Shown here piece by piece: positions 1 to 64,000 of a stretch of DNA of 64,000 nt (positions are counted from its first letter, which is position 1; each line of letters starts with the position of its first letter). Origin of the DNA: Gammaproteobacteria bacterium (GTDB lineage Bacteria > Pseudomonadota > Gammaproteobacteria > Steroidobacterales > Rariloculaceae). The position numbers and the translations under genes are program-made. Under the pieces are notes generated by a model. The model made no database searches and was not told where the DNA came from. It was given only the letters and a program-made list of their open reading frames with translations. Location of the stretch: NCBI GenBank assembly GCA_050485545.1, contig JBJHBP010000004.1, positions 256 to 64,255 of the forward strand, read 5' to 3'.

Positions 1-871
1 CCGACAGATGCGGTGTGTTCAGCATCAACTCCACAGCGGCGACGCGTCCGCCCTCCTTGGAGCGAACCAGGCGCTGCGAAATGATCGCCCGCAGGTACTG
101 CGACAGGTCCATCAGCACCTGCCTGTGCTGATCGTTGGGATACATATTGACGATGCGGTCCAGGGTCTCGGGTGCATTGTTGGCATGCAGCGTCGCAATC
201 GCAAGATGACCGGTACCCGCCAGATTCAGCGCGGCCTGCATGCTCTCGCGGTCGCGGATTTCGCCGATCAGAATTACGTCCGGCGCCTCGCGCATCGCAC
301 TCTTCAGTGCCCTGGCATAGGAATGCGTATCCAGACCGACTTCGCGCTGATTGACGATGGACTTGTGATTGGAGTGCAGAAACTCGATCGGATCCTCGAT
401 CGTCACGATGTGCGAAGCCGAGTTGCGATTTCGGTGATCGATCATTGCGGCCAGCGTCGTCGACTTGCCTGAACCGCTGGCGCCAACCATCAGCATCAGA
501 CCGCGACGCAACAGCACCAGATCCTTGAGCTTGTCCGGCATGCCCAGCTGATCCAGATTGGGCAGCTCGGGGGTGATGAAGCGCAGCACCATTGCGACAT
601 TGCCGCGTTGGTGAAACACGTTGACGCGGAAGCGGCCCAGTCCCGCTTCCGATACCGCAAAGTCGATTTCCAGATCGCGGGTAAAGGATTCAAGCTGACC
701 TTCGTCCATAAGTTCCAGGGCAGCCTGGCGCACCATTTTCGGCGTCAGCTCCACCTGATTTACGGGCATGATCTTGCCATCGATCTTGATCATGACCGGC
801 GCATAGGTGGTGAAGAAAAGGTCCGAAGCCTTCTTATCCACCATCAGCTTGAAAAGGGGTTTGACGTTCAT
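1..871 (-). CDS. PilT/PilU-family type IV pilus retraction ATPase (second PilU-like paralog), 3' end runs off the window
   Basis: Not in the ORF track because it is truncated. Manual translation from ATG at 871 gives MNVKPLFKLMVDKKASDLFFTT..., Walker A MVGASGSGKSTTL, TIEDPIEF, REAPDVILIGEIRD and TGHLAIATLH. Confidence 0.92.
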   Translation of the reverse strand, partial: MNVKPLFKLMVDKKASDLFFTTYAPVMIKIDGKIMPVNQVELTPKMVRQAALELMDEGQLESFTRDLEIDFAVSEAGLGRFRVNVFHQRGNVAMVLRFITPELPNLDQLGMPDKLKDLVLLRRGLMLMVGASGSGKSTTLAAMIDHRNRNSASHIVTIEDPIEFLHSNHKSIVNQREVGLDTHSYARALKSAMREAPDVILIGEIRDRESMQAALNLAGTGHLAIATLHANNAPETLDRIVNMYPNDQHRQVLMDLSQYLRAIISQRLVRSKEGGRVAAVELMLNTPHLS

Positions 872-929
872 GATAGATCGCGATTGCAGTCCTGCGCGAT
901 GCCGCTACAACAGTGTCGCAGGACGGGGC

Positions 930-2087
930 TCAGAACCGTGCCGCCTTTTCCTCTTGCGCCAGTTGCAGGCTCTGCGAATGCTCGACCGAGGATGCATCTT
1001 CGCGCTTGCTTTGCAGCTTGATGCGCAACCGTAGCTCATTCTTTGAGTCGGCGTTGCGAAGTGCTTCGTCGTAGGAGATTGCGCCGTCCTCAAAGAGCTG
1101 GAACAGCGCCTGGTCGAACGTCTGCATGCCAAGTCGCGTGGACTTGGCCATCACTTCCTTGATCGCAGCTACTTCGCCGCGGAATATGAGGTCGTTGATC
1201 AGCGGTGACGCGAGCATGATCTCCATAGCGGCCACACGCCCCATACCGCTCTCACGCGGAATCAGACGCTGTGAAATCATCGCTGTAATGTTGAGCGACA
1301 GGTCCATCAGCAACTGATGGCGGCGCTCCTCCGGAAAGAAATTGATGATGCGGTCCAACGCCTGGTTGGCGCTGTTCGCATGCAGGGTAGCAACACAGAG
1401 ATGCCCGGTTTCCGCGAACTGGATACCGTACTGCATCGTCTCCCGGTCGCGTATCTCGCCGATCATGATCACGTCCGGCGCCTGACGCAGCGTATTCTTG
1501 AGCGCATTGTGCCAGCTGTCGGTATCCACACCGACTTCCCGGTGAGTCACCACGCAACCCTGATGCGGATGCATGAACTCGACTGGATCCTCGATCGTGA
1601 TGATGTGCCCGCGGCTGTTTTCATTGCGATGACCGATCATCGCAGCCAGCGTCGTCGATTTGCCCGAACCGGTGCCGCCAACGACCAGACACAGGCCGCG
1701 CTTGGTCATCGCAACGTCCTTGAGCTGCGGCGGCAGCTCAAGCTCGTCGAAGGTCGGAATTTCGGTAACGATGCGGCGGATCACCGCACCGACATTACCC
1801 TGTGCGATAAAGGCACTGACGCGGAATCGGCCAATGCCCTGCGGCGCGATCGCGAAATTGCACTCCTTGGTTGCATCAAACTCCTTGGCCTGCTTGTCAT
1901 TCATGATTGAACGCACGATCAGGGAGCTCTGTGCCGGCGTCAGCGGGCGATCAGCGAACGGCTTGATTGTGCCATCAATCTTGATGGCCGGCGGAAACTC
2001 AGCCGTAACAAAAAGGTCCGAGCCACTCAGCTCAACCATCTTGCGCAACAGATTTTGGGTCAGACGTACTGCCTGGTCGCGCTCCAT
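930..2087 (-). CDS. pilU: Type IV pilus ATPase PilU
   Basis: GSDLFVTAEFPPAIKIDG, GGTGSGKSTT, TIEDPVEF, LRQAPDVIMIGEIRD, GMQTFDQAL; directly downstream of pilT. Confidence 0.93.
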   Translation of the reverse strand: MERDQAVRLTQNLLRKMVELSGSDLFVTAEFPPAIKIDGTIKPFADRPLTPAQSSLIVRSIMNDKQAKEFDATKECNFAIAPQGIGRFRVSAFIAQGNVGAVIRRIVTEIPTFDELELPPQLKDVAMTKRGLCLVVGGTGSGKSTTLAAMIGHRNENSRGHIITIEDPVEFMHPHQGCVVTHREVGVDTDSWHNALKNTLRQAPDVIMIGEIRDRETMQYGIQFAETGHLCVATLHANSANQALDRIINFFPEERRHQLLMDLSLNITAMISQRLIPRESGMGRVAAMEIMLASPLINDLIFRGEVAAIKEVMAKSTRLGMQTFDQALFQLFEDGAISYDEALRNADSKNELRLRIKLQSKREDASSVEHSQSLQLAQEEKAARF

Positions 2088-2115
2088 GACAACGCGCTCC
2101 TCGTGTTATGCGAAC

Positions 2116-3159
2116 CTAGAAGTTCTCTTTGTTGGCCGCCCTGAAGCGAGCCTCCTCTTTGGTAATCAGCCCCCTCTTCAGCAATTCCTGAAGGTTCTGA
2201 TCCAGCGTCTGCATGCCCTGCGACTGCCCCGTCTGGATGGCCGAATACATCTGCGCAATCTTGCCCTCGCGGATCAGATTGCGAATCGCCGGAGTACCTA
2301 TCATGATCTCGTGGGCCGCGACCCGTCCACCGCCAACCTTTTTCAGCAGCGTCTGCGAGATGACCGCTCGCAGGGACTCCGACAGCATGCTGCGCACCAT
2401 TTCCTTTTCTGCAGCCGGGAATACGTCAACTACGCGGTCGATGGTCTTCGCTGCCGAGCTGGTATGCAGCGTGCCGAATACAAGGTGGCCCGTTTCCGCG
2501 CCGGTGAGTGCCAGCCTGATGGTTTCCAGGTCCCGCATTTCACCGACCAGGATCACGTCCGGATCCTCGCGCAGCGCGGAACGCAGAGCCTGGCTGAATC
2601 CAAGCGTGTCACGATGCACTTCGCGCTGATTGATCAGCGATCGCTTGCTCTCGTGCACGAACTCGATCGGGTCTTCAATAGTGATGATGTGATCGGGCTT
2701 GTTGTCATTGATGTAGTCGACCATCGCTGCAAGCGTGGTCGACTTGCCTGAGCCGGTAGGACCGGTAACGAGCACCAGACCTCTGGGGTGCATCGATACG
2801 TCCTTGAAGATACGTGGCGCCCCAAGGTCATCCAGCGTGAGGATGTCCGATGGGATCGTCCGGAAAACGGCCGCGCAACCACGATTCTGATTGAATGCAT
2901 TGACCCGGAATCGCGCCAGTTTCGGAATTTCGAACGAAAAGTCAGTTTCCAGGAACTCCTCGAAGTCCTTCCGCTGTTTGTCGTTCATGATGTCGTATAC
3001 CATACTGTGCACTTCCTTGTGCTTCAGTGCTGGCATGTTGATGCGCTTTACGTCACCGTCGACTCGGATGATCGGTGGCACGCCGGCAGAAAGGTGCAGA
3101 TCCGAGGCACCGTTCTTGACGGCGAAGGCAAGTAGTTGCGCAATATCTACGGCAGCCAT
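2116..3159 (-). CDS. pilT: Type IV pilus twitching motility ATPase PilT
   Basis: ASDLHLSAG, GPTGSGKSTT, LREDPDVILVGEMRD and the PilT signature AIRNLIRE. Confidence 0.97.
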   Translation of the reverse strand: MAAVDIAQLLAFAVKNGASDLHLSAGVPPIIRVDGDVKRINMPALKHKEVHSMVYDIMNDKQRKDFEEFLETDFSFEIPKLARFRVNAFNQNRGCAAVFRTIPSDILTLDDLGAPRIFKDVSMHPRGLVLVTGPTGSGKSTTLAAMVDYINDNKPDHIITIEDPIEFVHESKRSLINQREVHRDTLGFSQALRSALREDPDVILVGEMRDLETIRLALTGAETGHLVFGTLHTSSAAKTIDRVVDVFPAAEKEMVRSMLSESLRAVISQTLLKKVGGGRVAAHEIMIGTPAIRNLIREGKIAQMYSAIQTGQSQGMQTLDQNLQELLKRGLITKEEARFRAANKENF

Positions 3160-3240
3160 AGCGATCCTTAAGAATTACTCAAGCCAAGGCGAGCCCGACC
3201 GGAAGACGCTCATAGTATAGCGAGCGGCCACAGGCAAAGC

Positions 3241-4026
3241 GTGACTGATATCACGGACCATCTTGCTGAAATACAGCGCCGAGTGCATGCCGCACTCGAG
3301 CGGTCCGACCGCGCTGCGACCTGCGTCACTGACGGGCCCGACTTCACTGTCGACCACGTCACGATAGTTGCAGTCAGCAAGCAGCAGACCGTTGCCGCAA
3401 TTCGTGCAGCCTGTCGAGCCGGACTGCGCCATTTCGGTGAGAGCTATGTACAGGAAGCCGAGTCGAAGATCCCTCAGATCGATGAGCCGGGTATTCAGTG
3501 GCATTTCGTCGGCCACATCCAGGCGAACAAGACGCGTCAGATAGCCTTGCTGTTCGACTGGGTACATACGGTGGATCGCTTTCGAGTGGCGCAGCGATTG
3601 AGTGATCAGCGGCCGCACCATGCACCTCCACTGAATGTGTTGCTTCAGGTGGACCAGACCGGGCTTCCCGGCCGCGCGGGCATCAGCGAAGCTGAGCTTC
3701 CGGCATTGGTTCGTGCGGTGTCCGCGCTGCCCAGGCTGCGCGTCCGCGGCCTGATGACATTGCCGCCAGCAGGCGCCGACGACGAGGCCGTGGCCGGCCA
3801 CTTTCACCGCCTGCGCGATACCGCTGCCCGCCTTGACACGACCGGAGTGCCATTGCGGGAACTGTCCATTGGCATGTCGGACGACTTCGAGCTCGCGGTC
3901 GCCGCGGGAGCAACCTTTGTCCGTATCGGGTCGGCGCTGTTCGGAACTCGCCCAACCGACCGCTCCGCGACAGGCAACAACGATGCCGAACACCCACAGG
4001 TTCCACCACGAGGCCGTACCTCATGA
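3241..4026 (+). CDS. yggS: YggS-family PLP homeostasis protein
   Basis: VAVSK, FGESYVQE, WHFVGHIQANK, LSIGMSDDFELAV, VRIGSALFG; divergent from pilT, the usual arrangement. Confidence 0.95.
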   Translation: MTDITDHLAEIQRRVHAALERSDRAATCVTDGPDFTVDHVTIVAVSKQQTVAAIRAACRAGLRHFGESYVQEAESKIPQIDEPGIQWHFVGHIQANKTRQIALLFDWVHTVDRFRVAQRLSDQRPHHAPPLNVLLQVDQTGLPGRAGISEAELPALVRAVSALPRLRVRGLMTLPPAGADDEAVAGHFHRLRDTAARLDTTGVPLRELSIGMSDDFELAVAAGATFVRIGSALFGTRPTDRSATGNNDAEHPQVPPRGRTS

Positions 4027-4065
4027 TATCTTTGCCGGGCTCGAAGACGACCAGCCAATACAGCC

Positions 4066-4608
4066 ATGCAGAACTCACTCATTTTCATTGTCAAGACGCT
4101 CTCGGATCTGTACCTGCTGACATTTCTGCTGCGATTCATCCTGCAATGGGTGCGTGCCGATTTCTACAATCCGCTGGCCGAGTTCATTCTTCGCGTGACA
4201 AATCCGCTGGTGATTCCGGCGCGGCGCATCATTCCGAGCGCTGGTGGCGTCGACGTACCAACGCTGGTCGTGATGTTCGTGATTCAGGCCATCGCAACAT
4301 GGCTGCTGTTCACAATCGCAAACTTTTCCGTGCCGCTGAACACCTTCCTGATGTACGTGGTGCTCGGGCTGATCAGCCTGACACTGTGGTTCTATACGGT
4401 GAGCATCATCGTCCACGTGATTCTTGGCTGGCTGGGACAGACCTACAATCCCATCGCCGGCATACTTCGAGACATCAATGAGCCACTGCTGGGTCGGGTA
4501 CGGCGCCTGTTGCCGCCGATCGCCGGGCTGGATCTGTCGCCGCTGCTGGTCATCATCCTGATCCAGGCCATCGCGCGGATGCTGCCCATACCCGGCTTGC
4601 TGCGATAG
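4066..4608 (+). CDS. yggT: YggT-family membrane protein
   Basis: LRFILQWVRADFYNPL and GLDLSPL motifs, two hydrophobic repeats. Confidence 0.93.
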   Translation: MQNSLIFIVKTLSDLYLLTFLLRFILQWVRADFYNPLAEFILRVTNPLVIPARRIIPSAGGVDVPTLVVMFVIQAIATWLLFTIANFSVPLNTFLMYVVLGLISLTLWFYTVSIIVHVILGWLGQTYNPIAGILRDINEPLLGRVRRLLPPIAGLDLSPLLVIILIQAIARMLPIPGLLR

Positions 4609-4699
4609 CGGGACAATGCACCATGGCCGGCAGTTCGCTGCGACCTTGATGCCTGTGTTATAAATTGACCAAGGCTTCGTAACACAGGAGGCAACAGGT

Positions 4700-5200
4700 A
4701 TGACTCCAGGGATGCGATCGATTTTCTGGTTGTGCGCTCTCACCCTGCTCTCGGCATGTGATCAGGGAGCGCCGACAGCCGGCAACGAAGCTGGCACGCA
4801 GGTTCTGTCGTCAACCGAGAGTTCCAGGGACTTCGGTGACTATGTGCTGCACTTCAACGCGCTTGCCACCGATCAGCTCACCGCCGACGTTGCTCGCCAA
4901 TATGGCATCGTACGCAGTCCCAACCGCGCTCTGCTCAACGTCAGCATATTGCGCAAGCCCGACCAGCCGAATGGCGTTGGAACGCCCGTGTCAGGAAGCG
5001 TATCGGCGTCCGCCATCAATCTGGCGGGACAGTTCCGCAATCTGACCCTGCGCGAGATTGCCGAAGGCGATGCGGTCTACTACATCGGTGAGGTACCCGT
5101 ATCATCGGGAGAAACACTTATCTTCACGGTGGACGCAACACCGATGAATGAGAGCAGCAGGTTTTCCGTCCGCTTCATGAAGCAGTTCTTCGGCGACTGA
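4700..5200 (+). CDS. DUF4426-like protein, probable lipoprotein
   Basis: Lipobox-like LLSAC; HFNAL..DVARQYGIVRSPNRALLNVSI and EGDAVYYI motifs; position after yggT is typical. Confidence 0.8.
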   Translation: MTPGMRSIFWLCALTLLSACDQGAPTAGNEAGTQVLSSTESSRDFGDYVLHFNALATDQLTADVARQYGIVRSPNRALLNVSILRKPDQPNGVGTPVSGSVSASAINLAGQFRNLTLREIAEGDAVYYIGEVPVSSGETLIFTVDATPMNESSRFSVRFMKQFFGD

Positions 5201-5234
5201 CGAACCGGCAGGCCACAGCCGGCAGGGGTTGCCA

Positions 5235-5708
5235 TCAGGTTCCCCGAACGCGATTCCTGATTCGTATCACGTCGGCATGGGGAACGTACAGCAGCCCGGC
5301 CACCTTGCGGATCAGGTGGTCTTCATGCCTGTCCAGGACGCTGTCGGCCAGGGCAACCTGCCACAGCATTTCGACGATGCGCTGCTTTTCTTCCGCGGCA
5401 AGGCACTCATGCAGCTGTCGGGTAAACGACTGCAGGGATGCAGCATGATCGGCCTCGGTACGCGCCTCCTCGATCAGCAGCCGCGCCTCATCCTCGGACA
5501 GTTCGAAGTGTGACCTGAGCAGATCGAACACGGCCGTATTGGACGTGATGTCTTCCTCAAAGTCCGCTCGTGCCACCTCGACGAGCAGCACGGCAGTGGC
5601 GAGTTCCACACCGTGCCGTCGTTGCTCCGGACTGGTTACCTGTCCGCCCGCACCGGCCGGGCCCGTTCCGAGCGCACGGTCGATCAGCTCACTGAGCGCC
5701 TTCAGCAC
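5235..5708 (-). CDS. TerB-family (tellurite resistance-like) protein
   Basis: LATAVLLVEVARAD, SLQSFTRQL, EMLWQVALAD..LDRHEDHLIRKVAGLL. Confidence 0.85.
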   Translation of the reverse strand: MLKALSELIDRALGTGPAGAGGQVTSPEQRRHGVELATAVLLVEVARADFEEDITSNTAVFDLLRSHFELSEDEARLLIEEARTEADHAASLQSFTRQLHECLAAEEKQRIVEMLWQVALADSVLDRHEDHLIRKVAGLLYVPHADVIRIRNRVRGT

Positions 5709-5729
5709 GCCGCGATCACCCGTCTGCCT

Positions 5730-6149
5730 TCAGGGACTGCTGTCATCGCCGCCACCTGACGGCAAAAAATCCAGCGACGCGGAATTGATGCAGAACCGCC
5801 TGCCGGAGGGCGCAGGACCATCGGTGAACACATGCCCCAGATGAGCGCCGCAATTCGCGCACCGTACCTCTTCCCTTACCATGCCGTGACTGCTGTCGCG
5901 ATGCCCGGATACCGCCCCCGCCTCGGCCGGCGCCCAGAAGCTCGGCCAGCCGCTTCCCGAATCGTACTTCTGCTGTGACGAGAACAGCTCGGCCCCGCAA
6001 CACACACACAGGTACGCTCCAGACTCACTGTGCTGGTAGTACTGACCGCTGAAGGCCGGCTCTGTGCCAGCCTGCTGCGTCACCCGGAACTGCTCCGGCG
6101 TAAGTCGGCGTCTGAGCGCCTCGACATCAGGTTGCTTCTCTGCGGACAT
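5730..6149 (-). CDS. msrB: Peptide-methionine (R)-S-oxide reductase
   Basis: GTEPAFSG, CVCC, SGSGWPSF, CANCGAHLGHVF, RFCINS; AGGAG precedes ATG at 6149. Confidence 0.96.
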   Translation of the reverse strand: MSAEKQPDVEALRRRLTPEQFRVTQQAGTEPAFSGQYYQHSESGAYLCVCCGAELFSSQQKYDSGSGWPSFWAPAEAGAVSGHRDSSHGMVREEVRCANCGAHLGHVFTDGPAPSGRRFCINSASLDFLPSGGGDDSSP

Positions 6150-6203
6150 GGGTGTCTCCTGTTGGTCGGGGGCCATCATGCGCCAGCGGCTGGCCGATCG
6201 CTG

Positions 6204-8075
6204 CTAAGCCACATCGGCAGCCAGCAGTCGGTTGATGCGCTTCACGAAGGCAGCCGGATCGTCCAGCATTCGACCTTCGGCCAGCACCGCCTGTTCATAC
6301 AATAGCAAGGCGAATTCCCCGAAGCGCGTGCCATCGGCCTCCTGCTGCATGCGTCGCACGAGGTCGTGGCCGAGGTTCAGTTCCAGATCCGGCACCGCCG
6401 CCGGCGCTTCATGTCCCGCCGCTTTCAGCAGATCGCGCATTCCGTAGCCAAGATCCTGGTCACCGAGTACCAGACAGGACGCGGATTCCTTGAGTCGATC
6501 GCTGGCGCGGACTTCGCCGACTCTGTCGCCCAGCGTCTGCTTGACGCGGTCGAGCACGCCGCTGCTTTCCTTCTCCCCGGTGTCATCCTTCGCCGACTGT
6601 TCTTCGTCCTTGCCACCCGGCAGATCAAGGCCGCCGCGTGAAACGTCCTTGAAGGTCTTGCCGCGAAATTCGGTCAGATACTGCATCGCCCACTCGTCCA
6701 TGCGATCGGTCAGCAACAGCACCTCGATGTTGCTGTCGCGGAACGCCTCCAGATGCGGGCTGGACTTCGCGGCCGCCACCGAGTCGGCGATCAGGTAGTA
6801 GATGCGATCCTGTTCTGGCGCCTCATCCACATACTGGGCCAGACTGCGCACTTCGCCCTCCCCGGTGCGGGTGCTGTTGAATCGCTGCAGCTCGGCCAGC
6901 CGATCGCGGTTGGATGAGTCTTCGGCCAGGCCCTCCTTGAGTACCGTGCCGAACTCCCGCCACAGCGTCGTGTACCGGTCCGCGTCGTCGGCAGCCAGTT
7001 TAGCCAGCATGTCCAGTACACGCCGGGTCAGTGCCGAGCGGATGGCCGCAACCTCGGGACTGTGCTGAAGCATTTCGCGGGAAACATTCAGAGGCAGGTC
7101 AGCGGTATCAAGTACGCCGCGGACAAAACGCAGGTAGAGCGGCAGAAAGTGCGTTGCGTGGTCGGTAATGAACACCTTCTGCACATAGAGTTTGATGCCT
7201 CGCGGCGCCTCACGATTCCACAGATCGACAGGCGCCACCGACGGGATGAACAGCAGACTGGTGTAGTCACGCTTGCCTTCGACGCGGTTGTGGCTCCAGG
7301 TCAGCGGCTCACTGAAGTCGTGCGAAATGTGCCGATAGAACGACTTGTATTCCTCCGCACTGATTTCGGTTCGCGGACGGCTCCAGAGCGCTCGCGCCTG
7401 ATTGACAGTTTCCGGTTCCCGGTCGGGCGCTTCACGCAGCCGCACGGGAAACGCGATATGGTCTGAGTACTTGCGGATCACGGTGCGCAGGCGGCCGGGA
7501 TCGAGGAACTCCGCGGCGTCATCCTTGAGTCGCAGCCTCACCGTGGTTCCGCGCTGCTCACGCTCGACGCTCTGAACGCGAAACTCGCCCTGCCCGTCGG
7601 AAACCCAGCGGACGCCCTCAGCCGCCGGCACTCCGGCCTTGCGACTCAGAACCTCGACCTCGTCGGCGACGATGAAGGCCGAATAGAAGCCGACACCAAA
7701 CTGCCCTATCAGCTGCGAGTCTTTTCTGCTGTCGGCTTCCATCTGCTCGATGAACCGCGCCGTGCCGGAATGCGCGATGGTACCCAGCTGCTGAACAATG
7801 TCGTCCCGTGTCATGCCGATGCCATCATCGGTGATGCACAGCAGTTTCTGTTCGGGGATCAACTCGACGCGAATCGCCAGATCGGCGGAGTCCGCGGCCA
7901 GTTCGGGCCGCGCAAGCGCTTCGAACCTGAGTTTATCGTTTGCGTCAGACGCGTTGGAGATCAGTTCGCGGAGGAAGATCTCGCGATTGCTGTAGAGCGC
8001 GTGCACCATCAGGTGCATCAGCTGTTTCACTTCCGCCTGAAATCCGTATGCCTGTTCCGCCGCATCGTCGGCCAT
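6204..8075 (-). CDS. htpG: Molecular chaperone HtpG (Hsp90)
   Basis: FQAEVKQL, LYSNREIFLRELISNASDA, IGQFGVGFYSAF, DLPLNVSREMLQ; start placed at MADD. Confidence 0.97.
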   Translation of the reverse strand: MADDAAEQAYGFQAEVKQLMHLMVHALYSNREIFLRELISNASDANDKLRFEALARPELAADSADLAIRVELIPEQKLLCITDDGIGMTRDDIVQQLGTIAHSGTARFIEQMEADSRKDSQLIGQFGVGFYSAFIVADEVEVLSRKAGVPAAEGVRWVSDGQGEFRVQSVEREQRGTTVRLRLKDDAAEFLDPGRLRTVIRKYSDHIAFPVRLREAPDREPETVNQARALWSRPRTEISAEEYKSFYRHISHDFSEPLTWSHNRVEGKRDYTSLLFIPSVAPVDLWNREAPRGIKLYVQKVFITDHATHFLPLYLRFVRGVLDTADLPLNVSREMLQHSPEVAAIRSALTRRVLDMLAKLAADDADRYTTLWREFGTVLKEGLAEDSSNRDRLAELQRFNSTRTGEGEVRSLAQYVDEAPEQDRIYYLIADSVAAAKSSPHLEAFRDSNIEVLLLTDRMDEWAMQYLTEFRGKTFKDVSRGGLDLPGGKDEEQSAKDDTGEKESSGVLDRVKQTLGDRVGEVRASDRLKESASCLVLGDQDLGYGMRDLLKAAGHEAPAAVPDLELNLGHDLVRRMQQEADGTRFGEFALLLYEQAVLAEGRMLDDPAAFVKRINRLLAADVA

Positions 8076-8120
8076 CGACTCCTCCCGTTTGCCATTCGTC
8101 CGCAGAGACATCCGGGTAGG

Positions 8121-8146
8121 ATGGGGCCGTCCGGCGCCAAATCAAG
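8121..8146 (-). promoter_or_regulatory. Sigma32 (RpoH)-type promoter of htpG
   Basis: Minus strand reads CTTGAT-N14-CCCCAT, about 45 bp upstream of the htpG start; matches the CTTGAA-N13/14-CCCCAT consensus. Confidence 0.75.
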
Positions 8147-8333
8147 GGCCGATAAAGCTGCAGCCTGGCCGCGACCATGGCCAGCAGGTCGTCCAGCTCG
8201 TCCAGATATTGCAACAGTACTTCCATGATGAGACGGCATTATCGGCAAACGGCGATGCGCATCTCTGTGAATAAGCTCTCAAAAGCTCTGCCTGGCTGGC
8301 GACAAAGCGTTTTACTTATTGTAAGTTCATGCC

Positions 8334-9047
8334 ATGCAACGAATCGTGGTACTGAACACCAAGGGTGGAGCCGGGAAAACGACGGTGGCAACCAATCTCG
8401 CCGCCTGGTTTGCATCTACCGGACAGAACGTCGCGCTGATGGACCTGGACCCGCAGGGATCCAGCACGCGGTGGCTGCGCAAACGTGCCGCCGAGTATCA
8501 GCCCATACATGGCATCGCCGCGCATGAGCGGTCCACGAATGTCACACGCAGCTGGCAGCTGCGCGTCCCGGCTGAATGCAGCACGGTCGTCGTCGATACA
8601 CCGGCTGCCATCGTCTCCCAGAGTCTGCCGGAAATCACGCGCGGCGCCGATGCCATTCTGGTGCCGGTCATGCCGTCGGAAAACGACATCCACGCATCCG
8701 CGAAGTGCATTGCAGACCTGCTGCTGGTGGCGAAGATCCGTCGTTCCGAACGACGCATCGGCATCATTGCCAATCGTGTCAGGATCAATACGCTGGTTTC
8801 CCAGTCGCTGATGCGCTTTCTGGCCAGTCTGGACATTCCACTGATCACGACACTGCGCGACACGCAGAACTACGTGCGTTCTGCCGAACTGGGCATTGGT
8901 GTTCATGAGATGCCACGCTGGCGGGTGTTCAAGGACCTGGCCGACTGGGAACCGCTCACCGAGTGGCTGCAGCCGACGTCTGCCAGCAGCGGCTTTACAG
9001 CGAACAGCAGCCTGGCAACCGCCTTTCGTCGTGACGACCTTTCCTGA
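8334..9047 (+). CDS. ParA-family ATPase (stand-alone)
   Basis: Deviant Walker A KGGAGKTT, DLDPQGS, VVDTP; no adjacent parB. Confidence 0.92.
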   Translation: MQRIVVLNTKGGAGKTTVATNLAAWFASTGQNVALMDLDPQGSSTRWLRKRAAEYQPIHGIAAHERSTNVTRSWQLRVPAECSTVVVDTPAAIVSQSLPEITRGADAILVPVMPSENDIHASAKCIADLLLVAKIRRSERRIGIIANRVRINTLVSQSLMRFLASLDIPLITTLRDTQNYVRSAELGIGVHEMPRWRVFKDLADWEPLTEWLQPTSASSGFTANSSLATAFRRDDLS

Positions 9048-9084
9048 TCGGCCTCGGGCACAGGTCAGCGCCCGCCGTCCAGGA

Positions 9085-9384
9085 TCAGTCCCGACCGGAT
9101 CGATCCTTGTCGTCGGACTTCCAGTTCTGGCGAATCTTGTCCGCCCAGTTGTTGTAGCCCTTCCAGCTGTAGATCGAAGGATCCAGCGGCGCGCGTTCCA
9201 CGGGTGCCTTGTCTCCGGTGCGTGACAGCCAGCGCCGATAGGCGTCCCAGCTCTGCCGCTCGCTGTCAGCGACTTGCGGCACCGTGGGAGACGCTCCTGA
9301 ACCGGCCCCGCCGCTTGCCGAAGCAGCGGACTCGTGGCGGTGATAGAGAGGCGGTCGGAAGAGATGTGATTTTTGTTGACTCAT
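9085..9384 (-). CDS. Small hypothetical protein with two SWxxYxxW repeats
   Basis: Fills the intergenic space between parA and ppnN; 99 aa from MSQQK; contains SWDAYRRW and SWKGYNNW. Confidence 0.65.
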   Translation of the reverse strand: MSQQKSHLFRPPLYHRHESAASASGGAGSGASPTVPQVADSERQSWDAYRRWLSRTGDKAPVERAPLDPSIYSWKGYNNWADKIRQNWKSDDKDRSGRD

Positions 9385-9530
9385 CGCACCAGACGACAGT
9401 CCATTTGCAGGTGCGAAAAAGGTTAGCGCTGCAACAATGAGAATCACAGGAACTGAGTCACAGACAACTGCCGAAGAGGCTGGAGTGATTCGCACAGCGA
9501 CAGCCCAGTTAACGTAATCAACGAAGAAAA

Positions 9531-10889
9531 TCAGGACACGATTCGATAACAGGGCACGTAGGTTGCCGGATCAGACAGTCGCATGCGCCGCGATGCGACG
9601 AAATCCCCAAGGAGCTGATCGAGCGCGGAAATGACGTGCCTGTCACCGCGCAATTCGAACGGTCCGTGTTCCTCAACCAGACGGATTCCCTCCTCGCGAA
9701 CATTGCCGGCAACGATCCCGGAGAACGCCTGGCGCAGATTGACGGCCAGTTCACTGGCCGGCAGGTCCGCGCTGAGATCAAGTTTTGCCATGTTCTCGTG
9801 TGTTGCGTCGAATGGCTTCTGAAAATCCAGCCCGATCTTCAGCAGCCAGTTGTAGTAGTAGGCATCATCTGTCCTGACCCGGAACTCGCGCACCTGCTCG
9901 ACGCCCTGACATACCAGCCGAGCGACTTCAGCGGGATCACCAAGCACGACACTGTAGAGGCGCTGTGCCTCCTCTCCCAGGGTGCGACCAATGAAATCGT
10001 CCATCAGCTCGAAGTAGCCACGGCTTGAGACCGGACCGGAGAAAATCACCGGCAGACACGCCTCCTCGTTGCCCTGGCTGAGCAGAATGCCCAGCAGATA
10101 AAGGATCTCTTCCGCCGTCCCTACACCGCCTGGAAACACGACAATGCCATGCGCCACACGCACGAAGGCTTCCAGCCGCTTTTCCATGTCGGGAAGAATC
10201 ACGAGTTCGTTGACGATCGGGTTCGGGCTTTCCGCGGCGATGATCGTAGGCTCCGTCAGCCCGAGATAACGGCCATCGCGGATACGCTGCTTGGCATGCC
10301 CCAGTGTCGCGCCCTTCATTGGCCCTTTCATCGCACCCGCACCGCAGCCGGTGCACACATCAAGTCCGCGCAACCCCAGCGCGTAGCCGACTTCCTTCGT
10401 GTAGTCGTATTCGACGCGACTGATCGCGTGACCGCCCCAGCACACCACCAGTCGCGGCTCCATGCGCGGGTGCAGCACGCGCGCGTTGCGCAGAATGTGA
10501 AACACGGCATCGGTAATGCCGGAGGAATTTTCAGGATCGAAGCGCCGGCTGTTGTGAATCTCATCGTGCGTGTACAGCAGATCGCGCAGGACCGCGAAGA
10601 GCTGCTCACGTATGCCGCGTACCATCTTGCCATCGACGAACGCGCTGTCCGGCGCATTGCTCAGACGCAGCGCAATACCGCGCTCCTGCGGCACGATCTC
10701 GATGTCGAACTTCTCGTTGGCACGCAGTATGCGGCGAACGTCATCGTCCTCGGCACCCGAGTTCAGAACAGCCAGCGAACACTGCCGCCAGATCTGGTAC
10801 AGGCCACCTGCGCCGGCGTCACGCAACTGCAGCACTTCGGAGTGCGACAGAATTTCAAGGCTGCCCTGCGGCTCGATCAGCGCATCCAT
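9531..10889 (-). CDS. ppnN: Nucleotide 5'-monophosphate nucleosidase PpnN (YgdH, LOG family)
   Basis: VVCWGGH, TGCGAGAMKGPMKGA, EKRLEAFVR, FPGGVGTAEE, AFSGIVAGNVRE. Confidence 0.95.
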   Translation of the reverse strand: MDALIEPQGSLEILSHSEVLQLRDAGAGGLYQIWRQCSLAVLNSGAEDDDVRRILRANEKFDIEIVPQERGIALRLSNAPDSAFVDGKMVRGIREQLFAVLRDLLYTHDEIHNSRRFDPENSSGITDAVFHILRNARVLHPRMEPRLVVCWGGHAISRVEYDYTKEVGYALGLRGLDVCTGCGAGAMKGPMKGATLGHAKQRIRDGRYLGLTEPTIIAAESPNPIVNELVILPDMEKRLEAFVRVAHGIVVFPGGVGTAEEILYLLGILLSQGNEEACLPVIFSGPVSSRGYFELMDDFIGRTLGEEAQRLYSVVLGDPAEVARLVCQGVEQVREFRVRTDDAYYYNWLLKIGLDFQKPFDATHENMAKLDLSADLPASELAVNLRQAFSGIVAGNVREEGIRLVEEHGPFELRGDRHVISALDQLLGDFVASRRMRLSDPATYVPCYRIVS

Positions 10890-10905
10890 CGCGCGTCCTT
10901 TCGCC

Positions 10906-11436
10906 TCAAGGGCGTATCTCGATTGGTGTCCCCTCGCGGGTCATCAGCCAGATATCGATCATGTCCGAGTTGGACACGGCTATACAGCCATCGGTCCAGT
11001 CCCAGCCCTGATAGCGGCTTTCTTCGTAGCGGGGTATGTTCGGCGTACCGTGAATCATGATCGCGCCGCCCGGATCCACGCCCAGGGAGCGGGCATGGGC
11101 CCGATCCCGCTCGTTCGGATAGGAAACCAGTATGGACAGAAAGTAAGCGCTGTCGGTGTTGCGCGCGGTGAGCTGGTAGCGTCCTTCCGGCGTCCGATAG
11201 TCGCCTGATCGCTCCTTGTGCCCTTCCGGCATCAACCCCAGAGAGATCGGAAACGTGCGCAGCGCCTCGCCATTCTTCATCAGGTGGAGGACGCGGTTCG
11301 ATTTGTCCACCAGTACCAGATCGGCAGTCTGAATGTGGGAAGCCAGAGCCGGCTGAGCAGCAGCCGGCGCGACCGGAAGACACAGCCATGCACCCAGCAG
11401 AAGGGCGACCCGGACCCGCGTCATCGCCATCGACAT
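10906..11436 (-). CDS. L,D-transpeptidase (YkuD) family protein
   Basis: Signal peptide, VLVDKS, GDYRTPEG, catalytic IMIHG...WTDGCIAV. Confidence 0.9.
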   Translation of the reverse strand: MSMAMTRVRVALLLGAWLCLPVAPAAAQPALASHIQTADLVLVDKSNRVLHLMKNGEALRTFPISLGLMPEGHKERSGDYRTPEGRYQLTARNTDSAYFLSILVSYPNERDRAHARSLGVDPGGAIMIHGTPNIPRYEESRYQGWDWTDGCIAVSNSDMIDIWLMTREGTPIEIRP

Positions 11437-11480
11437 CGGCGCGGCATTGGCCCGGTAATCGCTGACATCACCAACTTCGC

Positions 11481-12365
11481 TCAACCCTGCTTCCGCAATG
11501 CGGCAATGCGCTCCTCAATTGGCGGATGCGACATGAACAGGCGTTTGAATCCTGCCATGTGGCCGGAATTGATGCCGAATGCCTGCATGGACTCAGGCAG
11601 ATCGCTGGGCTGATGAATCCGGCGCAGCTTGTCGAGCGCACTGATCATGTTCTCGCGTCCAGCCAGCTTCGCGCCACCGGCATCGGCACGGTATTCACGC
11701 AACCTCGAGAACCACATCACGATGGTACTGGCGAGAATGCCGAGCACGATCTGCGCAACGATGCTGACAATGAAGAAGCCCGGGCCAACGCCACGTTCGT
11801 TGCGGAACACCAGCCGATCGACAAGAAAGCCGATGACGCGGGAGAGAAACACGACAAACGTGTTCACCACGCCCTGAATGAGGGCCAGCGTAACCATATC
11901 CCCATTGGCGACATGGCTGACTTCATGGGCCAGGACCGCCTCGACCTCACGCTCGTTCATCCGACTGAGGAGGCCGGTGCTGACCGCCACCAGTGCCTTG
12001 TTGCGATTCCAGCCGGTGGCGAATGCGTTCACATCCTGTGAATCGTAAACAGCCACCTCCGGGCAGCCTATGCCCGCAGCCTGCGCCTGTCGCTGAACCG
12101 TATTGAGCAACCAGCTCTCGGTGGCATTGCGCGGTGTGTCGATGACGCGGGCACCGGTCATGCGTTTGGCCGACCACTTCGAGATGGCCAGCGAGATGAA
12201 CGAACCGGCAAAGCCGATGACCGCGGAGAAGATCAGCAGCGCCCGAAGGTCCAGATTCGTTCCGGTGTCGTCCAGAATCGACTGTATGCCCAACAGACGC
12301 ATGACGACCGCAAGCACCAGCAGTACTGCAATGTTCGTGGCAAGAAAGAGCGCAATCCGCTTCAT
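11481..12365 (-). CDS. htpX: Membrane zinc protease HtpX
   Basis: [40 protein letters not shown]. Confidence 0.97.
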
Positions 12366-12400
12366 GAGGTCTCCAGTCAGCTATCCATGCAGGTTCTCAT

Positions 12401-12428
12401 ATATGGACGCCAATTAGAGCATTACAAG
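12401..12428 (-). promoter_or_regulatory. Possible sigma32 promoter of htpX
   Basis: Minus strand reads CTTGTA-N14-GTCCATAT upstream of a known heat-shock gene. Confidence 0.55.
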
Positions 12429-12550
12429 CGCTTGCGGTTCCAGCTCCAGCCTCGGCGAAGGTGGCAGCAGCCGTCGCCGGCGCCTTCGGCACTGGTAGAA
12501 TCCGCGTCCAGTCTGGCCCTCGGGCCGCCCCCGGGTATCGGCTCCGCTCA

Positions 12551-13483
12551 ATGACGCCATCCGACGAACTGTCACTGTCCAGATTCCGTGCGCCGCGCTA
12601 CTGGCCGGCGTGGCTGCTCTGGCTGCTGATGCGCTCGGTAGTACTGCTGCCGTTCCGATGGCAGATTCGCATCGGCAAGGCGCTCGGACGCCTTGCCGGT
12701 CGATTCAATACCCGTGAACGTCGCAATGCGTTGCGCAATCTGGAAGTCTGTTTCCCGGAGCTGTCCGTCGAACAGCGCCAGACGCTGCTCCGGCAACACT
12801 TCGAGGCCATTGGCGCATCCTTTGTGGAAATGGGGCTGGGCTGGTTTGCACCCATAGAGAGGCTGCGCCGGCTGGTTGTAATCAATGGCCGCGAGCACAT
12901 GGAGAAAGTTGTCCGCGACGGTCGCGGCGCGATTATCTTTACCGCCCATTTCACCACGATAGAAACCTGCTGCGCGCTGTTCCAGGATCTGATCCCGGGC
13001 TGCGTATTCATGTACCGGCCGCAGGACAACGCGTTCGTCGACACCATGATCCGACGCGGACGCAGTCGCTTCGCCGGCGAGCAGATCCCCCGCGACAACG
13101 TGCGTGCGCTGCTGCGAGCCCTGAAGAACCGCAAGATCATCGCCTATGTGCCCGACCAGAGTTACGTTGGCAATCAGGGCGTTCTGCTGCCGTTCTTCGG
13201 TGAACCGGCGATATCGAACGTAGCGACCAGCAAGTTTGCGCGGCTGTCCGGCGCGCCGGTGCTGACATACTTCTTTCGCCGCCTGCCCGACGATTCGGGC
13301 TACGTCATTGACATCAGTCCGCCGCTGCAAGGGTTCCCTGCAGACGACCCGGTGGAGGACACGCGCCGGTTGAACCAGCTGCTCGAGGACTACATCCGAC
13401 GGGCGCCTGATCAGTATCTGTGGACCTACCGCAAGTTCAAGGGCCGGCCACCACCCTATCCGGACCTGTATCGAAGTCGCTGA
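12551..13483 (+). CDS. lpxL: Lipid A late acyltransferase (LpxL/HtrB family)
   Basis: APRYWPAW, RNLEVCFPEL, HFTTIE (HX4E), PDQSY, APDQYLWTYRKFK. Confidence 0.9.
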   Translation: MTPSDELSLSRFRAPRYWPAWLLWLLMRSVVLLPFRWQIRIGKALGRLAGRFNTRERRNALRNLEVCFPELSVEQRQTLLRQHFEAIGASFVEMGLGWFAPIERLRRLVVINGREHMEKVVRDGRGAIIFTAHFTTIETCCALFQDLIPGCVFMYRPQDNAFVDTMIRRGRSRFAGEQIPRDNVRALLRALKNRKIIAYVPDQSYVGNQGVLLPFFGEPAISNVATSKFARLSGAPVLTYFFRRLPDDSGYVIDISPPLQGFPADDPVEDTRRLNQLLEDYIRRAPDQYLWTYRKFKGRPPPYPDLYRSR

Positions 13484-14194
13484 TCAGTCGCGGTAACCGC
13501 CCTTGAGCGCCCGCCAGTCGTCCTCGGCGAACAACATGCCGGTCTCCAGCGCGACCTTGCGAAGCGATCGCTGCAGCCGGGCGATCCCGGCCTGGCGCCA
13601 CCGCCCCGGCCGCCGGATGCCAGCTTTGTCGAAGTCGACCAGATATACCCGCCCCTCTGAATCGAGCAGGATGTTGTGGGCGGTCAGGTCAGGGTGATCG
13701 ACACCATGACGATGAAACTCGCGCACCATCCGTCCAATGCGTGCCCACTGCTGTGGCGGCACACGCCCTTCCCGGAGGAAGGAAGCCAGGGCACGCGCAC
13801 CGGTCAGATATTCGGTAATGATGTCGGCCTGATACAGAGGGCCATGGCGGACCACGCGCGCCGCAACCGGTCGCGGCACCGGCAGACCGATGTCGAACAG
13901 CTGGCGCAGCAGCCGCCATTCGCGGAATGCCCGCGTCCGCTCCAGACCCAGCCACAGGTAGTGGTCGTGTACGAAGCGGGACACGATCCCGCCGCGATGG
14001 TAGTGCCGCAACACCCAGGTCTGTACGTCGTGCCTGACGACCAGCACCGTTCCCCGCCCCAGCGCCTGATCCACGACCGCGTCGCGGCTCAGCCAGTAGT
14101 CACGCTCGAACCACTGTTCCGATACCGCCTGCTCGCCACCATCGAACAACATCGCAGCGCTACCGCTGTGCATAACACCGGATTCGGACTTCAT
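13484..14194 (-). CDS. kdkA: 3-deoxy-D-manno-octulosonic acid (Kdo) kinase
   Basis: GRGTV, VLRHYHRGG, LPVPRPVAAR, HPDLTAHNILL, LVDFDK, RLQRSLRK. Confidence 0.9.
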   Translation of the reverse strand: MKSESGVMHSGSAAMLFDGGEQAVSEQWFERDYWLSRDAVVDQALGRGTVLVVRHDVQTWVLRHYHRGGIVSRFVHDHYLWLGLERTRAFREWRLLRQLFDIGLPVPRPVAARVVRHGPLYQADIITEYLTGARALASFLREGRVPPQQWARIGRMVREFHRHGVDHPDLTAHNILLDSEGRVYLVDFDKAGIRRPGRWRQAGIARLQRSLRKVALETGMLFAEDDWRALKGGYRD

Positions 14195-15264
14195 CGCCGC
14201 GCCTCGTCGGCGCTGATGCCGGCAACTGCACCGATACCGCCAGCGGCCGCCACGACAGCCGCGTGCACCGTCTCCACGTCGATGCCGCGCAGACAGTTCA
14301 GATGGGATAGCGGACAGGTACGCTGCCAGCAGGGGCTGCATTCGAGGTCGAGATGGATCACTGTGCGTTTTTCGGTGAGCGGCGGTGTGAAAGCGGGCGA
14401 TGACGAGCCGTAGATCGCGATGACGTGAGTATCGACCGCAGCAGCGATGTGCATCAACCCGGAATCGTTGGTGACGGCCACACGGGCCTGTGCGAGCAGA
14501 TCCACCGCATCGCCCAGTGATGTGTCACCGCACAGGTTGCGTACCAGCGGATGAGCCGCGTGCGTCCGGATCTGCTCGCCCAGTGGCTGCTCCCTGGCCG
14601 ATCCCAGCACGACCACGGCCCAGCCATCGCGCCCCAGACGCCGCGCCAGTTCAGCGAATCGATCGGTGGGCCAGCGTTTGGCCTCGCCGTATTCCGCACC
14701 CGGCATCAGCGCCACCAGCGGCCGCTCGCCGGGCAGCCCGAACCGTACCGCGAGCTGCGCCTGGTTGGCCTTGTCCACGTGCAGCGATGGCACCAGCAGA
14801 TCGGCCACAGGCAAAGGTTCAGCGGATGTATCCGGCGCCAGCGCAACAAAGCGCTTGACGGTCTGGTCCAGCGCGTCGGCGGCGAACGGTCGGATGTCGT
14901 TGATCACGCCGTAGCGGAATTCGCCCCGATAGCCGGTGCGCACCGGTATCCCGGCGAGCCACGGCACCAGCGCCGCCTTCAGCGAACGCGGCAGCACGAT
15001 GGCGCGCGCATAACCTGCCGCGGCCAGCCCTCTGGCGGCCCGCCAACGCCGACCCAATGCCAGCTCACCATGGGCAACCGGCAACTCGACAGCGCGGCGC
15101 ACCTGGGGCATGCGCGCAATCACCGGCGCCGACCAGCCTGGCGCGAGCACGTCGATATCCCGGGTCGGCTCGCGTCGCTTCAACTCGCGGTACAGTGCCT
15201 GGGCCATCACCATATCGCCGACCCACGACGGCCCGACCACCAGCAGGCTGGAAGTCGTGCTCAC
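14191..15264 (-). CDS. waaF: LPS heptosyltransferase II
   Basis: [47 protein letters not shown]; GTG start overlaps the hldD stop. Confidence 0.95.
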
Positions 15265-16208
15265 GAACGCTCGGCCAGACGGTCCAGATAGGCGCGCACG
15301 CCGGCTTCCACTCCCCTGAATGGCGTATCGCATCCGGCGTTGCGCAATGCGCTCATGTCCGCTTCCGTGAAGCTCTGGTAACGACCCACAAGGCTCTGCG
15401 GAAACGGCACGTAGCGAATCACGCCACGGCCACACCAGTCGATAACCGCCCGGGCCAGGTCATTGAAGGTCTCGCTGTGGCCGGTACCGACATTGAACAC
15501 GCCGGACACATCGGGATGCTCCAGGAACCACAGGTTGACGGCGGCAACGTCATCGACATAAACGAAATCCCGGCGCTGCTCGCCGGCTTCATAGCCGTCG
15601 CTGCCCTCGAACAGCCTCGCCTCGCCATCGTCGCGAATCTGGCCATACAGATGGCAGGCAACGCTGGCCATACCGTCCTTGTGCGCTTCGCCTGGACCAT
15701 AGACATTGAAGTAACGCAGTCCGACGATCTGCGACCGCGCACTCGCCAGGCGCCGGCGCACATACTGATCAAACAGCAGTTTCGAATAGCCGTAGACATT
15801 CAGCGGCCGCTCGGCATCCGGCTGATCCTCACGAAACACGCGGCCGGCACCGTATACAGCCGCCGACGATGCGTAGATCAGCGCGACGCCTTCGGCCAGG
15901 CAGTAGTCCAGCAGCCTTGTGGAGTATCGATAGTTGGACTCCATCATGTAGCGGCCATCCCACTCGGTGGTTACCGCACAGGCACCCTGATGCAGCACCG
16001 CGCGCGGCCTGAAGCCGAGTCCGCTTTCCAGTCGGGCGGCGAACAGGTCGCGATCCCAGTAGTCGCTGATGCTGCAGTCGACCAGATTCGCGAACTTGCG
16101 CCCGTCGGTCAGGTCATCGACAACCAGGATGTCGGTCTCTCCGGCACGATTGAGCGCACGTACCACATTGCTGCCGATGAAGCCGGCGCCGCCGGTGACT
16201 ACGATCAT
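15261..16208 (-). CDS. hldD: ADP-L-glycero-D-manno-heptose 6-epimerase
   Basis: [54 protein letters not shown]. Confidence 0.96.
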
Positions 16209-17263
16209 TCCACCTTCCCGTTCCAATTGAAGTCTGGCAGCAGCTGACGGTACACGTGCAGGTAGCGATCAGCCATGCGTTCGGCCGAAAACCCCTGCGA
16301 CCGGACGCGGTTGGCCTCACCCATGGCGATGCGCGAATCCGGCCGCTCGTACAGTGCCCGTATTGCATCCGCCAATGCATGCGCATCGCCTGGCGGCACG
16401 AGCAGACCGTTCTCACCGTCGGCGACCAGCTCCGGTATGCCGCCAGCCCAGCTCGCAACGATCGGCAGTCCGAACTGCATGGCATCGATCAGCGTCGATC
16501 CCAGCCCTTCACTCAGGGAAGGAAATACGAACAGGTCGAAAGCGGCAAGATAATCGCCGACATTGGCCGACCAGCCGGCAAAGGTGACATTCGGCAGATG
16601 CGCCGCAGCGCGCCGCATGGTCACTTCATCCCTGCCCGATCCGACCAGCACGAAGTGTAGCCGAGGATGCGACTCGGCAAGCATGCCGGCTGCCTCGATC
16701 AGCACCAGGTGCCCCTTGCGCTCGTCCAGCGCGCCGATGGTACCAACCAGAAAACGCTCCGGGTGACGCTCGCGAAAGGCGCGCACCCATGCCCGGTCGC
16801 TGCGCAGATCGCTCGAAGCGCTGGGAATCTCATGAAACGCCAGATCGGAGTCGTACGACCGCATCACGGTGCCTATTGCGCGCGACAGCACCACCACCGC
16901 GGCTGCGCGCCGGTAAATGGCTCGTGTGAATACGTCCGTACGCGGCCGGTTGTCCACGCGACGGGTGACGACGTAGGGAGCTGGCCACCGACAGCTGCGC
17001 AACATGGCGACCTGCGCGCCATGCGTTTCGTGCGCGTGGACCAGGTCCGCGTCGGCGATTGCAAACACCGCGCCAACACGCGTGCGCACGGCCACAACTT
17101 CGACATCGGGGACGCCGCTGAGGCGCGTGGTCAGGGGCTCGCCCGCGCGCGCGACCAGTCGCTGTGATCCGACCTGTCCCTGCAGTGCACGTATCAGCAG
17201 TTCGGTCTGTCGTTCACCGCCACGGAACCCGCGCGCCAGATTGACATGGCAGATTCGCGGCAA
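16205..17263 (-). CDS. Glycosyltransferase family 4
   Basis: [31 protein letters not shown]; start probably TTG near 17263, since the longer ORF overlaps the zinc-finger gene. Confidence 0.9.
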
Positions 17264-17291
17264 TCGCCCGGCCGGGCCATCCCGCAAGCTG

Positions 17292-17489
17292 TCAGGACCC
17301 GTCGGCGACAAGCGTGTAGTTCGCACCGCAGTAAGGACACTTGGCCTCACCGGTGACTTCGATGGGCAGATAGACCCTGGGGTGGGAATTCCACAGATAC
17401 ATGCCGGGCCGCGGACAATGCAGCGGCAGTTCGCTATCACGAACCTGGTAACTGCGCTCTGCATTCGGCGCAATGAGATCTTCGTCCAC
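17292..17489 (-). CDS. zf-CHCC zinc-finger domain protein
   Basis: LPLHCP...WNSHPRVYLPI...AKCPYCG; start uncertain (GTG at 17489). Confidence 0.88.
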   Translation of the reverse strand: MDEDLIAPNAERSYQVRDSELPLHCPRPGMYLWNSHPRVYLPIEVTGEAKCPYCGANYTLVADGS

Positions 17490-17688
17490 CCTGCCAGCGC
17501 GCAAACGCACAGTGCGTCCTCCTGAATCTGCGAGATGCGGATTATACGGCATCCCACCCCTGCCACCGTGCCCGGCCGCTGGCGCTGCGCCGGTACCGGA
17601 AGGGCCGGAATTGCCCGACATCGAAAAACTGCTTACCCTCGCAAGGCTCCGCCCCGGCTGACCATCACGGCGACCATCGCTGATCCGC

Positions 17689-18762
17689 ATGACCATACTG
17701 CTCTATCACCGCAATCTCAGCCTGACCAGCGGCACCGGTCAGCTCGTGCACATGCAGGCCCGACACCTGAAGCAGCGAGGCGAGAAGACATTGCTTGCCT
17801 GCCAGCGTCGCGGATTCAAATTCTTTCTGCGTACCGGCCTGCCGGCCAGAAGTCTGTCCGTGAGTCGCGTGCGCAGGCTGGCGGCCCGCGACGGCTGCCT
17901 GCTCGTTGACCATGGCATGCTGATACCGCAGGCCGACATCGTTTTCGTGCACAACGTCGTGACGGAAGCCAATCGTTATCTGAATCGACAGGATCTTCAG
18001 GCCGACGCCGCCCATGAACAGGGCTTTTTTCGCGATCTGGATCCACACACACGGCTCATCGCCAACTCCGATATGACGCGCAAGGCATTAGCCTCATGCT
18101 TCGAACTGGAACCGGATCGCATCACCGTCGCCTATCCGGGGTTCCGCTCCGACCGATTCTCGTCAGCAACCACACGGCAGCTGCGTGCCCGCGCACGACG
18201 AAAGCTCGGGGTTGCCGAAAACGTGCCGCTGATCGGCTTCGTGACATCCGGCGACTTTCACAAGCGCGGTCTCGACCTCTTCCTGGAGGCGGCCAGGCGC
18301 ATACTGGCGGCGCGAGACGATGCGCGCTTCCTCGTTGTCGGCTCACGCAGACTGCCCGACGAGGCGGCAGCTGACAGACTACACACCGGGGGTGCGCTGC
18401 TGTATCGGGCGAAGTCACATCAGCCGCAGCTGTGGATGTCGGCACTGGACCTGTTCCTGTACCCCGCCCGCTTCGAGGAGTTCGGCATGGTGGTTGCCGA
18501 AGCGCAGGCCTCGGGCATTGCGGTGCTTACATCACGGCGCGTCGGCGCCGCCGAGTGCCTGCCTGAAATCTACCGACCGTGGCTGATGGATGCACCGGAC
18601 CCCGCAGCACTTGCGGACAATGCCCTGGCGCTGCTGGATCAGCCGGACACGCGACAGGCTCTGGCCGACGCTGGCGCGGCCAGCGTGGCGGCGCTCGACC
18701 AGCATCACTACGCGCGCCTGACGGTTGACGCAATTCTCGATCAGAAACGCACGCTCAGATAG
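17689..18762 (+). CDS. Glycosyltransferase family 4
   Basis: IANSDMT, SGDFHKRG, YPARFEEFGMVVAEAQASG (EX7E). Confidence 0.9.
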   Translation: MTILLYHRNLSLTSGTGQLVHMQARHLKQRGEKTLLACQRRGFKFFLRTGLPARSLSVSRVRRLAARDGCLLVDHGMLIPQADIVFVHNVVTEANRYLNRQDLQADAAHEQGFFRDLDPHTRLIANSDMTRKALASCFELEPDRITVAYPGFRSDRFSSATTRQLRARARRKLGVAENVPLIGFVTSGDFHKRGLDLFLEAARRILAARDDARFLVVGSRRLPDEAAADRLHTGGALLYRAKSHQPQLWMSALDLFLYPARFEEFGMVVAEAQASGIAVLTSRRVGAAECLPEIYRPWLMDAPDPAALADNALALLDQPDTRQALADAGAASVAALDQHHYARLTVDAILDQKRTLR

Positions 18763-19280
18763 AGGCGCAATCCGCTGATGTCGTGAAAGTTATCCGGACT
18801 GCCGCCCTGCGGATCCGAAGGCAGCAGATTGTCCCGTGCCACCTTGTCGCCATAGCGCACGTCCAGACCAAGATCCCAGCGTGGCCACAGGTCCTTGTAC
18901 TGCGCGCCGAATCCCGCGTAGTAGCCATAGGCTGGTGTTGCCAGGTCCAGCCGCGCGGCACCGATGAATGCGCCGACGGCGAACCGTCGTGATATATGGA
19001 AACGATAGTCGAGCGCCCGTGCCGCAAGCAGCAGATCATCATCGATGCGGTCGGCCTCCAGACGGGCACCGATATCGCTGCGCTCACCGACGTCCCGCCG
19101 CACACCGACGGCGACAGCCAGCCCGCTGTCGCGACGCTTGACGGTGTCGTCGCGCAGCGCGATCTTCGATTCCACCCGGTTAACGCTGGCACCCACATCG
19201 ACGAACACCTCGGCCAGGGACGGCGTCGCCAACAGCATTACGCACACGGCCAGGCATCCGGTTCGTCGGGTTCGTCTCAC
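18741..19280 (-). CDS. Hypothetical secreted/outer-membrane beta-barrel-like protein
   Basis: Signal peptide, alternating amphipathic strands, C-terminal YLSVRF beta-signal; abuts the Wzi-like gene. Confidence 0.7.
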   Translation of the reverse strand: MRRTRRTGCLAVCVMLLATPSLAEVFVDVGASVNRVESKIALRDDTVKRRDSGLAVAVGVRRDVGERSDIGARLEADRIDDDLLLAARALDYRFHISRRFAVGAFIGAARLDLATPAYGYYAGFGAQYKDLWPRWDLGLDVRYGDKVARDNLLPSDPQGGSPDNFHDISGLRLYLSVRF

Positions 19281-19283
19281 GGG

Positions 19284-20708
19284 TCAATACCTCACAAACG
19301 CACCGAGCATGGAAAACGAATCACCGAACACGGTCCGGCCCACGTACAGCTCGGTGCCAACGAAGAATTGCCGCCAGGGCCGGCTGTACCTGACCTCCAG
19401 CAGTCGTGCCCGACTGTAGTCAGGCGCCGTATAGGACTGGTTCTCGAGCGTCCGGTACACCGCAGTGATCGAACCGCCCCCCGTAGCATGCCGGACGAGC
19501 CGCAGCATCATGCTGCGTGCACCGACGCCGTCTCCGACGACGCGGTAATCAGCTCCCCAGTGACCCAGCACATTGCCCTTGTGAGACAGCCCGTCCTGAT
19601 ACGTACTATGGACATACCACGCGTTCTGCCATTCACCCAACTCCGCCACCAGTTCGTAGCGGTTGAACAGGCTCGGAAAATGAATGCCGCCGGACAGTGT
19701 CGCGTTGCCGGGGCGAATATCGCTCTGCGCGGACGTGTCCTCACCGCCGTACTCGAAGTAGACGGCGAACGGCACCCTGCCCGGCATCACCAGGCGCGTC
19801 GTGATGGAAGCAACCTGATTGCCGAACTCGTCGTCCTGCGACAGGCCATTGCTCGACAGATTGTCGTAACGCGACGGGCTGAACAGCGCCTTGATCAGGT
19901 CGCGCGGATTCAATCCACCGCGCGCCCCGCCGCCAAACTGCATCAGGCGATTGATCCCGATCGACCAGCCGTCAAAAGGCTGCAGGGACACATGCATGCC
20001 GGCCAGAGACGGACGGCCGGCGGTGAAGCCGTCCTCGAACACGATCCGCTCGGAATGGCTCATGCGACCGACGAACACCTCGTAGCGCAGGCGCAACCGG
20101 GTCAGCGGGGCGTAGTTGGAGACGGTCAGTGAAGGCATGGTTGCCGCCTGCGTACCGATCAACATCGGCCCGTCCGTCATCGGCGACCACCATCGGTCGC
20201 GGTATCCCAGGTCCACCTGCGCGAACTCACGACCGACACTGATGACGGTCCCGGTCGGCGTGATCTCACCGCTGTGGGCGAGCACACCCTTGTTCACGAG
20301 CACAAAGTCGCCGGGCTGCCAGTGCGACTGCAGCGAAAATCCGTAGCGGCTGCTGGTGGACATGCCATGCCGTGACGGCAACGCCGTGTCCGGACCATCC
20401 GACGCGTATACCGTGGCGCTGGCATGGTTGATGCCCATGGAACGCATATAGCCGGCCAGGTAGTTCCTGACTTCGGCGCACAATGCCGGATCGACTTCGC
20501 ACGCGGCCGGCAAGGCATCGAATACGGATGCGGCGGACAGCGGCCTGCTCACCACCGGCTCACCGGCGAGTATCATCAGACGCTCGATACGGCTCTCGAT
20601 CTCCGGGGAAAGCTGCAACGGCAGGTAGGGACTCACGCCGCGAGCCGCCATCGCGGCAGCCGACAGGAGCCAGAGAAGCAGTACCGGAATTGCGTAACGC
20701 CGTGCCAT
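19284..20708 (-). CDS. Capsule assembly Wzi-family outer membrane protein
   Basis: Signal peptide, GYRDRWWSP, RLMQFGG, GNQVAS, YFEYGGED, LGHWG and a terminal aromatic residue. Confidence 0.75.
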   Translation of the reverse strand: MARRYAIPVLLLWLLSAAAMAARGVSPYLPLQLSPEIESRIERLMILAGEPVVSRPLSAASVFDALPAACEVDPALCAEVRNYLAGYMRSMGINHASATVYASDGPDTALPSRHGMSTSSRYGFSLQSHWQPGDFVLVNKGVLAHSGEITPTGTVISVGREFAQVDLGYRDRWWSPMTDGPMLIGTQAATMPSLTVSNYAPLTRLRLRYEVFVGRMSHSERIVFEDGFTAGRPSLAGMHVSLQPFDGWSIGINRLMQFGGGARGGLNPRDLIKALFSPSRYDNLSSNGLSQDDEFGNQVASITTRLVMPGRVPFAVYFEYGGEDTSAQSDIRPGNATLSGGIHFPSLFNRYELVAELGEWQNAWYVHSTYQDGLSHKGNVLGHWGADYRVVGDGVGARSMMLRLVRHATGGGSITAVYRTLENQSYTAPDYSRARLLEVRYSRPWRQFFVGTELYVGRTVFGDSFSMLGAFVRY

Positions 20709-20811
20709 CACGGCGCACATCGTATAGACGTTTGACCCTGTTCGCGACTGTTGCCCGTCGCCGACACCCAGCGCCGCGGACGCCGGAAAACCATTGCAAG
20801 GCCGGAACAGG

Positions 20812-23655
20812 TTACCCGAACACGTCCGCCCAGATCGCGGTGACCCGAGACCGCAGCGTTACGAACTCCTGATCGGAGACGACACGGCCGCGCTCATCCA
20901 GCGCCAGCTCGTGCACCCGCCGTCGCAATGCCAGGTAATCCTCACGCAGCGTGCGGCAATGTTCAGCGGCAACGAGCCCGGTCTGTTCCAGCGCCTCCAG
21001 CTGGCGAATGTTGTCCGGAAAGGTGACAAGGTCAGGATGGTCGCCCGCATGTGCCAGCACCCAGTAATCGACCAGAAATTCGATGTCGGCGATGCCACCG
21101 GGATCCTGTTTCAGATCGAACTCCCCGGCGGCCGCTTCCGACAGCTCCTTGCGCATGCGAAGCCGCATCCTGAGCACCTCGTCGCGCAATGTCTCGCGCT
21201 TCACATGACGCACCAGCACGTCGCGACGCCTGGCAGCGAAGGCCTGCACGACCGGGGTCGCGCCGGCCAGCGCGCGACTGCGCAGCAGCGCCTGATGCTC
21301 CCAGACCCAGGCCTCTGAACGCTGGTAGCGCGTGAATGCATCCATGCTCGCGACCATCTGCCCTGATGCACCGCTGGGACGCAGGCGCGTATCGACTTCA
21401 TACAGCCGTCCCGAGCTGGTCTGAATGGTCAGAAAGTGGATCAGCCGCTGGGCCAGTCGGGCGAAGAAGCGCACATTGTCGATCGGCTGCGGGCCATCGG
21501 TTTCCTGGTGGGAACCGGTCGAATCGTGCAGGAATACCAGATCCAGATCGGAGCCGTAGCCCAGCTCCAGACCGCCCAGCTTGCCGTACCCCACCACGGC
21601 AAATCCCGAATCGTGCAGATCATCAGGCTCGCCATGCCGCGGCCTGCCATAGCGGGCAACCAGCTCCTGCCATGCGGTCTGCAGCGACAGATCGACGACC
21701 AGTTCGGCAATGTCCGTGAGACGATCGCTGACCTTCATCAGCGGCAGGTTGCCCAGCCGATCGGCAATCGCGATCCTGAAAACCGCAGCGCGCTGGAACA
21801 CGCGTATCGCGTCGAGGATGCGCTCCACGTCGTCAGCGTCCTGCGCACGCGCCCGCTGCACCTGCTGCTCCAGCATCTGCTCCAGTTCCGCACGACTGGG
21901 TGGCGTCTTGGTAACACGTGCATCCAGCAGCTCGTCGAGCAGCAGCGGATGTTCGGCCACCTGACCGGCGATCAGCGCACTCTGCGAAGCCAGCCGCAGC
22001 AGACGTTCCAGCGCCGACGGGTTCTCGTTGAGCAGCGCCAGATACGCGCTGCGGCGACAGATGGCCTGCAATACCGGCAGTACTCGACGCAGCGCCAGCA
22101 GCGCGCTGTCAAGGGCGGCCAGCAGCGGCACGATGCGTACGATCACCGCGGACAGACGCTGACGGCTGGCTTCATCCATGCGCTGATACAGGCCACCGGA
22201 GCGGAATTCGCCCAGCGCGGCGCCCACTTCCGGTGCGTCCGCGAATGGCAGAGCGGCCACATGTTCGGCGATGCCACCGCCCTCCCAGGCCGTGCGCAGA
22301 GCATCGCCGTCATCCGTTTCGCTTCTGTCGGCGCGGTTCGCATCCCATGCGATGCGCTCGAACTCCGCGGCCACGTTGCCGCGGTGTGCGCTGAGGGTTC
22401 TGGTCAGACCGTCCCAGTCAGCCTCACCCATCGCGTACGCGAGGCGTGCCCGCGCCTCCTGGTCGCGCGGCAGATCGTGAGTCTGACGGTCTTCCATGGC
22501 CTGTAGGCGATGTTCCACCGTACGCAGATAGCGGTATGCGGCGACCAGCGTGGCGACAGTCTCGCGACCCAGCAGCCGTGCATCGCCCAGCATGGGCAGC
22601 ACCCTGAGCAGCGAGGGTTCGCGCAGCGCCGCGTCTCTGCCGCCGCGCACCAGCTGAAACGCCTGCGCGATGAATTCCACCTCGCGGATGCCACCCGGGC
22701 CCAGCTTGACGTTGTCGGCCAGTTCGCGGCGCGTGACCTCATCGCTGATCAGCTTCTTCATCTGCCGCAACGCGTCGAACACACCGAAATCCAGATAGCG
22801 CCGATACACATAGGGGCGCAGAATTTCTTCGAACAGGTCAGCCGCGAACCTGTCCCCGGTCATCAGGCGCGCCTTCACGTACGCGTAACGCTCCCAGTCA
22901 CGACCGTGGCGGACGAGATAAGACTCGAATGCCGGCAGGCTGACGACCAGCGGCCCGCTCATGCCGAACGGGCGCAGTCGCGTGTCGACGCGAAACACGA
23001 ATCCGTCTTCGCTGACATGGTCCAGCAGACGGATCAGCGTCTGACCAAGCCGACGAAAGTACGGTTCGGCGGAACCCGGCTCATGGTCGGCGTCGGCGCC
23101 GTGCGGATACAACAGCACCAGATCGATATCCGACGAGAAATTCAGCTCCCTGCCACCCAGCTTGCCCATCCCCAGCACCAGCAAGGGCAATGGTGTGCCA
23201 TCGGCATCCAGCGGCGCGGCGTGGCGCCCCTCGAGCTGCGCGGTGGCATGCGCCAGTGCTGCGCGAACCATGCCATCGGCCAGCGCCGACAGTTCGGCGA
23301 ACTGCACCTCCAGTTCCGCCCAGCCGGCAATGTCCCGCCAGGCGATGCGCGCCAGCTCCACATGACGCGCACGCCGCAGCGTGCGCATCGCCTGCGTCTC
23401 GCTCATTGCCGCAAGCTCCAGACGCTCCACCAGGTCATCGGCCGTCAGCGGCGACGTATCGGCCAGGCGCGCATACAGCGCCTCGGGATCACGCAACAGC
23501 ACCGACAATGTGAAGTCACTGAGCAGCACGACGCGCGCCATGGAATCGGCCACACGCGCATCGGCAGGTTCCGGCAGCCCGGCGACGCGCTCGGCGATTC
23601 TGTGCAATCGCGGTTGCAGCTCGGCAGGCAGATCGTCAGGAGCAGCGAGTTTCAA
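20812..23655 (-). CDS. glnE: Bifunctional glutamine synthetase adenylyltransferase/adenylyl-removing enzyme
   Basis: Two nucleotidyltransferase halves: GMGKLGGRELNFSSDIDL/RVDTRLRPFG and GYGKLGGLELGYGSDLDL/YEVDTRLRPSG. Confidence 0.97.
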   Translation of the reverse strand: MKLAAPDDLPAELQPRLHRIAERVAGLPEPADARVADSMARVVLLSDFTLSVLLRDPEALYARLADTSPLTADDLVERLELAAMSETQAMRTLRRARHVELARIAWRDIAGWAELEVQFAELSALADGMVRAALAHATAQLEGRHAAPLDADGTPLPLLVLGMGKLGGRELNFSSDIDLVLLYPHGADADHEPGSAEPYFRRLGQTLIRLLDHVSEDGFVFRVDTRLRPFGMSGPLVVSLPAFESYLVRHGRDWERYAYVKARLMTGDRFAADLFEEILRPYVYRRYLDFGVFDALRQMKKLISDEVTRRELADNVKLGPGGIREVEFIAQAFQLVRGGRDAALREPSLLRVLPMLGDARLLGRETVATLVAAYRYLRTVEHRLQAMEDRQTHDLPRDQEARARLAYAMGEADWDGLTRTLSAHRGNVAAEFERIAWDANRADRSETDDGDALRTAWEGGGIAEHVAALPFADAPEVGAALGEFRSGGLYQRMDEASRQRLSAVIVRIVPLLAALDSALLALRRVLPVLQAICRRSAYLALLNENPSALERLLRLASQSALIAGQVAEHPLLLDELLDARVTKTPPSRAELEQMLEQQVQRARAQDADDVERILDAIRVFQRAAVFRIAIADRLGNLPLMKVSDRLTDIAELVVDLSLQTAWQELVARYGRPRHGEPDDLHDSGFAVVGYGKLGGLELGYGSDLDLVFLHDSTGSHQETDGPQPIDNVRFFARLAQRLIHFLTIQTSSGRLYEVDTRLRPSGASGQMVASMDAFTRYQRSEAWVWEHQALLRSRALAGATPVVQAFAARRRDVLVRHVKRETLRDEVLRMRLRMRKELSEAAAGEFDLKQDPGGIADIEFLVDYWVLAHAGDHPDLVTFPDNIRQLEALEQTGLVAAEHCRTLREDYLALRRRVHELALDERGRVVSDQEFVTLRSRVTAIWADVFG

Positions 23656-23693
23656 GGCAACGGCATCTCGGCAGAAATCAGCGATGACTGTAC

Positions 23694-23887
23694 CCCGGAT
23701 TATTCATGAACGGAGGTGTGCTCGGCGATAGCCGGGCTGCTGCGGGGCAACCCCCTTGTCCCGGGGGCGGCGGAAGAGCATCCCTGCGCCTTGGCCGCGG
23801 CCATCCATGGCCGCGGACACCCCGGGAAAGGGGGTTGCCCCGCAGCAGCCCGGCTTTGACGGTGTCGCCGTTCATGAATAATCCGGG
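23694..23887. repeat. 194-bp nested-palindrome MITE/REP-like element, copy 1
   Basis: Perfect 20-bp terminal inverted repeat CCCGGATTATTCATGAACGG; 36-bp inner stem with one bulge (23730-23766 / 23820-23855); central hairpin CCGCGGCCAT-CC-ATGGCCGCGG (23795-23816); second copy at 44110-44303. Confidence 0.9.
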
Positions 23888-23911
23888 CCGACGGCGCGGT
23901 GGTTTCGTGTA

Positions 23912-23949
23912 CCTGAAAAAGGAAAACCCCGCACGAGGCGGGGTTTTCC
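23912..23949 (-). terminator. Rho-independent terminator of groEL
   Basis: Stem GGAAAACCCCGC / GCGGGGTTTTCC followed on the minus strand by a T run, about 27 bp after the groEL stop. Confidence 0.88.
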
Positions 23950-23975
23950 ATTCAGAACAGCAGCAGACGCTGCGA

Positions 23976-25643
<1,668 letters not shown>

Positions 25644-25668
25644 CTATGCGGTAGCGATCGGCGGGCGC

Positions 25669-25959
25669 TCAGCCCTCGATCACGGCCATGACGTCGTCTT
25701 CACGCATGACCAGCAGTTCTTCGCCGTCGACCTTGACCTCGGTGCCGGAATATTTGCCGAACAGCACCTTGTCACCGGCTTTCAGGTCCGGGGCGCGAAC
25801 GTCGCCATTGTCCAGAACCTTGCCTTTGCCAACCGCGATCACTTCGCCCTTGATGGGCTTTTCTGCTGCGGTATCGGGAATCACGATGCCACCGGGGGAT
25901 GTACGCTCTTCCTCGGTGCGTCGGATCACGACACGATCATGCAGGGGCCGAATTTTCAT
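25669..25959 (-). CDS. groS: Co-chaperonin GroES
   Basis: [27 protein letters not shown]. Confidence 0.99.
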
Positions 25960-26035
25960 CGCTAGGTCTCCCTTAACAAGCTTTTGATTTAAATTGGAAA
26001 ATTCTAAAAATACCGGTGCGGTACCACGAGAATTG

Positions 26036-26062
26036 CTAGCACTCGGTTCAACCGAGTGCTAA
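26036..26062 (-). promoter_or_regulatory. CIRCE operator (HrcA site)
   Basis: Minus strand reads TTAGCACTC-GGTTGAACC-GAGTGCTAG, one mismatch to TTAGCACTC-N9-GAGTGCTAA; lies upstream of groES. Confidence 0.92.
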
Positions 26063-26064
26063 TG

Positions 26065-26090
26065 ATAGGGGCGACTTTGCCGATTTCAAG
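26065..26090 (-). promoter_or_regulatory. Sigma32-type promoter of groESL
   Basis: Minus strand reads CTTGAA-N13-CCCCTAT, immediately upstream of the CIRCE. Confidence 0.8.
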
Positions 26091-26173
26091 CCCGAACCCC
26101 GAACTATGCAGGCCGATTTGGCGTCTGAGTCTGCGACGGAAGTCATGACAGCCCCCGGCAAGGCCCGCTATCC

Positions 26174-26596
26174 TTGTGGATTGATCAACCGCACCGGACT
26201 CCTGTGTTGAACGTCAGTCTCTCTTCCAGCCAGTCACCGGATGAACTTCCGGGCCATGGTGCCGGTCATCTGCTGGTGATGACCACCTGCGCCGATGGCG
26301 AGGCGGCGGACCAGCTTGCGGCGGTGCTGGTCAGGGAGAGCCTGGCTGCGTGTGTGAACACCGTGCGCAACATCACTTCCACGTATCGGTGGGACGGCAG
26401 GATCCAGCAGGACAGTGAGGCATTGCTGCTGATCAAGACCACGGCGGAACGTTTTCCCGCTCTGGAGCAGGCCATACAGGCCAACCACAGCTATGAGGTG
26501 CCGGAGGTGATTGCATTGCCGATCAACGGCGGCTCGACCGCCTACCTTGACTGGCTGTCGGCATCCACGGGCGGCGCAGACAGGAACGACCGATGA
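26174..26596 (+). CDS. cutA: Divalent-cation tolerance protein CutA (start uncertain)
   Basis: LAACVN, STYRWDG, LLIKT, HSYEVPEVIALP, YLDWL; upstream of dsbD. Confidence 0.93.
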   Translation: MWIDQPHRTPVLNVSLSSSQSPDELPGHGAGHLLVMTTCADGEAADQLAAVLVRESLAACVNTVRNITSTYRWDGRIQQDSEALLLIKTTAERFPALEQAIQANHSYEVPEVIALPINGGSTAYLDWLSASTGGADRNDR

Positions 26597-28854
26597 CAGA
26601 TCACTACCGCAACCCGTCTGCCGCACCGACACTGCGCGTGTTGGTGCCTGCGGTCGTGGCGATGGTGCTGCTGATCGCGACGGCGCTGCTGTGGTCCGGC
26701 TCCCGGGCACAGCAGGTACTGCATCCGGAGGTCGCCTTTCCCTATACCGTCGAGGCGGACGGGCAGCGGCTGCTGGTGAATTTCGAGATTCTCGACGGCT
26801 ACTACCTGTACCGCGACAAGTTCGGCTTCGAAACCGACACCGCCGGCGCTCGCCTGCTCGGCGCCCGCATGCCGCAGGGACGCACTCACAGCGACGAGTT
26901 CTTTGGCGAGCAGGAAATCTATCGTGGCCGGTTCCAGATCGAGATTCCATACAGCCGCAGCCGCGAACTGTATGAACTGACGCTCGACATGACATTGCAG
27001 GGTTGCGCGGACATCGGTCTGTGCTACCCGCCGCAGTACTGGAGCCGCGATGTCGCTGTTCCGCCCGGACCTGTTGTAGCCGGTGGCACGATGTCGCAGC
27101 CGGTGATGCTGGGTGAGCTGCTGCTGGGCGAGCGCGGCCGTGCCGCGGCCGACGACGTACTGCCGCCCGAGCAGGCGTTCGTCATGAACGCCATCGTGGC
27201 CGGCCCCAACGAACTGCTGGTGAGCTGGGACATACAGCCCGGCTACTACCTCTATCGCGACAGCTTCGAATTCCGCACCGACAGCGACATCAGGCTGGGC
27301 GGTGCGGCATTGCCTGCCGGCGTGGCGCATCACGATGAATTTTTCGGCGACGTCACCGTGTACTACGACTACGTGGAAGCCACGGTGCCATTCGCGCGCG
27401 CCACGCCGGATGAGATCCCGCTGCTGATCACCGCCGTCTTCCAGGGCTGCAAGGAAGACAGCATCTGCTATCCGCCAATCGAACAGTCCATGTCGCTGAC
27501 GCTGCCGGCTGCCAGCGTGTTCGCCACCACGCTGCCGGCGGCGCCGGTCAGCGAGCAGGACCGTCTGGCCAGCCTGCTGCTGGCGGACCAGTGGTGGCTG
27601 GTACTGGGTACTTTTTATGGCCTCGGGCTGCTGCTGGCGTTCACGCCCTGCGTACTGCCCATGGTGCCGATCCTGTCGGGCATCATTGCCGGTCACAATC
27701 AGGTGTCCACGCAGCGCGCCTTCCTGCTGTCGCTGAGTTTCGTGCTCGGCATGGCGGTGATGTATACGGCCGCCGGGGCACTGGCTGCGGTGGCGGGCGG
27801 GCAGATTCAGGCGGTATTCCAGAAACCCTGGATCATCGGTCTGTTCGCGGCACTGTTCGTTGCCATGGGACTGGCCATGTTCGGCCTGCTCCGGGTTCAG
27901 ATGCCTGCCGCAATCCAGACGCGGCTGGCCAACCTTGCCAATCGCCAGACTGCTGGCACGTTCGCCGGCACCGCTGCAATCGGCGCGCTGTCGGCGCTGA
28001 TCGTCACCACCTGCGTCGCGCCGCCGCTGGTTGCCGCGCTGGCCGTGATCGGCCAGACCGGCGACGTCATGCGCGGTTCCACAGCCCTGTTCGCGCTGAG
28101 TCTGGGGATGGGTACGCCGCTGCTGGCATTCGGCGCATCCGCGGGCAAACTGATGCCCAAGGCAGGCCCGTGGATGAATACCGTGAAAGCCGCGTTCGGC
28201 GTGATGCTGATCGGTGTTGCGATCTGGATGCTGGAGCGCGTGTTGCCTGGCTCCGTCACGTTGGTGATGTGGGCCCTGCTGGTGTTTCTGACCGGCGTGT
28301 TCATGGGCGCCTTCGAGCCGTTGCCGACCGAGCCGCCAGCATCGCGGCGCCTGGGCAAGGGCCTGGGTGTACTCGCCTGTCTGTATGGCGTGCTGATGCT
28401 GGTTGGCTGGGCGCTGGGCGGCAGCGATCCGCTGCGTCCGATACCGCAGGGCGCTCTGGTTGCCGGCAATTCGGCAGCGGTGCAGCCGCTGCCGTTCCGC
28501 AACATCGACTCCGTCGCACAGCTGGAGTCCGAACTGGACGCAGCGCGGCAGTCCGGCCGCCCGGTGATGGTAGACTTCACCGCCGACTGGTGTGTGTCCT
28601 GCAAGGAAATGGAACGCTACACGTTCACCGCCGGATCGGTGGTGGATGCACTTGCGCCATTCGTGCTGCTGAAGATCGACGTGACCGCCAACACCGAGGC
28701 CGACCGCGAACTGCTGGGTTATTTCTCGAGCTTCGGTCCGCCGACGATTGCGTTCTACGATGCCCATGGACGCAGACTCGACGGCTTCACACTGGTCGGG
28801 TTCGTCCGTGCGAACGAGTTCGCCACACATGTGAATACAGTTGCCGCCCTATGA
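26593..28854 (+). CDS. dsbD: Thiol:disulfide interchange protein DsbD with two N-terminal domains
   Basis: Two GYYLYRD...QGC-X5-CYPP domains, transmembrane motifs FTPCVLPM and TTCVAPPL, C-terminal thioredoxin ADWCVSCKEME. Confidence 0.95.
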   Translation: MTDHYRNPSAAPTLRVLVPAVVAMVLLIATALLWSGSRAQQVLHPEVAFPYTVEADGQRLLVNFEILDGYYLYRDKFGFETDTAGARLLGARMPQGRTHSDEFFGEQEIYRGRFQIEIPYSRSRELYELTLDMTLQGCADIGLCYPPQYWSRDVAVPPGPVVAGGTMSQPVMLGELLLGERGRAAADDVLPPEQAFVMNAIVAGPNELLVSWDIQPGYYLYRDSFEFRTDSDIRLGGAALPAGVAHHDEFFGDVTVYYDYVEATVPFARATPDEIPLLITAVFQGCKEDSICYPPIEQSMSLTLPAASVFATTLPAAPVSEQDRLASLLLADQWWLVLGTFYGLGLLLAFTPCVLPMVPILSGIIAGHNQVSTQRAFLLSLSFVLGMAVMYTAAGALAAVAGGQIQAVFQKPWIIGLFAALFVAMGLAMFGLLRVQMPAAIQTRLANLANRQTAGTFAGTAAIGALSALIVTTCVAPPLVAALAVIGQTGDVMRGSTALFALSLGMGTPLLAFGASAGKLMPKAGPWMNTVKAAFGVMLIGVAIWMLERVLPGSVTLVMWALLVFLTGVFMGAFEPLPTEPPASRRLGKGLGVLACLYGVLMLVGWALGGSDPLRPIPQGALVAGNSAAVQPLPFRNIDSVAQLESELDAARQSGRPVMVDFTADWCVSCKEMERYTFTAGSVVDALAPFVLLKIDVTANTEADRELLGYFSSFGPPTIAFYDAHGRRLDGFTLVGFVRANEFATHVNTVAAL

Positions 28855-29465
28855 GAAGCCGGTTCACCGCTCCCACACTGATGACGCTGGTGCTGAGCCT
28901 GGCGGCCGTGGCCGGCTACATCGCGTACCGCGCCACCATCGCACCGGGCCAGTCCGGCAGCGCCACGGATATTGCGGCAGAGGCCGGCGCGCTCGCTGAA
29001 CGGCTGCCGGACTTTTCGCTGGCCAATCTGGATGGGCATCCGCAGTCCATTCACGACTGGCATGGCGAGCCGCTGATCATCAATTTCTGGGCCACCTGGT
29101 GTGCGCCCTGTCTGCGTGAGATACCGCTGCTGAAGACCGTGCAGGACGACAATGCCTGGCTGCGCGTGATCGGCATCGCAATCGACCGCAGGCCCGAAGT
29201 GCTGGCGTTCGCCAATGACATGCAGTTCAACTACCCGGTGCTTCAGGGCGAAGCCGATGCGTTCGAGGCCGCCGCCTCCTTCGGTGCCGAATTCATCGCC
29301 ATGCCGTTTACGGTGTTCGCCGACGACCACGGCTATCTGCTGGGGGTGTACACCGGCGAATTGCATGCTGAAGAACTTGAGAACGTGGTCGCCGTACTGG
29401 ACGACCGCCGCAGCGGCCGGATCAGCCTGGATCAGGCCAGACAGCGAATCGCCGGCCTGATGTAG
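28851..29465 (+). CDS. TlpA-family disulfide reductase
   Basis: N-terminal anchor and INFWATWCAPCLREIP; ATG at 28851 overlaps the dsbD stop. Confidence 0.92.
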   Translation: MRSRFTAPTLMTLVLSLAAVAGYIAYRATIAPGQSGSATDIAAEAGALAERLPDFSLANLDGHPQSIHDWHGEPLIINFWATWCAPCLREIPLLKTVQDDNAWLRVIGIAIDRRPEVLAFANDMQFNYPVLQGEADAFEAAASFGAEFIAMPFTVFADDHGYLLGVYTGELHAEELENVVAVLDDRRSGRISLDQARQRIAGLM

Positions 29466-29614
29466 TCCCTGTAACGCCCGCCACGCGGTGCCCGCTCCGC
29501 AACGCGTCCGTGAGGATGGGCGATCCGCCGAATGTTGACGCGATGTTCGCAAGATTGCCGCCAATGTCGGCGAAATCGAGTTAAACTGGCGCCCATTTCG
29601 CTGACACCGGAACC

Positions 29615-30067
29615 ATGGCGCACATCCTCCTGCTCAACGGCCCCAACCTGAACCTGCTCGGACAGCGGGAACCTGGACTGTACGGCGCCGCAACCCTGGA
29701 GGACATCGAGGGTCTGGTTCAGCGCGAAGCGGGGCGGCTCGGCCACGCCGTCGCAACATTTCAGAGCAATGCCGAACACGCGCTGGTGGAACGAATCCAC
29801 GAGGCGCGAGGCACGGTCGACCTGATCATCATCAATCCGGCTGCGTTCACGCACACCAGCGTAGCGTTGCGCGATGCGCTGCTGGCGGTCGCAATGCCGT
29901 TCATTGAGGTGCACCTGTCGAACATCGCGGCACGCGAGCCGTTCCGGCAGCACTCCTACTTTTCCGATATCGCGATCGGCACGATCTGCGGTTTCGGCAT
30001 CACCGGCTATGAACTGGCGCTGCTGGCTGCCGACCGCTATCTGGCGGCCAGGGTACAGGCGCGGTAA
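29615..30067 (+). CDS. aroQ: Type II 3-dehydroquinate dehydratase
   Basis: [37 protein letters not shown]. Confidence 0.97.
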
Positions 30068-30086
30068 CCGTTTCGGGGAGACAGGC

Positions 30087-30545
30087 ATGGATATACGCAA
30101 GGTCAAGAAGCTGATTGAACTGCTGGAGGAGTCCGGCATATCGGAAATCGAGATTCGCGAAGGGGAGGAGTCCGTGCGGATCAGTCGCTATCCACAGGCG
30201 GTGCCCGTGGCTGCCGCACCGGCCATGGCTCCGACGGCGCCGGGCGCACTGCCAGCGGCTTCGGCGGCACCGGCAGCCGAAGCGGCGCTGCCGACTCCGC
30301 CGCCACGCGGCCATGAAGTCACTTCCCCGATGGTCGGCACTTTCTATTCCAGCCCCAGCCCGGGCGCGAAGTCCTTCGTCGAGATCGGCTCGCAGGTGAA
30401 GTCCGGCGATGTACTGTGCATCATCGAAGCCATGAAGATGATGAACCAGATAGAGGCCGATGTATCCGGACGTATCGTCAGCATCAACGCCGACAACGGC
30501 TCTCCGGTCGAGTTCGGCCAGACGCTGTTCGTTATTGAACCGTAG
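30087..30545 (+). CDS. accB: Acetyl-CoA carboxylase biotin carboxyl carrier protein
   Basis: [31 protein letters not shown]. Confidence 0.97.
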
Positions 30546-30557
30546 GCCGGCGAAACC

Positions 30558-31904
30558 ATGATGCTAGGCAAGGTACTGATCGCCAACCGCGGCGAGATTG
30601 CGCTCAGGGTTTATCGCGCCTGCCGAGAGCTGGGCATCAAGACCGTGGCGGTTCACTCCACCGCTGACGCCAACCTCAAACATGTACTGCTGGCCGATGA
30701 AACCGTCTGCATCGGTCCACCGCAGTCGCAGGCCAGCTACCTGAACATGCCCGGCATCATCGCGGCGGCGGAGGTAACCGATTCTGTAGCCATCCATCCC
30801 GGCTACGGATTTCTGTCCGAGAATGCCGACTTCGCCGAACGCGTCGAGGAGAGCGGTTTCATCTTCATTGGCCCGCGCCCGGAAACCACACGCGTCATCG
30901 GCGACAAGGTCGCGGCGATACGCACCATGCGTAAAGCCGGCGTGCCCTGCGTGCCGGGTTCCGACGGTCCGCTGACCGACAATCCGGAAGAAAACGCCCG
31001 GCTCGCCCGCGACATCGGCTACCCGGTCATCATCAAGGCGGCGGCCGGTGGCGGCGGTCGCGGCATGCGCGTCGTGCACAGCGAGGCTGCGCTATCCAGC
31101 GCCGTTTCCATCACCAAGGCCGAGGCAAAGTCCGCCTTTGGCAGCGACCAGGTGTACATGGAGAAGTTTCTCGAGCGGCCGAGACACATCGAATTTCAGG
31201 TGCTGTGTGACACGCAGGGCAATGCCGTGCACCTGGGTGAACGCGACTGTTCCATGCAGCGTCGCCATCAGAAGGTCGTCGAGGAAGCCCCCGGGCCTGG
31301 CATCACCAAAGAGCAGCGCGACAAGATGGGGAAGCGCTGCGTCGAAGCCTGCCTTGCCATTGGTTACCGCGGCGCCGGCACATTCGAGTTTCTGTACCAG
31401 GACGGCGAGTTCTTCTTCATCGAAATGAACGCGCGCGTGCAGGTGGAGCATCCGGTGACCGAGATGGTTACGGGCATCGACATCGTAAAAATGCAGCTGC
31501 TGATTGCCGCCGGCGAACCGCTGCCGTTCAGGCAGAAGGATGTGCGCTGGTGGGGACACGCGATCGAGTGCCGCATCAATGCCGAGGACCCGAAGACCTT
31601 CATGCCGTCGCCCGGCACGGTGAACCTCTGGCATCCGCCGGGCGGTCCCGGCATTCGCGTCGACAGTCATCTGTACAGCGGCTATGCGGTACCGCCTTAC
31701 TACGATTCGCTGATTGCGAAAATCATCGCACACGGCGAGGATCGCCAGTCGGCCATTGCCCGCATGTCCACCGCACTGGGCGAGATCGTCATCGACGGCA
31801 TTCACACCAACGTACCGCTGCACGAGGAGATTTTCCAGCACACCGCCTTCAAGAACGGCGGCACCGACATCCATTACCTGGAGAATCGGCTGGGACTGAA
31901 ATAG
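30558..31904 (+). CDS. accC: Biotin carboxylase
   Basis: [40 protein letters not shown]. Confidence 0.98.
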
Positions 31905-31932
31905 CTCCCCGCCGAACCCGGATCCAACCAAG

Positions 31933-32817
31933 GTGCAGCAGCGCGAACTCCAGTTGCAGCTGAGTGCGTCGCGGATACCCGCGGCCGAAGTCCTGCTGGA
32001 ACTGGCGGGTGCGGAGGTGGTGTCGCTCAGCGACGCCGGCGACGACGCGCTGCTGGAGCCGGCCCCCGGACAGACACCACTTTGGCAACAGGTGCGCGTC
32101 CGCGCGCTGTTCGACGCGGATCTCGACGTCGAACCGGTGCTGCGGGCGCTGCGCGAACATTTTCCGGACGCATCGCACCTGTCCACGCGCATGCTGGAAG
32201 CGCACGAACTCGCTCCGCACCCCGAACCTGTGGCGGCCCGCCGTTTCGGACGCCGGCTTACGGTGGTTGCGGCCGACCAGGACTGCCGCGATGCCGTCAT
32301 ACCCGTGAGACTCAGCATGGGCCTCGCATTCGGCACCGGCGCTCATCCCACGACCGCGCTTTGCCTCGAGTGGCTGGATGCGCACCTGATGCCCGGCAGC
32401 CGCGTGATCGACTACGGTTGCGGTTCCGGCGTGCTCGCGCTGGCCGCGCTGGCTCTTGGCGCACGCCACGTGCTGGCCGTCGACAACGAACCGCAGGCGC
32501 TGATCGCCACACGCGACAATGCACGCCTGAACAATCGCGACGCAGATTTGTGGACAGGCGCACCCGAAGTGCTCGCCGCCGTGCTGGCAGGCCAACCGCC
32601 TCCGGACCTGATCATCGCCAACATTCTCGCCCGCCCGCTGATGGACCTGGCCGGTTCGTTCGCCACCTGGCTGCAACCGGGTGGGCGTGTCGTACTGAGC
32701 GGCGTACTCGAGACGCAGCTGGATGCGCTGGAAGACGCCTATCGACCGTGGTTCGAGCCGGTCAGCCGCGTTACGCGGGACGAATGGGTGCTGTTCGAGG
32801 CACAATCTCTGACTTGA
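31933..32817 (+). CDS. prmA: Ribosomal protein L11 methyltransferase
   Basis: GLAFGTGAHPTTALCL, DYGCGSGVL, ANILA. Confidence 0.95.
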   Translation: MQQRELQLQLSASRIPAAEVLLELAGAEVVSLSDAGDDALLEPAPGQTPLWQQVRVRALFDADLDVEPVLRALREHFPDASHLSTRMLEAHELAPHPEPVAARRFGRRLTVVAADQDCRDAVIPVRLSMGLAFGTGAHPTTALCLEWLDAHLMPGSRVIDYGCGSGVLALAALALGARHVLAVDNEPQALIATRDNARLNNRDADLWTGAPEVLAAVLAGQPPPDLIIANILARPLMDLAGSFATWLQPGGRVVLSGVLETQLDALEDAYRPWFEPVSRVTRDEWVLFEAQSLT

Positions 32818-32852
32818 TCGTTCACTGACCTGTTATCGCGCAGGATGCCGAC

Positions 32853-34205
<1,353 letters not shown>

Positions 34206-34478
34206 GGCGCTAACGCCGGCAGTCGTCGCTCAGCAGACTTCACTCGATTGGCAGTGAATGACGACGTTTCTTTCGTGCTATCATCTGCGCCGCAAAGTCA
34301 GCGACGTCGATGGCACAGGTGCAAGGGGACGGCACCGATTCACATTTCGTCGCCTGCCGATTCCAAAGCTGGTCACAGCGGTGGCCGAAAAGGTTGCAGA
34401 CGCAGCTTCACGGCAGTGAATCGTTTTGACTTTCAAAAAATCGGCACACTCTGAACGCGCGTTCGAGGGGGCAACGCA

Positions 34479-34820
34479 GTGGCTGCGAAGTCGAGCAGAA
34501 AGCGAACACCAGGCAGGAAAAAGACGGCCAGTCGAAAGAGAGTGAGCAGAAGCGCCGCTCCCGAATCCAACCTGGTCGGCCCGCGCAACAAACCTTTGAG
34601 CAAGCTCACCGATGATGCCCTGCGCGGTTACTTCGCGAGCCTGAACGGACACAAGCCCTGCGATCTTTATCAGCTGGTGATGGGTGAAGTCGAAAAGCCG
34701 CTGTTTCGCGCGGTGCTCGGCTATACCAGAGGCAATCAGAGCGAAGCGGCCGAAATTCTCGGCATCAATCGCGGTACGCTGCGTCGCAAGATCAAGGCGT
34801 ACGCGCTCAACGATGAGTAA
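34479..34820 (+). CDS. fis: DNA-binding protein Fis
   Basis: LYQLVMGEVEKPL, RGNQSEAAEILGINRGTLRRKIK; upstream of purH. Confidence 0.93.
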   Translation: MAAKSSRKRTPGRKKTASRKRVSRSAAPESNLVGPRNKPLSKLTDDALRGYFASLNGHKPCDLYQLVMGEVEKPLFRAVLGYTRGNQSEAAEILGINRGTLRRKIKAYALNDE

Positions 34821-34856
34821 GCAGACGCGATTGAACTACACGCGAGTGAACTTCAG

Positions 34857-36437
34857 ATGAGCACCCGCCGACGCGCCCTGTTGAGCGTCTCCGACAAAAC
34901 CGGCCTGACTGAATTCGCACAGGGACTGGTGCGCCAGGGCTTTGAACTGGTGTCCACCGGTGGCACGGCGCGAATCCTGCGAGAAGCGGGCCTTGAAGTC
35001 GTCGGCGTTTCCGACCTCACAGGCTTTCCCGAAATGATGGACGGTCGGGTCAAGACCCTGCATCCGGCGGTGCACGGCGCTCTGCTGGCACGCCGGGACG
35101 TGGACGATGAGGCCATGGCCGAGCATGGCATCCAGCCGATCGACGTCATCGCCGTCAATCTCTACCCGTTTCGGAAAACCATCGCCAATCCGGATGCCAC
35201 GCTGGCCGATGCCATCGAGAACATCGATGTGGGCGGCCCGGCCATGATTCGTGCCGCAGCCAAGAATCACGACCGTGTCACTGTCATCGTCGACAGCGGT
35301 GACTATCCCGCCGTGCTTGCCGCCCTGGAACAGGGCGGCCCTGACGCCGTCACACGACGCAGGCTTGCCGCCAGGGCCTACGCCCATACGTCGTCCTACG
35401 ATGCCGCGATCAGCGCTTATCTGTCGGCTGCCGCGACGGCCGACCCGTCACCTGCTGGCGGTCGGCGCGGCGACGCTCCCTTTCCGACCGACCTGTCCAT
35501 TACGCTCACCGGCGGTGAATTACTGCGCTACGGCGAGAACCCGCATCAGCAGGGCGCAGTCTATCGCCTGCCCGGAGACATCGCCGGAACGCTGCCGGCA
35601 GCGCGGCAGCATCAGGGCAAACCGCTGTCCTACAACAACTACGCCGATGCCGATGCCGCGCTTGAGTGCGCACGGGCGCTGGATGGCACGGCCGTGGTGA
35701 TCGTGAAACATGGCAATCCCTGTGGTGCGGCGCAGGCCGACTCACTGCATGACGCCTATCTCAGCGCCTACAGCACCGACCCGACCTCGGCGTTCGGCGG
35801 CGTAATTGCATTCAACCGGCCAGTCGGAGGCGACGCCGCGCAGGCAATCGTCGAGCGTCAGTTCGCCGAAGTGATTGTAGCGCCCGGCTTTTCGGACGAC
35901 GCCCTGAAGACATTCACAACCAGGCCGGGCATCCGGATTCTGGAAGTGGATGCCCGACCTGCGCCTGCCAACGCGCCGGTCCTGCGCAGCATCGCCGGAG
36001 GCGTTCTGGTTCAGGACTGCGATACCGGCAGTCTGGATCAGGTTGTTCTGCGCACGGTCACACGTCGCGCACCCACAGAACAGGAACTCGCCGATCTGCG
36101 ATTCGCATGGATCCTGGCGAAGTATGTGAAATCCAATGCCATCGTCTATGCGGCCGGTAGCAGAACGCTGGGTATCGGCGCCGGCCAGATGAGCCGCGTC
36201 GTGAGTTCACGTATTGCCGCGCTGAAGGCGGCCGACGAAGGAATTTCGCTGGCCGGCTGCGTCATGGCATCGGATGCTTTTTTCCCGTTTCGCGATGGCC
36301 TGGATACCGCCGCCGAACACGGCATCCGCGCCGTCATCCAGCCCGGCGGTTCGCTGCGCGACGATGAGGTCATCAAGGCCGCCGATGAGCACGACATGGC
36401 AATGGTGCTCACCGGCATGCGACATTTCCGGCACTGA
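34857..36437 (+). CDS. purH: AICAR transformylase / IMP cyclohydrolase
   Basis: [45 protein letters not shown]. Confidence 0.98.
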
Positions 36438-36457
36438 CACCGGGATGGCAGCGTAAC

Positions 36458-37786
36458 GTGCACGGGAATCCCCTAAAAATACTGATCGTCGGCGGCGGGG
36501 GCCGCGAGCATGCCCTGGCCTATCGGATGGCAACGTCGCCCATTGTCGACGAGGTCATCGTGGCTCCGGGCAATGCCGGCACCGCAACCGAGCCGCGCGT
36601 ACGCAACGTCGCCGTGGCTGCCACCGATGTCGATGGCCTGGTTGCACTGGCACAGCGAGAGGCCGTGGATCTCACCGTCGTCGGCCCCGAACAGCCGCTG
36701 GTCGCCGGCATCGTCGACAGCTTCAAGGCACATGGTCTGGCCTGTTTCGGACCGGTTGCGGCTGCTGCGAGACTGGAAGGCTCCAAGGCATTCGCGAAGG
36801 CGTTCCTGACGCGGCATGGTATCCCGACCGCCGCCTACGCTCGTTTCGACAGCCTGCAGCCGGCGCTCGACTACGTGTGCGCCAAGGGGACGCCGATCGT
36901 CATCAAGGCGGACGGGCTGGCAGCCGGCAAGGGCGTGACTGTCGCGGCAACGCCGGCGGAAGCCGAGCGCGCGCTGCGCGACATACTCGAGGCGGGCGCC
37001 TTCGGCGCTGCTGGTGCCGAGGTTGTGATCGAAGCCTTCCTGGAGGGCGAGGAAGCGAGCTTCATCGCGCTGGTGGATGGGACGGACATCCTGCCATTGG
37101 CCAGCTCGCAGGATCACAAGGCCCGGGACGAAGGTGACCGGGGGCCCAATACCGGCGGCATGGGCGCCTACTCCCCCGCGCCCGTGGTCACGGACGCCGT
37201 GCACCAGCGTGTCATGGATGAGATCATGATCCCTACCGTCAGGGGCCTGGCCAGCGATGGCATTCCGTATCGTGGCTTTCTCTATGCCGGCCTGATGATC
37301 GACGCTGCAGGCAATCCCAGTGTGGTGGAATTCAACTGCCGGCTGGGCGACCCCGAGACTCAGCCCATTCTGTGCCGTCTGAAGTCCGACCTGGTACTAC
37401 TGCTGCTGGCCGGCATGGAAGGCAAGCTCGGCTCGACCACCGTTGAATGGGATGCCAGGACGGCGATCGGTGTGGTGCTCGCAAGTGGTGGCTATCCCGG
37501 CACCTACCGCAGCGGCGACGCGATACACGGTCTGGCAGGGATTGATGATCCATCAGTGAAGGTATTCCACGCCGGCACGCGTCAGGACGAACAGGGACGC
37601 ATACTGACCGACGGTGGCAGGGTGCTGTGCGCCGTCGGCCTGGGCGACACGATAGGCGACGCCCGCGACCGGGTGTACCAATCGATAACCGGCATCAGTT
37701 GGGATGGCATGTTCTTTCGCCGCGATATCGGCCATCGGGCGCTCGCCCGCGAACAGCGCGGTCAGGACAGCGGGCGGCAGACCTGA
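36458..37786 (+). CDS. purD: Phosphoribosylamine-glycine ligase
   Basis: [42 protein letters not shown]. Confidence 0.98.
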
Positions 37787-37864
37787 GACCTGCCGCAGAA
37801 TCTGGAGCGGATGCGTACTCCGCCGGCAGATTGCCGGCGGGCCTCGAAATTCAGCGCCCTGTCG

Positions 37865-39292
37865 TCAGCGCTTCATCGCCTCAAAGAAATCGGAGTTGGT
37901 CTTGGTGTCCTGCATCTTGCTGAGCAGGAACTCAATGGCCGCCAGTTCATCCATGGAATGCAGAACCTTGCGCAACACCCACATCTTCTGCAGCTCGTCC
38001 GGCGACGTCAGCAGCTCTTCCTTGCGGGTACCGGAGCGGTTGATGTTGATGGACGGGAAAACGCGTTTTTCGGCGATGCGGCGATCCAGATGGATTTCCA
38101 TGTTGCCGGTGCCCTTGAACTCCTCGTAGATCACGTCATCCATCTTCGAGCCGGTATCGACCAGCGACGTGGCGATGATCGTCAGGCTGCCACCCTCCTC
38201 GATATTGCGTGCGGCACCGAAAAAACGCTTCGGACGTTGCAGCGCATTCGCGTCCACACCGCCTGTGAGCACCTTGCCGGATGACGGCACGACGGTGTTG
38301 TACGCACGTGCGAGACGGGTGATCGAGTCGAGCAGGATGACGACATCGTGTTTGTGCTCGGTAAGCCGCTTGGCCTTCTCGATGACCATCTCGGCAACCT
38401 GCACGTGGCGCGTGGCCGGCTCATCGAAGGTGCTGGAAACCACTTCGCCGCGCACGGTGCGCTCCATCTCAGTGACTTCTTCGGGCCGCTCGTCAATCAG
38501 CAGCACGATCAGCATGCAGTCGGGATGGTTCGAAGCGATGGCTGCAGCGATGTTCTGCAGCAGCATGGTCTTGCCGGCTTTCGGCGGTGAAACGATCAGT
38601 CCGCGCTGACCCTTGCCGATGGGAGCGACCATGTCGATGATTCGCGCAGTGAGATCCTCGGTGCTGCCATTACCCTGTTCCAGCTTCAGTCTTTCTCTGG
38701 GGAACAGCGGCGTAAGGTTCTCGAAGAGCACCTTGCTCTTGGCGTTTTCCGGCGCTTCGTGGTTGATCTGCCCCACCTTGAGCAGCGCGAAGTAGCGCTC
38801 TCCGTCCTTCGGTGGACGGATCAGACCGGACACCGTGTCACCGGTGCGCAGGTTGAAGCGGCGGATCTGACTTGGGGAGACGTAGATGTCGTCGGGGCCG
38901 GCAAGGTATGAACTGTCCGACGAGCGCAGGAAGCCGAAGCCGTCCTGAAGGATTTCCAGTACGCCCTCGCCGAAGATGTTTTCTCCGTTCCTGGCGTGTG
39001 CCTTCAGGATGGAGAAGATGATGTCCTGCTTGCGGGAGCGGGCGAGGTTTTCCAGCCCCATGGACTCACCGAGCTCGACCAGTTCGGAAGCCGGCCGCAT
39101 TTTCAGTTCGGCCAGGTTCATCGCGTTCCGGGACAACTCGAGTTCGGCCGCGGGAATCACATCAAGATCCTCATCGTCCGGATACTCCTCTCGTCCTGAT
39201 TTCTTGCGCCGCGAGGAACGCTTGCCGTTACCGCCTTCACGTGGCTGCTGACGCGGACCATTCTTGGAACGCGTGCGTGCTGAGTTACCCAA
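37865..39292 (-). CDS. rho: Transcription termination factor Rho with an N-terminal extension
   Basis: [41 protein letters not shown]; probable TTG start at 39292 preceded by GAGGGG. Confidence 0.97.
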
Positions 39293-39348
39293 GAATCCCC
39301 TCACAGGTGTCTACCAGATGTCATCCAATAATTCCTGCCGGCGCCCAT

Positions 39349-39705
39349 TCAGGCACCGGAACCGTTATTCACGGACCGGTCCAGATGAGTGGACAGGAAC
39401 GTTTCGAGCTGTGCCCGGGAGACGGCCCCGACCTGCTGCGCGACAACGGAGCCGTTGTTGAACAGCAACAGAGTCGGGATGCCGCGGATGTTGTATTTCG
39501 GCGGCGTCTGCGGGTTTTCGTCGATGTTGAGCTTGGCGACGCGCAGACGATCCTTGAATCGTTCGGCGATATCGTCGAGCACCGGCGCGATCATCTTGCA
39601 TGGGCCGCACCACTCTGCCCAGAAATCGAGCAGAACAGGCTTGTCGGCCTTGATGACGTCGGATTCAAAGGTGGAATCGGTAGTGTGTACGATCTGATCA
39701 CTCAC
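39349..39705 (-). CDS. trxA: Thioredoxin
   Basis: [22 protein letters not shown]; rhlB-trxA-rho synteny; GTG start. Confidence 0.97.
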
Positions 39706-39996
39706 GTAGTTAATCCTTGGATATTCCAGGCTTGGATACTCTGGCCCCCCGGCCACCACCCCGAATAACCGGACCTTCAAGGCCGGACCTGCCGTTTGTC
39801 TGGACCTGCCCCTGCCGGCCATGTCTCAAGCGACTGACGTTAGGGGAAACTCCGCAGGTGACGGTGCCCGGCGGGTCAGGCACAATGTCGCTGCTGGTCG
39901 CTTCCTTGTGAGGCTCGCGGGAGTTCTGTGGAAGTCTGCGCGGGTGAGTACCCTGCTCAATGGCCTATTTTGGACCGCCAACTATGAAATTTGCAA

Positions 39997-41313
39997 GTGT
40001 CAGATACCAATACCGCTAAAGAACCTGAACCGGGCGCCCATCTCAGCGACCTGAAGTTTACCGATCTGCCGCTGTCCGAACCGCTGATGAGCGGCATTCG
40101 TGACGTGGGCTTCACGCTGTGCACCCCGATCCAGAAGAGCACGCTGCCGATCGCGCTGCAGGGTCGCGATGTGGCCGGCCAGGCGCAGACCGGCACCGGC
40201 AAGACCGCCGCCTTCCTGCTGGCACTGTTCCATCATCTGCAGAACACCGCCGCACCCAACAGCAAGCACGGCCCTCGCGCTCTGGTGCTTGCGCCCACCC
40301 GGGAACTGGCGGTACAGATTTACAACGACGCCGTGGTGCTCGGCGCGCATCTGCCGTTCCGGCTCGGTCTTGCCTACGGTGGCACAGACTACGACAAGCA
40401 GCGTCGCGCACTGGAAGAAGGTCTGGACGTACTGATCGGCACGCCCGGGCGCATCATCGACTACTTCAAGCAGGGCGTATTCAGCTTCGAGCGCCTGAAC
40501 GTACTGGTGCTGGACGAAGCGGACCGCATGTTCGACCTGGGATTCATCAAAGACATCCGCTACCTGCTGCGACGCATGCCGCGCCGCGACCGGCGACTCA
40601 ACATGCTGTTCTCGGCGACGCTGTCGCACCGCGTGCTCGAGCTCGCCTACGAGCACATGAACGAGCCCGAGCTGGTACGCATAGAACCTGAGAAAATGAC
40701 GGTCGAACGGACCCGCCAGAGCATCTACTTTCCGTCCAACGACGAAAAGGTACCTCTGCTGATCACGCTGCTGCGCAGGATGGACGCACAGCGAACGATG
40801 GTCTTCGTCAATACGCGCCGCGCCGCCGAGCGGCTCCAGGAAGAGCTCAACGCCAACGACATCAAGGCGGCGGCGCTGTCCGGCGACGTGCCGCAACGCA
40901 AGCGACTGAGCATGCTGCGGGACTTCCAGGCGGGCACCCTGCCGGTGCTGATAGCCACCGACGTAGCTTCGCGTGGCCTGCATGTTGAAGACGTCAGCCA
41001 CGTGTTCAATTTCGATCTGCCGCAGGACCCGGAAGACTACGTGCATCGCATCGGACGTACCTCACGCGCCGGCGCCAGCGGCGATGCCATCAGCTTTGGC
41101 TGTGAGGAATACGTGGTGACGCTGCCGGACATCGAAGCCTATATCGGCCGCAAGATTCCGGTGGAGGCGGTTGCCGCCGAAGACCTGCAGCAGATCAGCC
41201 GCGCGCCTGCCCGCAAGCGCGGTCCGCGGCCTGGCGGGCCAAGATCAGGCGGTGGCCGCTCCGGCGGCAACTCCGGCGGCGCATCGCGCAACCGGTCGCG
41301 CCATCGCGCCTGA
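39997..41313 (+). CDS. rhlB: DEAD-box RNA helicase RhlB
   Basis: [34 protein letters not shown]; divergent from trxA. Confidence 0.93.
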
Positions 41314-41326
41314 GTACGCCGCGCTT

Positions 41327-42022
41327 TCATATCAACTCGCCGATGTTCTCGACTGCCGCAAAGCCGCCGACAGGAATGCCCGGCAGCTGCGAATCCGGTC
41401 GTGCTATCGCGATGGTGTGGCGGATGCCGAAGGCGCGGGCCGCCTCGAGAACCGCGATGCTGTCCTCAACCAGCATCGTGCGTTCGGGGTTCAGCGGATG
41501 CTGTTCGCAGAGGCGCTGCCAGAACGCGCGGCTTTCCTTCGGCACCCGGTAGTCATGCGAGGAGATCACCTCGTCAACCAGGACGTCGAGTCCGGTCTGC
41601 GCGACCTTGACTGCAACCGCGGCCCGATGTGCGTTGGTGACGATTTTCAGCGCCTTGCCGCGTGCGCGCACCGACTGGAGAAACTCGCGCGCGCCCGGAA
41701 GGTAGCGGATGCGGTCGCTCTGCGAATGCTTGAGCAGGGCCAGATCCATGCCCAGCGCCTCACCCCAGTGATCGAGGCAGTACCACTCGAGCTGACCGCG
41801 CAGGGCGTGGGAGCGCTGCATGACTGCCGCGACCGCCTGGTCGACTGTCAGCCCGGAGACGCTGGCATAGCAGGCCGGCACGAGATGCCGCCAGAAGAAA
41901 TTGTCAAAGGCCAGATCGAGCAGCGTGCCGTCCATGTCGACCAGCACCGTATCGATGCGCTCCCAGTCGACGACCACGGGCAACGTGCCCGGGGGGTCTT
42001 GCAACCTGCCACTCATACTCAT
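41327..42022 (-). CDS. yrfG: GMP/IMP nucleotidase YrfG (HAD)
   Basis: DTVLVDMDGTLLDLAFDNFFW, LEWYCLDHW, VTNAH, PKES..FW. Confidence 0.92.
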   Translation of the reverse strand: MSMSGRLQDPPGTLPVVVDWERIDTVLVDMDGTLLDLAFDNFFWRHLVPACYASVSGLTVDQAVAAVMQRSHALRGQLEWYCLDHWGEALGMDLALLKHSQSDRIRYLPGAREFLQSVRARGKALKIVTNAHRAAVAVKVAQTGLDVLVDEVISSHDYRVPKESRAFWQRLCEQHPLNPERTMLVEDSIAVLEAARAFGIRHTIAIARPDSQLPGIPVGGFAAVENIGELI

Positions 42023-42100
42023 GGGACGCAAACCATCCTGCCTGTTCGGCGCAGGCAATCAGCTGCCTGACCCGACTATCATGCTACCGGAGATGCACGA

Positions 42101-42907
42101 ATGACACTGCCGATCGACAGCCGCCTTCTGGACCAGGTCCTGACCGTGGCCCGTGAAGCGGGCGAGGCGATTCTCGCCGTGTACTCGCGGGACTTCGCGG
42201 TTGAGTTCAAGGACGACAGTTCACCGCTGACCGAGGCTGACCGCGCGGCGGATCGGGTCATCAGTGCCGGCCTTGCGCGTATCGATCCGCAGATACCGGT
42301 GCTGTCCGAAGAAACCTTTGATCCACAGGACACGACACGGCTGGACTGGCCACGCTACTGGCTGGTCGACCCGCTGGACGGCACCAGGGAGTTCATCAAA
42401 CGCAACGGTGAGTTCACCGTCAACATCGCTTTGATCGACGGCCACGACGCAGCGCTTGGCGTGGTGCTCGCGCCCGCGACAGGGGTGTGCTACTACGGCG
42501 CGCGCAGTCTCGGCGCGTTCGCGCAGGACGCGGACTCACCGCCGCGCGCCATTGCGGTGTGCCGCGGCGCGCCCGAACCCGTACGTGTTGTCGGCAGCCG
42601 CAGTCATGCCGGCACCACACTGGCCGGCTACCTGCAACGCCTCGGGCCGCACGAAGTCGTATCCATGGGCAGCTCGCTGAAGATCTGTCTGGTGGCGGAA
42701 GGTCGTGCCGACATCTATCCGCGACTGGGCCCGACCAGCGAATGGGACACGGCGGCCGCCCAGGCTGTGCTGGAATGTGCCGGTGGAGTTATGATGGATG
42801 ACGCGGGACGGCCGCTGCAGTACAACACCAAACGCGACATACTCAATCCGCACTTTTTCGCGTACGGCGACCGGAGCCGCGACTGGCTGGGCCCCTTGCG
42901 AAACTAA
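42101..42907 (+). CDS. cysQ: 3'(2'),5'-bisphosphate nucleotidase
   Basis: SPLTEAD, WLVDPLDGTREF, GSSLKIC, EWDTAAAQA. Confidence 0.96.
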   Translation: MTLPIDSRLLDQVLTVAREAGEAILAVYSRDFAVEFKDDSSPLTEADRAADRVISAGLARIDPQIPVLSEETFDPQDTTRLDWPRYWLVDPLDGTREFIKRNGEFTVNIALIDGHDAALGVVLAPATGVCYYGARSLGAFAQDADSPPRAIAVCRGAPEPVRVVGSRSHAGTTLAGYLQRLGPHEVVSMGSSLKICLVAEGRADIYPRLGPTSEWDTAAAQAVLECAGGVMMDDAGRPLQYNTKRDILNPHFFAYGDRSRDWLGPLRN

Positions 42908-42910
42908 CCC

Positions 42911-43126
42911 ATGGACCAGAACGTAGACACAGAAACTTTCCGCAACGCCGATCGGCTGAAGCAGTTGCGCGTCGAACACCAGGATCTGGACCAGGTGATC
43001 AACAGACTCGCCAGCGATCCGCAGGTGGATCAGATCATGCTGCGCCGCCTGAAGAAGCGCAAACTGCTGATCAAGGACCTGATTGCTCACATAGAGAGCG
43101 ATCGCATTCCAGATCTCAACGCCTGA
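42911..43126 (+). CDS. DUF465/YdcH-family small coiled-coil protein
   Basis: LRVEHQDLD..I..L, LRRLKKRKLLIKD, IPDLNA. Confidence 0.9.
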   Translation: MDQNVDTETFRNADRLKQLRVEHQDLDQVINRLASDPQVDQIMLRRLKKRKLLIKDLIAHIESDRIPDLNA

Positions 43127-43145
43127 CCGACTGCGACGGCTTTCC

Positions 43146-44090
43146 ATGGACCTGATTGCTGACATCGGCGCAACCAATTCACGATGTGCCCTGCTGGACG
43201 ACCGGGGGCGCATGCTCGCGGCCGAGGTGTTCCGCAACGTCGACTTCACCGGCGTGGAAGGGCTGCTCAGCATCTATCTCGACCACAGGCGCGCCAGCGA
43301 CAGGCCGCGCCGCGCGGCACTGGCGATCGCCGCGCCCATCGTCGGCGACGAGGTGCGGATGACGAACATCGACTGGCGCTTCTCGCAGCTTCAGTTGCGT
43401 GACAGATTCAGTCTGTCGCGCCTCATGGTGGTCAACGATTTCAGCGCCGTGGCCTGGGCACTGCCGGACATTTCTGCCAACCATCGGCAGCAGATCGGTG
43501 GCGGCACTGAAATCTCGCGATCGACCTTGGCTGCACTGGGCCCGGGATCGGGTCTTGGTGTGGCGAGTCTGGTACCCACCGCCGACACATGGGCACTCGC
43601 CAGCGGCGAGGGTGGCCACGTATCACTGGCTGCCGCCAATGAGGAGGAGGATAGCGTCATCACGCTGCTCCGACAGCAGTTCGGGCACTGCTCCGCGGAA
43701 CGCGTGCTGTCCGGACCCGGCCTCGTCAACCTGCATGCCGCACTCAGTCAGCTGGACGGCCGTGCGCCGGCAAACCGGCCGACGCCTCTCGAGATCACGA
43801 CACTGGCTGCACAGGGAGACCCGCTGGCGCTCAAAGCGGTGGCGATGTTCTTCGATATCCTGGGCACGGTGGCATCGGACCTCGCGCTGACCGTCGGCGC
43901 GCGAGGCGGCGTCTACATCGGAGGCGGCATCGTGCCCAGCCTGCTGACCGCCTTCTCGCGATCGGGCTTCAGGGCTCGCTTCGAGTCCAAGGGCCGCTAC
44001 GGCGCCTACCTGAAAGCGATCCCGACCTTCGTGATCACCGAAAAGCTGCCCGCGCTGCGTGGACTGCGCCGACTGCTGGGCTACCGCTAA
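43146..44090 (+). CDS. glk: Glucokinase
   Basis: ADIGATN, VNDFSA, GPGSGLG, EGGH, SAERVLSGPGL, GGVYIGGGI, FESKGR. Confidence 0.95.
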   Translation: MDLIADIGATNSRCALLDDRGRMLAAEVFRNVDFTGVEGLLSIYLDHRRASDRPRRAALAIAAPIVGDEVRMTNIDWRFSQLQLRDRFSLSRLMVVNDFSAVAWALPDISANHRQQIGGGTEISRSTLAALGPGSGLGVASLVPTADTWALASGEGGHVSLAAANEEEDSVITLLRQQFGHCSAERVLSGPGLVNLHAALSQLDGRAPANRPTPLEITTLAAQGDPLALKAVAMFFDILGTVASDLALTVGARGGVYIGGGIVPSLLTAFSRSGFRARFESKGRYGAYLKAIPTFVITEKLPALRGLRRLLGYR

Positions 44091-44109
44091 ACACCAGCGA
44101 TACGCCGGA

Positions 44110-44303
44110 TCCGGATGATTCATAAACGACGACACCGCCAAAGCCGGGCGGAAGCGGGGCATCCCCCTTTCCCGGGGTGTCCGCGGCCATGGATGGCCGC
44201 GGCCAAGGCGCATGGACGCTCTTCCGCCATCCCCGGGACAAGGGGGATGCCCCGCTTCTGCCCGGCCACCCCAGGCGCAAAGCGTTCATGAATATTCTCC
44301 GGA
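44110..44303. repeat. 194-bp nested-palindrome MITE/REP-like element, copy 2 (inverted relative to copy 1)
   Basis: Aligns without gaps to the reverse complement of 23694-23887, with 17 differences over the first 157 nt (hand count); same central CCGCGGCCAT-GG-ATGGCCGCGG hairpin. Confidence 0.9.
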
Positions 44304-45719
44304 CTGGCGACGCCGTCCGGACTTGCCGACCGGCAGCGAAGTATCCGGCAGGAACGACGCGCTCACCTCGGCCGCACCGGACGCCGAGGTGTCACGACGC
44401 TGCTGCGCCCTGCCCAGCGCCAGCGACAATACTCCCCACAGGGCCGCCAGCGGCAGCACTGCGACGGCCAGTCCGACCAGCGACAGGCCCGATGCCCGCA
44501 TCAGTCCGTTCAGCAACGCACCGGCGATATCTCCACCACGATAGACGAAGACGTCGATCAGCGACTTGGCCTTGTATTTTTCAGCCGGCGTCACGACGCT
44601 GAACAGGGTTTCCCGCGCGGGCCGTGAGATTGCGTAGCGGGTGGCGCGATGCATGGCCTGGAATACGGCCAGCACACCATACAGCGGCCATATCGCCAGC
44701 ACGGCGAAACCAGTGACCGTCACCAGCGGCAGCAGCGTCAGCGTCCAGCCCACGCCCAGGCTGCGAATCAGCCGCGTGGTGATGAACACCTGCGTAATCA
44801 GTGTGGCGAGCTGCGCGAGCAGATCGAACTGCGCAAAGCTGCCCACGCGGGCACTGAAAACATCGGTTCGCTCCAGCACCACCTGAGCCACCGTGAAGTA
44901 GATCATCGTGTTCGCGATCGCCATCAGCACGACGTAGCCGGCTATACCGGCCAGGTAACGCGACCGCGCGACGGCTTTCAGGCCATCGGCGTACGCGCCA
45001 CCCAGAGGTTCACCGACGCCATTGGCCGCCGGCGCTTCAGACTGCGTGCCGTTGCCGGGATTCAGCACCGACAACTTTCGTTCCAGACACAGCATCGCGA
45101 CGATGGCGGCCGAGAACAGCCCCGCGCCGGTCAGCATCAGCGCAGGCGCGAGATAGACCGACTCGGTGCCGCCACCGGCCAGTGTCGCCACGGAACCGCC
45201 GGCGATGGCACCCAGGGTTCCGCCGATGCCGATGAATGCGAACATGCGTTTGCCCTGGTCGGTGGTGAACAGATCCACCATCAGCGCCCAGAACAGCGTA
45301 TTCACGAACAGGTTGATGACGCTCAGCCAGATGTAGAACGAATAGCCGACCACGAGCGCGAACGTGGTGCCGGCATCGGTACCGATCAGCCCGCCGCTGC
45401 CCATTGCGTCGATGATCAGCAGGACGGCGAACACGATCAGGCAGGCCACCACGAACAGGTAGCCGTAGGTGAGAAAACGACGTCGATCCCAGCGACTGAC
45501 CATGCCGCCGAAGGCCAGCACCAGAAGCAGCGAGGCAAGGCCGCTGGCAATGAACAGCCAGCGCAGATCGTCCATGCCACGCGAGACGCCCATGGCCTCG
45601 CGTACGGGACGCAGCAGGAAGTAAGCGCAGAGCACGAAGAAATAGAACAGCGCGGCGAGCAGCGCCAATGGCAACTCGCCGCATCTGAAGTTCAGCAGAC
45701 GCGCTGTCAGTCCCCCCAA
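44286..45719 (-). CDS. MFS transporter of the NTT/ATP-ADP translocase-like (COG3202) family
   Basis: YFLLRPVREAMG, FWALMVDLF..DQGKRMFAFI, RPARETLF, KYKAKSLIDVFVYRGGD; about 12 hydrophobic segments. Confidence 0.85.
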   Translation of the reverse strand: MGGLTARLLNFRCGELPLALLAALFYFFVLCAYFLLRPVREAMGVSRGMDDLRWLFIASGLASLLLVLAFGGMVSRWDRRRFLTYGYLFVVACLIVFAVLLIIDAMGSGGLIGTDAGTTFALVVGYSFYIWLSVINLFVNTLFWALMVDLFTTDQGKRMFAFIGIGGTLGAIAGGSVATLAGGGTESVYLAPALMLTGAGLFSAAIVAMLCLERKLSVLNPGNGTQSEAPAANGVGEPLGGAYADGLKAVARSRYLAGIAGYVVLMAIANTMIYFTVAQVVLERTDVFSARVGSFAQFDLLAQLATLITQVFITTRLIRSLGVGWTLTLLPLVTVTGFAVLAIWPLYGVLAVFQAMHRATRYAISRPARETLFSVVTPAEKYKAKSLIDVFVYRGGDIAGALLNGLMRASGLSLVGLAVAVLPLAALWGVLSLALGRAQQRRDTSASGAAEVSASFLPDTSLPVGKSGRRRQSGEYS

Positions 45720-46133
45720 CTATCAACTCCGCAGCCGCGCGACCCCGACACAGCCGGGCATCACGCGCAAGAATGCTTCTGATGGCACAGTGGCCACCGC
45801 TTTTGTTCACGAACCAGGTTTTCCCGTCCCGGCGGACGCGCCGCAACGGGTCTGACCATTCGCGACCCGGCATGCCGTTTTCCGGATCCGTGGCGATTCG
45901 ATCACGCACAACACGATTAGTGCCCGGAAATGCAGTCCCTCGCACCCTGGGGCCGCGCTGCCGCCCGACGCTGCGCCGTGCCGCGCCGCGCCAGTCATCG
46001 TGAGACGGCTGACAGGCGTTGCCGAGTTTGTGACCTCGCGCGGTGAACTGCAACCAGTGTCGGTGCCGTGCGCCGCCGCACCTGCGCTATCGGCGCACAC
46101 ATCAGGCCCCGCTTCTGCGATCATTGCGCCGCA

Positions 46134-49100
46134 ATGGATACGCATGGCTGGCAGTTCTGGATCGATCGCGGCGGCACTTTTACCGACATCGTTGCACGGT
46201 CACCGGCGGGTACGCTGAGCACGCTGAAGCTGCTGTCCGACAACCCGGAGCAGTACCACGATGCCGCTTCCGAGGGTATTCGCCGCATGCTCGCGGCCCA
46301 GCCTCGCCACATGCGCCGCATCGAAGCGGTGAAAATGGGCACAACGGTGGCCACCAATGCGCTGCTGGAGCGCAAGGGTGAACCCACGGTGCTGATCACG
46401 ACCGCGGGCCTGCGCGATGTGCTGCGCATCGGCACCCAGAATCGCCCCGACATCTTTGCGCTCGACATCCGTCTGCCGCGGATGCTCTACACCGACGTGG
46501 TGGAAGCCGACGAAAGAATCGCCGCCAACGGCGAGGTCGTCACGACACTGGACGAATCCGGGCTGCACGGAAAGCTGACGGACATCTACGCCGACGGTAT
46601 TCGCAGCGTGGCGATCGCCTTTCTGCACGGATATCGCTTTCCCGACCACGAACGGCGTGCACTGGTCATCGCCAGCAGCATCGGCTTCGAACAGATTTCG
46701 GTGTCTCACCAGGTGAGCCCCCTGATGAAGCTCGTGCCACGCGGCCATACAACACTCGTCGACGCGTACCTGTCTCCGGTGCTGGACCGCTACATCCGGC
46801 GCCTGCGCGAAGGCCTTGCCGACATACTCGGCGACGCATCGCTGCTGTTCATGCAAAGTCATGGCGGACTGGTGCAGGCCGATGCGTTTCGCGGCAAGGA
46901 CAGTCTGCTGTCGGGCCCGGCGGCCGGCGTCGTCGGTATGGCCGCTGTCGCCGCGAGCGCTGGATTCAACGACGTGATCGGTTTTGACATGGGCGGCACA
47001 TCGACGGACGTGGCGCTTTATCAGGGCCGGTTCGAGCGCAGCAGCGAATCGCTGATCGCCGGCGTTCGCATCAGTGCGCCGATGATGCGCATCCATACCG
47101 TGGCGGCCGGTGGCGGTTCGATTCTGAAGTTCGAGTCCGGGCGCCTTCAGGTGGGACCTGAGTCGGCCGGTGCCAGCCCGGGGCCGGCGTGCTACCGCAA
47201 CGGCGGCCCGCTTACCGTGACCGACGCGAACCTGCTCCTGGGTCGCCTGCAGGCAGACCGATTTCCGTGCGTGTTCGGGCCGGACGCCACTTCGCCGCTG
47301 GATGTCGGTGTAGCCAGGTCGGCATTCGACAGCCTGGCGGCGGACGTGGCGACATCCGGTGAACCGGTGTTCACACCACGGCTGGCAGCCGGCTTCCTGC
47401 GCATCGCGGTCGAGAAAATGGCCAACGCGATCAAGACGATTTCGATACAGCGAGGGCACGACGTCACGGCATTCGCGCTGGTCTGCTTCGGCGGCGCCGG
47501 CGGCCAGCACGCCTGCCAGGTCGCCGACGCCCTCGGCATCCGCTCGATTCTGATCCATCCGCTGGCCGGCCTCCTGTCGGCCTATGGCATGGGGATCGCC
47601 GACCTTCGCTGTCTGCGCCAGTCGGCGGTGGAAGCGCCACTTACGCATGAGTGGCTGCAGGGTTGCGGGCAGCGCTTCGCCACACTGGAACAGCAGGCCC
47701 GACTTGAACTGAGCGGCCACGAGGCAATTGCCACGGACGTCAGCTGTGCGCGACGCCTGCGACTGAAGGCCGGCGACTCCGATACCGCTCTGGCGGTGGA
47801 ATGGACGCAGAGCACCACCCTCATCGAAATGCGCGACGCGTTCGCTGCCGCGCATCGATTGCATTTCGGATTCGCCGCGGCCGACGTGTCTCTGATCGTC
47901 GAATCCATCGAGCTGGAGGCCGTGGCCGCCATCGACAAGCCGGAGGAGCTGAGGCAGACGTGCGTCGCGCACACGCCAGACCCCGCGGATCACAGAGAGA
48001 TCTGGTTCGAGGATGCATGGCGGCGTACGCCGGTATTTGAACGCGAATGCCTGTCACCCGGCGCCACGATTGTCGGCCCGGCACTGATCGTGGAGGCGAA
48101 TGCAACAACGGTGCTGGAGCCGGGGTGGCAGGCGGCCGTGAATGCGCCAGGACACCTGCTGTTGCAACGATCGCGGCCGGCGGCCGACCGTGAGCGGCTG
48201 GAAACCGACTGTGATCCGGTCATGCTGGAGGTGTTCAACAATCTGTTCATGCATATCGCCGAACAGATGGGTGCGGTTCTGGAAAACACCGCCTACTCGG
48301 TCAACATCAAGGAACGACTGGACTTCTCCTGCGCCCTATTCGATGCCGACGGGGAACTGATCGCCAACGCGCCACACGTACCGGTACACCTGGGCTCGAT
48401 GGGCGACAGTGTGCAGCATATCCTGCGGGCGAATGCGGGCGCGATGCGGCCGGGGGATGTCTACCTGATGAATGCGCCGTACAGCGGCGGCACCCATCTG
48501 CCGGATGTCACGGTGGTCACACCGGTTTTCGATGAGCAGGGAGGGAAACTCCGCTTCACGGTTGCGTGCCGCGCACATCACGCCGACATTGGCGGCATCA
48601 CGCCCGGCTCCATGCCGGCCGCAAGTTGCCACATCGAAGAAGAAGGGGTGCTGTTCGAAAACCTGCGCATCGTGCGCGATGAAGCACTGGCGGAGCGTGA
48701 CATTCGCGATCGGCTGGCAAGCAATCCTCACCCGGCGCGCAATCCCGACCAGAACATCGCCGACATCAAGGCACAGATCGCTGCCAATGCGCGCGGTGTC
48801 AGCGAACTTGAACGCATGGTCGGTCGATTCGGCCTGCCGGTCGTGCAGGCCTACATGAGCCACATCAAGGACAACGCCGAACAATGCGTGCGGCGTGCGA
48901 TCGGCAGGCTCCGGAACGGCAGCCATACCGTCACGATGGACGGTGGCGAGCGGATCTCGGTGAGCATTCGTACCCATCCGGAACGGGGAACGGCCATCAT
49001 CGACTTCACCGGAACCGGGCCGCAGTCATCCCGAAACTTCAACGCACCGGCATCGATTGCGCGCGCAGCCGTGCTGTATGTGTTTCGCACGCTGATCAGC

Positions 49101-49748
49101 GAGTCGATTCCGCTCAATGCAGGCTGCCTCAAGCCGCTGCAGATTGTGCTTCCCGACAACACTCTGGTGCACCCGGCATGGCCGGCTGCGGTCGTCGCCG
49201 GCAATGTGGAGACTTCGCAGTGCATCACTGACGCGCTGCTTGCGGCGCTTGGCGCCTGTGCCGCCTCGCAGGGCACGATGAACAATCTGACTTTCGGCGA
49301 TGCGCATCATCAGTACTACGAAACACTGTGCGGCGGAGCTGGTGCCGGCCCTGGATTCGACGGCGCCAGTGCGGTGCACACCCACATGACCAACTCGCGA
49401 CTGACGGACCCCGAAGTGCTGGAGTGGCGCTATCCGGTCAGGCTGACGAAGTTTGAAGTGCGCCACGGATCGGGCGGCAACGGCCGGTGGCGAGGTGGTG
49501 ATGGCGTGATTCGCGAAATCGGGTTTCTGCAGTCGATGCGTGCGGTCATCCTGTCGAATCGGCGCACGACAGCGCCTTTCGGGCTGCGCGGAGGGGAATC
49601 CGGTCAGTCGGGCAGCAATCTGCTGGTCAGGGTCGACGGCTCACGGCAGGAGCTGGGTGCGACGGCGGAGCTGCAACTGCAGGCTGGTGACCGTCTGCGC
49701 ATCAGCACACCAGGCGGTGGCGGCTACGGCGACGACCACGACGACTGA
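46134..49748 (+). CDS. Fused hydantoinase A/B family 5-oxoprolinase (ATP-hydrolysing)
   Basis: [63 protein letters not shown]. Confidence 0.95.
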
Positions 49749-49755
49749 GCCGGTG

Positions 49756-51309
49756 TCAGCCGACCAGCTCGCCCATCTCCAGGCCTGCCAGAGATCTGAT
49801 CGAACTGGAGCGCGCGCCATGCACGATCTCGTACACCATGAATTCGCCCGGCTTGTCGAGCGCAAAACCGACCTGGAGAACCGGCACCGCGCCACGGTCG
49901 ACGGCTGCCAGGGCACGCACCGAGAACGCCTGTTCCGGACGCGCTCCGACCAGCGCGCCCTGCTCGAACAGCGCCGACAGCAACGTCGCGACCTGACGTT
50001 CCATTTTTGAACCCAGGTCGGCATCGTTCACGGCACCGCCCGTCCATCGCGTGCTGCGCTCAATCGTGTTGAGGATGAACAATGCCACGCGACGTCGATC
50101 CAGACGCTGCCAGAGCCGGCCGATCAGCCTTGGACCAGCCAGCGTGACATTGCCGGTCAGCACGCAGCTGCCCCCGGCCACCGTGCGCAAAGCGTTGACA
50201 CCGAACCTTCGCAGCAGCACCGCCTCGCGCTCGGACAGCGTACTGGCCGGGACCAGTCCGTTGGAGACGCGCATACACTGATCGAGCGGCCCCCACCATC
50301 CGCGACGGGCCGCGTTGGCCAGCATGCCCGCCAGCGCGCCACCGGCCGGCACACCGGCGACAAAGCGAGGGTCGCGGTCACGACGCTGGGCATGCGGAAA
50401 ATAGGTCATCGCGTTGTGACTGCTCAGAGCACCGGCGCGCATCGCACCAAGTACGTCAGCTGCCGACTTCCAGCTCCAGGGCGGATCCCATATCAGCAGC
50501 GCCTTGCGGCGCTCGCAGTAGCGTTCGGCCGCCATGAACGTGGTGTCACCCAGATCGCGATTCGGCGGCAATGGAACGCAGAGAAAGTCGACCTGCTCGA
50601 CGCGGTCCAGTGCAAACAGGCCTGTGCCCGCTGTGTTGCAGCCAATGAAGTCGTAATCCGTGAGTTCTTCGCCGTCATGACCGGGCGCCGACAGCGTGAT
50701 ATAGGGTATCGGCAACCCTGGATGGGCGGGCCGCGTTGCATCGGGTCTCTGCACCGGCAGCGGTCCGGCCAGCCTGACCAGCTCGGAGTCCTGCAATGCG
50801 TCGACGATGTAGCGTGGATCCTCCGGATCCAGCGATATGCCCGAATACAGTTCCTGGTCCTCGACCAGCTCCGAGCCGGGCCGACCGACGCGCTGCACCA
50901 CCAGATTGAATCGTCGTGGATCGGACTCTACCCGATCGTAGTCGACCGACACTCTCAGGAACTCGCGGCTGCCTGGCTGCCTGGCCTGCAGCTGCAGCGT
51001 TTCGGGACCGGCAGGTATGTCGATGCGTGCCTTCAGCGCCCGATTGGCAACACGAACCACGAGCGCAGCATGCCCGCCGTGCGCAAAGTACTGTTCGACG
51101 GCCTGCGACACGAAGCTGAAGTCGACGTGACCGCCGAAGGTGCGACGAAACTGTTCGAAACTGGTGACGGCGACCGGCTCGTTCAACGGCCCGCGCTCGG
51201 TGCGACCAAGGAATGCTGTGACAGCCGGCGCAAGCAGAGGCAGGGTAGCGTTGCCTGCGATGCGCTTATCAGCCGCCACCATCGGAAAGTCAAATGGTTT
51301 GACCGACAT
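49756..51309 (-). CDS. Contractile phage tail sheath family protein (orphan, diverged)
   Basis: TAFLGRTERGPLNEPVAVTSFEQFRRTFGG, AVEQYFAHGG..VVRV, TGLFALD, YCERRKALLIWDPP, GVNALR, RRVALFI, GALVG.RPEQAFSVR and VGFALDKPGEF follow the sheath motif order. Confidence 0.88.
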   Translation of the reverse strand: MSVKPFDFPMVAADKRIAGNATLPLLAPAVTAFLGRTERGPLNEPVAVTSFEQFRRTFGGHVDFSFVSQAVEQYFAHGGHAALVVRVANRALKARIDIPAGPETLQLQARQPGSREFLRVSVDYDRVESDPRRFNLVVQRVGRPGSELVEDQELYSGISLDPEDPRYIVDALQDSELVRLAGPLPVQRPDATRPAHPGLPIPYITLSAPGHDGEELTDYDFIGCNTAGTGLFALDRVEQVDFLCVPLPPNRDLGDTTFMAAERYCERRKALLIWDPPWSWKSAADVLGAMRAGALSSHNAMTYFPHAQRRDRDPRFVAGVPAGGALAGMLANAARRGWWGPLDQCMRVSNGLVPASTLSEREAVLLRRFGVNALRTVAGGSCVLTGNVTLAGPRLIGRLWQRLDRRRVALFILNTIERSTRWTGGAVNDADLGSKMERQVATLLSALFEQGALVGARPEQAFSVRALAAVDRGAVPVLQVGFALDKPGEFMVYEIVHGARSSSIRSLAGLEMGELVG

Positions 51310-51439
51310 TACCTGAGTATCGAGGAAAAACGCATGATAGCCGCACGTGGCGGCGCTTGCACGTATTGTAACGACTGGCGATCAGATGGGAGATTCGATT
51401 GCCTGATTCGCCGTCCGCCAGTCGATCGCATGTTCCGGA

Positions 51440-51724
51440 CTATGTCGTTCGTGTTTTGCGTTTTGTTGCCGGCCGGGCGGACGGATCACGGTGCCTCGGC
51501 TGCCGTCCGCGTGCATCACCTGCCTGGGGGGACGCTACCGACTGACGCTTGCCCGGCACCGGCACATCGCCTTCTGCCCGACCTTCGGCAACATCCTGTT
51601 CGTGCTCATCGCGCTTGCGCTGCAGTTCCTCGAGCATGACCTTCATCCACTCGCTCATCAGACGTTCCTGATCGACGGTCTCATCCGCGGATTTCTTGCC
51701 GGTCTTGTGATCGCTGGCTGTCAT
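51440..51724 (-). CDS. Small hypothetical protein (alternative start 51658, MSEWMKVMLEELQRKR)
   Basis: Fills the gap between sohB and the sheath gene on the same strand; charged helical core. Confidence 0.55.
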   Translation of the reverse strand: MTASDHKTGKKSADETVDQERLMSEWMKVMLEELQRKRDEHEQDVAEGRAEGDVPVPGKRQSVASPQAGDARGRQPRHRDPSARPATKRKTRTT

Positions 51725-51790
51725 GATCTGCTTGTGTCCAGAGGCAACTTCGGGGAATGGGCGCAGGCCGCCCGGGGCCGGCAGTATAGC

Positions 51791-52759
51791 TCAGCGTGCG
51801 AGCAGGCTCTCCACGCCGCCGTAGAGTTTCTCCGTCCACGGACGACGGCGCTGGAACCGCACCAGAAACACATCGTGTTCGCCAACCGCATCGAGGAGAA
51901 AGTCGTCGCTGGTACGAATCTCGTCAATCAGCTTCTTTTCGATCGCCAGCGTGCCGTACCAATGCTCGCCCGTAGAAACCTGTTCGATATCCACCTGTGG
52001 TCGATACTCCTGGATCTGCCGCTGAAACAGCGCGTGCACGTCTTCAAGCTCCTCGCGCAGCTTGCGGCGTGCCTCTTCGGTATTCCTGCCGAACATGGTC
52101 AGTGTGCGTTTGTGCTGACCGGCCGTGACCTGCTCGAAATCGACACCCTTGGCTTCCAGCAGGCGGTGGAAATTCGGCAACTGCGCAAGCACACCGATGG
52201 AGCCGACAATCGCGAACGGAGCCGCCATAAGATGATTGGCCACACAGGCCATCAGGTAGCCGCCGCTGGCCGCGACCTTGTCTACGGCAACGATCAGATG
52301 CAGACCGCGCTGCCGGATCCGCAGCAGCTGCGACGCGGCAAAACCGTGTTCGTGGACCGTGCCGCCCGCATTCTCCAGCCGCAGCAGCACCTGATCGTCC
52401 TGCTCGGCCACCGCAAGCACCGCCGTCACCTCTTCGCGCAACGAAGCGGCGGCCGTGGCGCGCAGGTCACCCCGGAAATCGAGCACGAAGATGCGCGGCC
52501 GGCGCTGTACACCCGAGGCCTTGCGCTGCCTGCGCCGCAATCGACGTTCGGCACGTCGGCCGGCCTTGCCGGCCATGGCCCGACGCATCGCATGCGCGGA
52601 TTCATCAAGGGCGCGGTTGAGGTGCTTGACCGTGAGACCTTCCGCATGGCTACTGCGGCGCGCGGTGGAGACGATGACAGTGAACGTCACCATAATGACG
52701 ACGGCGATGGTGAGCAGCTGGACCAGAAACAGTCCGTAGTCGGCCAGAAATTCAGCCAC
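51791..52759 (-). CDS. sohB: Protease SohB (S49 family)
   Basis: EFLADYGLFL, VLDFRGD, LREEVTAVL, VDKVAASGGYLMAC, GSIGVLAQLPNFHRLL. Confidence 0.95.
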   Translation of the reverse strand: MAEFLADYGLFLVQLLTIAVVIMVTFTVIVSTARRSSHAEGLTVKHLNRALDESAHAMRRAMAGKAGRRAERRLRRRQRKASGVQRRPRIFVLDFRGDLRATAAASLREEVTAVLAVAEQDDQVLLRLENAGGTVHEHGFAASQLLRIRQRGLHLIVAVDKVAASGGYLMACVANHLMAAPFAIVGSIGVLAQLPNFHRLLEAKGVDFEQVTAGQHKRTLTMFGRNTEEARRKLREELEDVHALFQRQIQEYRPQVDIEQVSTGEHWYGTLAIEKKLIDEIRTSDDFLLDAVGEHDVFLVRFQRRRPWTEKLYGGVESLLAR

Positions 52760-52765
52760 GGGTGA

Positions 52766-53758
52766 TCACAGCCCGACGTTGTTCTTTTCGAACACGCGAT
52801 CGGCACGGTAGCTGGACCGTACCAGCGGACCGGACACCACTTCCATGAAGCCGCGTTCCAGTCCCCACTCGCGGTAACGCTCAAACTCATCGGGCGTCAC
52901 GTAGCGTTCCACCGCCAGATGATTGGCCGTCGGGCGCAGGTATTGACCGAAGGTGACAATGTCCACGTGGGCGGCACGCAGATCGTCCAGCGAACGGGCA
53001 ATCTCGTCGTCCGTCTCACCCAGGCCGAGCATCAGGCTGGTCTTGGTCAGCACCGATGGCCGATACGCCTTGGCGTGCCCGAGCACCGCCAGTGTCTGAC
53101 CGTAGCCGGCGCGTGCATCACGAACCACATGCGTCAGTCGCTCCACGGTTTCCAGATTCTGCGCGAACACTTCCAGACCAGAGTCGACTACCGTCTCGAT
53201 GTCGGCCCTGCGGCCACGAAAATCCGGCGTCAGTGCCTCGACCGCGGTTTCCGGGCAACGCCGCTTGATGGCGCGCACACAGGCCGCGTAATGCCCGGCG
53301 CCGCCATCAGGAAGATCATCGCGATCCACCGAAGTCACCACCACGTAGCGAAGCCCCATCAAGGCAACCGATTCGGCGGCATTCTGCGGTTCCTCGGGAT
53401 CCAGCCAGCCCCCGGGGTTGCCGGTGTCCACGGCGCAGAACTGACAGGCACGCGTGCATACGGCACCCATCACCATGATGGTGGCGGTACCGTTACTCCA
53501 GCACTCGCCAATATTCGGACACATGGATTCCTCGCAGACCGTTGCGAGCCTATGCGTGCGTACCGTGTCTTTCACGGCCTGGTATTTCGCGCCTGATGGC
53601 AGACGCACCCGCAGCCACGGCGGTTTGCCGTCGCCGGGCTGCTGCACGCGATCCTCGCGATGCTTGACGCCGTTCCTGATCGCCGTGAAGCCCTGCTCGG
53701 TGCGATACTTGGCACCCGTGGCAACGACACGGATTCCGCGAAACTCACTCACTGGCAT
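52766..53758 (-). CDS. lipA: Lipoyl synthase
   Basis: [39 protein letters not shown]. Confidence 0.98.
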
Positions 53759-53912
53759 CGGCTCACTGACATTTACGCAGGCTCACTGGAATATTGCTCT
53801 CTGATACATCAACGACCGGCAGTCGCTCTCCCGACGCAGCTCCGCGGCACAGGGTCGGCACCCTGCAGGCACCAGGGCCGGTGATTATCTCATGGTTTCG
53901 GAACCATCGGTC

Positions 53913-54431
53913 ATGAGCCGCTATCGCCCGCCATCCCCGCCGACCTCCCGGTACATCACGCCGGAGGGTGCCGCCGCGCTCAGGTCGGAGCTGGACCATC
54001 TGTGGCGGGTACGGCGACCGGAAGTCACGGCGGCGCTGGCCGCGGCGGCCGCCGAGGGCGACCGATCCGAGAATGCGGAATACATCTATCGCAAGAAGGA
54101 ACTGCGCGAGATCGACCGGCGCATTCGGCACCTGACGCGACGCCTCGATGGCATTCGCGTGGTCGACCGCCTGCCGGACGACATGGACAGGGTATTCTTC
54201 GGCGCCTGGTTCGATCTGGTCGACGACGACGGCCGGACGCTCACGCTGCGTCTGGTCGGTCCGGACGAGACCTCCATGGGCAAGGGCTATATCAGCGTCG
54301 ACTCGCCGCTGGGTCGCGCCGTTCGCGGACGATCGGTCGGCGACACGCTGCCGGTACCAACGCCTGAGGGGACCAGAACCTACCAGCTCACGGGATTGCG
54401 CTACGTTGCACCGGGGACAGGTGACGGGTGA
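53913..54431 (+). CDS. greB: Transcription elongation factor GreB
   Basis: YITPEG, AAEGDRSENAEYIYRKKELREIDRR, VFFGAW, ISVDSPLGRA. Confidence 0.95.
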   Translation: MSRYRPPSPPTSRYITPEGAAALRSELDHLWRVRRPEVTAALAAAAAEGDRSENAEYIYRKKELREIDRRIRHLTRRLDGIRVVDRLPDDMDRVFFGAWFDLVDDDGRTLTLRLVGPDETSMGKGYISVDSPLGRAVRGRSVGDTLPVPTPEGTRTYQLTGLRYVAPGTGDG

Positions 54432-54440
54432 CGGGTGACG
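54420..54440 (+). repeat. Heptamer tandem repeat (GGTGACG)3 across the greB stop codon
   Basis: Directly visible. Confidence 0.8.
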
Positions 54441-54513
54441 GCGAACTGCGGAACCGCGGCTGACACGCTGCCCGCGGATCCGGCAGGCCGTTCGGCTTCT
54501 GCCGCGCAGGCTG

Positions 54514-54714
54514 CTAGTGCAGTCTGGCCCAGTTGATCAGGCGCACGTTGCCATGGCCGATGTTGAAATTGCGCGCCAGCAGCGCCTCGATATACTCGGT
54601 GTTGCCGTGTTCTTCGGTGGGTTTGCTGACCTCGACCACGCCACTGTATTCCTCGGCCGAACTGCGGCCGCTGGCGCCGGTCAGAACAAAATGCGTGTAG
54701 TACTTCACGCCCAT
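54514..54714 (-). CDS. Small hypothetical protein (66 aa)
   Basis: MGVKYYTHFVL...EEYSGVVEV...LLARNF...VRLINWARLH; protein-like composition, sits in an otherwise empty gap. Confidence 0.65.
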   Translation of the reverse strand: MGVKYYTHFVLTGASGRSSAEEYSGVVEVSKPTEEHGNTEYIEALLARNFNIGHGNVRLINWARLH

Positions 54715-54891
54715 GGGATACAGCCTAAATGGCGGTGTCCTCCACGGCTGTGACCGGAGCCACAGTTCCCCGCTCGCAGCGTCAGTCTCGCGGTCTGTAT
54801 CGCGGTAAGCTTGCCGGGTGGCGGGAGCCGCAAGCCCGGCGCGGGTACGCTGGCTCCGGCGCACAGCTCGATCCACCCAATGGACGCACCT

Positions 54892-56346
54892 ATGAAGATG
54901 CAAACGAAACTCTCACTGGCCGCGATTGCGGTGGCGCTGTGCGTCGTTGGCGCCGCCCTGGCCCAGGATCTGCGCAGCACACTGTTCGGCGACGCCGATC
55001 GTGCGCGTCAGGCAGCGGAAGCGGCCAACGCCGGGTTGCTGGCGCCGCAGACGTATGCGCGCGGCATGTCCGCCTACGGCTCCGCCGAGAACGATCTGGA
55101 ACGCGGCCGCAACATGGATCGCATTCGCTCACGACTGGGCGAAGCCGTGGACGCCTTCGATGAAGCGGTCCGCAACGCCGGTATCGCCCAGGTCACATTC
55201 GCCGCGCTGCTGGAGACCCGCAATGATGCATTGGCGGCCAGCGCTGATGCGCTCGCCGCCAATCTGTGGACACGGGCCGAGAATGAATTCAACGCAGCCG
55301 CCCAGCGACTGGAGTCCGGAGATCTGCGCGGCGCACAGCGCCGGGCTGAAACCGCCGAATCCGGCTATCGGGATGCGGAACTTGCGGCCATCAAGGCACA
55401 GTATCTGAGTCAGACCCGAGCGCTGCTGGCGCAAGCGCGCGATGCGCGCGTGCAGCGACACGCGCCGCTGACGCTCGAGCGCGCACAGGCACTGCTGGAA
55501 CAGGCCGAGCTCGAACTGGCCGAGAACCGTTACGACACCGACCTGCCCCGCAGCCTCGCCCGCGAGGCCAACCTTCAGGCGCGACATGCGATCGCGCTCG
55601 CCAATCAGATACAGGCCATTCGCGACCGCAGTCTTTCGATGGAGGAGATCATTCTCGGTTTCGAGGAACCGCTGGTGCAGATTGCCGCTGCGGCCGACAG
55701 GGTCGCGCCGCTGGATCAGGGCGTGAACGCAGTGGCCGACGATCTCGTCCGCTACATCGAGGATCTGCGCGATGCCCATCGGCAGGCCGACAACGATCTC
55801 CTGCATTCCCGCACACGGATCATCGAACTGGAAGACGAACTGCGTACGCTGGATGCGCGCCTTGGCGGAATGACACAGGAGCGCGTGGCACTGGTGCAGC
55901 GACTGGAAGCCGATGAACGCGTCCGGCAGCAATTCGCCACGATCGAACAGCTGTTCGATCGTGAAGAGGCCAGGGTCTCGCGCGAGGGCAACACCGTCGT
56001 ACTGCGGCTGGTCGGCCTCACGTTCGCCACCGCAAACGCAAGTGTGGATGCTTCACATCGTTCTTTGCTCGAGAAGGTGCGCAGGGCAGCGGAAGTGTTT
56101 CCGCGATCGCAGATCGTGATCGAGGGACACACCGACTCCCACGGCAGCGATCAGGCCAACATGGCGCTGTCCCAGCGTCGCGCCGAGGCGGTCAGCGCCT
56201 ACCTGTCCGAGCAGCTTGGCCTGCCGACATTCCGTATCAGCGCGATCGGCTACGGTGAAACCCGACCCATAGCGAGCAACGAGACGCCGCAGGGACGCGA
56301 ACGCAACCGACGCATCGACGTACGCATCGAACCGCAGATCGACTGA
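54892..56346 (+). CDS. OmpA-family peptidoglycan-binding protein with a long helical N-terminus
   Basis: Signal peptide, coiled-coil region, IEGHTDSHG, NMALSQRRAEAV, GYGETRPIASN, RNRRID. Confidence 0.92.
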   Translation: MKMQTKLSLAAIAVALCVVGAALAQDLRSTLFGDADRARQAAEAANAGLLAPQTYARGMSAYGSAENDLERGRNMDRIRSRLGEAVDAFDEAVRNAGIAQVTFAALLETRNDALAASADALAANLWTRAENEFNAAAQRLESGDLRGAQRRAETAESGYRDAELAAIKAQYLSQTRALLAQARDARVQRHAPLTLERAQALLEQAELELAENRYDTDLPRSLAREANLQARHAIALANQIQAIRDRSLSMEEIILGFEEPLVQIAAAADRVAPLDQGVNAVADDLVRYIEDLRDAHRQADNDLLHSRTRIIELEDELRTLDARLGGMTQERVALVQRLEADERVRQQFATIEQLFDREEARVSREGNTVVLRLVGLTFATANASVDASHRSLLEKVRRAAEVFPRSQIVIEGHTDSHGSDQANMALSQRRAEAVSAYLSEQLGLPTFRISAIGYGETRPIASNETPQGRERNRRIDVRIEPQID

Positions 56347-56413
56347 CGGCACCGCCCTGACGATGACGCGGCGGCTGGTCACGTCGGGCGCCTCGCCGCA
56401 TGGACGGCGCAGA

Positions 56414-57343
56414 TCAGTCGCCCGGCATCATGGGTTCATCGGCCTGCTGCAGCAGCCATGCGGCAATGCATCGGGCGATACTGCGGTTGATCAGGTAGCC
56501 ATAAGCCTCATGGACGTTCAGCCCGGCTTCGCCGCGGAAGTGGTTGTACAGACCATCATGGTCGTGCAGCGTCTGCAGCAGTTGCAACGTCAGCATCTCG
56601 CCAAAGTAGGGCTTGAGCCGCGGGTGCAGTGCCGTGAGATCGCCGCGCGCGGAAAAGTTTTCCCAGCGAACGATGTTGCGAGGATACCGTGCCCTGCCGG
56701 CTCGATCCGCGCCGCGCAGATTGTGACGTATGAAGCGCGTGGCAAGGGGGCTGCCCATCGTCACGAACATGTCGACGCTGACATCAGGTCCCTCACGCGT
56801 GTGCGTCAGCTCCCAGAGCGTGTCATAGGCAATCACCGACCCCAGACTGTGACCGATCAGCAGTATGGTTTCGCCGGCGTCCGCCGCCTTCACCAGCGTT
56901 TCGGCCAGCGATGCCCGAATCTCTGATGCGATGCCATCCTCGTCACCCAGATAACGGCGTGCTTCGGACATCGTCAGTCGCAATCCGGGTCTTGCGATCA
57001 ATCGACCCAGCCACGGCAGTGTGTCGCCGAGCACATGCCACCAGCGAGCCACCCGCCGGGCGAGAGCGTCGATTTCGCTGATGTCCGCTGCGTCCGGGTC
57101 CGGCTGTTGCAACAGCCGGTCTACGCCGGCGGAATCCAGGGCGAAGTCGCGATGCTTGCCGTAGAAGCGATACGTCCACGGCACCAGCGTCAGCCAGTCC
57201 TCATGCGTGGCCAACAGGCGCGCCGCTTCCGGAAGCTCCCTGTCGAGGCCGGACAGCAGCACCCTGCATACGGCGTCGCGATGCAGCTCGGGTGACGGCT
57301 TTGGCTTGAGTCCCGGCACGAACACGATACGCGGCCTGCTCAT
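56414..57343 (-). CDS. Alpha/beta hydrolase-like protein
   Basis: IVFVPG, GHSLG nucleophile elbow, VTMGSPL, late Asp and His residues. Confidence 0.75.
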   Translation of the reverse strand: MSRPRIVFVPGLKPKPSPELHRDAVCRVLLSGLDRELPEAARLLATHEDWLTLVPWTYRFYGKHRDFALDSAGVDRLLQQPDPDAADISEIDALARRVARWWHVLGDTLPWLGRLIARPGLRLTMSEARRYLGDEDGIASEIRASLAETLVKAADAGETILLIGHSLGSVIAYDTLWELTHTREGPDVSVDMFVTMGSPLATRFIRHNLRGADRAGRARYPRNIVRWENFSARGDLTALHPRLKPYFGEMLTLQLLQTLHDHDGLYNHFRGEAGLNVHEAYGYLINRSIARCIAAWLLQQADEPMMPGD

Positions 57344-57454
57344 GGAACCGGCCTGCTCATTGATCGATCTGAGGAGTGGCGATGTGTGGATGCTGACTCA
57401 TGCCGGGGTATATTTCGTCATGCGATCGTCACGAATGACACAGGAGAATAGACA

Positions 57455-57874
57455 TTGCGTTATCTGCATACCATGGTTCGGGTCAGCGATCTGGATGAAT
57501 CCCTGGATTTTTACTGCCACAAGCTGGGGCTGAAACAGATCCGGCGGTCCGATTACGAGAAGGGCCGCTTCACGCTGGTGTTTCTCGCCGCACCCGGTCA
57601 GGAAGACTGTGCGCTGGAGCTTACGTGGAACTGGGACCCGGAAGAATACAATGGCGGCCGCAATTTCGGCCACATCGCCTATCAGGTCGACGATATCTAC
57701 GCGACCTGCCAGCGGCTGATGGACGCCGGCGTTACCATCAACCGGCCGCCGCGCGACGGCCGCATGGCATTCATTCGCTCGCCCGATCAGATATCCATTG
57801 AACTGCTGCAGAAAGGCGAAGCATTGGCGCCGGCCGAACCCTGGGTATCGATGCCGAACACCGGCAGCTGGTGA
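57455..57874 (+). CDS. gloA: Lactoylglutathione lyase (VOC family)
   Basis: YLHTMVRV, GRFTLVFL, LELTWNWD, FGHIAY, INRPPRDG, IELLQ. Confidence 0.9.
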   Translation: MRYLHTMVRVSDLDESLDFYCHKLGLKQIRRSDYEKGRFTLVFLAAPGQEDCALELTWNWDPEEYNGGRNFGHIAYQVDDIYATCQRLMDAGVTINRPPRDGRMAFIRSPDQISIELLQKGEALAPAEPWVSMPNTGSW

Positions 57875-57881
57875 CCCGCCT

Positions 57882-59138
57882 TCAGGAGATGATCTGACGG
57901 TAGGCGACGCGAAACTTGCCGGTCTCCACCTCGCATTCATCGGTGTTGCGAAATACCACCTGATTGCGCCCGCCCTGTTTGGCTTCGTACAAGGCCTCAT
58001 CAGCGGCCTGGATGGCACCGGCAAGACTGCGGCCCTCTACGGGCCTGGCATGCGACACACCAACGCTCACGGTGACGTAGTTGCCAATCCCCGAGCCTTC
58101 GTGGGGAATCGCCAGATCCGCGACATCCAGACGGATGCGCTCGGGAAGCGTCCTTGCGTAGTCGAAGGGAGGTCCGTAAAGCACCAGCACGAATTCCTCA
58201 CCGCCATAGCGCGCGGCGAAGTCGAATGGTCGCTTGGCGGCTCTGGCAATGGTGCGCGCCACGAGCTTCAGGCAGTCGTCGCCTGCCTGATGACCATACA
58301 GATCGTTGTAGACCTTGAAGTAGTCGATGTCGATGAAGATGATCTCGATCGTTGCATCTTCACGGCGCGCCTGACGCCAGATCCGTCCCATCAGCTCATC
58401 GAAAATGCGCCGGTTGTAGAGGCTGGTGAGGCCGTCCCGTTCAGCCAGCTCGTTGAGCAGACGTGCCTCAACGAAGTTCCTGCGCAGCAGCCTTTCGAAG
58501 CTGAAGGCCGAATAACCCGCAACCAGACCGGCAACCGCCAGCATGGCAGTGGTGTAGAGCAGCTGGTAGCCACCCAGCCCCAGCCACAGGCCAAGGGCGA
58601 AGAACAGGCCGACCAGCAGCACCGACACCAGCACGGCGAGCTGAAACAGCAGCCCCAGAAAAAGGCAGGCGTAGAGGATGACCATCAGTGGCGCCATCAA
58701 CATGTAGGAGTCGCCGGACAAGGCCCCGAACTGACTCATCACGATGACAACGGTGCCGATCACGAAGATGCCTGCGGCCGCAAGTCGCGCATGGTAGCGG
58801 CGGGCTGCCGGCAGATAGGAGGCCAGCACGGCCAGGGCCAGCAGCGGCGTCAGCAGACCCACGCGCAACAGGCCGACACGCGGATCAACATCCACCGGCC
58901 CGAACAGCTGCTCGACCGCGCTGATCAACAGCACCGCAGCCAGCGCGGCCATCAGTGCAAATCGCGCACGCGGCAGATTCTGTGCTTCATAGAACTCGCG
59001 GAACTCGCGCTCCAGTTCCGCGCCAAAGCGCATCTTCGCCAGCCCGTTGCGCAGAGCGTCGGAATACCGGCTCCCGGGGGAGGAGCGGTCACCGGCGGAA
59101 AGTCTTGCGAGTAACTTCATCGACGCCAACGTGGACAT
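57882..59138 (-). CDS. Membrane-bound diguanylate cyclase
   Basis: 5-6 transmembrane segments, DGLTSLYNRR, DIDYFKVYND.YGH..GD, I-site RPFD, RYGGEEF. Confidence 0.95.
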   Translation of the reverse strand: MSTLASMKLLARLSAGDRSSPGSRYSDALRNGLAKMRFGAELEREFREFYEAQNLPRARFALMAALAAVLLISAVEQLFGPVDVDPRVGLLRVGLLTPLLALAVLASYLPAARRYHARLAAAGIFVIGTVVIVMSQFGALSGDSYMLMAPLMVILYACLFLGLLFQLAVLVSVLLVGLFFALGLWLGLGGYQLLYTTAMLAVAGLVAGYSAFSFERLLRRNFVEARLLNELAERDGLTSLYNRRIFDELMGRIWRQARREDATIEIIFIDIDYFKVYNDLYGHQAGDDCLKLVARTIARAAKRPFDFAARYGGEEFVLVLYGPPFDYARTLPERIRLDVADLAIPHEGSGIGNYVTVSVGVSHARPVEGRSLAGAIQAADEALYEAKQGGRNQVVFRNTDECEVETGKFRVAYRQIIS

Positions 59139-59278
59139 CTGTGGATTCGGTCAAGCTTGCGTCCGATCCGGCGGCAAATCCCCGAACCGCATCACACTGC
59201 TTGCACACCGGGCTGTTGATGCGCCTGATGCAAACGATCTTCGGCGCGAAGGTTGCGAGCGCCGTGGCGCCAGCGAAT

Positions 59279-60931
59279 TCAGCGGTACAGGGGCAGCAGC
59301 GGGTCTTTTCGCCCAGGCTTCACGACGTCCGCAGCTGAATCGAACAGTGCCAGTGCACGCCCCAGTCGATCGCCGTTCCATGGCCCGACTGCAGGTCCGT
59401 AGCGATCCGCCTCGAGTTCGGCAATGGCCGCGGCGAGTTCCGCAGGCACCCGCAGCGCGATGTCCGCCAGTGTGCGTGGCGGGTGGTCGTCGAACCGGAG
59501 CTGCGCATAGGCCAGCAAAAGTTCGCGCGCCTGTCCCGCTTCGTGCGCCGCACAGGCGTCACGCAGGCGGCGCAACGCGCGGCGACTGGCCATGCTTCGT
59601 GGCACCAGAATCATGCCGCGCGCACGCTCACCGGCCGCAGAGCGCTGCCAGCGCAGCAGCCACAGCAGTGAGATGACCCAGCCCAGCAACAATGCGCTAC
59701 TGATCCATGGCCAAATCGACACGGACCTGGCGGGCGCCACCGGCTGCGTGATATCCGCGGCGACTTCCGGCGTCTCCGATTCGATGGCCGGCAGCACCCG
59801 CCGTTCGCGAGCCGGCAGTCGCGCCACTTCCCAGCGGTGTTCGCTTGTATTCCACCACGGCAGCTCCACCGCCGGCAGCTGCACCACACCGACCGTCTGC
59901 GCCAATACCGCATACGGCTGGCGGCGACTGGCTCGCAGGCCGGTCTCGACGTAGCTTCGCGCCAGTTCAGGCTGGCCGGGAAAATGGCGCAGACCATCAA
60001 CCGCCGCGACGGCAAGCTCCGGCAGCTGCAGCTCCTCCAAACCATCCGCCTCGATCGTGATGGTGCGCGTAACCGGCGTACCCACTGTGATGTCGGCGGA
60101 AGCATCCGACCAGTGTTCGGTGAGTGTGAGAGCGGATGCCGGCAGCCAGCGTGCGCCCTGCCATTCAGGTGGCGGAGGCACCGGGCCACGCACATGCAGC
60201 TCCACTTCCGGCGACCGCGCCCGCTGTATGCGCGACCTTCCTCCACTGGGCATGGTCAGCGCCTCCAGGGTAACGGGCGCAATCGTGACGATGCCCGGTG
60301 ACTGCGGAAACACGACGTAGCGCCTCTCGCGAACCCAGAAACGACGACGCTCGACAACCGTTTCATACTCGCGGTCATCGGTGATGCGTTCGATGATCGC
60401 ATCGCCCTGGCTGATCTGGGGGATGGTCAGCGTCGTACGACCGGTACCGACCGCCGCATACAGGCGCAGGGTGTAGATGACCTGGCTCTGCACGTAAGGC
60501 GTTTCCGTATCCACCTCGACCTCGACGAACACATCGCCCTGTGCCGGTGAGGCCGGCGCGGACAGCACAGTGATTTCCAGCGGCTGTGTGTGGATGCCCG
60601 ACAGTTCGAGTGCAGGCACGGTCAGCGCACCGGTCCTGCGGGGCATCAGCTGCAGTACCCACTCGCTCAGCCGCGTGGTCCGTCCAGCGACGATGCGGAC
60701 ACTGGTGCTGGTGGCCCGTTGCAGGATGTCGAAATCCTGCGTCAGCGGCCGAAAGTCGGGCTCATCACGCATCGCGCCTTCAACACGCAGCGTGAACGTG
60801 AAGGACTCGTTTTCACGGATCGTGGCGCGATCAACCGTCGCCCGAACATCCGTGGGCTGAGCCACTGACACAGACGGCACCGCCAGCAGGGCGCACAGCA
60901 ACAGCAGGCAAGACGAAATTCTTCCTACCAT
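59279..60931 (-). CDS. BatD-family protein
   Basis: Signal peptide, VRATVDR, PYVQSQVIYT, WLPA..LTLTEHW, LPWWN, C-terminal transmembrane segment and LLPLY. Confidence 0.88.
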   Translation of the reverse strand: MVGRISSCLLLLCALLAVPSVSVAQPTDVRATVDRATIRENESFTFTLRVEGAMRDEPDFRPLTQDFDILQRATSTSVRIVAGRTTRLSEWVLQLMPRRTGALTVPALELSGIHTQPLEITVLSAPASPAQGDVFVEVEVDTETPYVQSQVIYTLRLYAAVGTGRTTLTIPQISQGDAIIERITDDREYETVVERRRFWVRERRYVVFPQSPGIVTIAPVTLEALTMPSGGRSRIQRARSPEVELHVRGPVPPPPEWQGARWLPASALTLTEHWSDASADITVGTPVTRTITIEADGLEELQLPELAVAAVDGLRHFPGQPELARSYVETGLRASRRQPYAVLAQTVGVVQLPAVELPWWNTSEHRWEVARLPARERRVLPAIESETPEVAADITQPVAPARSVSIWPWISSALLLGWVISLLWLLRWQRSAAGERARGMILVPRSMASRRALRRLRDACAAHEAGQARELLLAYAQLRFDDHPPRTLADIALRVPAELAAAIAELEADRYGPAVGPWNGDRLGRALALFDSAADVVKPGRKDPLLPLYR

Positions 60932-62736
60932 GGCTCTCTGACATGCTCCTGCAGAATCGGATTGCCGTCCTGATCGGTGTTCATACGCTGGTACTGCAGC
61001 TCGAACTTGCGACGCAGCAGTCCGCCCGGGTCCTGCGGTACGCGACGCAGCCATTGCTCGGCCACCTGCTCATCACTCCACTCATCTTCCGCCAGCGCGG
61101 CAAGGGATGCGCCGTCATCGGCCTGCTGATCTTCGCCATCGGTGACCAGATCCTGCATGTCTGCCACCTCGCCAGATTCTGATGGACCGGTTTCGTCGCC
61201 CGCCTCTCCCTCATCGGCACCGGCGGAGGCGTCATCCCTGTCATCATCGCCCTGCGTATCGGCGCCCGCCTGCGGGTCACCGACACCCGATGGCTGCCCT
61301 TCGCCCTGTTCCTGTTCATCATCGTCGCCTGGCTGGCCATCATCGTCCTGACCGGCACTGGCCAGCTCCGGATCTTCTTCCAGCAGCTGTTCCAGCAGTT
61401 CGCGGTTGAACAGGGCGTCCTCATGATCGGGTTGCAGTGCCAGCACACGGTCGTACGCGGCTATGGCGTCCAGCAGCCGGCCGCTGCGTGCCAGCGCATT
61501 GCCGCGATTGTAATGCGCCATCGCGGTATCCACCGCCTCCAGTGCGGCCGCGCTCCGCGCATAGTCAGCGGACCGGTACAGCGCCACGCCCTGCCATACA
61601 GGATCCTCGAACAGTTCCGCTGCGCGCACCGGATCATCGGCCTCGAGCGCCGCGGCACCGCGCTGATCCTGACGCTGCCACAGCGATGCCCACTCGAACG
61701 CCTCGGCTCTGGGCATCGGCAGCAACAGGACAAACAGCCACACGGCCACCAAGCCACGACGGAACGCCAGCAGCAGCACCGGCAACAGGGCCACGGCCAG
61801 CCAGGCGCCACGATCCAGCCAGATATCGGCACGCACGTCACCGTCCGACTGATCGGCCAGCACCGACGCGCCGCGTTCGGACGGCAACAGCGCATCCAGA
61901 TCCCTGCCATCAGGGGTGAGCATCGAGAATCGGCCGCCACCGGCCTCGGCCAGTGCCCGCAAGGCAGAAGCATTCAGGCGCGGAATGACCACGGCGCCAC
62001 GCTGGTCGGACAGGAATCCGCCGCCAGGCTGCGCAATCGGCGCACCCTGCGCGGTGCCAACCGCCATGACACTGACGGTACGCCCTTCGCGCTGCAGCGC
62101 CCCAGCCTGCTCCAATGCGTCGGCATCCGGTTCGCTGTCGCTGATGAGCAGCACATGACCGGTTCGCACACCGGCGTTGCGCAACAGCTCACCGCCCTTG
62201 ACCAGCCCCGAAGCAACAACGCTGCCCCTGGTCGGCATCAGGTCCGTTGCCAGCACGTTGACCATCGCCGTGATCGTCCGCCTGTCGGTGGAGAGCGGTG
62301 TGACGGTGTAGGCGTGGGTGGAAAAGACCACCAGCGCCGTCTGTCCCGTGTCGCGCCGCTCCAGCAGCTCTAGCAGCTTCAGTTTCGCCCGCTCCAGGCG
62401 TGTCGGTTCGACATCCGTAGCGTCCATGGTCCGGGACATGTCCAGCACAACGACCAGTGCATCGTCATCCCGGTATGCCGGCGCTGCCACTCTCTCCCAG
62501 GCAGGCCCGGCCAGCGCCACGGTCGCCACGATGAGCGCCATCAGCACTGCACCCGCCTGCCAGCGAAAGCCTCGTCCCGCGGACGGCGCGGCGAGCACAT
62601 ACGGCTGCAACTGCGCATCGACCACATCCCGCCAGGCGCCCCTGCCGGATGCCCTGCGCAGCAGCAGCCAGGCCAGGGCCATGCCCACCGGCAATGCCAG
62701 CAGCCACCATGGCCGGAGTAGATGCAGCTCAGCCAT
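60925..62736 (-). CDS. VWA + TPR protein (BatB/BatC-like)
   Basis: HLLRPWWLL, MIDAS-like DMSRTM, TPR YNRGNALAR, acidic linker, EQWLRRVPQDPGGLLRRKF. Confidence 0.9.
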   Translation of the reverse strand: MAELHLLRPWWLLALPVGMALAWLLLRRASGRGAWRDVVDAQLQPYVLAAPSAGRGFRWQAGAVLMALIVATVALAGPAWERVAAPAYRDDDALVVVLDMSRTMDATDVEPTRLERAKLKLLELLERRDTGQTALVVFSTHAYTVTPLSTDRRTITAMVNVLATDLMPTRGSVVASGLVKGGELLRNAGVRTGHVLLISDSEPDADALEQAGALQREGRTVSVMAVGTAQGAPIAQPGGGFLSDQRGAVVIPRLNASALRALAEAGGGRFSMLTPDGRDLDALLPSERGASVLADQSDGDVRADIWLDRGAWLAVALLPVLLLAFRRGLVAVWLFVLLLPMPRAEAFEWASLWQRQDQRGAAALEADDPVRAAELFEDPVWQGVALYRSADYARSAAALEAVDTAMAHYNRGNALARSGRLLDAIAAYDRVLALQPDHEDALFNRELLEQLLEEDPELASAGQDDDGQPGDDDEQEQGEGQPSGVGDPQAGADTQGDDDRDDASAGADEGEAGDETGPSESGEVADMQDLVTDGEDQQADDGASLAALAEDEWSDEQVAEQWLRRVPQDPGGLLRRKFELQYQRMNTDQDGNPILQEHVREPW

Positions 62737-63763
62737 GCGCGCTCATCCTCCTCCACCAGCCCTCGAATCCGGGCATTGAAGCCGCCAACGTCCACAGTAT
62801 CCAGCCGAACACGATCACGAGGGCCAGCGCCAGCGGCCAGTAAAACAGCTCCACGACCGGACGGAAGCCGCTTTCGTCAAACGCAGAGGGTTCCAGCTCG
62901 TCCAGTACGCCGTAGATGTTCTCGAACTCGTCGGTACTTCGGGCGCGAAAATACTGCCCGCCGGTGAGCTGGGCCATCGTCGTCAGCAGTTCTTCATCCA
63001 GGTCGGTGGAGGGATTGATCTGGCGTACGCCGAACAGCGAGCGCACCGTCATCGCATCGGCACCGATGCCCACCGGATAGATCACCACATTGCGCTGTGC
63101 GGCGATCTGCGTGGCGCGCAGCGGGTCCATCACACCGGCGGTGTTGGCGCCGTCGGTGAGCAGCACGAGGACCCGCCGACCGGCCTCAATGCCGGCGTCG
63201 TCCAGGGTGCGTATCGCCAGGCCGATGGCATCGCCGATGGCCGTCTGGCGACCGGCAAGCCCGATCGCCGATTCATCCAGCAGGGTCTTCACAGTGGCTC
63301 GGTCGAATGTCAGCGGTGCCTGCAGGTAGGCCTCACGACCGAACAGAATCAGGCCGACCCGATCACCAGCGCGGCGCTCGATGAACTGCCCGGCCAGCAG
63401 CTTGAGTGCGGTGAGCCTGTCGACCCACTCGCCGTTGATCCGGAAATCCTGTTCCTCCATGCTGCCGGACAGATCGACCGCCAGCAGCAGGTCACGGCCG
63501 GTAACCTCCACAATCACCGGCTCACCCACCCACTGTGGCCGTGCCGCGGCAGCCACCACCAGCGCCCACACGAGCCACAGCAGAGTCAGCCGCAGGCGCC
63601 GACGTCCGGACACTGCGCCAACGCCTGCCACGCCTTCGAACCCCGCGGTCGACGGCACCCGCAGGGCGGCCGACCGCTCCACCGGCTGCGGCCGCAACCA
63701 GCGTCTTGCCAGCCAGGGTGCCGGCAACAGCAACAGGAACCACCACCAGGCCAGGCTCAACAT
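62729..63763 (-). CDS. VWA domain protein (BatA-like)
   Basis: AARPQWVGEP, DLSGSM, GDRVGLILFG, TAIGDAIG, LLTDGANTAG. Confidence 0.92.
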   Translation of the reverse strand: MLSLAWWWFLLLLPAPWLARRWLRPQPVERSAALRVPSTAGFEGVAGVGAVSGRRRLRLTLLWLVWALVVAAAARPQWVGEPVIVEVTGRDLLLAVDLSGSMEEQDFRINGEWVDRLTALKLLAGQFIERRAGDRVGLILFGREAYLQAPLTFDRATVKTLLDESAIGLAGRQTAIGDAIGLAIRTLDDAGIEAGRRVLVLLTDGANTAGVMDPLRATQIAAQRNVVIYPVGIGADAMTVRSLFGVRQINPSTDLDEELLTTMAQLTGGQYFRARSTDEFENIYGVLDELEPSAFDESGFRPVVELFYWPLALALVIVFGWILWTLAASMPGFEGWWRRMSAHG

Positions 63764-63766
63764 GCC

Positions 63767-64000
63767 TCAGCGCTCCGGCCGGAAAGTGCGGACCCAGTCC
63801 ATGCCCGCCTGTACCAGTGCCCGCGCCTTCCCGGCGTCCACATCCCGGGATGGCATGTAGGGCGCGTTCGCCAACGCATGGCTGTGGTCGTCAGCCAGGC
63901 CCGCGGCATTCCCGTGTGCCTGCAGATACGCCAGCCAGCGTCTGCCAGTCAGTCCGGCCACCGACGAAGGATCGCGCGCCGTGGTCATCGCGAATCGGCG
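63767..64000 (-). CDS. DUF4381-like protein, 3' part (5' end outside the window)
   Basis: VAGLTGRRWLAYL motif and position directly upstream of the BatA-like gene, as in MoxR-DUF58-DUF4381-VWA operons. Confidence 0.75.
   Translation of the reverse strand, partial: RRFAMTTARDPSSVAGLTGRRWLAYLQAHGNAAGLADDHSHALANAPYMPSRDVDAGKARALVQAGMDWVRTFRPER

Follow-up and report, generated by a model that had tools for sequence, protein, structure and literature searches.

In about two-thirds of the sampled species of a gammaproteobacterial order we find a gene coding for a contractile-tail sheath protein that stands alone, in one copy and at a conserved position, and that evolves under purifying selection. 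As judged from sequence, this lone conserved gene probably does a new cellular job, which is likely because it has been kept alone as a conserved chromosomal gene across the order. That a sheath has been domesticated here without its tube appears to us very likely. We hold with moderate confidence that the best overall reading is that of an exapted, tube-less contractile-sheath protomer with a cellular role.

The gene was noticed in a stretch of 64,000 nucleotides of a genome of this order (G000), called the window in what follows. It was then sought in 201 genomes of the same order and in 397 genomes of the class outside that order.

A sheath gene among housekeeping genes

In the window, the sheath gene lies between a convergent 5-oxoprolinase gene and, on its upstream side, sohB and lipA:

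46068..49748, + strand: 5-oxoprolinase, convergent neighbour and syntenic anchor (Pfam Hydantoinase_B/A/A_N/A_C, E 4e-202 to 8e-8)
49756..51309, - strand: solitary sheath-homologue gene, 517 aa, ATG start, no interruption (protein P0001; identified from the ORF and from PDB, PHROG, AF2, Foldseek and VIA comparisons)
51440-51724, - strand: small conserved ORF, about 130 bp upstream of the sheath gene, part of the gene string and a possible companion
51791..52759, - strand: sohB, upstream syntenic anchor (Pfam Peptidase_S49_N and S49)
52766..53758, - strand: lipA, upstream syntenic anchor (Pfam Radical_SAM and LIAS_N)

The stop codons of the sheath and oxoprolinase genes are 7 bases apart (49749-49755). 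An earlier note on this DNA had described an intact sheath ORF of 517 aa, convergent with the oxoprolinase gene at 7 bp between the stops and flanked on its other side by sohB and lipA; coordinates, Pfam families and full-length sheath homology agree with that description. The 480 bp between sohB and the sheath gene are more than a spacer: the small conserved ORF lies inside. Public annotation makes the sheath gene start at Met10, with a product of 508 aa (the cluster member P0123 is this 508-aa form). In public databases such genes go under 'phage tail sheath protein FI' or 'hypothetical', and the records of homologues carry the labels 'Gammaproteobacteria', 'Rhodanobacteraceae' or 'Woeseiaceae' bacterium.

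Measured in bins of 500 bases between 44 and 57 kb, the GC content stays at 0.60-0.69 throughout (0.64-0.67 over the sheath gene), so that there is no compositional break at this place. Crude calling gave 54 ORFs in the window, of which 49 were analysed in one Pfam scan and 4 separately, a shadow ORF over sohB being dropped. Housekeeping families were recognised in 36 of the 49, and no family at E<=1e-4 in the remaining 13; no phage or CIS family came out of the scan of the ORFs other than the sheath gene. That the window shows no other phage gene and no obvious compositional break, as the earlier note had it, is confirmed. Rfam has nothing at E<=0.1 between positions 49000 and 54000, the promoter scan did not find a sigma-70-like site, and terminator-like sites number 4, against 1.5 +/- 1.3 in shuffles. 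Among sequencing runs, a single one contains the stretch, a DNA run that may be the source of the assembly; no RNA run came up.

Homology with contractile sheaths

By fold and by full-length sequence, P0001 is a member of the contractile-sheath superfamily. A phmmer search of the PDB retrieved 13 distinct sequences at E<=1, every one a sheath protein, the best being 9ezm_A (E 4.3e-27), followed by 8bky_A (E 1.6e-23 over residues 11-496). PHROG_23, 'tail sheath', matches residues 22-457 at E 7.2e-22. The AF2 model has a pLDDT of 87.1 and a pTM of 0.86, with residues 1-17 below a pLDDT of 50. The top matches listed by Foldseek for this model are all sheaths, beginning with 9ezm_A (E 4.3e-29, TM 0.68/0.72), and VIA-align gave Z scores of 34.2 for a CIS sheath (9gts_2A; rmsd 2.4 A over 320 residues, 27% identity), 32.4 for a phage sheath, 31.3 for an archaeal one and 30.5 for that of pyocin R2. 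The structural half of the check outlined in the earlier note has thus given a sheath fold. Its Pfam half was less favourable: Phage_sheath_1C (PF17482) matches residues 399-475 at E 1.5e-3, its score of 19 bits falling short of the cut-off of 26.9, and Phage_sheath_1 (PF04984) does not match P0001 at E<=0.01. Tube-linked relatives, unlike P0001, are above the Pfam sheath cut-offs. NCBIfam has no family for the protein, and neither Pfam nor NCBIfam detected a catalytic motif or an enzyme family in it. The ESM Atlas returned only unnamed sheath-like clusters, and a search for fusions among proteins of 906-2585 aa gave a single weak match (E 1.7e-24, 29% identity), which is uninformative.

The best structural match is the sheath of the cytoplasmic CIS of Streptomyces coelicolor (PDB 8bky, 8bl4, 9gts, 9gtp), a single chain of 534 aa and thus of similar length. 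According to the titles of the entries, this sheath polymerises on the tube from the baseplate, and contracts. The solitary gene, by contrast, has no tube, baseplate or spike nearby or, in most carriers, genome-wide, and has lost the arm motif. The best match by sequence and by Foldseek is the CIS sheath of Halogeometricum borinquense (PDB 9ezm), which belongs to an archaeal contractile particle and was solved as a contracted sheath. It aligns over 432 residues, third domain included, with an identity of 23-24% to P0001 and about 90 extra residues between two matched stretches.

Distribution and descent

Matches to the sheath gene are present in 133 of the 201 genomes at E<=1e-10 and in 131 at E<=3e-53, nearly always as a single copy, and several carriers are well assembled, including some in one contig. 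Counted by family, the gene is found in 21/21, 21/21, 20/20, 19/20, 8/8, 7/7 and 7/7 genomes. It is absent from other families or genera (0/20, 0/20, 0/5) and from the genus g8 (0/5), where the site is empty and sohB directly adjoins the oxoprolinase gene. The gene is dispensable, as whole genera and families live without a copy. One copy, in genome G191, has two in-frame stops; the other strong matches listed have uninterrupted reading frames.

Its position is conserved across families, down to a sheath identity of 33%, in a string lipA-sohB-[M48-YkuD-rhomboid]-sheath that converges with oxoprolinase. Among 20 long loci from other genomes, the oxoprolinase gene is adjacent in 10, as it is in most short loci, while sohB (15/20) and lipA (16/20) are on the same side and strand. 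The window's genus has YkuD and M48 relocated out of the string. Scanning 23 ORFs of the variable gap in other genomes recovered rhomboid, YkuD, M48, M23, an LpxL-like acyltransferase, PALP, EamA and a methyltransferase, and no phage part, tube included. Across genomes, the identity of the sheath to the window copy rises and falls with the identity of lipA (Spearman 0.94, n=18) and of sohB (0.84, n=17). The NG86 dN/dS ratio of the sheath gene is 0.070-0.170 in 10 pairs from several families with dS<1, and 0.068-0.35 in 7 pairs with dS of at least 1. Between the window and its nearest relative, it is 0.108 for the sheath, 0.126 for oxoprolinase, and 0.070 for sohB as well as for lipA. The checks of synteny and selection that the earlier note had called for have thus yielded syntenic orthologues across the order, with the lipA-sohB/oxoprolinase setting and the orphan state conserved, and a dN/dS of 0.07-0.17 in unsaturated pairs, not near 1.

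Phylogeny fits this picture. The 51 rows of solitary sheaths form one clade (SH-aLRT 100; ultrafast bootstrap/SH-aLRT 100/100), recovered in all 200 bootstrap trees and sister to the tube-linked sheaths; as read from the tree, all 7 families with at least 2 rows are clades. Twenty database (P-numbered) rows of the tree were placed by sequence alone. Outside the order, 8 of the 397 class genomes match at E<=1e-30, with 30-37% identity, and a PF06841 tube gene directly follows the sheath in 7 of these 8 loci. These tube-linked sheaths of the class make up, with those of Afp/PVC/AlgoCIS-type eCIS, the sister group of the solitary clade (about 520 aa, 30-37% identity to it). A profile search among 1.84 billion representatives gave 19,185 matches at E<=1e-3 with continuous scores, so that the solitary clade is not delimitable by it.

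Tubes, baseplates and spikes elsewhere in the genomes

The gp19-type tube (PF06841) was detected in 19 of the 201 genomes, where it neighbours a second sheath that is only weakly related. When the tables are read against one another, 13 of the 131 carriers have a PF06841 match, none of them on the same contig within 70 kb, and 118 have none. TssC (PF05943) is likewise present in 19 genomes and absent from 182, and of the carriers 13 have it and 118 do not; the same cross-reading leaves 109 carriers with neither gp19-type tube nor TssC, and 22 with either. In families where the sheath gene is found in 21/21 and 20/20 genomes, the tube is present in 1/21 and 2/20, and TssC in 0/21 and 0/20. The true eCIS loci of the order have their own sheath beside the tube. 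It matches P0001 at E 1e-12 to 1e-28, and is placed on a different contig from the solitary gene or separated from it by more than 70 kb.

Two carriers of high completeness, G177 (98%) and G008 (99%), have no Baseplate_J, Phage_GPD (VgrG), Hcp, gp25, gp19 tube, P2-type tube or TssC, and gp25 was not found in the near-complete carrier G136. The window's genome has no PF06841, gp25, Baseplate_J, Phage_GPD, Hcp or TssC, an absence that proves little alone because that genome is 77.8% complete. The search for PF06841 covered the order, and those for PF04985 and Hcp covered 5 genomes each. Such searches would overlook a tube of very divergent sequence. At this resolution, the whole-genome check proposed at the outset finds tube, baseplate and spike missing in well-assembled carriers.

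Domains under altered constraint

Three regions of the protein are to be distinguished:

51220..51309, - strand: N-terminal arm region, residues 1-30 (from alignments, conservation, dN/dS and pLDDT)
50680..51069, - strand: beta-rich third domain, residues 81-210 (from secondary structure, VIA and conservation)
49810..50112, - strand: C-terminal domain, residues 400-500, counterpart of Phage_sheath_1C (from the Pfam stretch 399-475, conservation and dN/dS)

The pattern of constraint has changed. The arm has either disappeared or degenerated, and between families the middle of the protein (residues about 41-280), which carries new invariant residues, is better conserved than the C-terminal domain. 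In tube-linked sheaths, 'YPGVY[IV]EE' and 'KPAEFVV' are almost invariant, and a gp19-type tube gene (7/8) and a T4_baseplate-like gene come directly after the sheath gene, whereas the solitary clade has neither these motifs nor these neighbours. We take the 'PGVY[IV]EE' strand and the 'KPAEFVV' end, from what is known of pyocin and T6SS sheaths, to be the handshake between subunits, the arm being required for the mesh of canonical sheaths. P0001 keeps neither: the protein starts with MSVKPFDFPMVAAD, which stands in the place of the canonical strand, and ends with ...KPGEFMVYEIVHGARSSSIRSLAGLEMGELVG. Conservation of the arm is 0.40 in the solitary clade against 0.83 in the tube-linked relatives, and its median dN/dS of 0.24 is the highest of any segment, against 0.03-0.10 elsewhere in the protein. 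Purifying selection acts along the entire protein. Of the 21 rows from other families, 17 have in the arm a recognisable motif G-[ILV]-x-[ILVF]-x-[EQKT], as against none of the 30 rows from the window's sub-clade. This absence, together with the top segment dN/dS, weakens the idea of a polymer for P0001.

The third domain is missing in the short pyocin, PVC and Afp sheaths, and present in those of T4 (gp18), P1, KP1, Lin1278 and H. borinquense; accordingly, VIA aligned 300-330 residues with short sheaths against 400-434 with three-domain sheaths. It is relatively the best-conserved part of the protein in the solitary clade, with the clade-specific invariant residues R119, R140 and Q152; these, together with the likewise clade-specific invariants Y219 and D220, fall within residues 112-220. 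The C-terminal domain has a conservation between families of 0.43-0.54, against 0.82-0.89 in tube-linked sheaths. It is confidently folded in the AF2 model and constrained within lineages (median dN/dS 0.10).

Candidate partner genes

The small upstream ORF codes for 94 aa from its first ATG or, which is likelier, for 72 aa from the ATG at 51658 ('MSEWMKVMLEELQRKRDEHE...'). It has no Pfam family, and is single-copy in the window's genome. As an obligate partner of the sheath it was rejected: a search that is insensitive for such short proteins found it in 48 of 201 genomes, and a family that has no sheath accounts for 5 of these, out of its 20 genomes. In most cases the ORF runs over the stop codon of the L,D-transpeptidase gene and therefore travels with the gene string, not with the sheath. 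In one family, two uncharacterised proteins (about 211 and 218 aa) are encoded directly after the sheath gene in 6/6 loci, and in the window's genome this pair is on another contig. Both were also rejected as obligate partners. The first is present in 104 of 201 genomes, including 5/5 and 5/5 in families with few or no sheath genes; in a family with the sheath in 7/7 genomes, 6 of the 7 do not have it.

Alternative explanations

One alternative is that of a decaying prophage or eCIS relic, useless to the cell. The gene does stand alone, the copy of G191 is interrupted and several lineages have lost theirs; yet the frames of the other strong matches listed are intact, dN/dS is 0.07-0.17 over the 10 unsaturated pairs, the position holds down to 33% identity, and both GC content and neighbourhood are native. 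Signs of a prophage or of a mobile remnant (phage genes nearby, GC break, relaxed selection) were absent from the window and from the dN/dS data. Selection and synteny thus refute this reading, whose residual probability is negligible. The earlier note had offered as its second possibility an accessory subunit detached from an eCIS whose other genes lie elsewhere, and a spare sheath for a T6SS may be considered together with it. Afp/PVC-type loci use several sheath paralogues (as PDB names indicate), an eCIS is present in 13 and a T6SS in 13 of the 131 carriers (22 in their union), and the window's own genome is incomplete. Against this, 109 carriers have neither gp19-type tube nor TssC, near-complete G177, G008 and G136 have no gp25, the former two being also devoid of Baseplate_J, VgrG and Hcp, and the eCIS loci that do occur encode a separate sheath next to their tube, away from the solitary gene. 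This alternative is largely refuted, and we regard it as very improbable.

Hosts are known to have turned phage-derived structural parts against phages. The solitary sheath could be an anti-phage device, either a decoy or poison subunit that spoils the assembly of myovirus tails, or a sensor for the tail proteins of phages. In favour of this, the host retains a homologue of a phage structural protein without its partners, and the gene is dispensable, having been lost in several lineages. Throughout the order, however, it sits in a stable string of housekeeping genes and not in a variable island, and its single-copy, vertical mode of inheritance under purifying selection like that of its neighbours differs from that of typical defence genes. 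Furthermore, the surfaces needed for co-assembly with a phage sheath, arm and C-terminal domain, are those that have diverged, and no model of PADLOC-DB 2.0 matches at E<=0.01 (a weak argument, as this covers systems described by 2023 only). Such a device seems improbable to us. We give appreciably more weight to a soluble protein that does not polymerise, in which the sheath fold would be reused as a monomeric or small-oligomer module for binding or catalysis, although we still rank it as unlikely. Function would then reside in the conserved middle and third domains while the old assembly surfaces decay. This would fit the loss of the arm motif in the window's sub-clade, where the arm is the least constrained segment, the poor conservation between families of the C-terminal domain and its 'KPAEFVV..QQ' end motif, and the gathering of the clade-specific invariants within residues 112-220. 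It fits less well with a C-terminal domain that is constrained within lineages and confidently modelled, with an arm still recognisable in most families outside that sub-clade (17/21 rows), and with the lack of a detected catalytic motif or enzyme family. Moreover, sheath proteins as a class readily self-assemble (PMC6357053).

A sheath probably put to cellular use

A domesticated sheath with a cellular role, the other alternative of the earlier note, is the one that synteny, dN/dS of 0.07-0.17, a single clade and the absence of the machine from well-assembled carriers speak for. Four outcomes that the note had named as contrary to its claims, namely absence of a sheath fold, absence of synteny, dN/dS around 1, and a close sheath within a complete eCIS, were all looked for, and none was observed. 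We propose the following scenario. Near the root of this gammaproteobacterial order, a sheath gene of the eCIS or phage type would have been acquired in a single event. The genes for tube, baseplate and spike would then have been lost, and the sheath gene would afterwards have passed down by vertical descent, one copy per chromosome, in the service of the cell. The protein, in which no signal peptide or membrane segment is seen by eye, would stay in the cytoplasm, and would no longer wrap a tube or fire. Like isolated sheath proteins, it may still assemble through its inner domains, giving a ring, tube or lattice that stays static, and its conserved middle and outer face may bind a host partner.

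Isolated T4 gp18, the sheath protein of that phage, forms polysheaths. Similarly, gp053 of phage FV3, a lone sheath protein, makes stable tubes without other tail proteins (PMC6357053). These polysheaths are the model for a sheath without a tube, but they are by-products or laboratory constructs, not conserved cellular genes, and assembly of P0001 would follow by analogy. We place self-assembly of the protein somewhat below an even chance. Complex prediction of the full-length protein paired with its own residues 35-517 (alignment A1 for both) returned 'no answer' and a score of 0.00 in two runs without controls, which speaks neither for nor against assembly. For the takeover of a phage sheath by cells, TssB/TssC of the T6SS provide a precedent (PMC8987985). 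There the whole machine, tube, baseplate and spike, was kept, with the sheath split in two proteins, whereas here the sheath gene alone survives, as one chain.

What such an object would do can be outlined tentatively. A cytoplasmic scaffold is conceivable, if unlikely in this precise form: a stripped sheath, a core gene that the order would have kept over hundreds of millions of years, would make a static, non-firing ring or tube, the outer face of which would organise some process, possibly maintenance of the envelope. The string formed by sohB, M48 peptidase, L,D-transpeptidase, rhomboid and sheath genes hints at a link with the envelope or with protein quality. We find this link more doubtful still, for it is synteny alone that suggests it, and in vertically related genomes synteny may outlast any functional tie.

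A single component probably taken from a machine

To our knowledge, the known domestications of contractile tails (T6SS, R-pyocins, Afp/PVC/MAC, Streptomyces and cyanobacterial CIS) have all kept the whole machine. A review of the subject deals, in the part available, with whole-machine cases only (PMC8987985). In the full-text literature that we searched, which lies mostly outside subscription journals, no account came up of a sheath gene that is solitary, conserved or domesticated. The labels in current use ('phage tail sheath protein FI') could mislead predictors of prophages or of eCIS. If the proposed reading is true, this is the first single component of a contractile machine to have been taken over for another use, and it raises the question of the role of a sheath without its tube. 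Should the scaffold be real, a single-gene exaptation would have turned part of a contractile machine into a cytoskeleton-like element.

Gene and neighbourhood

A lone sheath protomer persists, by descent and under selection, in genomes that have no contractile machine. The window's copy encodes P0001, the solitary sheath homologue, as an uninterrupted 517-aa ORF with an ATG start, its stop 7 bases from that of a convergent 5-oxoprolinase gene. ORF calling and Pfam agree with what an earlier note had described between 5-oxoprolinase and sohB/lipA. The one addition is a small conserved ORF, which has no Pfam family, within the 480 bp that separate sohB from the sheath gene.

Genes of the window
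10909-11484, reverse strand: YkuD L,D-transpeptidase
11484-12365, reverse strand: M48 peptidase
12461-13480, forward strand: lipid A acyltransferase
46068-49748, convergent with the sheath gene: 5-oxoprolinase, 1226 aa (Hydantoinase_B, E 4e-202)
49756-51309, reverse strand: sheath gene
51440-51724, reverse strand: small unannotated ORF
51791-52759, upstream, same strand as the sheath gene: sohB (Peptidase_S49_N/S49)
52766-53758, upstream, same strand as the sheath gene: lipA

The same note had seen no phage genes around the sheath gene and no compositional break, and both statements stand. A crude gene caller, used for the neighbours, picked 54 ORFs in the window; a Pfam scan of 49 returned 36 ORFs with ordinary housekeeping families, 13 ORFs without a family and no phage or CIS family; of the other five, four were covered by a separate Pfam scan and the remaining one is a shadow ORF over sohB. 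GC content is even, at 0.60-0.69 in every 500-base bin from 44 to 57 kb. A 508-aa public annotation of the gene (a cluster member on a 132,153-base contig) begins at Met10; we favour the 517-aa form because relatives conserve its N-terminus (MSVKPFDF / MAxEPxDF). The 70 bases before the start codon (51309-51380, reverse strand) are well conserved with the nearest relative and carry two CACGTG/ACGTG half-sites about 14 bases apart, with only a weak AGG before the ATG; a consensus scan found no sigma-70-like promoter.

Conservation of the neighbourhood, a question raised by the note, is now documented. The order lipA-sohB-sheath / oxoprolinase recurs unchanged in the two closest relatives (89% and 74% identity). 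A set of 20 long loci from other genomes includes 16 with lipA and 15 with sohB on the same side, and 10 in which oxoprolinase is next to the sheath gene. The gap between sohB and the sheath gene measures 2-8 kb in most genomes. Scanning 23 gap ORFs gave YkuD L,D-transpeptidases (10), M48 peptidases (5), rhomboids (4), M23 peptidases (2), PALP enzymes (2) and one each of an LpxL-like acyltransferase, an EamA transporter and a methyltransferase, with no phage part among them; the recurrent order, on a single strand, is sohB > M48 > YkuD > (small ORF) > rhomboid > sheath. In the window's genus, M48 and YkuD genes lie away from the sheath gene, one such pair being at 10909-12365, and a rearrangement probably parted them, since most other genomes of the order have the pair between sohB and the sheath gene. 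With the lipid A acyltransferase gene this pair makes a cluster (10909-13480) some 38 kb from the sheath gene. For the small ORF, the ATG at 51658 is the likeliest start; the product then reads MSEWMKVMLEELQRKRDEHE... and continues into a charged, disordered tail. Its motif, SEW[ML]x[VIL]M[LT]xE[VIL]xRK, turns up in 48 of the order's 201 sampled genomes, and the ORF usually overlaps the L,D-transpeptidase stop codon.

Features of other loci
L075:5076-5239 (genome G107) and L076:1425-1522 (G128): empty site in g8
L042:7655-8956, L045, L047:7742-9132, L051, L052, L057: pair of ~211- and ~218-aa proteins
C3:86343-87617, window's genome, on a contig other than that of the sheath gene: the same pair
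L041:10529-11125: gamma-glutamyl cyclotransferase-like gene (GGACT/AIG2)

In g8, a genus of the window's family that is without the gene, sohB is directly convergent with oxoprolinase, about 160 bp away, which is best read as loss of the sheath gene. Two adjacent proteins of unknown family directly follow the sheath gene in six of six loci of one family; the ~211-aa member was rejected as a tracker of the sheath gene, for it is present in 104 of 201 genomes and its distribution does not follow the sheath. In one family the GGACT/AIG2 gene lies between the sheath gene and oxoprolinase, where it suits a 5-oxoproline pathway pair, with nothing evident linking it to the sheath.

A sheath by fold and descent

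P0001 is a sheath protein, as the note had held, though curated family models hardly detect it: Phage_sheath_1C scores 19 bits, below the 26.9-bit cut-off, Phage_sheath_1 gives no Pfam match, and an NCBIfam search gave none. PHROG_23 'tail sheath' matches residues 22-457 (E 7e-22), and the 13 distinct PDB sequences found by phmmer at E<=1 are all sheaths, headed by the H. borinquense CIS sheath 9ezm (4.3e-27) and, nearly full length, those of Streptomyces coelicolor (8bky/8bl4, 1.6e-23 and 4.8e-23), with the Anabaena, AlgoCIS, Afp and PVC sheaths next. An AlphaFold2 model (51-row alignment) has a mean pLDDT of 87.1 and pTM of 0.86, pLDDT falling below 50 only at residues 1-17 and 510-517. Foldseek places sheaths alone at the top (9ezm_A, E 4e-29, TM 0.68/0.72); VIA-align gives Z 34.2 to 9gts_2A (rmsd 2.4 A, 320 residues), 31.3 to 9ezm_A (432 residues) and 30.5 to pyocin R2. 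As the model aligns over 300-330 residues with short two-domain sheaths and over 400-434 with three-domain ones, P0001 has two core domains and a third, beta-rich domain (about residues 81-210). By fold and descent it belongs to the contractile sheath superfamily, in which eCIS/CIS sheaths are its nearest kin.

A search of the protein database yields over 1,100 homologues, the best 120 all 493-556 aa long and 50-89% identical; the labels on homologues are Gammaproteobacteria, Rhodanobacteraceae and Woeseiaceae bacterium. In our sample of the order (201 genomes, many of them drafts; one, G016, is unpublished and counted in tallies only), 133 match at E<=1e-10, or 109 of the 158 of high quality, and all but G009 and G181 of the 133 reach E<=3e-53. 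Nearly all carriers have one copy. By family, the gene is found in 21/21, 21/21, 20/20, 19/20, 8/8, 7/7 and 7/7 genomes, and elsewhere in 0/20, 0/20 and 0/5. Beyond the order, matches at E<=1e-30 (30-37% identity) come from 8 of 397 genomes of the class. In seven of the eight loci the sheath gene is followed by a gp19-type tube gene (E 1e-45 to 1e-48), with a T4_baseplate-like gene next in all three scanned there; the eighth carries another sheath paralogue downstream, and its sequence stops short of any place for a tube to show.

A maximum-likelihood tree was built from 51 members (P0001, 30 from context-checked loci and 20 database proteins without context check) and 16 other sheaths. All 51 form one clade, the solitary clade, sister to tube-linked sheaths (support 100/100; 200/200 bootstrap trees), and each of the seven families represented by at least two rows is monophyletic, as read from the tree by eye. 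Sheath identity to the window's copy declines in parallel with the identity of lipA (Spearman 0.94, n=18) and sohB (0.84, n=17), figures that describe a pattern among non-independent kin and are no test. Two more sheath genes without a recognisable tube neighbour, L073:5188-6708 (G077:C3) and L072:4605-6323 (G026:C8), fall among tube-linked sheaths, outside the solitary clade; the former lies among genes for an AraC regulator, acyltransferase, Zn-dehydrogenase and S58 peptidase, and its protein retains the canonical PGVYIRE arm. Sheath genes may have been orphaned more than once.

The gene is under purifying constraint, far from the value of 1 that the note had associated with a decaying relic: Nei-Gojobori dN/dS is 0.070-0.170 in 10 pairs with dS<1 from five families, and 0.068-0.35 in seven more saturated pairs. 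Between the window and its nearest relative the sheath gene scores 0.108, against 0.126 in oxoprolinase and 0.070 in each of sohB and lipA. One copy, L006:131-1681 (G191:C155), has in-frame TAG near codon 96 and TAA near codon 445 but is otherwise well aligned; the alternatives are a pseudogene and, in this 200-contig draft, a sequencing error.

Search for a machine

The note had reported no tube, baseplate or spike nearby, and whole-genome searches extend this. The window's genome (a draft of 53 contigs, 77.8% complete) yielded no second sheath copy and no gp19-type tube, gp25, Baseplate_J, Phage_GPD, Hcp, TssC (the T6SS sheath) or P2-type tube. Because this draft is incomplete, we place weight on relatives: two sheath carriers, G177 from the window's genus (98% complete) and G008 from its family (99%, 2 contigs), likewise lack every one of these parts. 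In the order, the gp19-type tube family PF06841 and TssC each occur in 19 of 201 genomes. Among the 131 strong-match carriers, 13 have a tube match, 13 TssC, 22 either and 109 neither (tables cross-read by hand). No tube match lies near the solitary gene in any carrier, each being on another contig or at least 77 kb off. The search does detect tubes where present: in G124, G066, G047, G052, G030 and G009 a tube stands directly beside a second sheath gene, whose similarity to P0001 gives no better than E 1e-12 to 1e-28. Genuine eCIS loci therefore exist in the order, with a different sheath. The counts above contradict the note's suggestion of a detached subunit of an eCIS encoded elsewhere.

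Changed constraint

Column conservation was compared between 31 context-checked members and 10 sister-group sequences, mostly tube-linked (L073, among them, is without a tube). The group means are 0.55 for the solitary clade and 0.71 for the sister group, and the two patterns are roughly inverted.

Conservation by region
First 40 residues, sister group: 0.81-0.83, most conserved; residues 1-20, solitary clade: 0.40, weakest
Residues 41-280, solitary clade: 0.60-0.74, strongest
Residues 81-220, sister group: 0.51-0.61, weakest
Residues 321-500, sister group: 0.72-0.89, most conserved; residues 341-500, solitary clade: 0.41-0.54, weakest

Tube-linked sheaths start with 'YPGVY[IV]EE', the handshake arm, and end with 'KPAEFVV.K.QQ.AGQ', both nearly invariant. 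Outside the window's sub-clade, 17 of 21 solitary-clade rows keep a degenerate 'G-I-x-V-x-E'; the sub-clade has 'M-[AS]-x-[EK]-P-x-D-[FL]' instead, with the arm motif in none of 30 rows. At the C-terminus there are about 20 extra residues. Invariant residues specific to the solitary clade (R119, R140, Q152, Y219, D220, F75) lie within or beside the third domain. In pyocin, T4 and T6SS structures the sheath termini form the inner layer, making the inter-subunit handshake and tube contact, with the inserted domains pointing outwards. Judged by this architecture, the solitary clade appears to have relaxed the parts that serve tube and mesh and tightened those that face the cytoplasm. Median within-lineage dN/dS by segment (8 pairs) is 0.24 for residues 1-30 and 0.03-0.10 for all others, the C-terminal domain included, so that this domain is still needed.

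Possible function

We suggest that P0001 has ceased to enclose a tube or to contract, and that it would act in the cytoplasm; inspection of the sequence by eye revealed neither a signal peptide nor a membrane segment. Tentatively, the most likely mode is that it would self-associate as a static ring, tube or lattice and offer its conserved middle and outer face to a partner in the host; isolated sheath proteins do assemble on their own (PMC6357053). Its main rival, a non-polymerising binding or enzymatic module, is a lesser though real possibility. A defence role is unlikely, fitting poorly with stable core-gene behaviour, and the PADLOC library, which covers systems described by 2023, gave no match to P0001. 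That the protein is an accessory subunit of a machine encoded elsewhere is very improbable when 109 of 131 carriers have neither tube nor TssC, and a relic is hardly credible against the counts of genomes, synteny and selection. The string of envelope and proteolysis genes near the sheath gives only a hint of function.

The systems with which P0001 may be compared, eCIS, phage tails, tailocins and T6SS, have adjacent tube, baseplate and spike genes, and their sheaths conserved handshake motifs; the solitary gene lacks the former and P0001 the latter. Known contractile-tail domestications retain the whole apparatus, according to passages of PMC8987985. In full-text literature drawn mostly from outside the subscription journals, we came upon no account of a conserved solitary sheath, which is no proof of absence. 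We regard this sheath gene as a single-component exaptation of a phage-tail gene.
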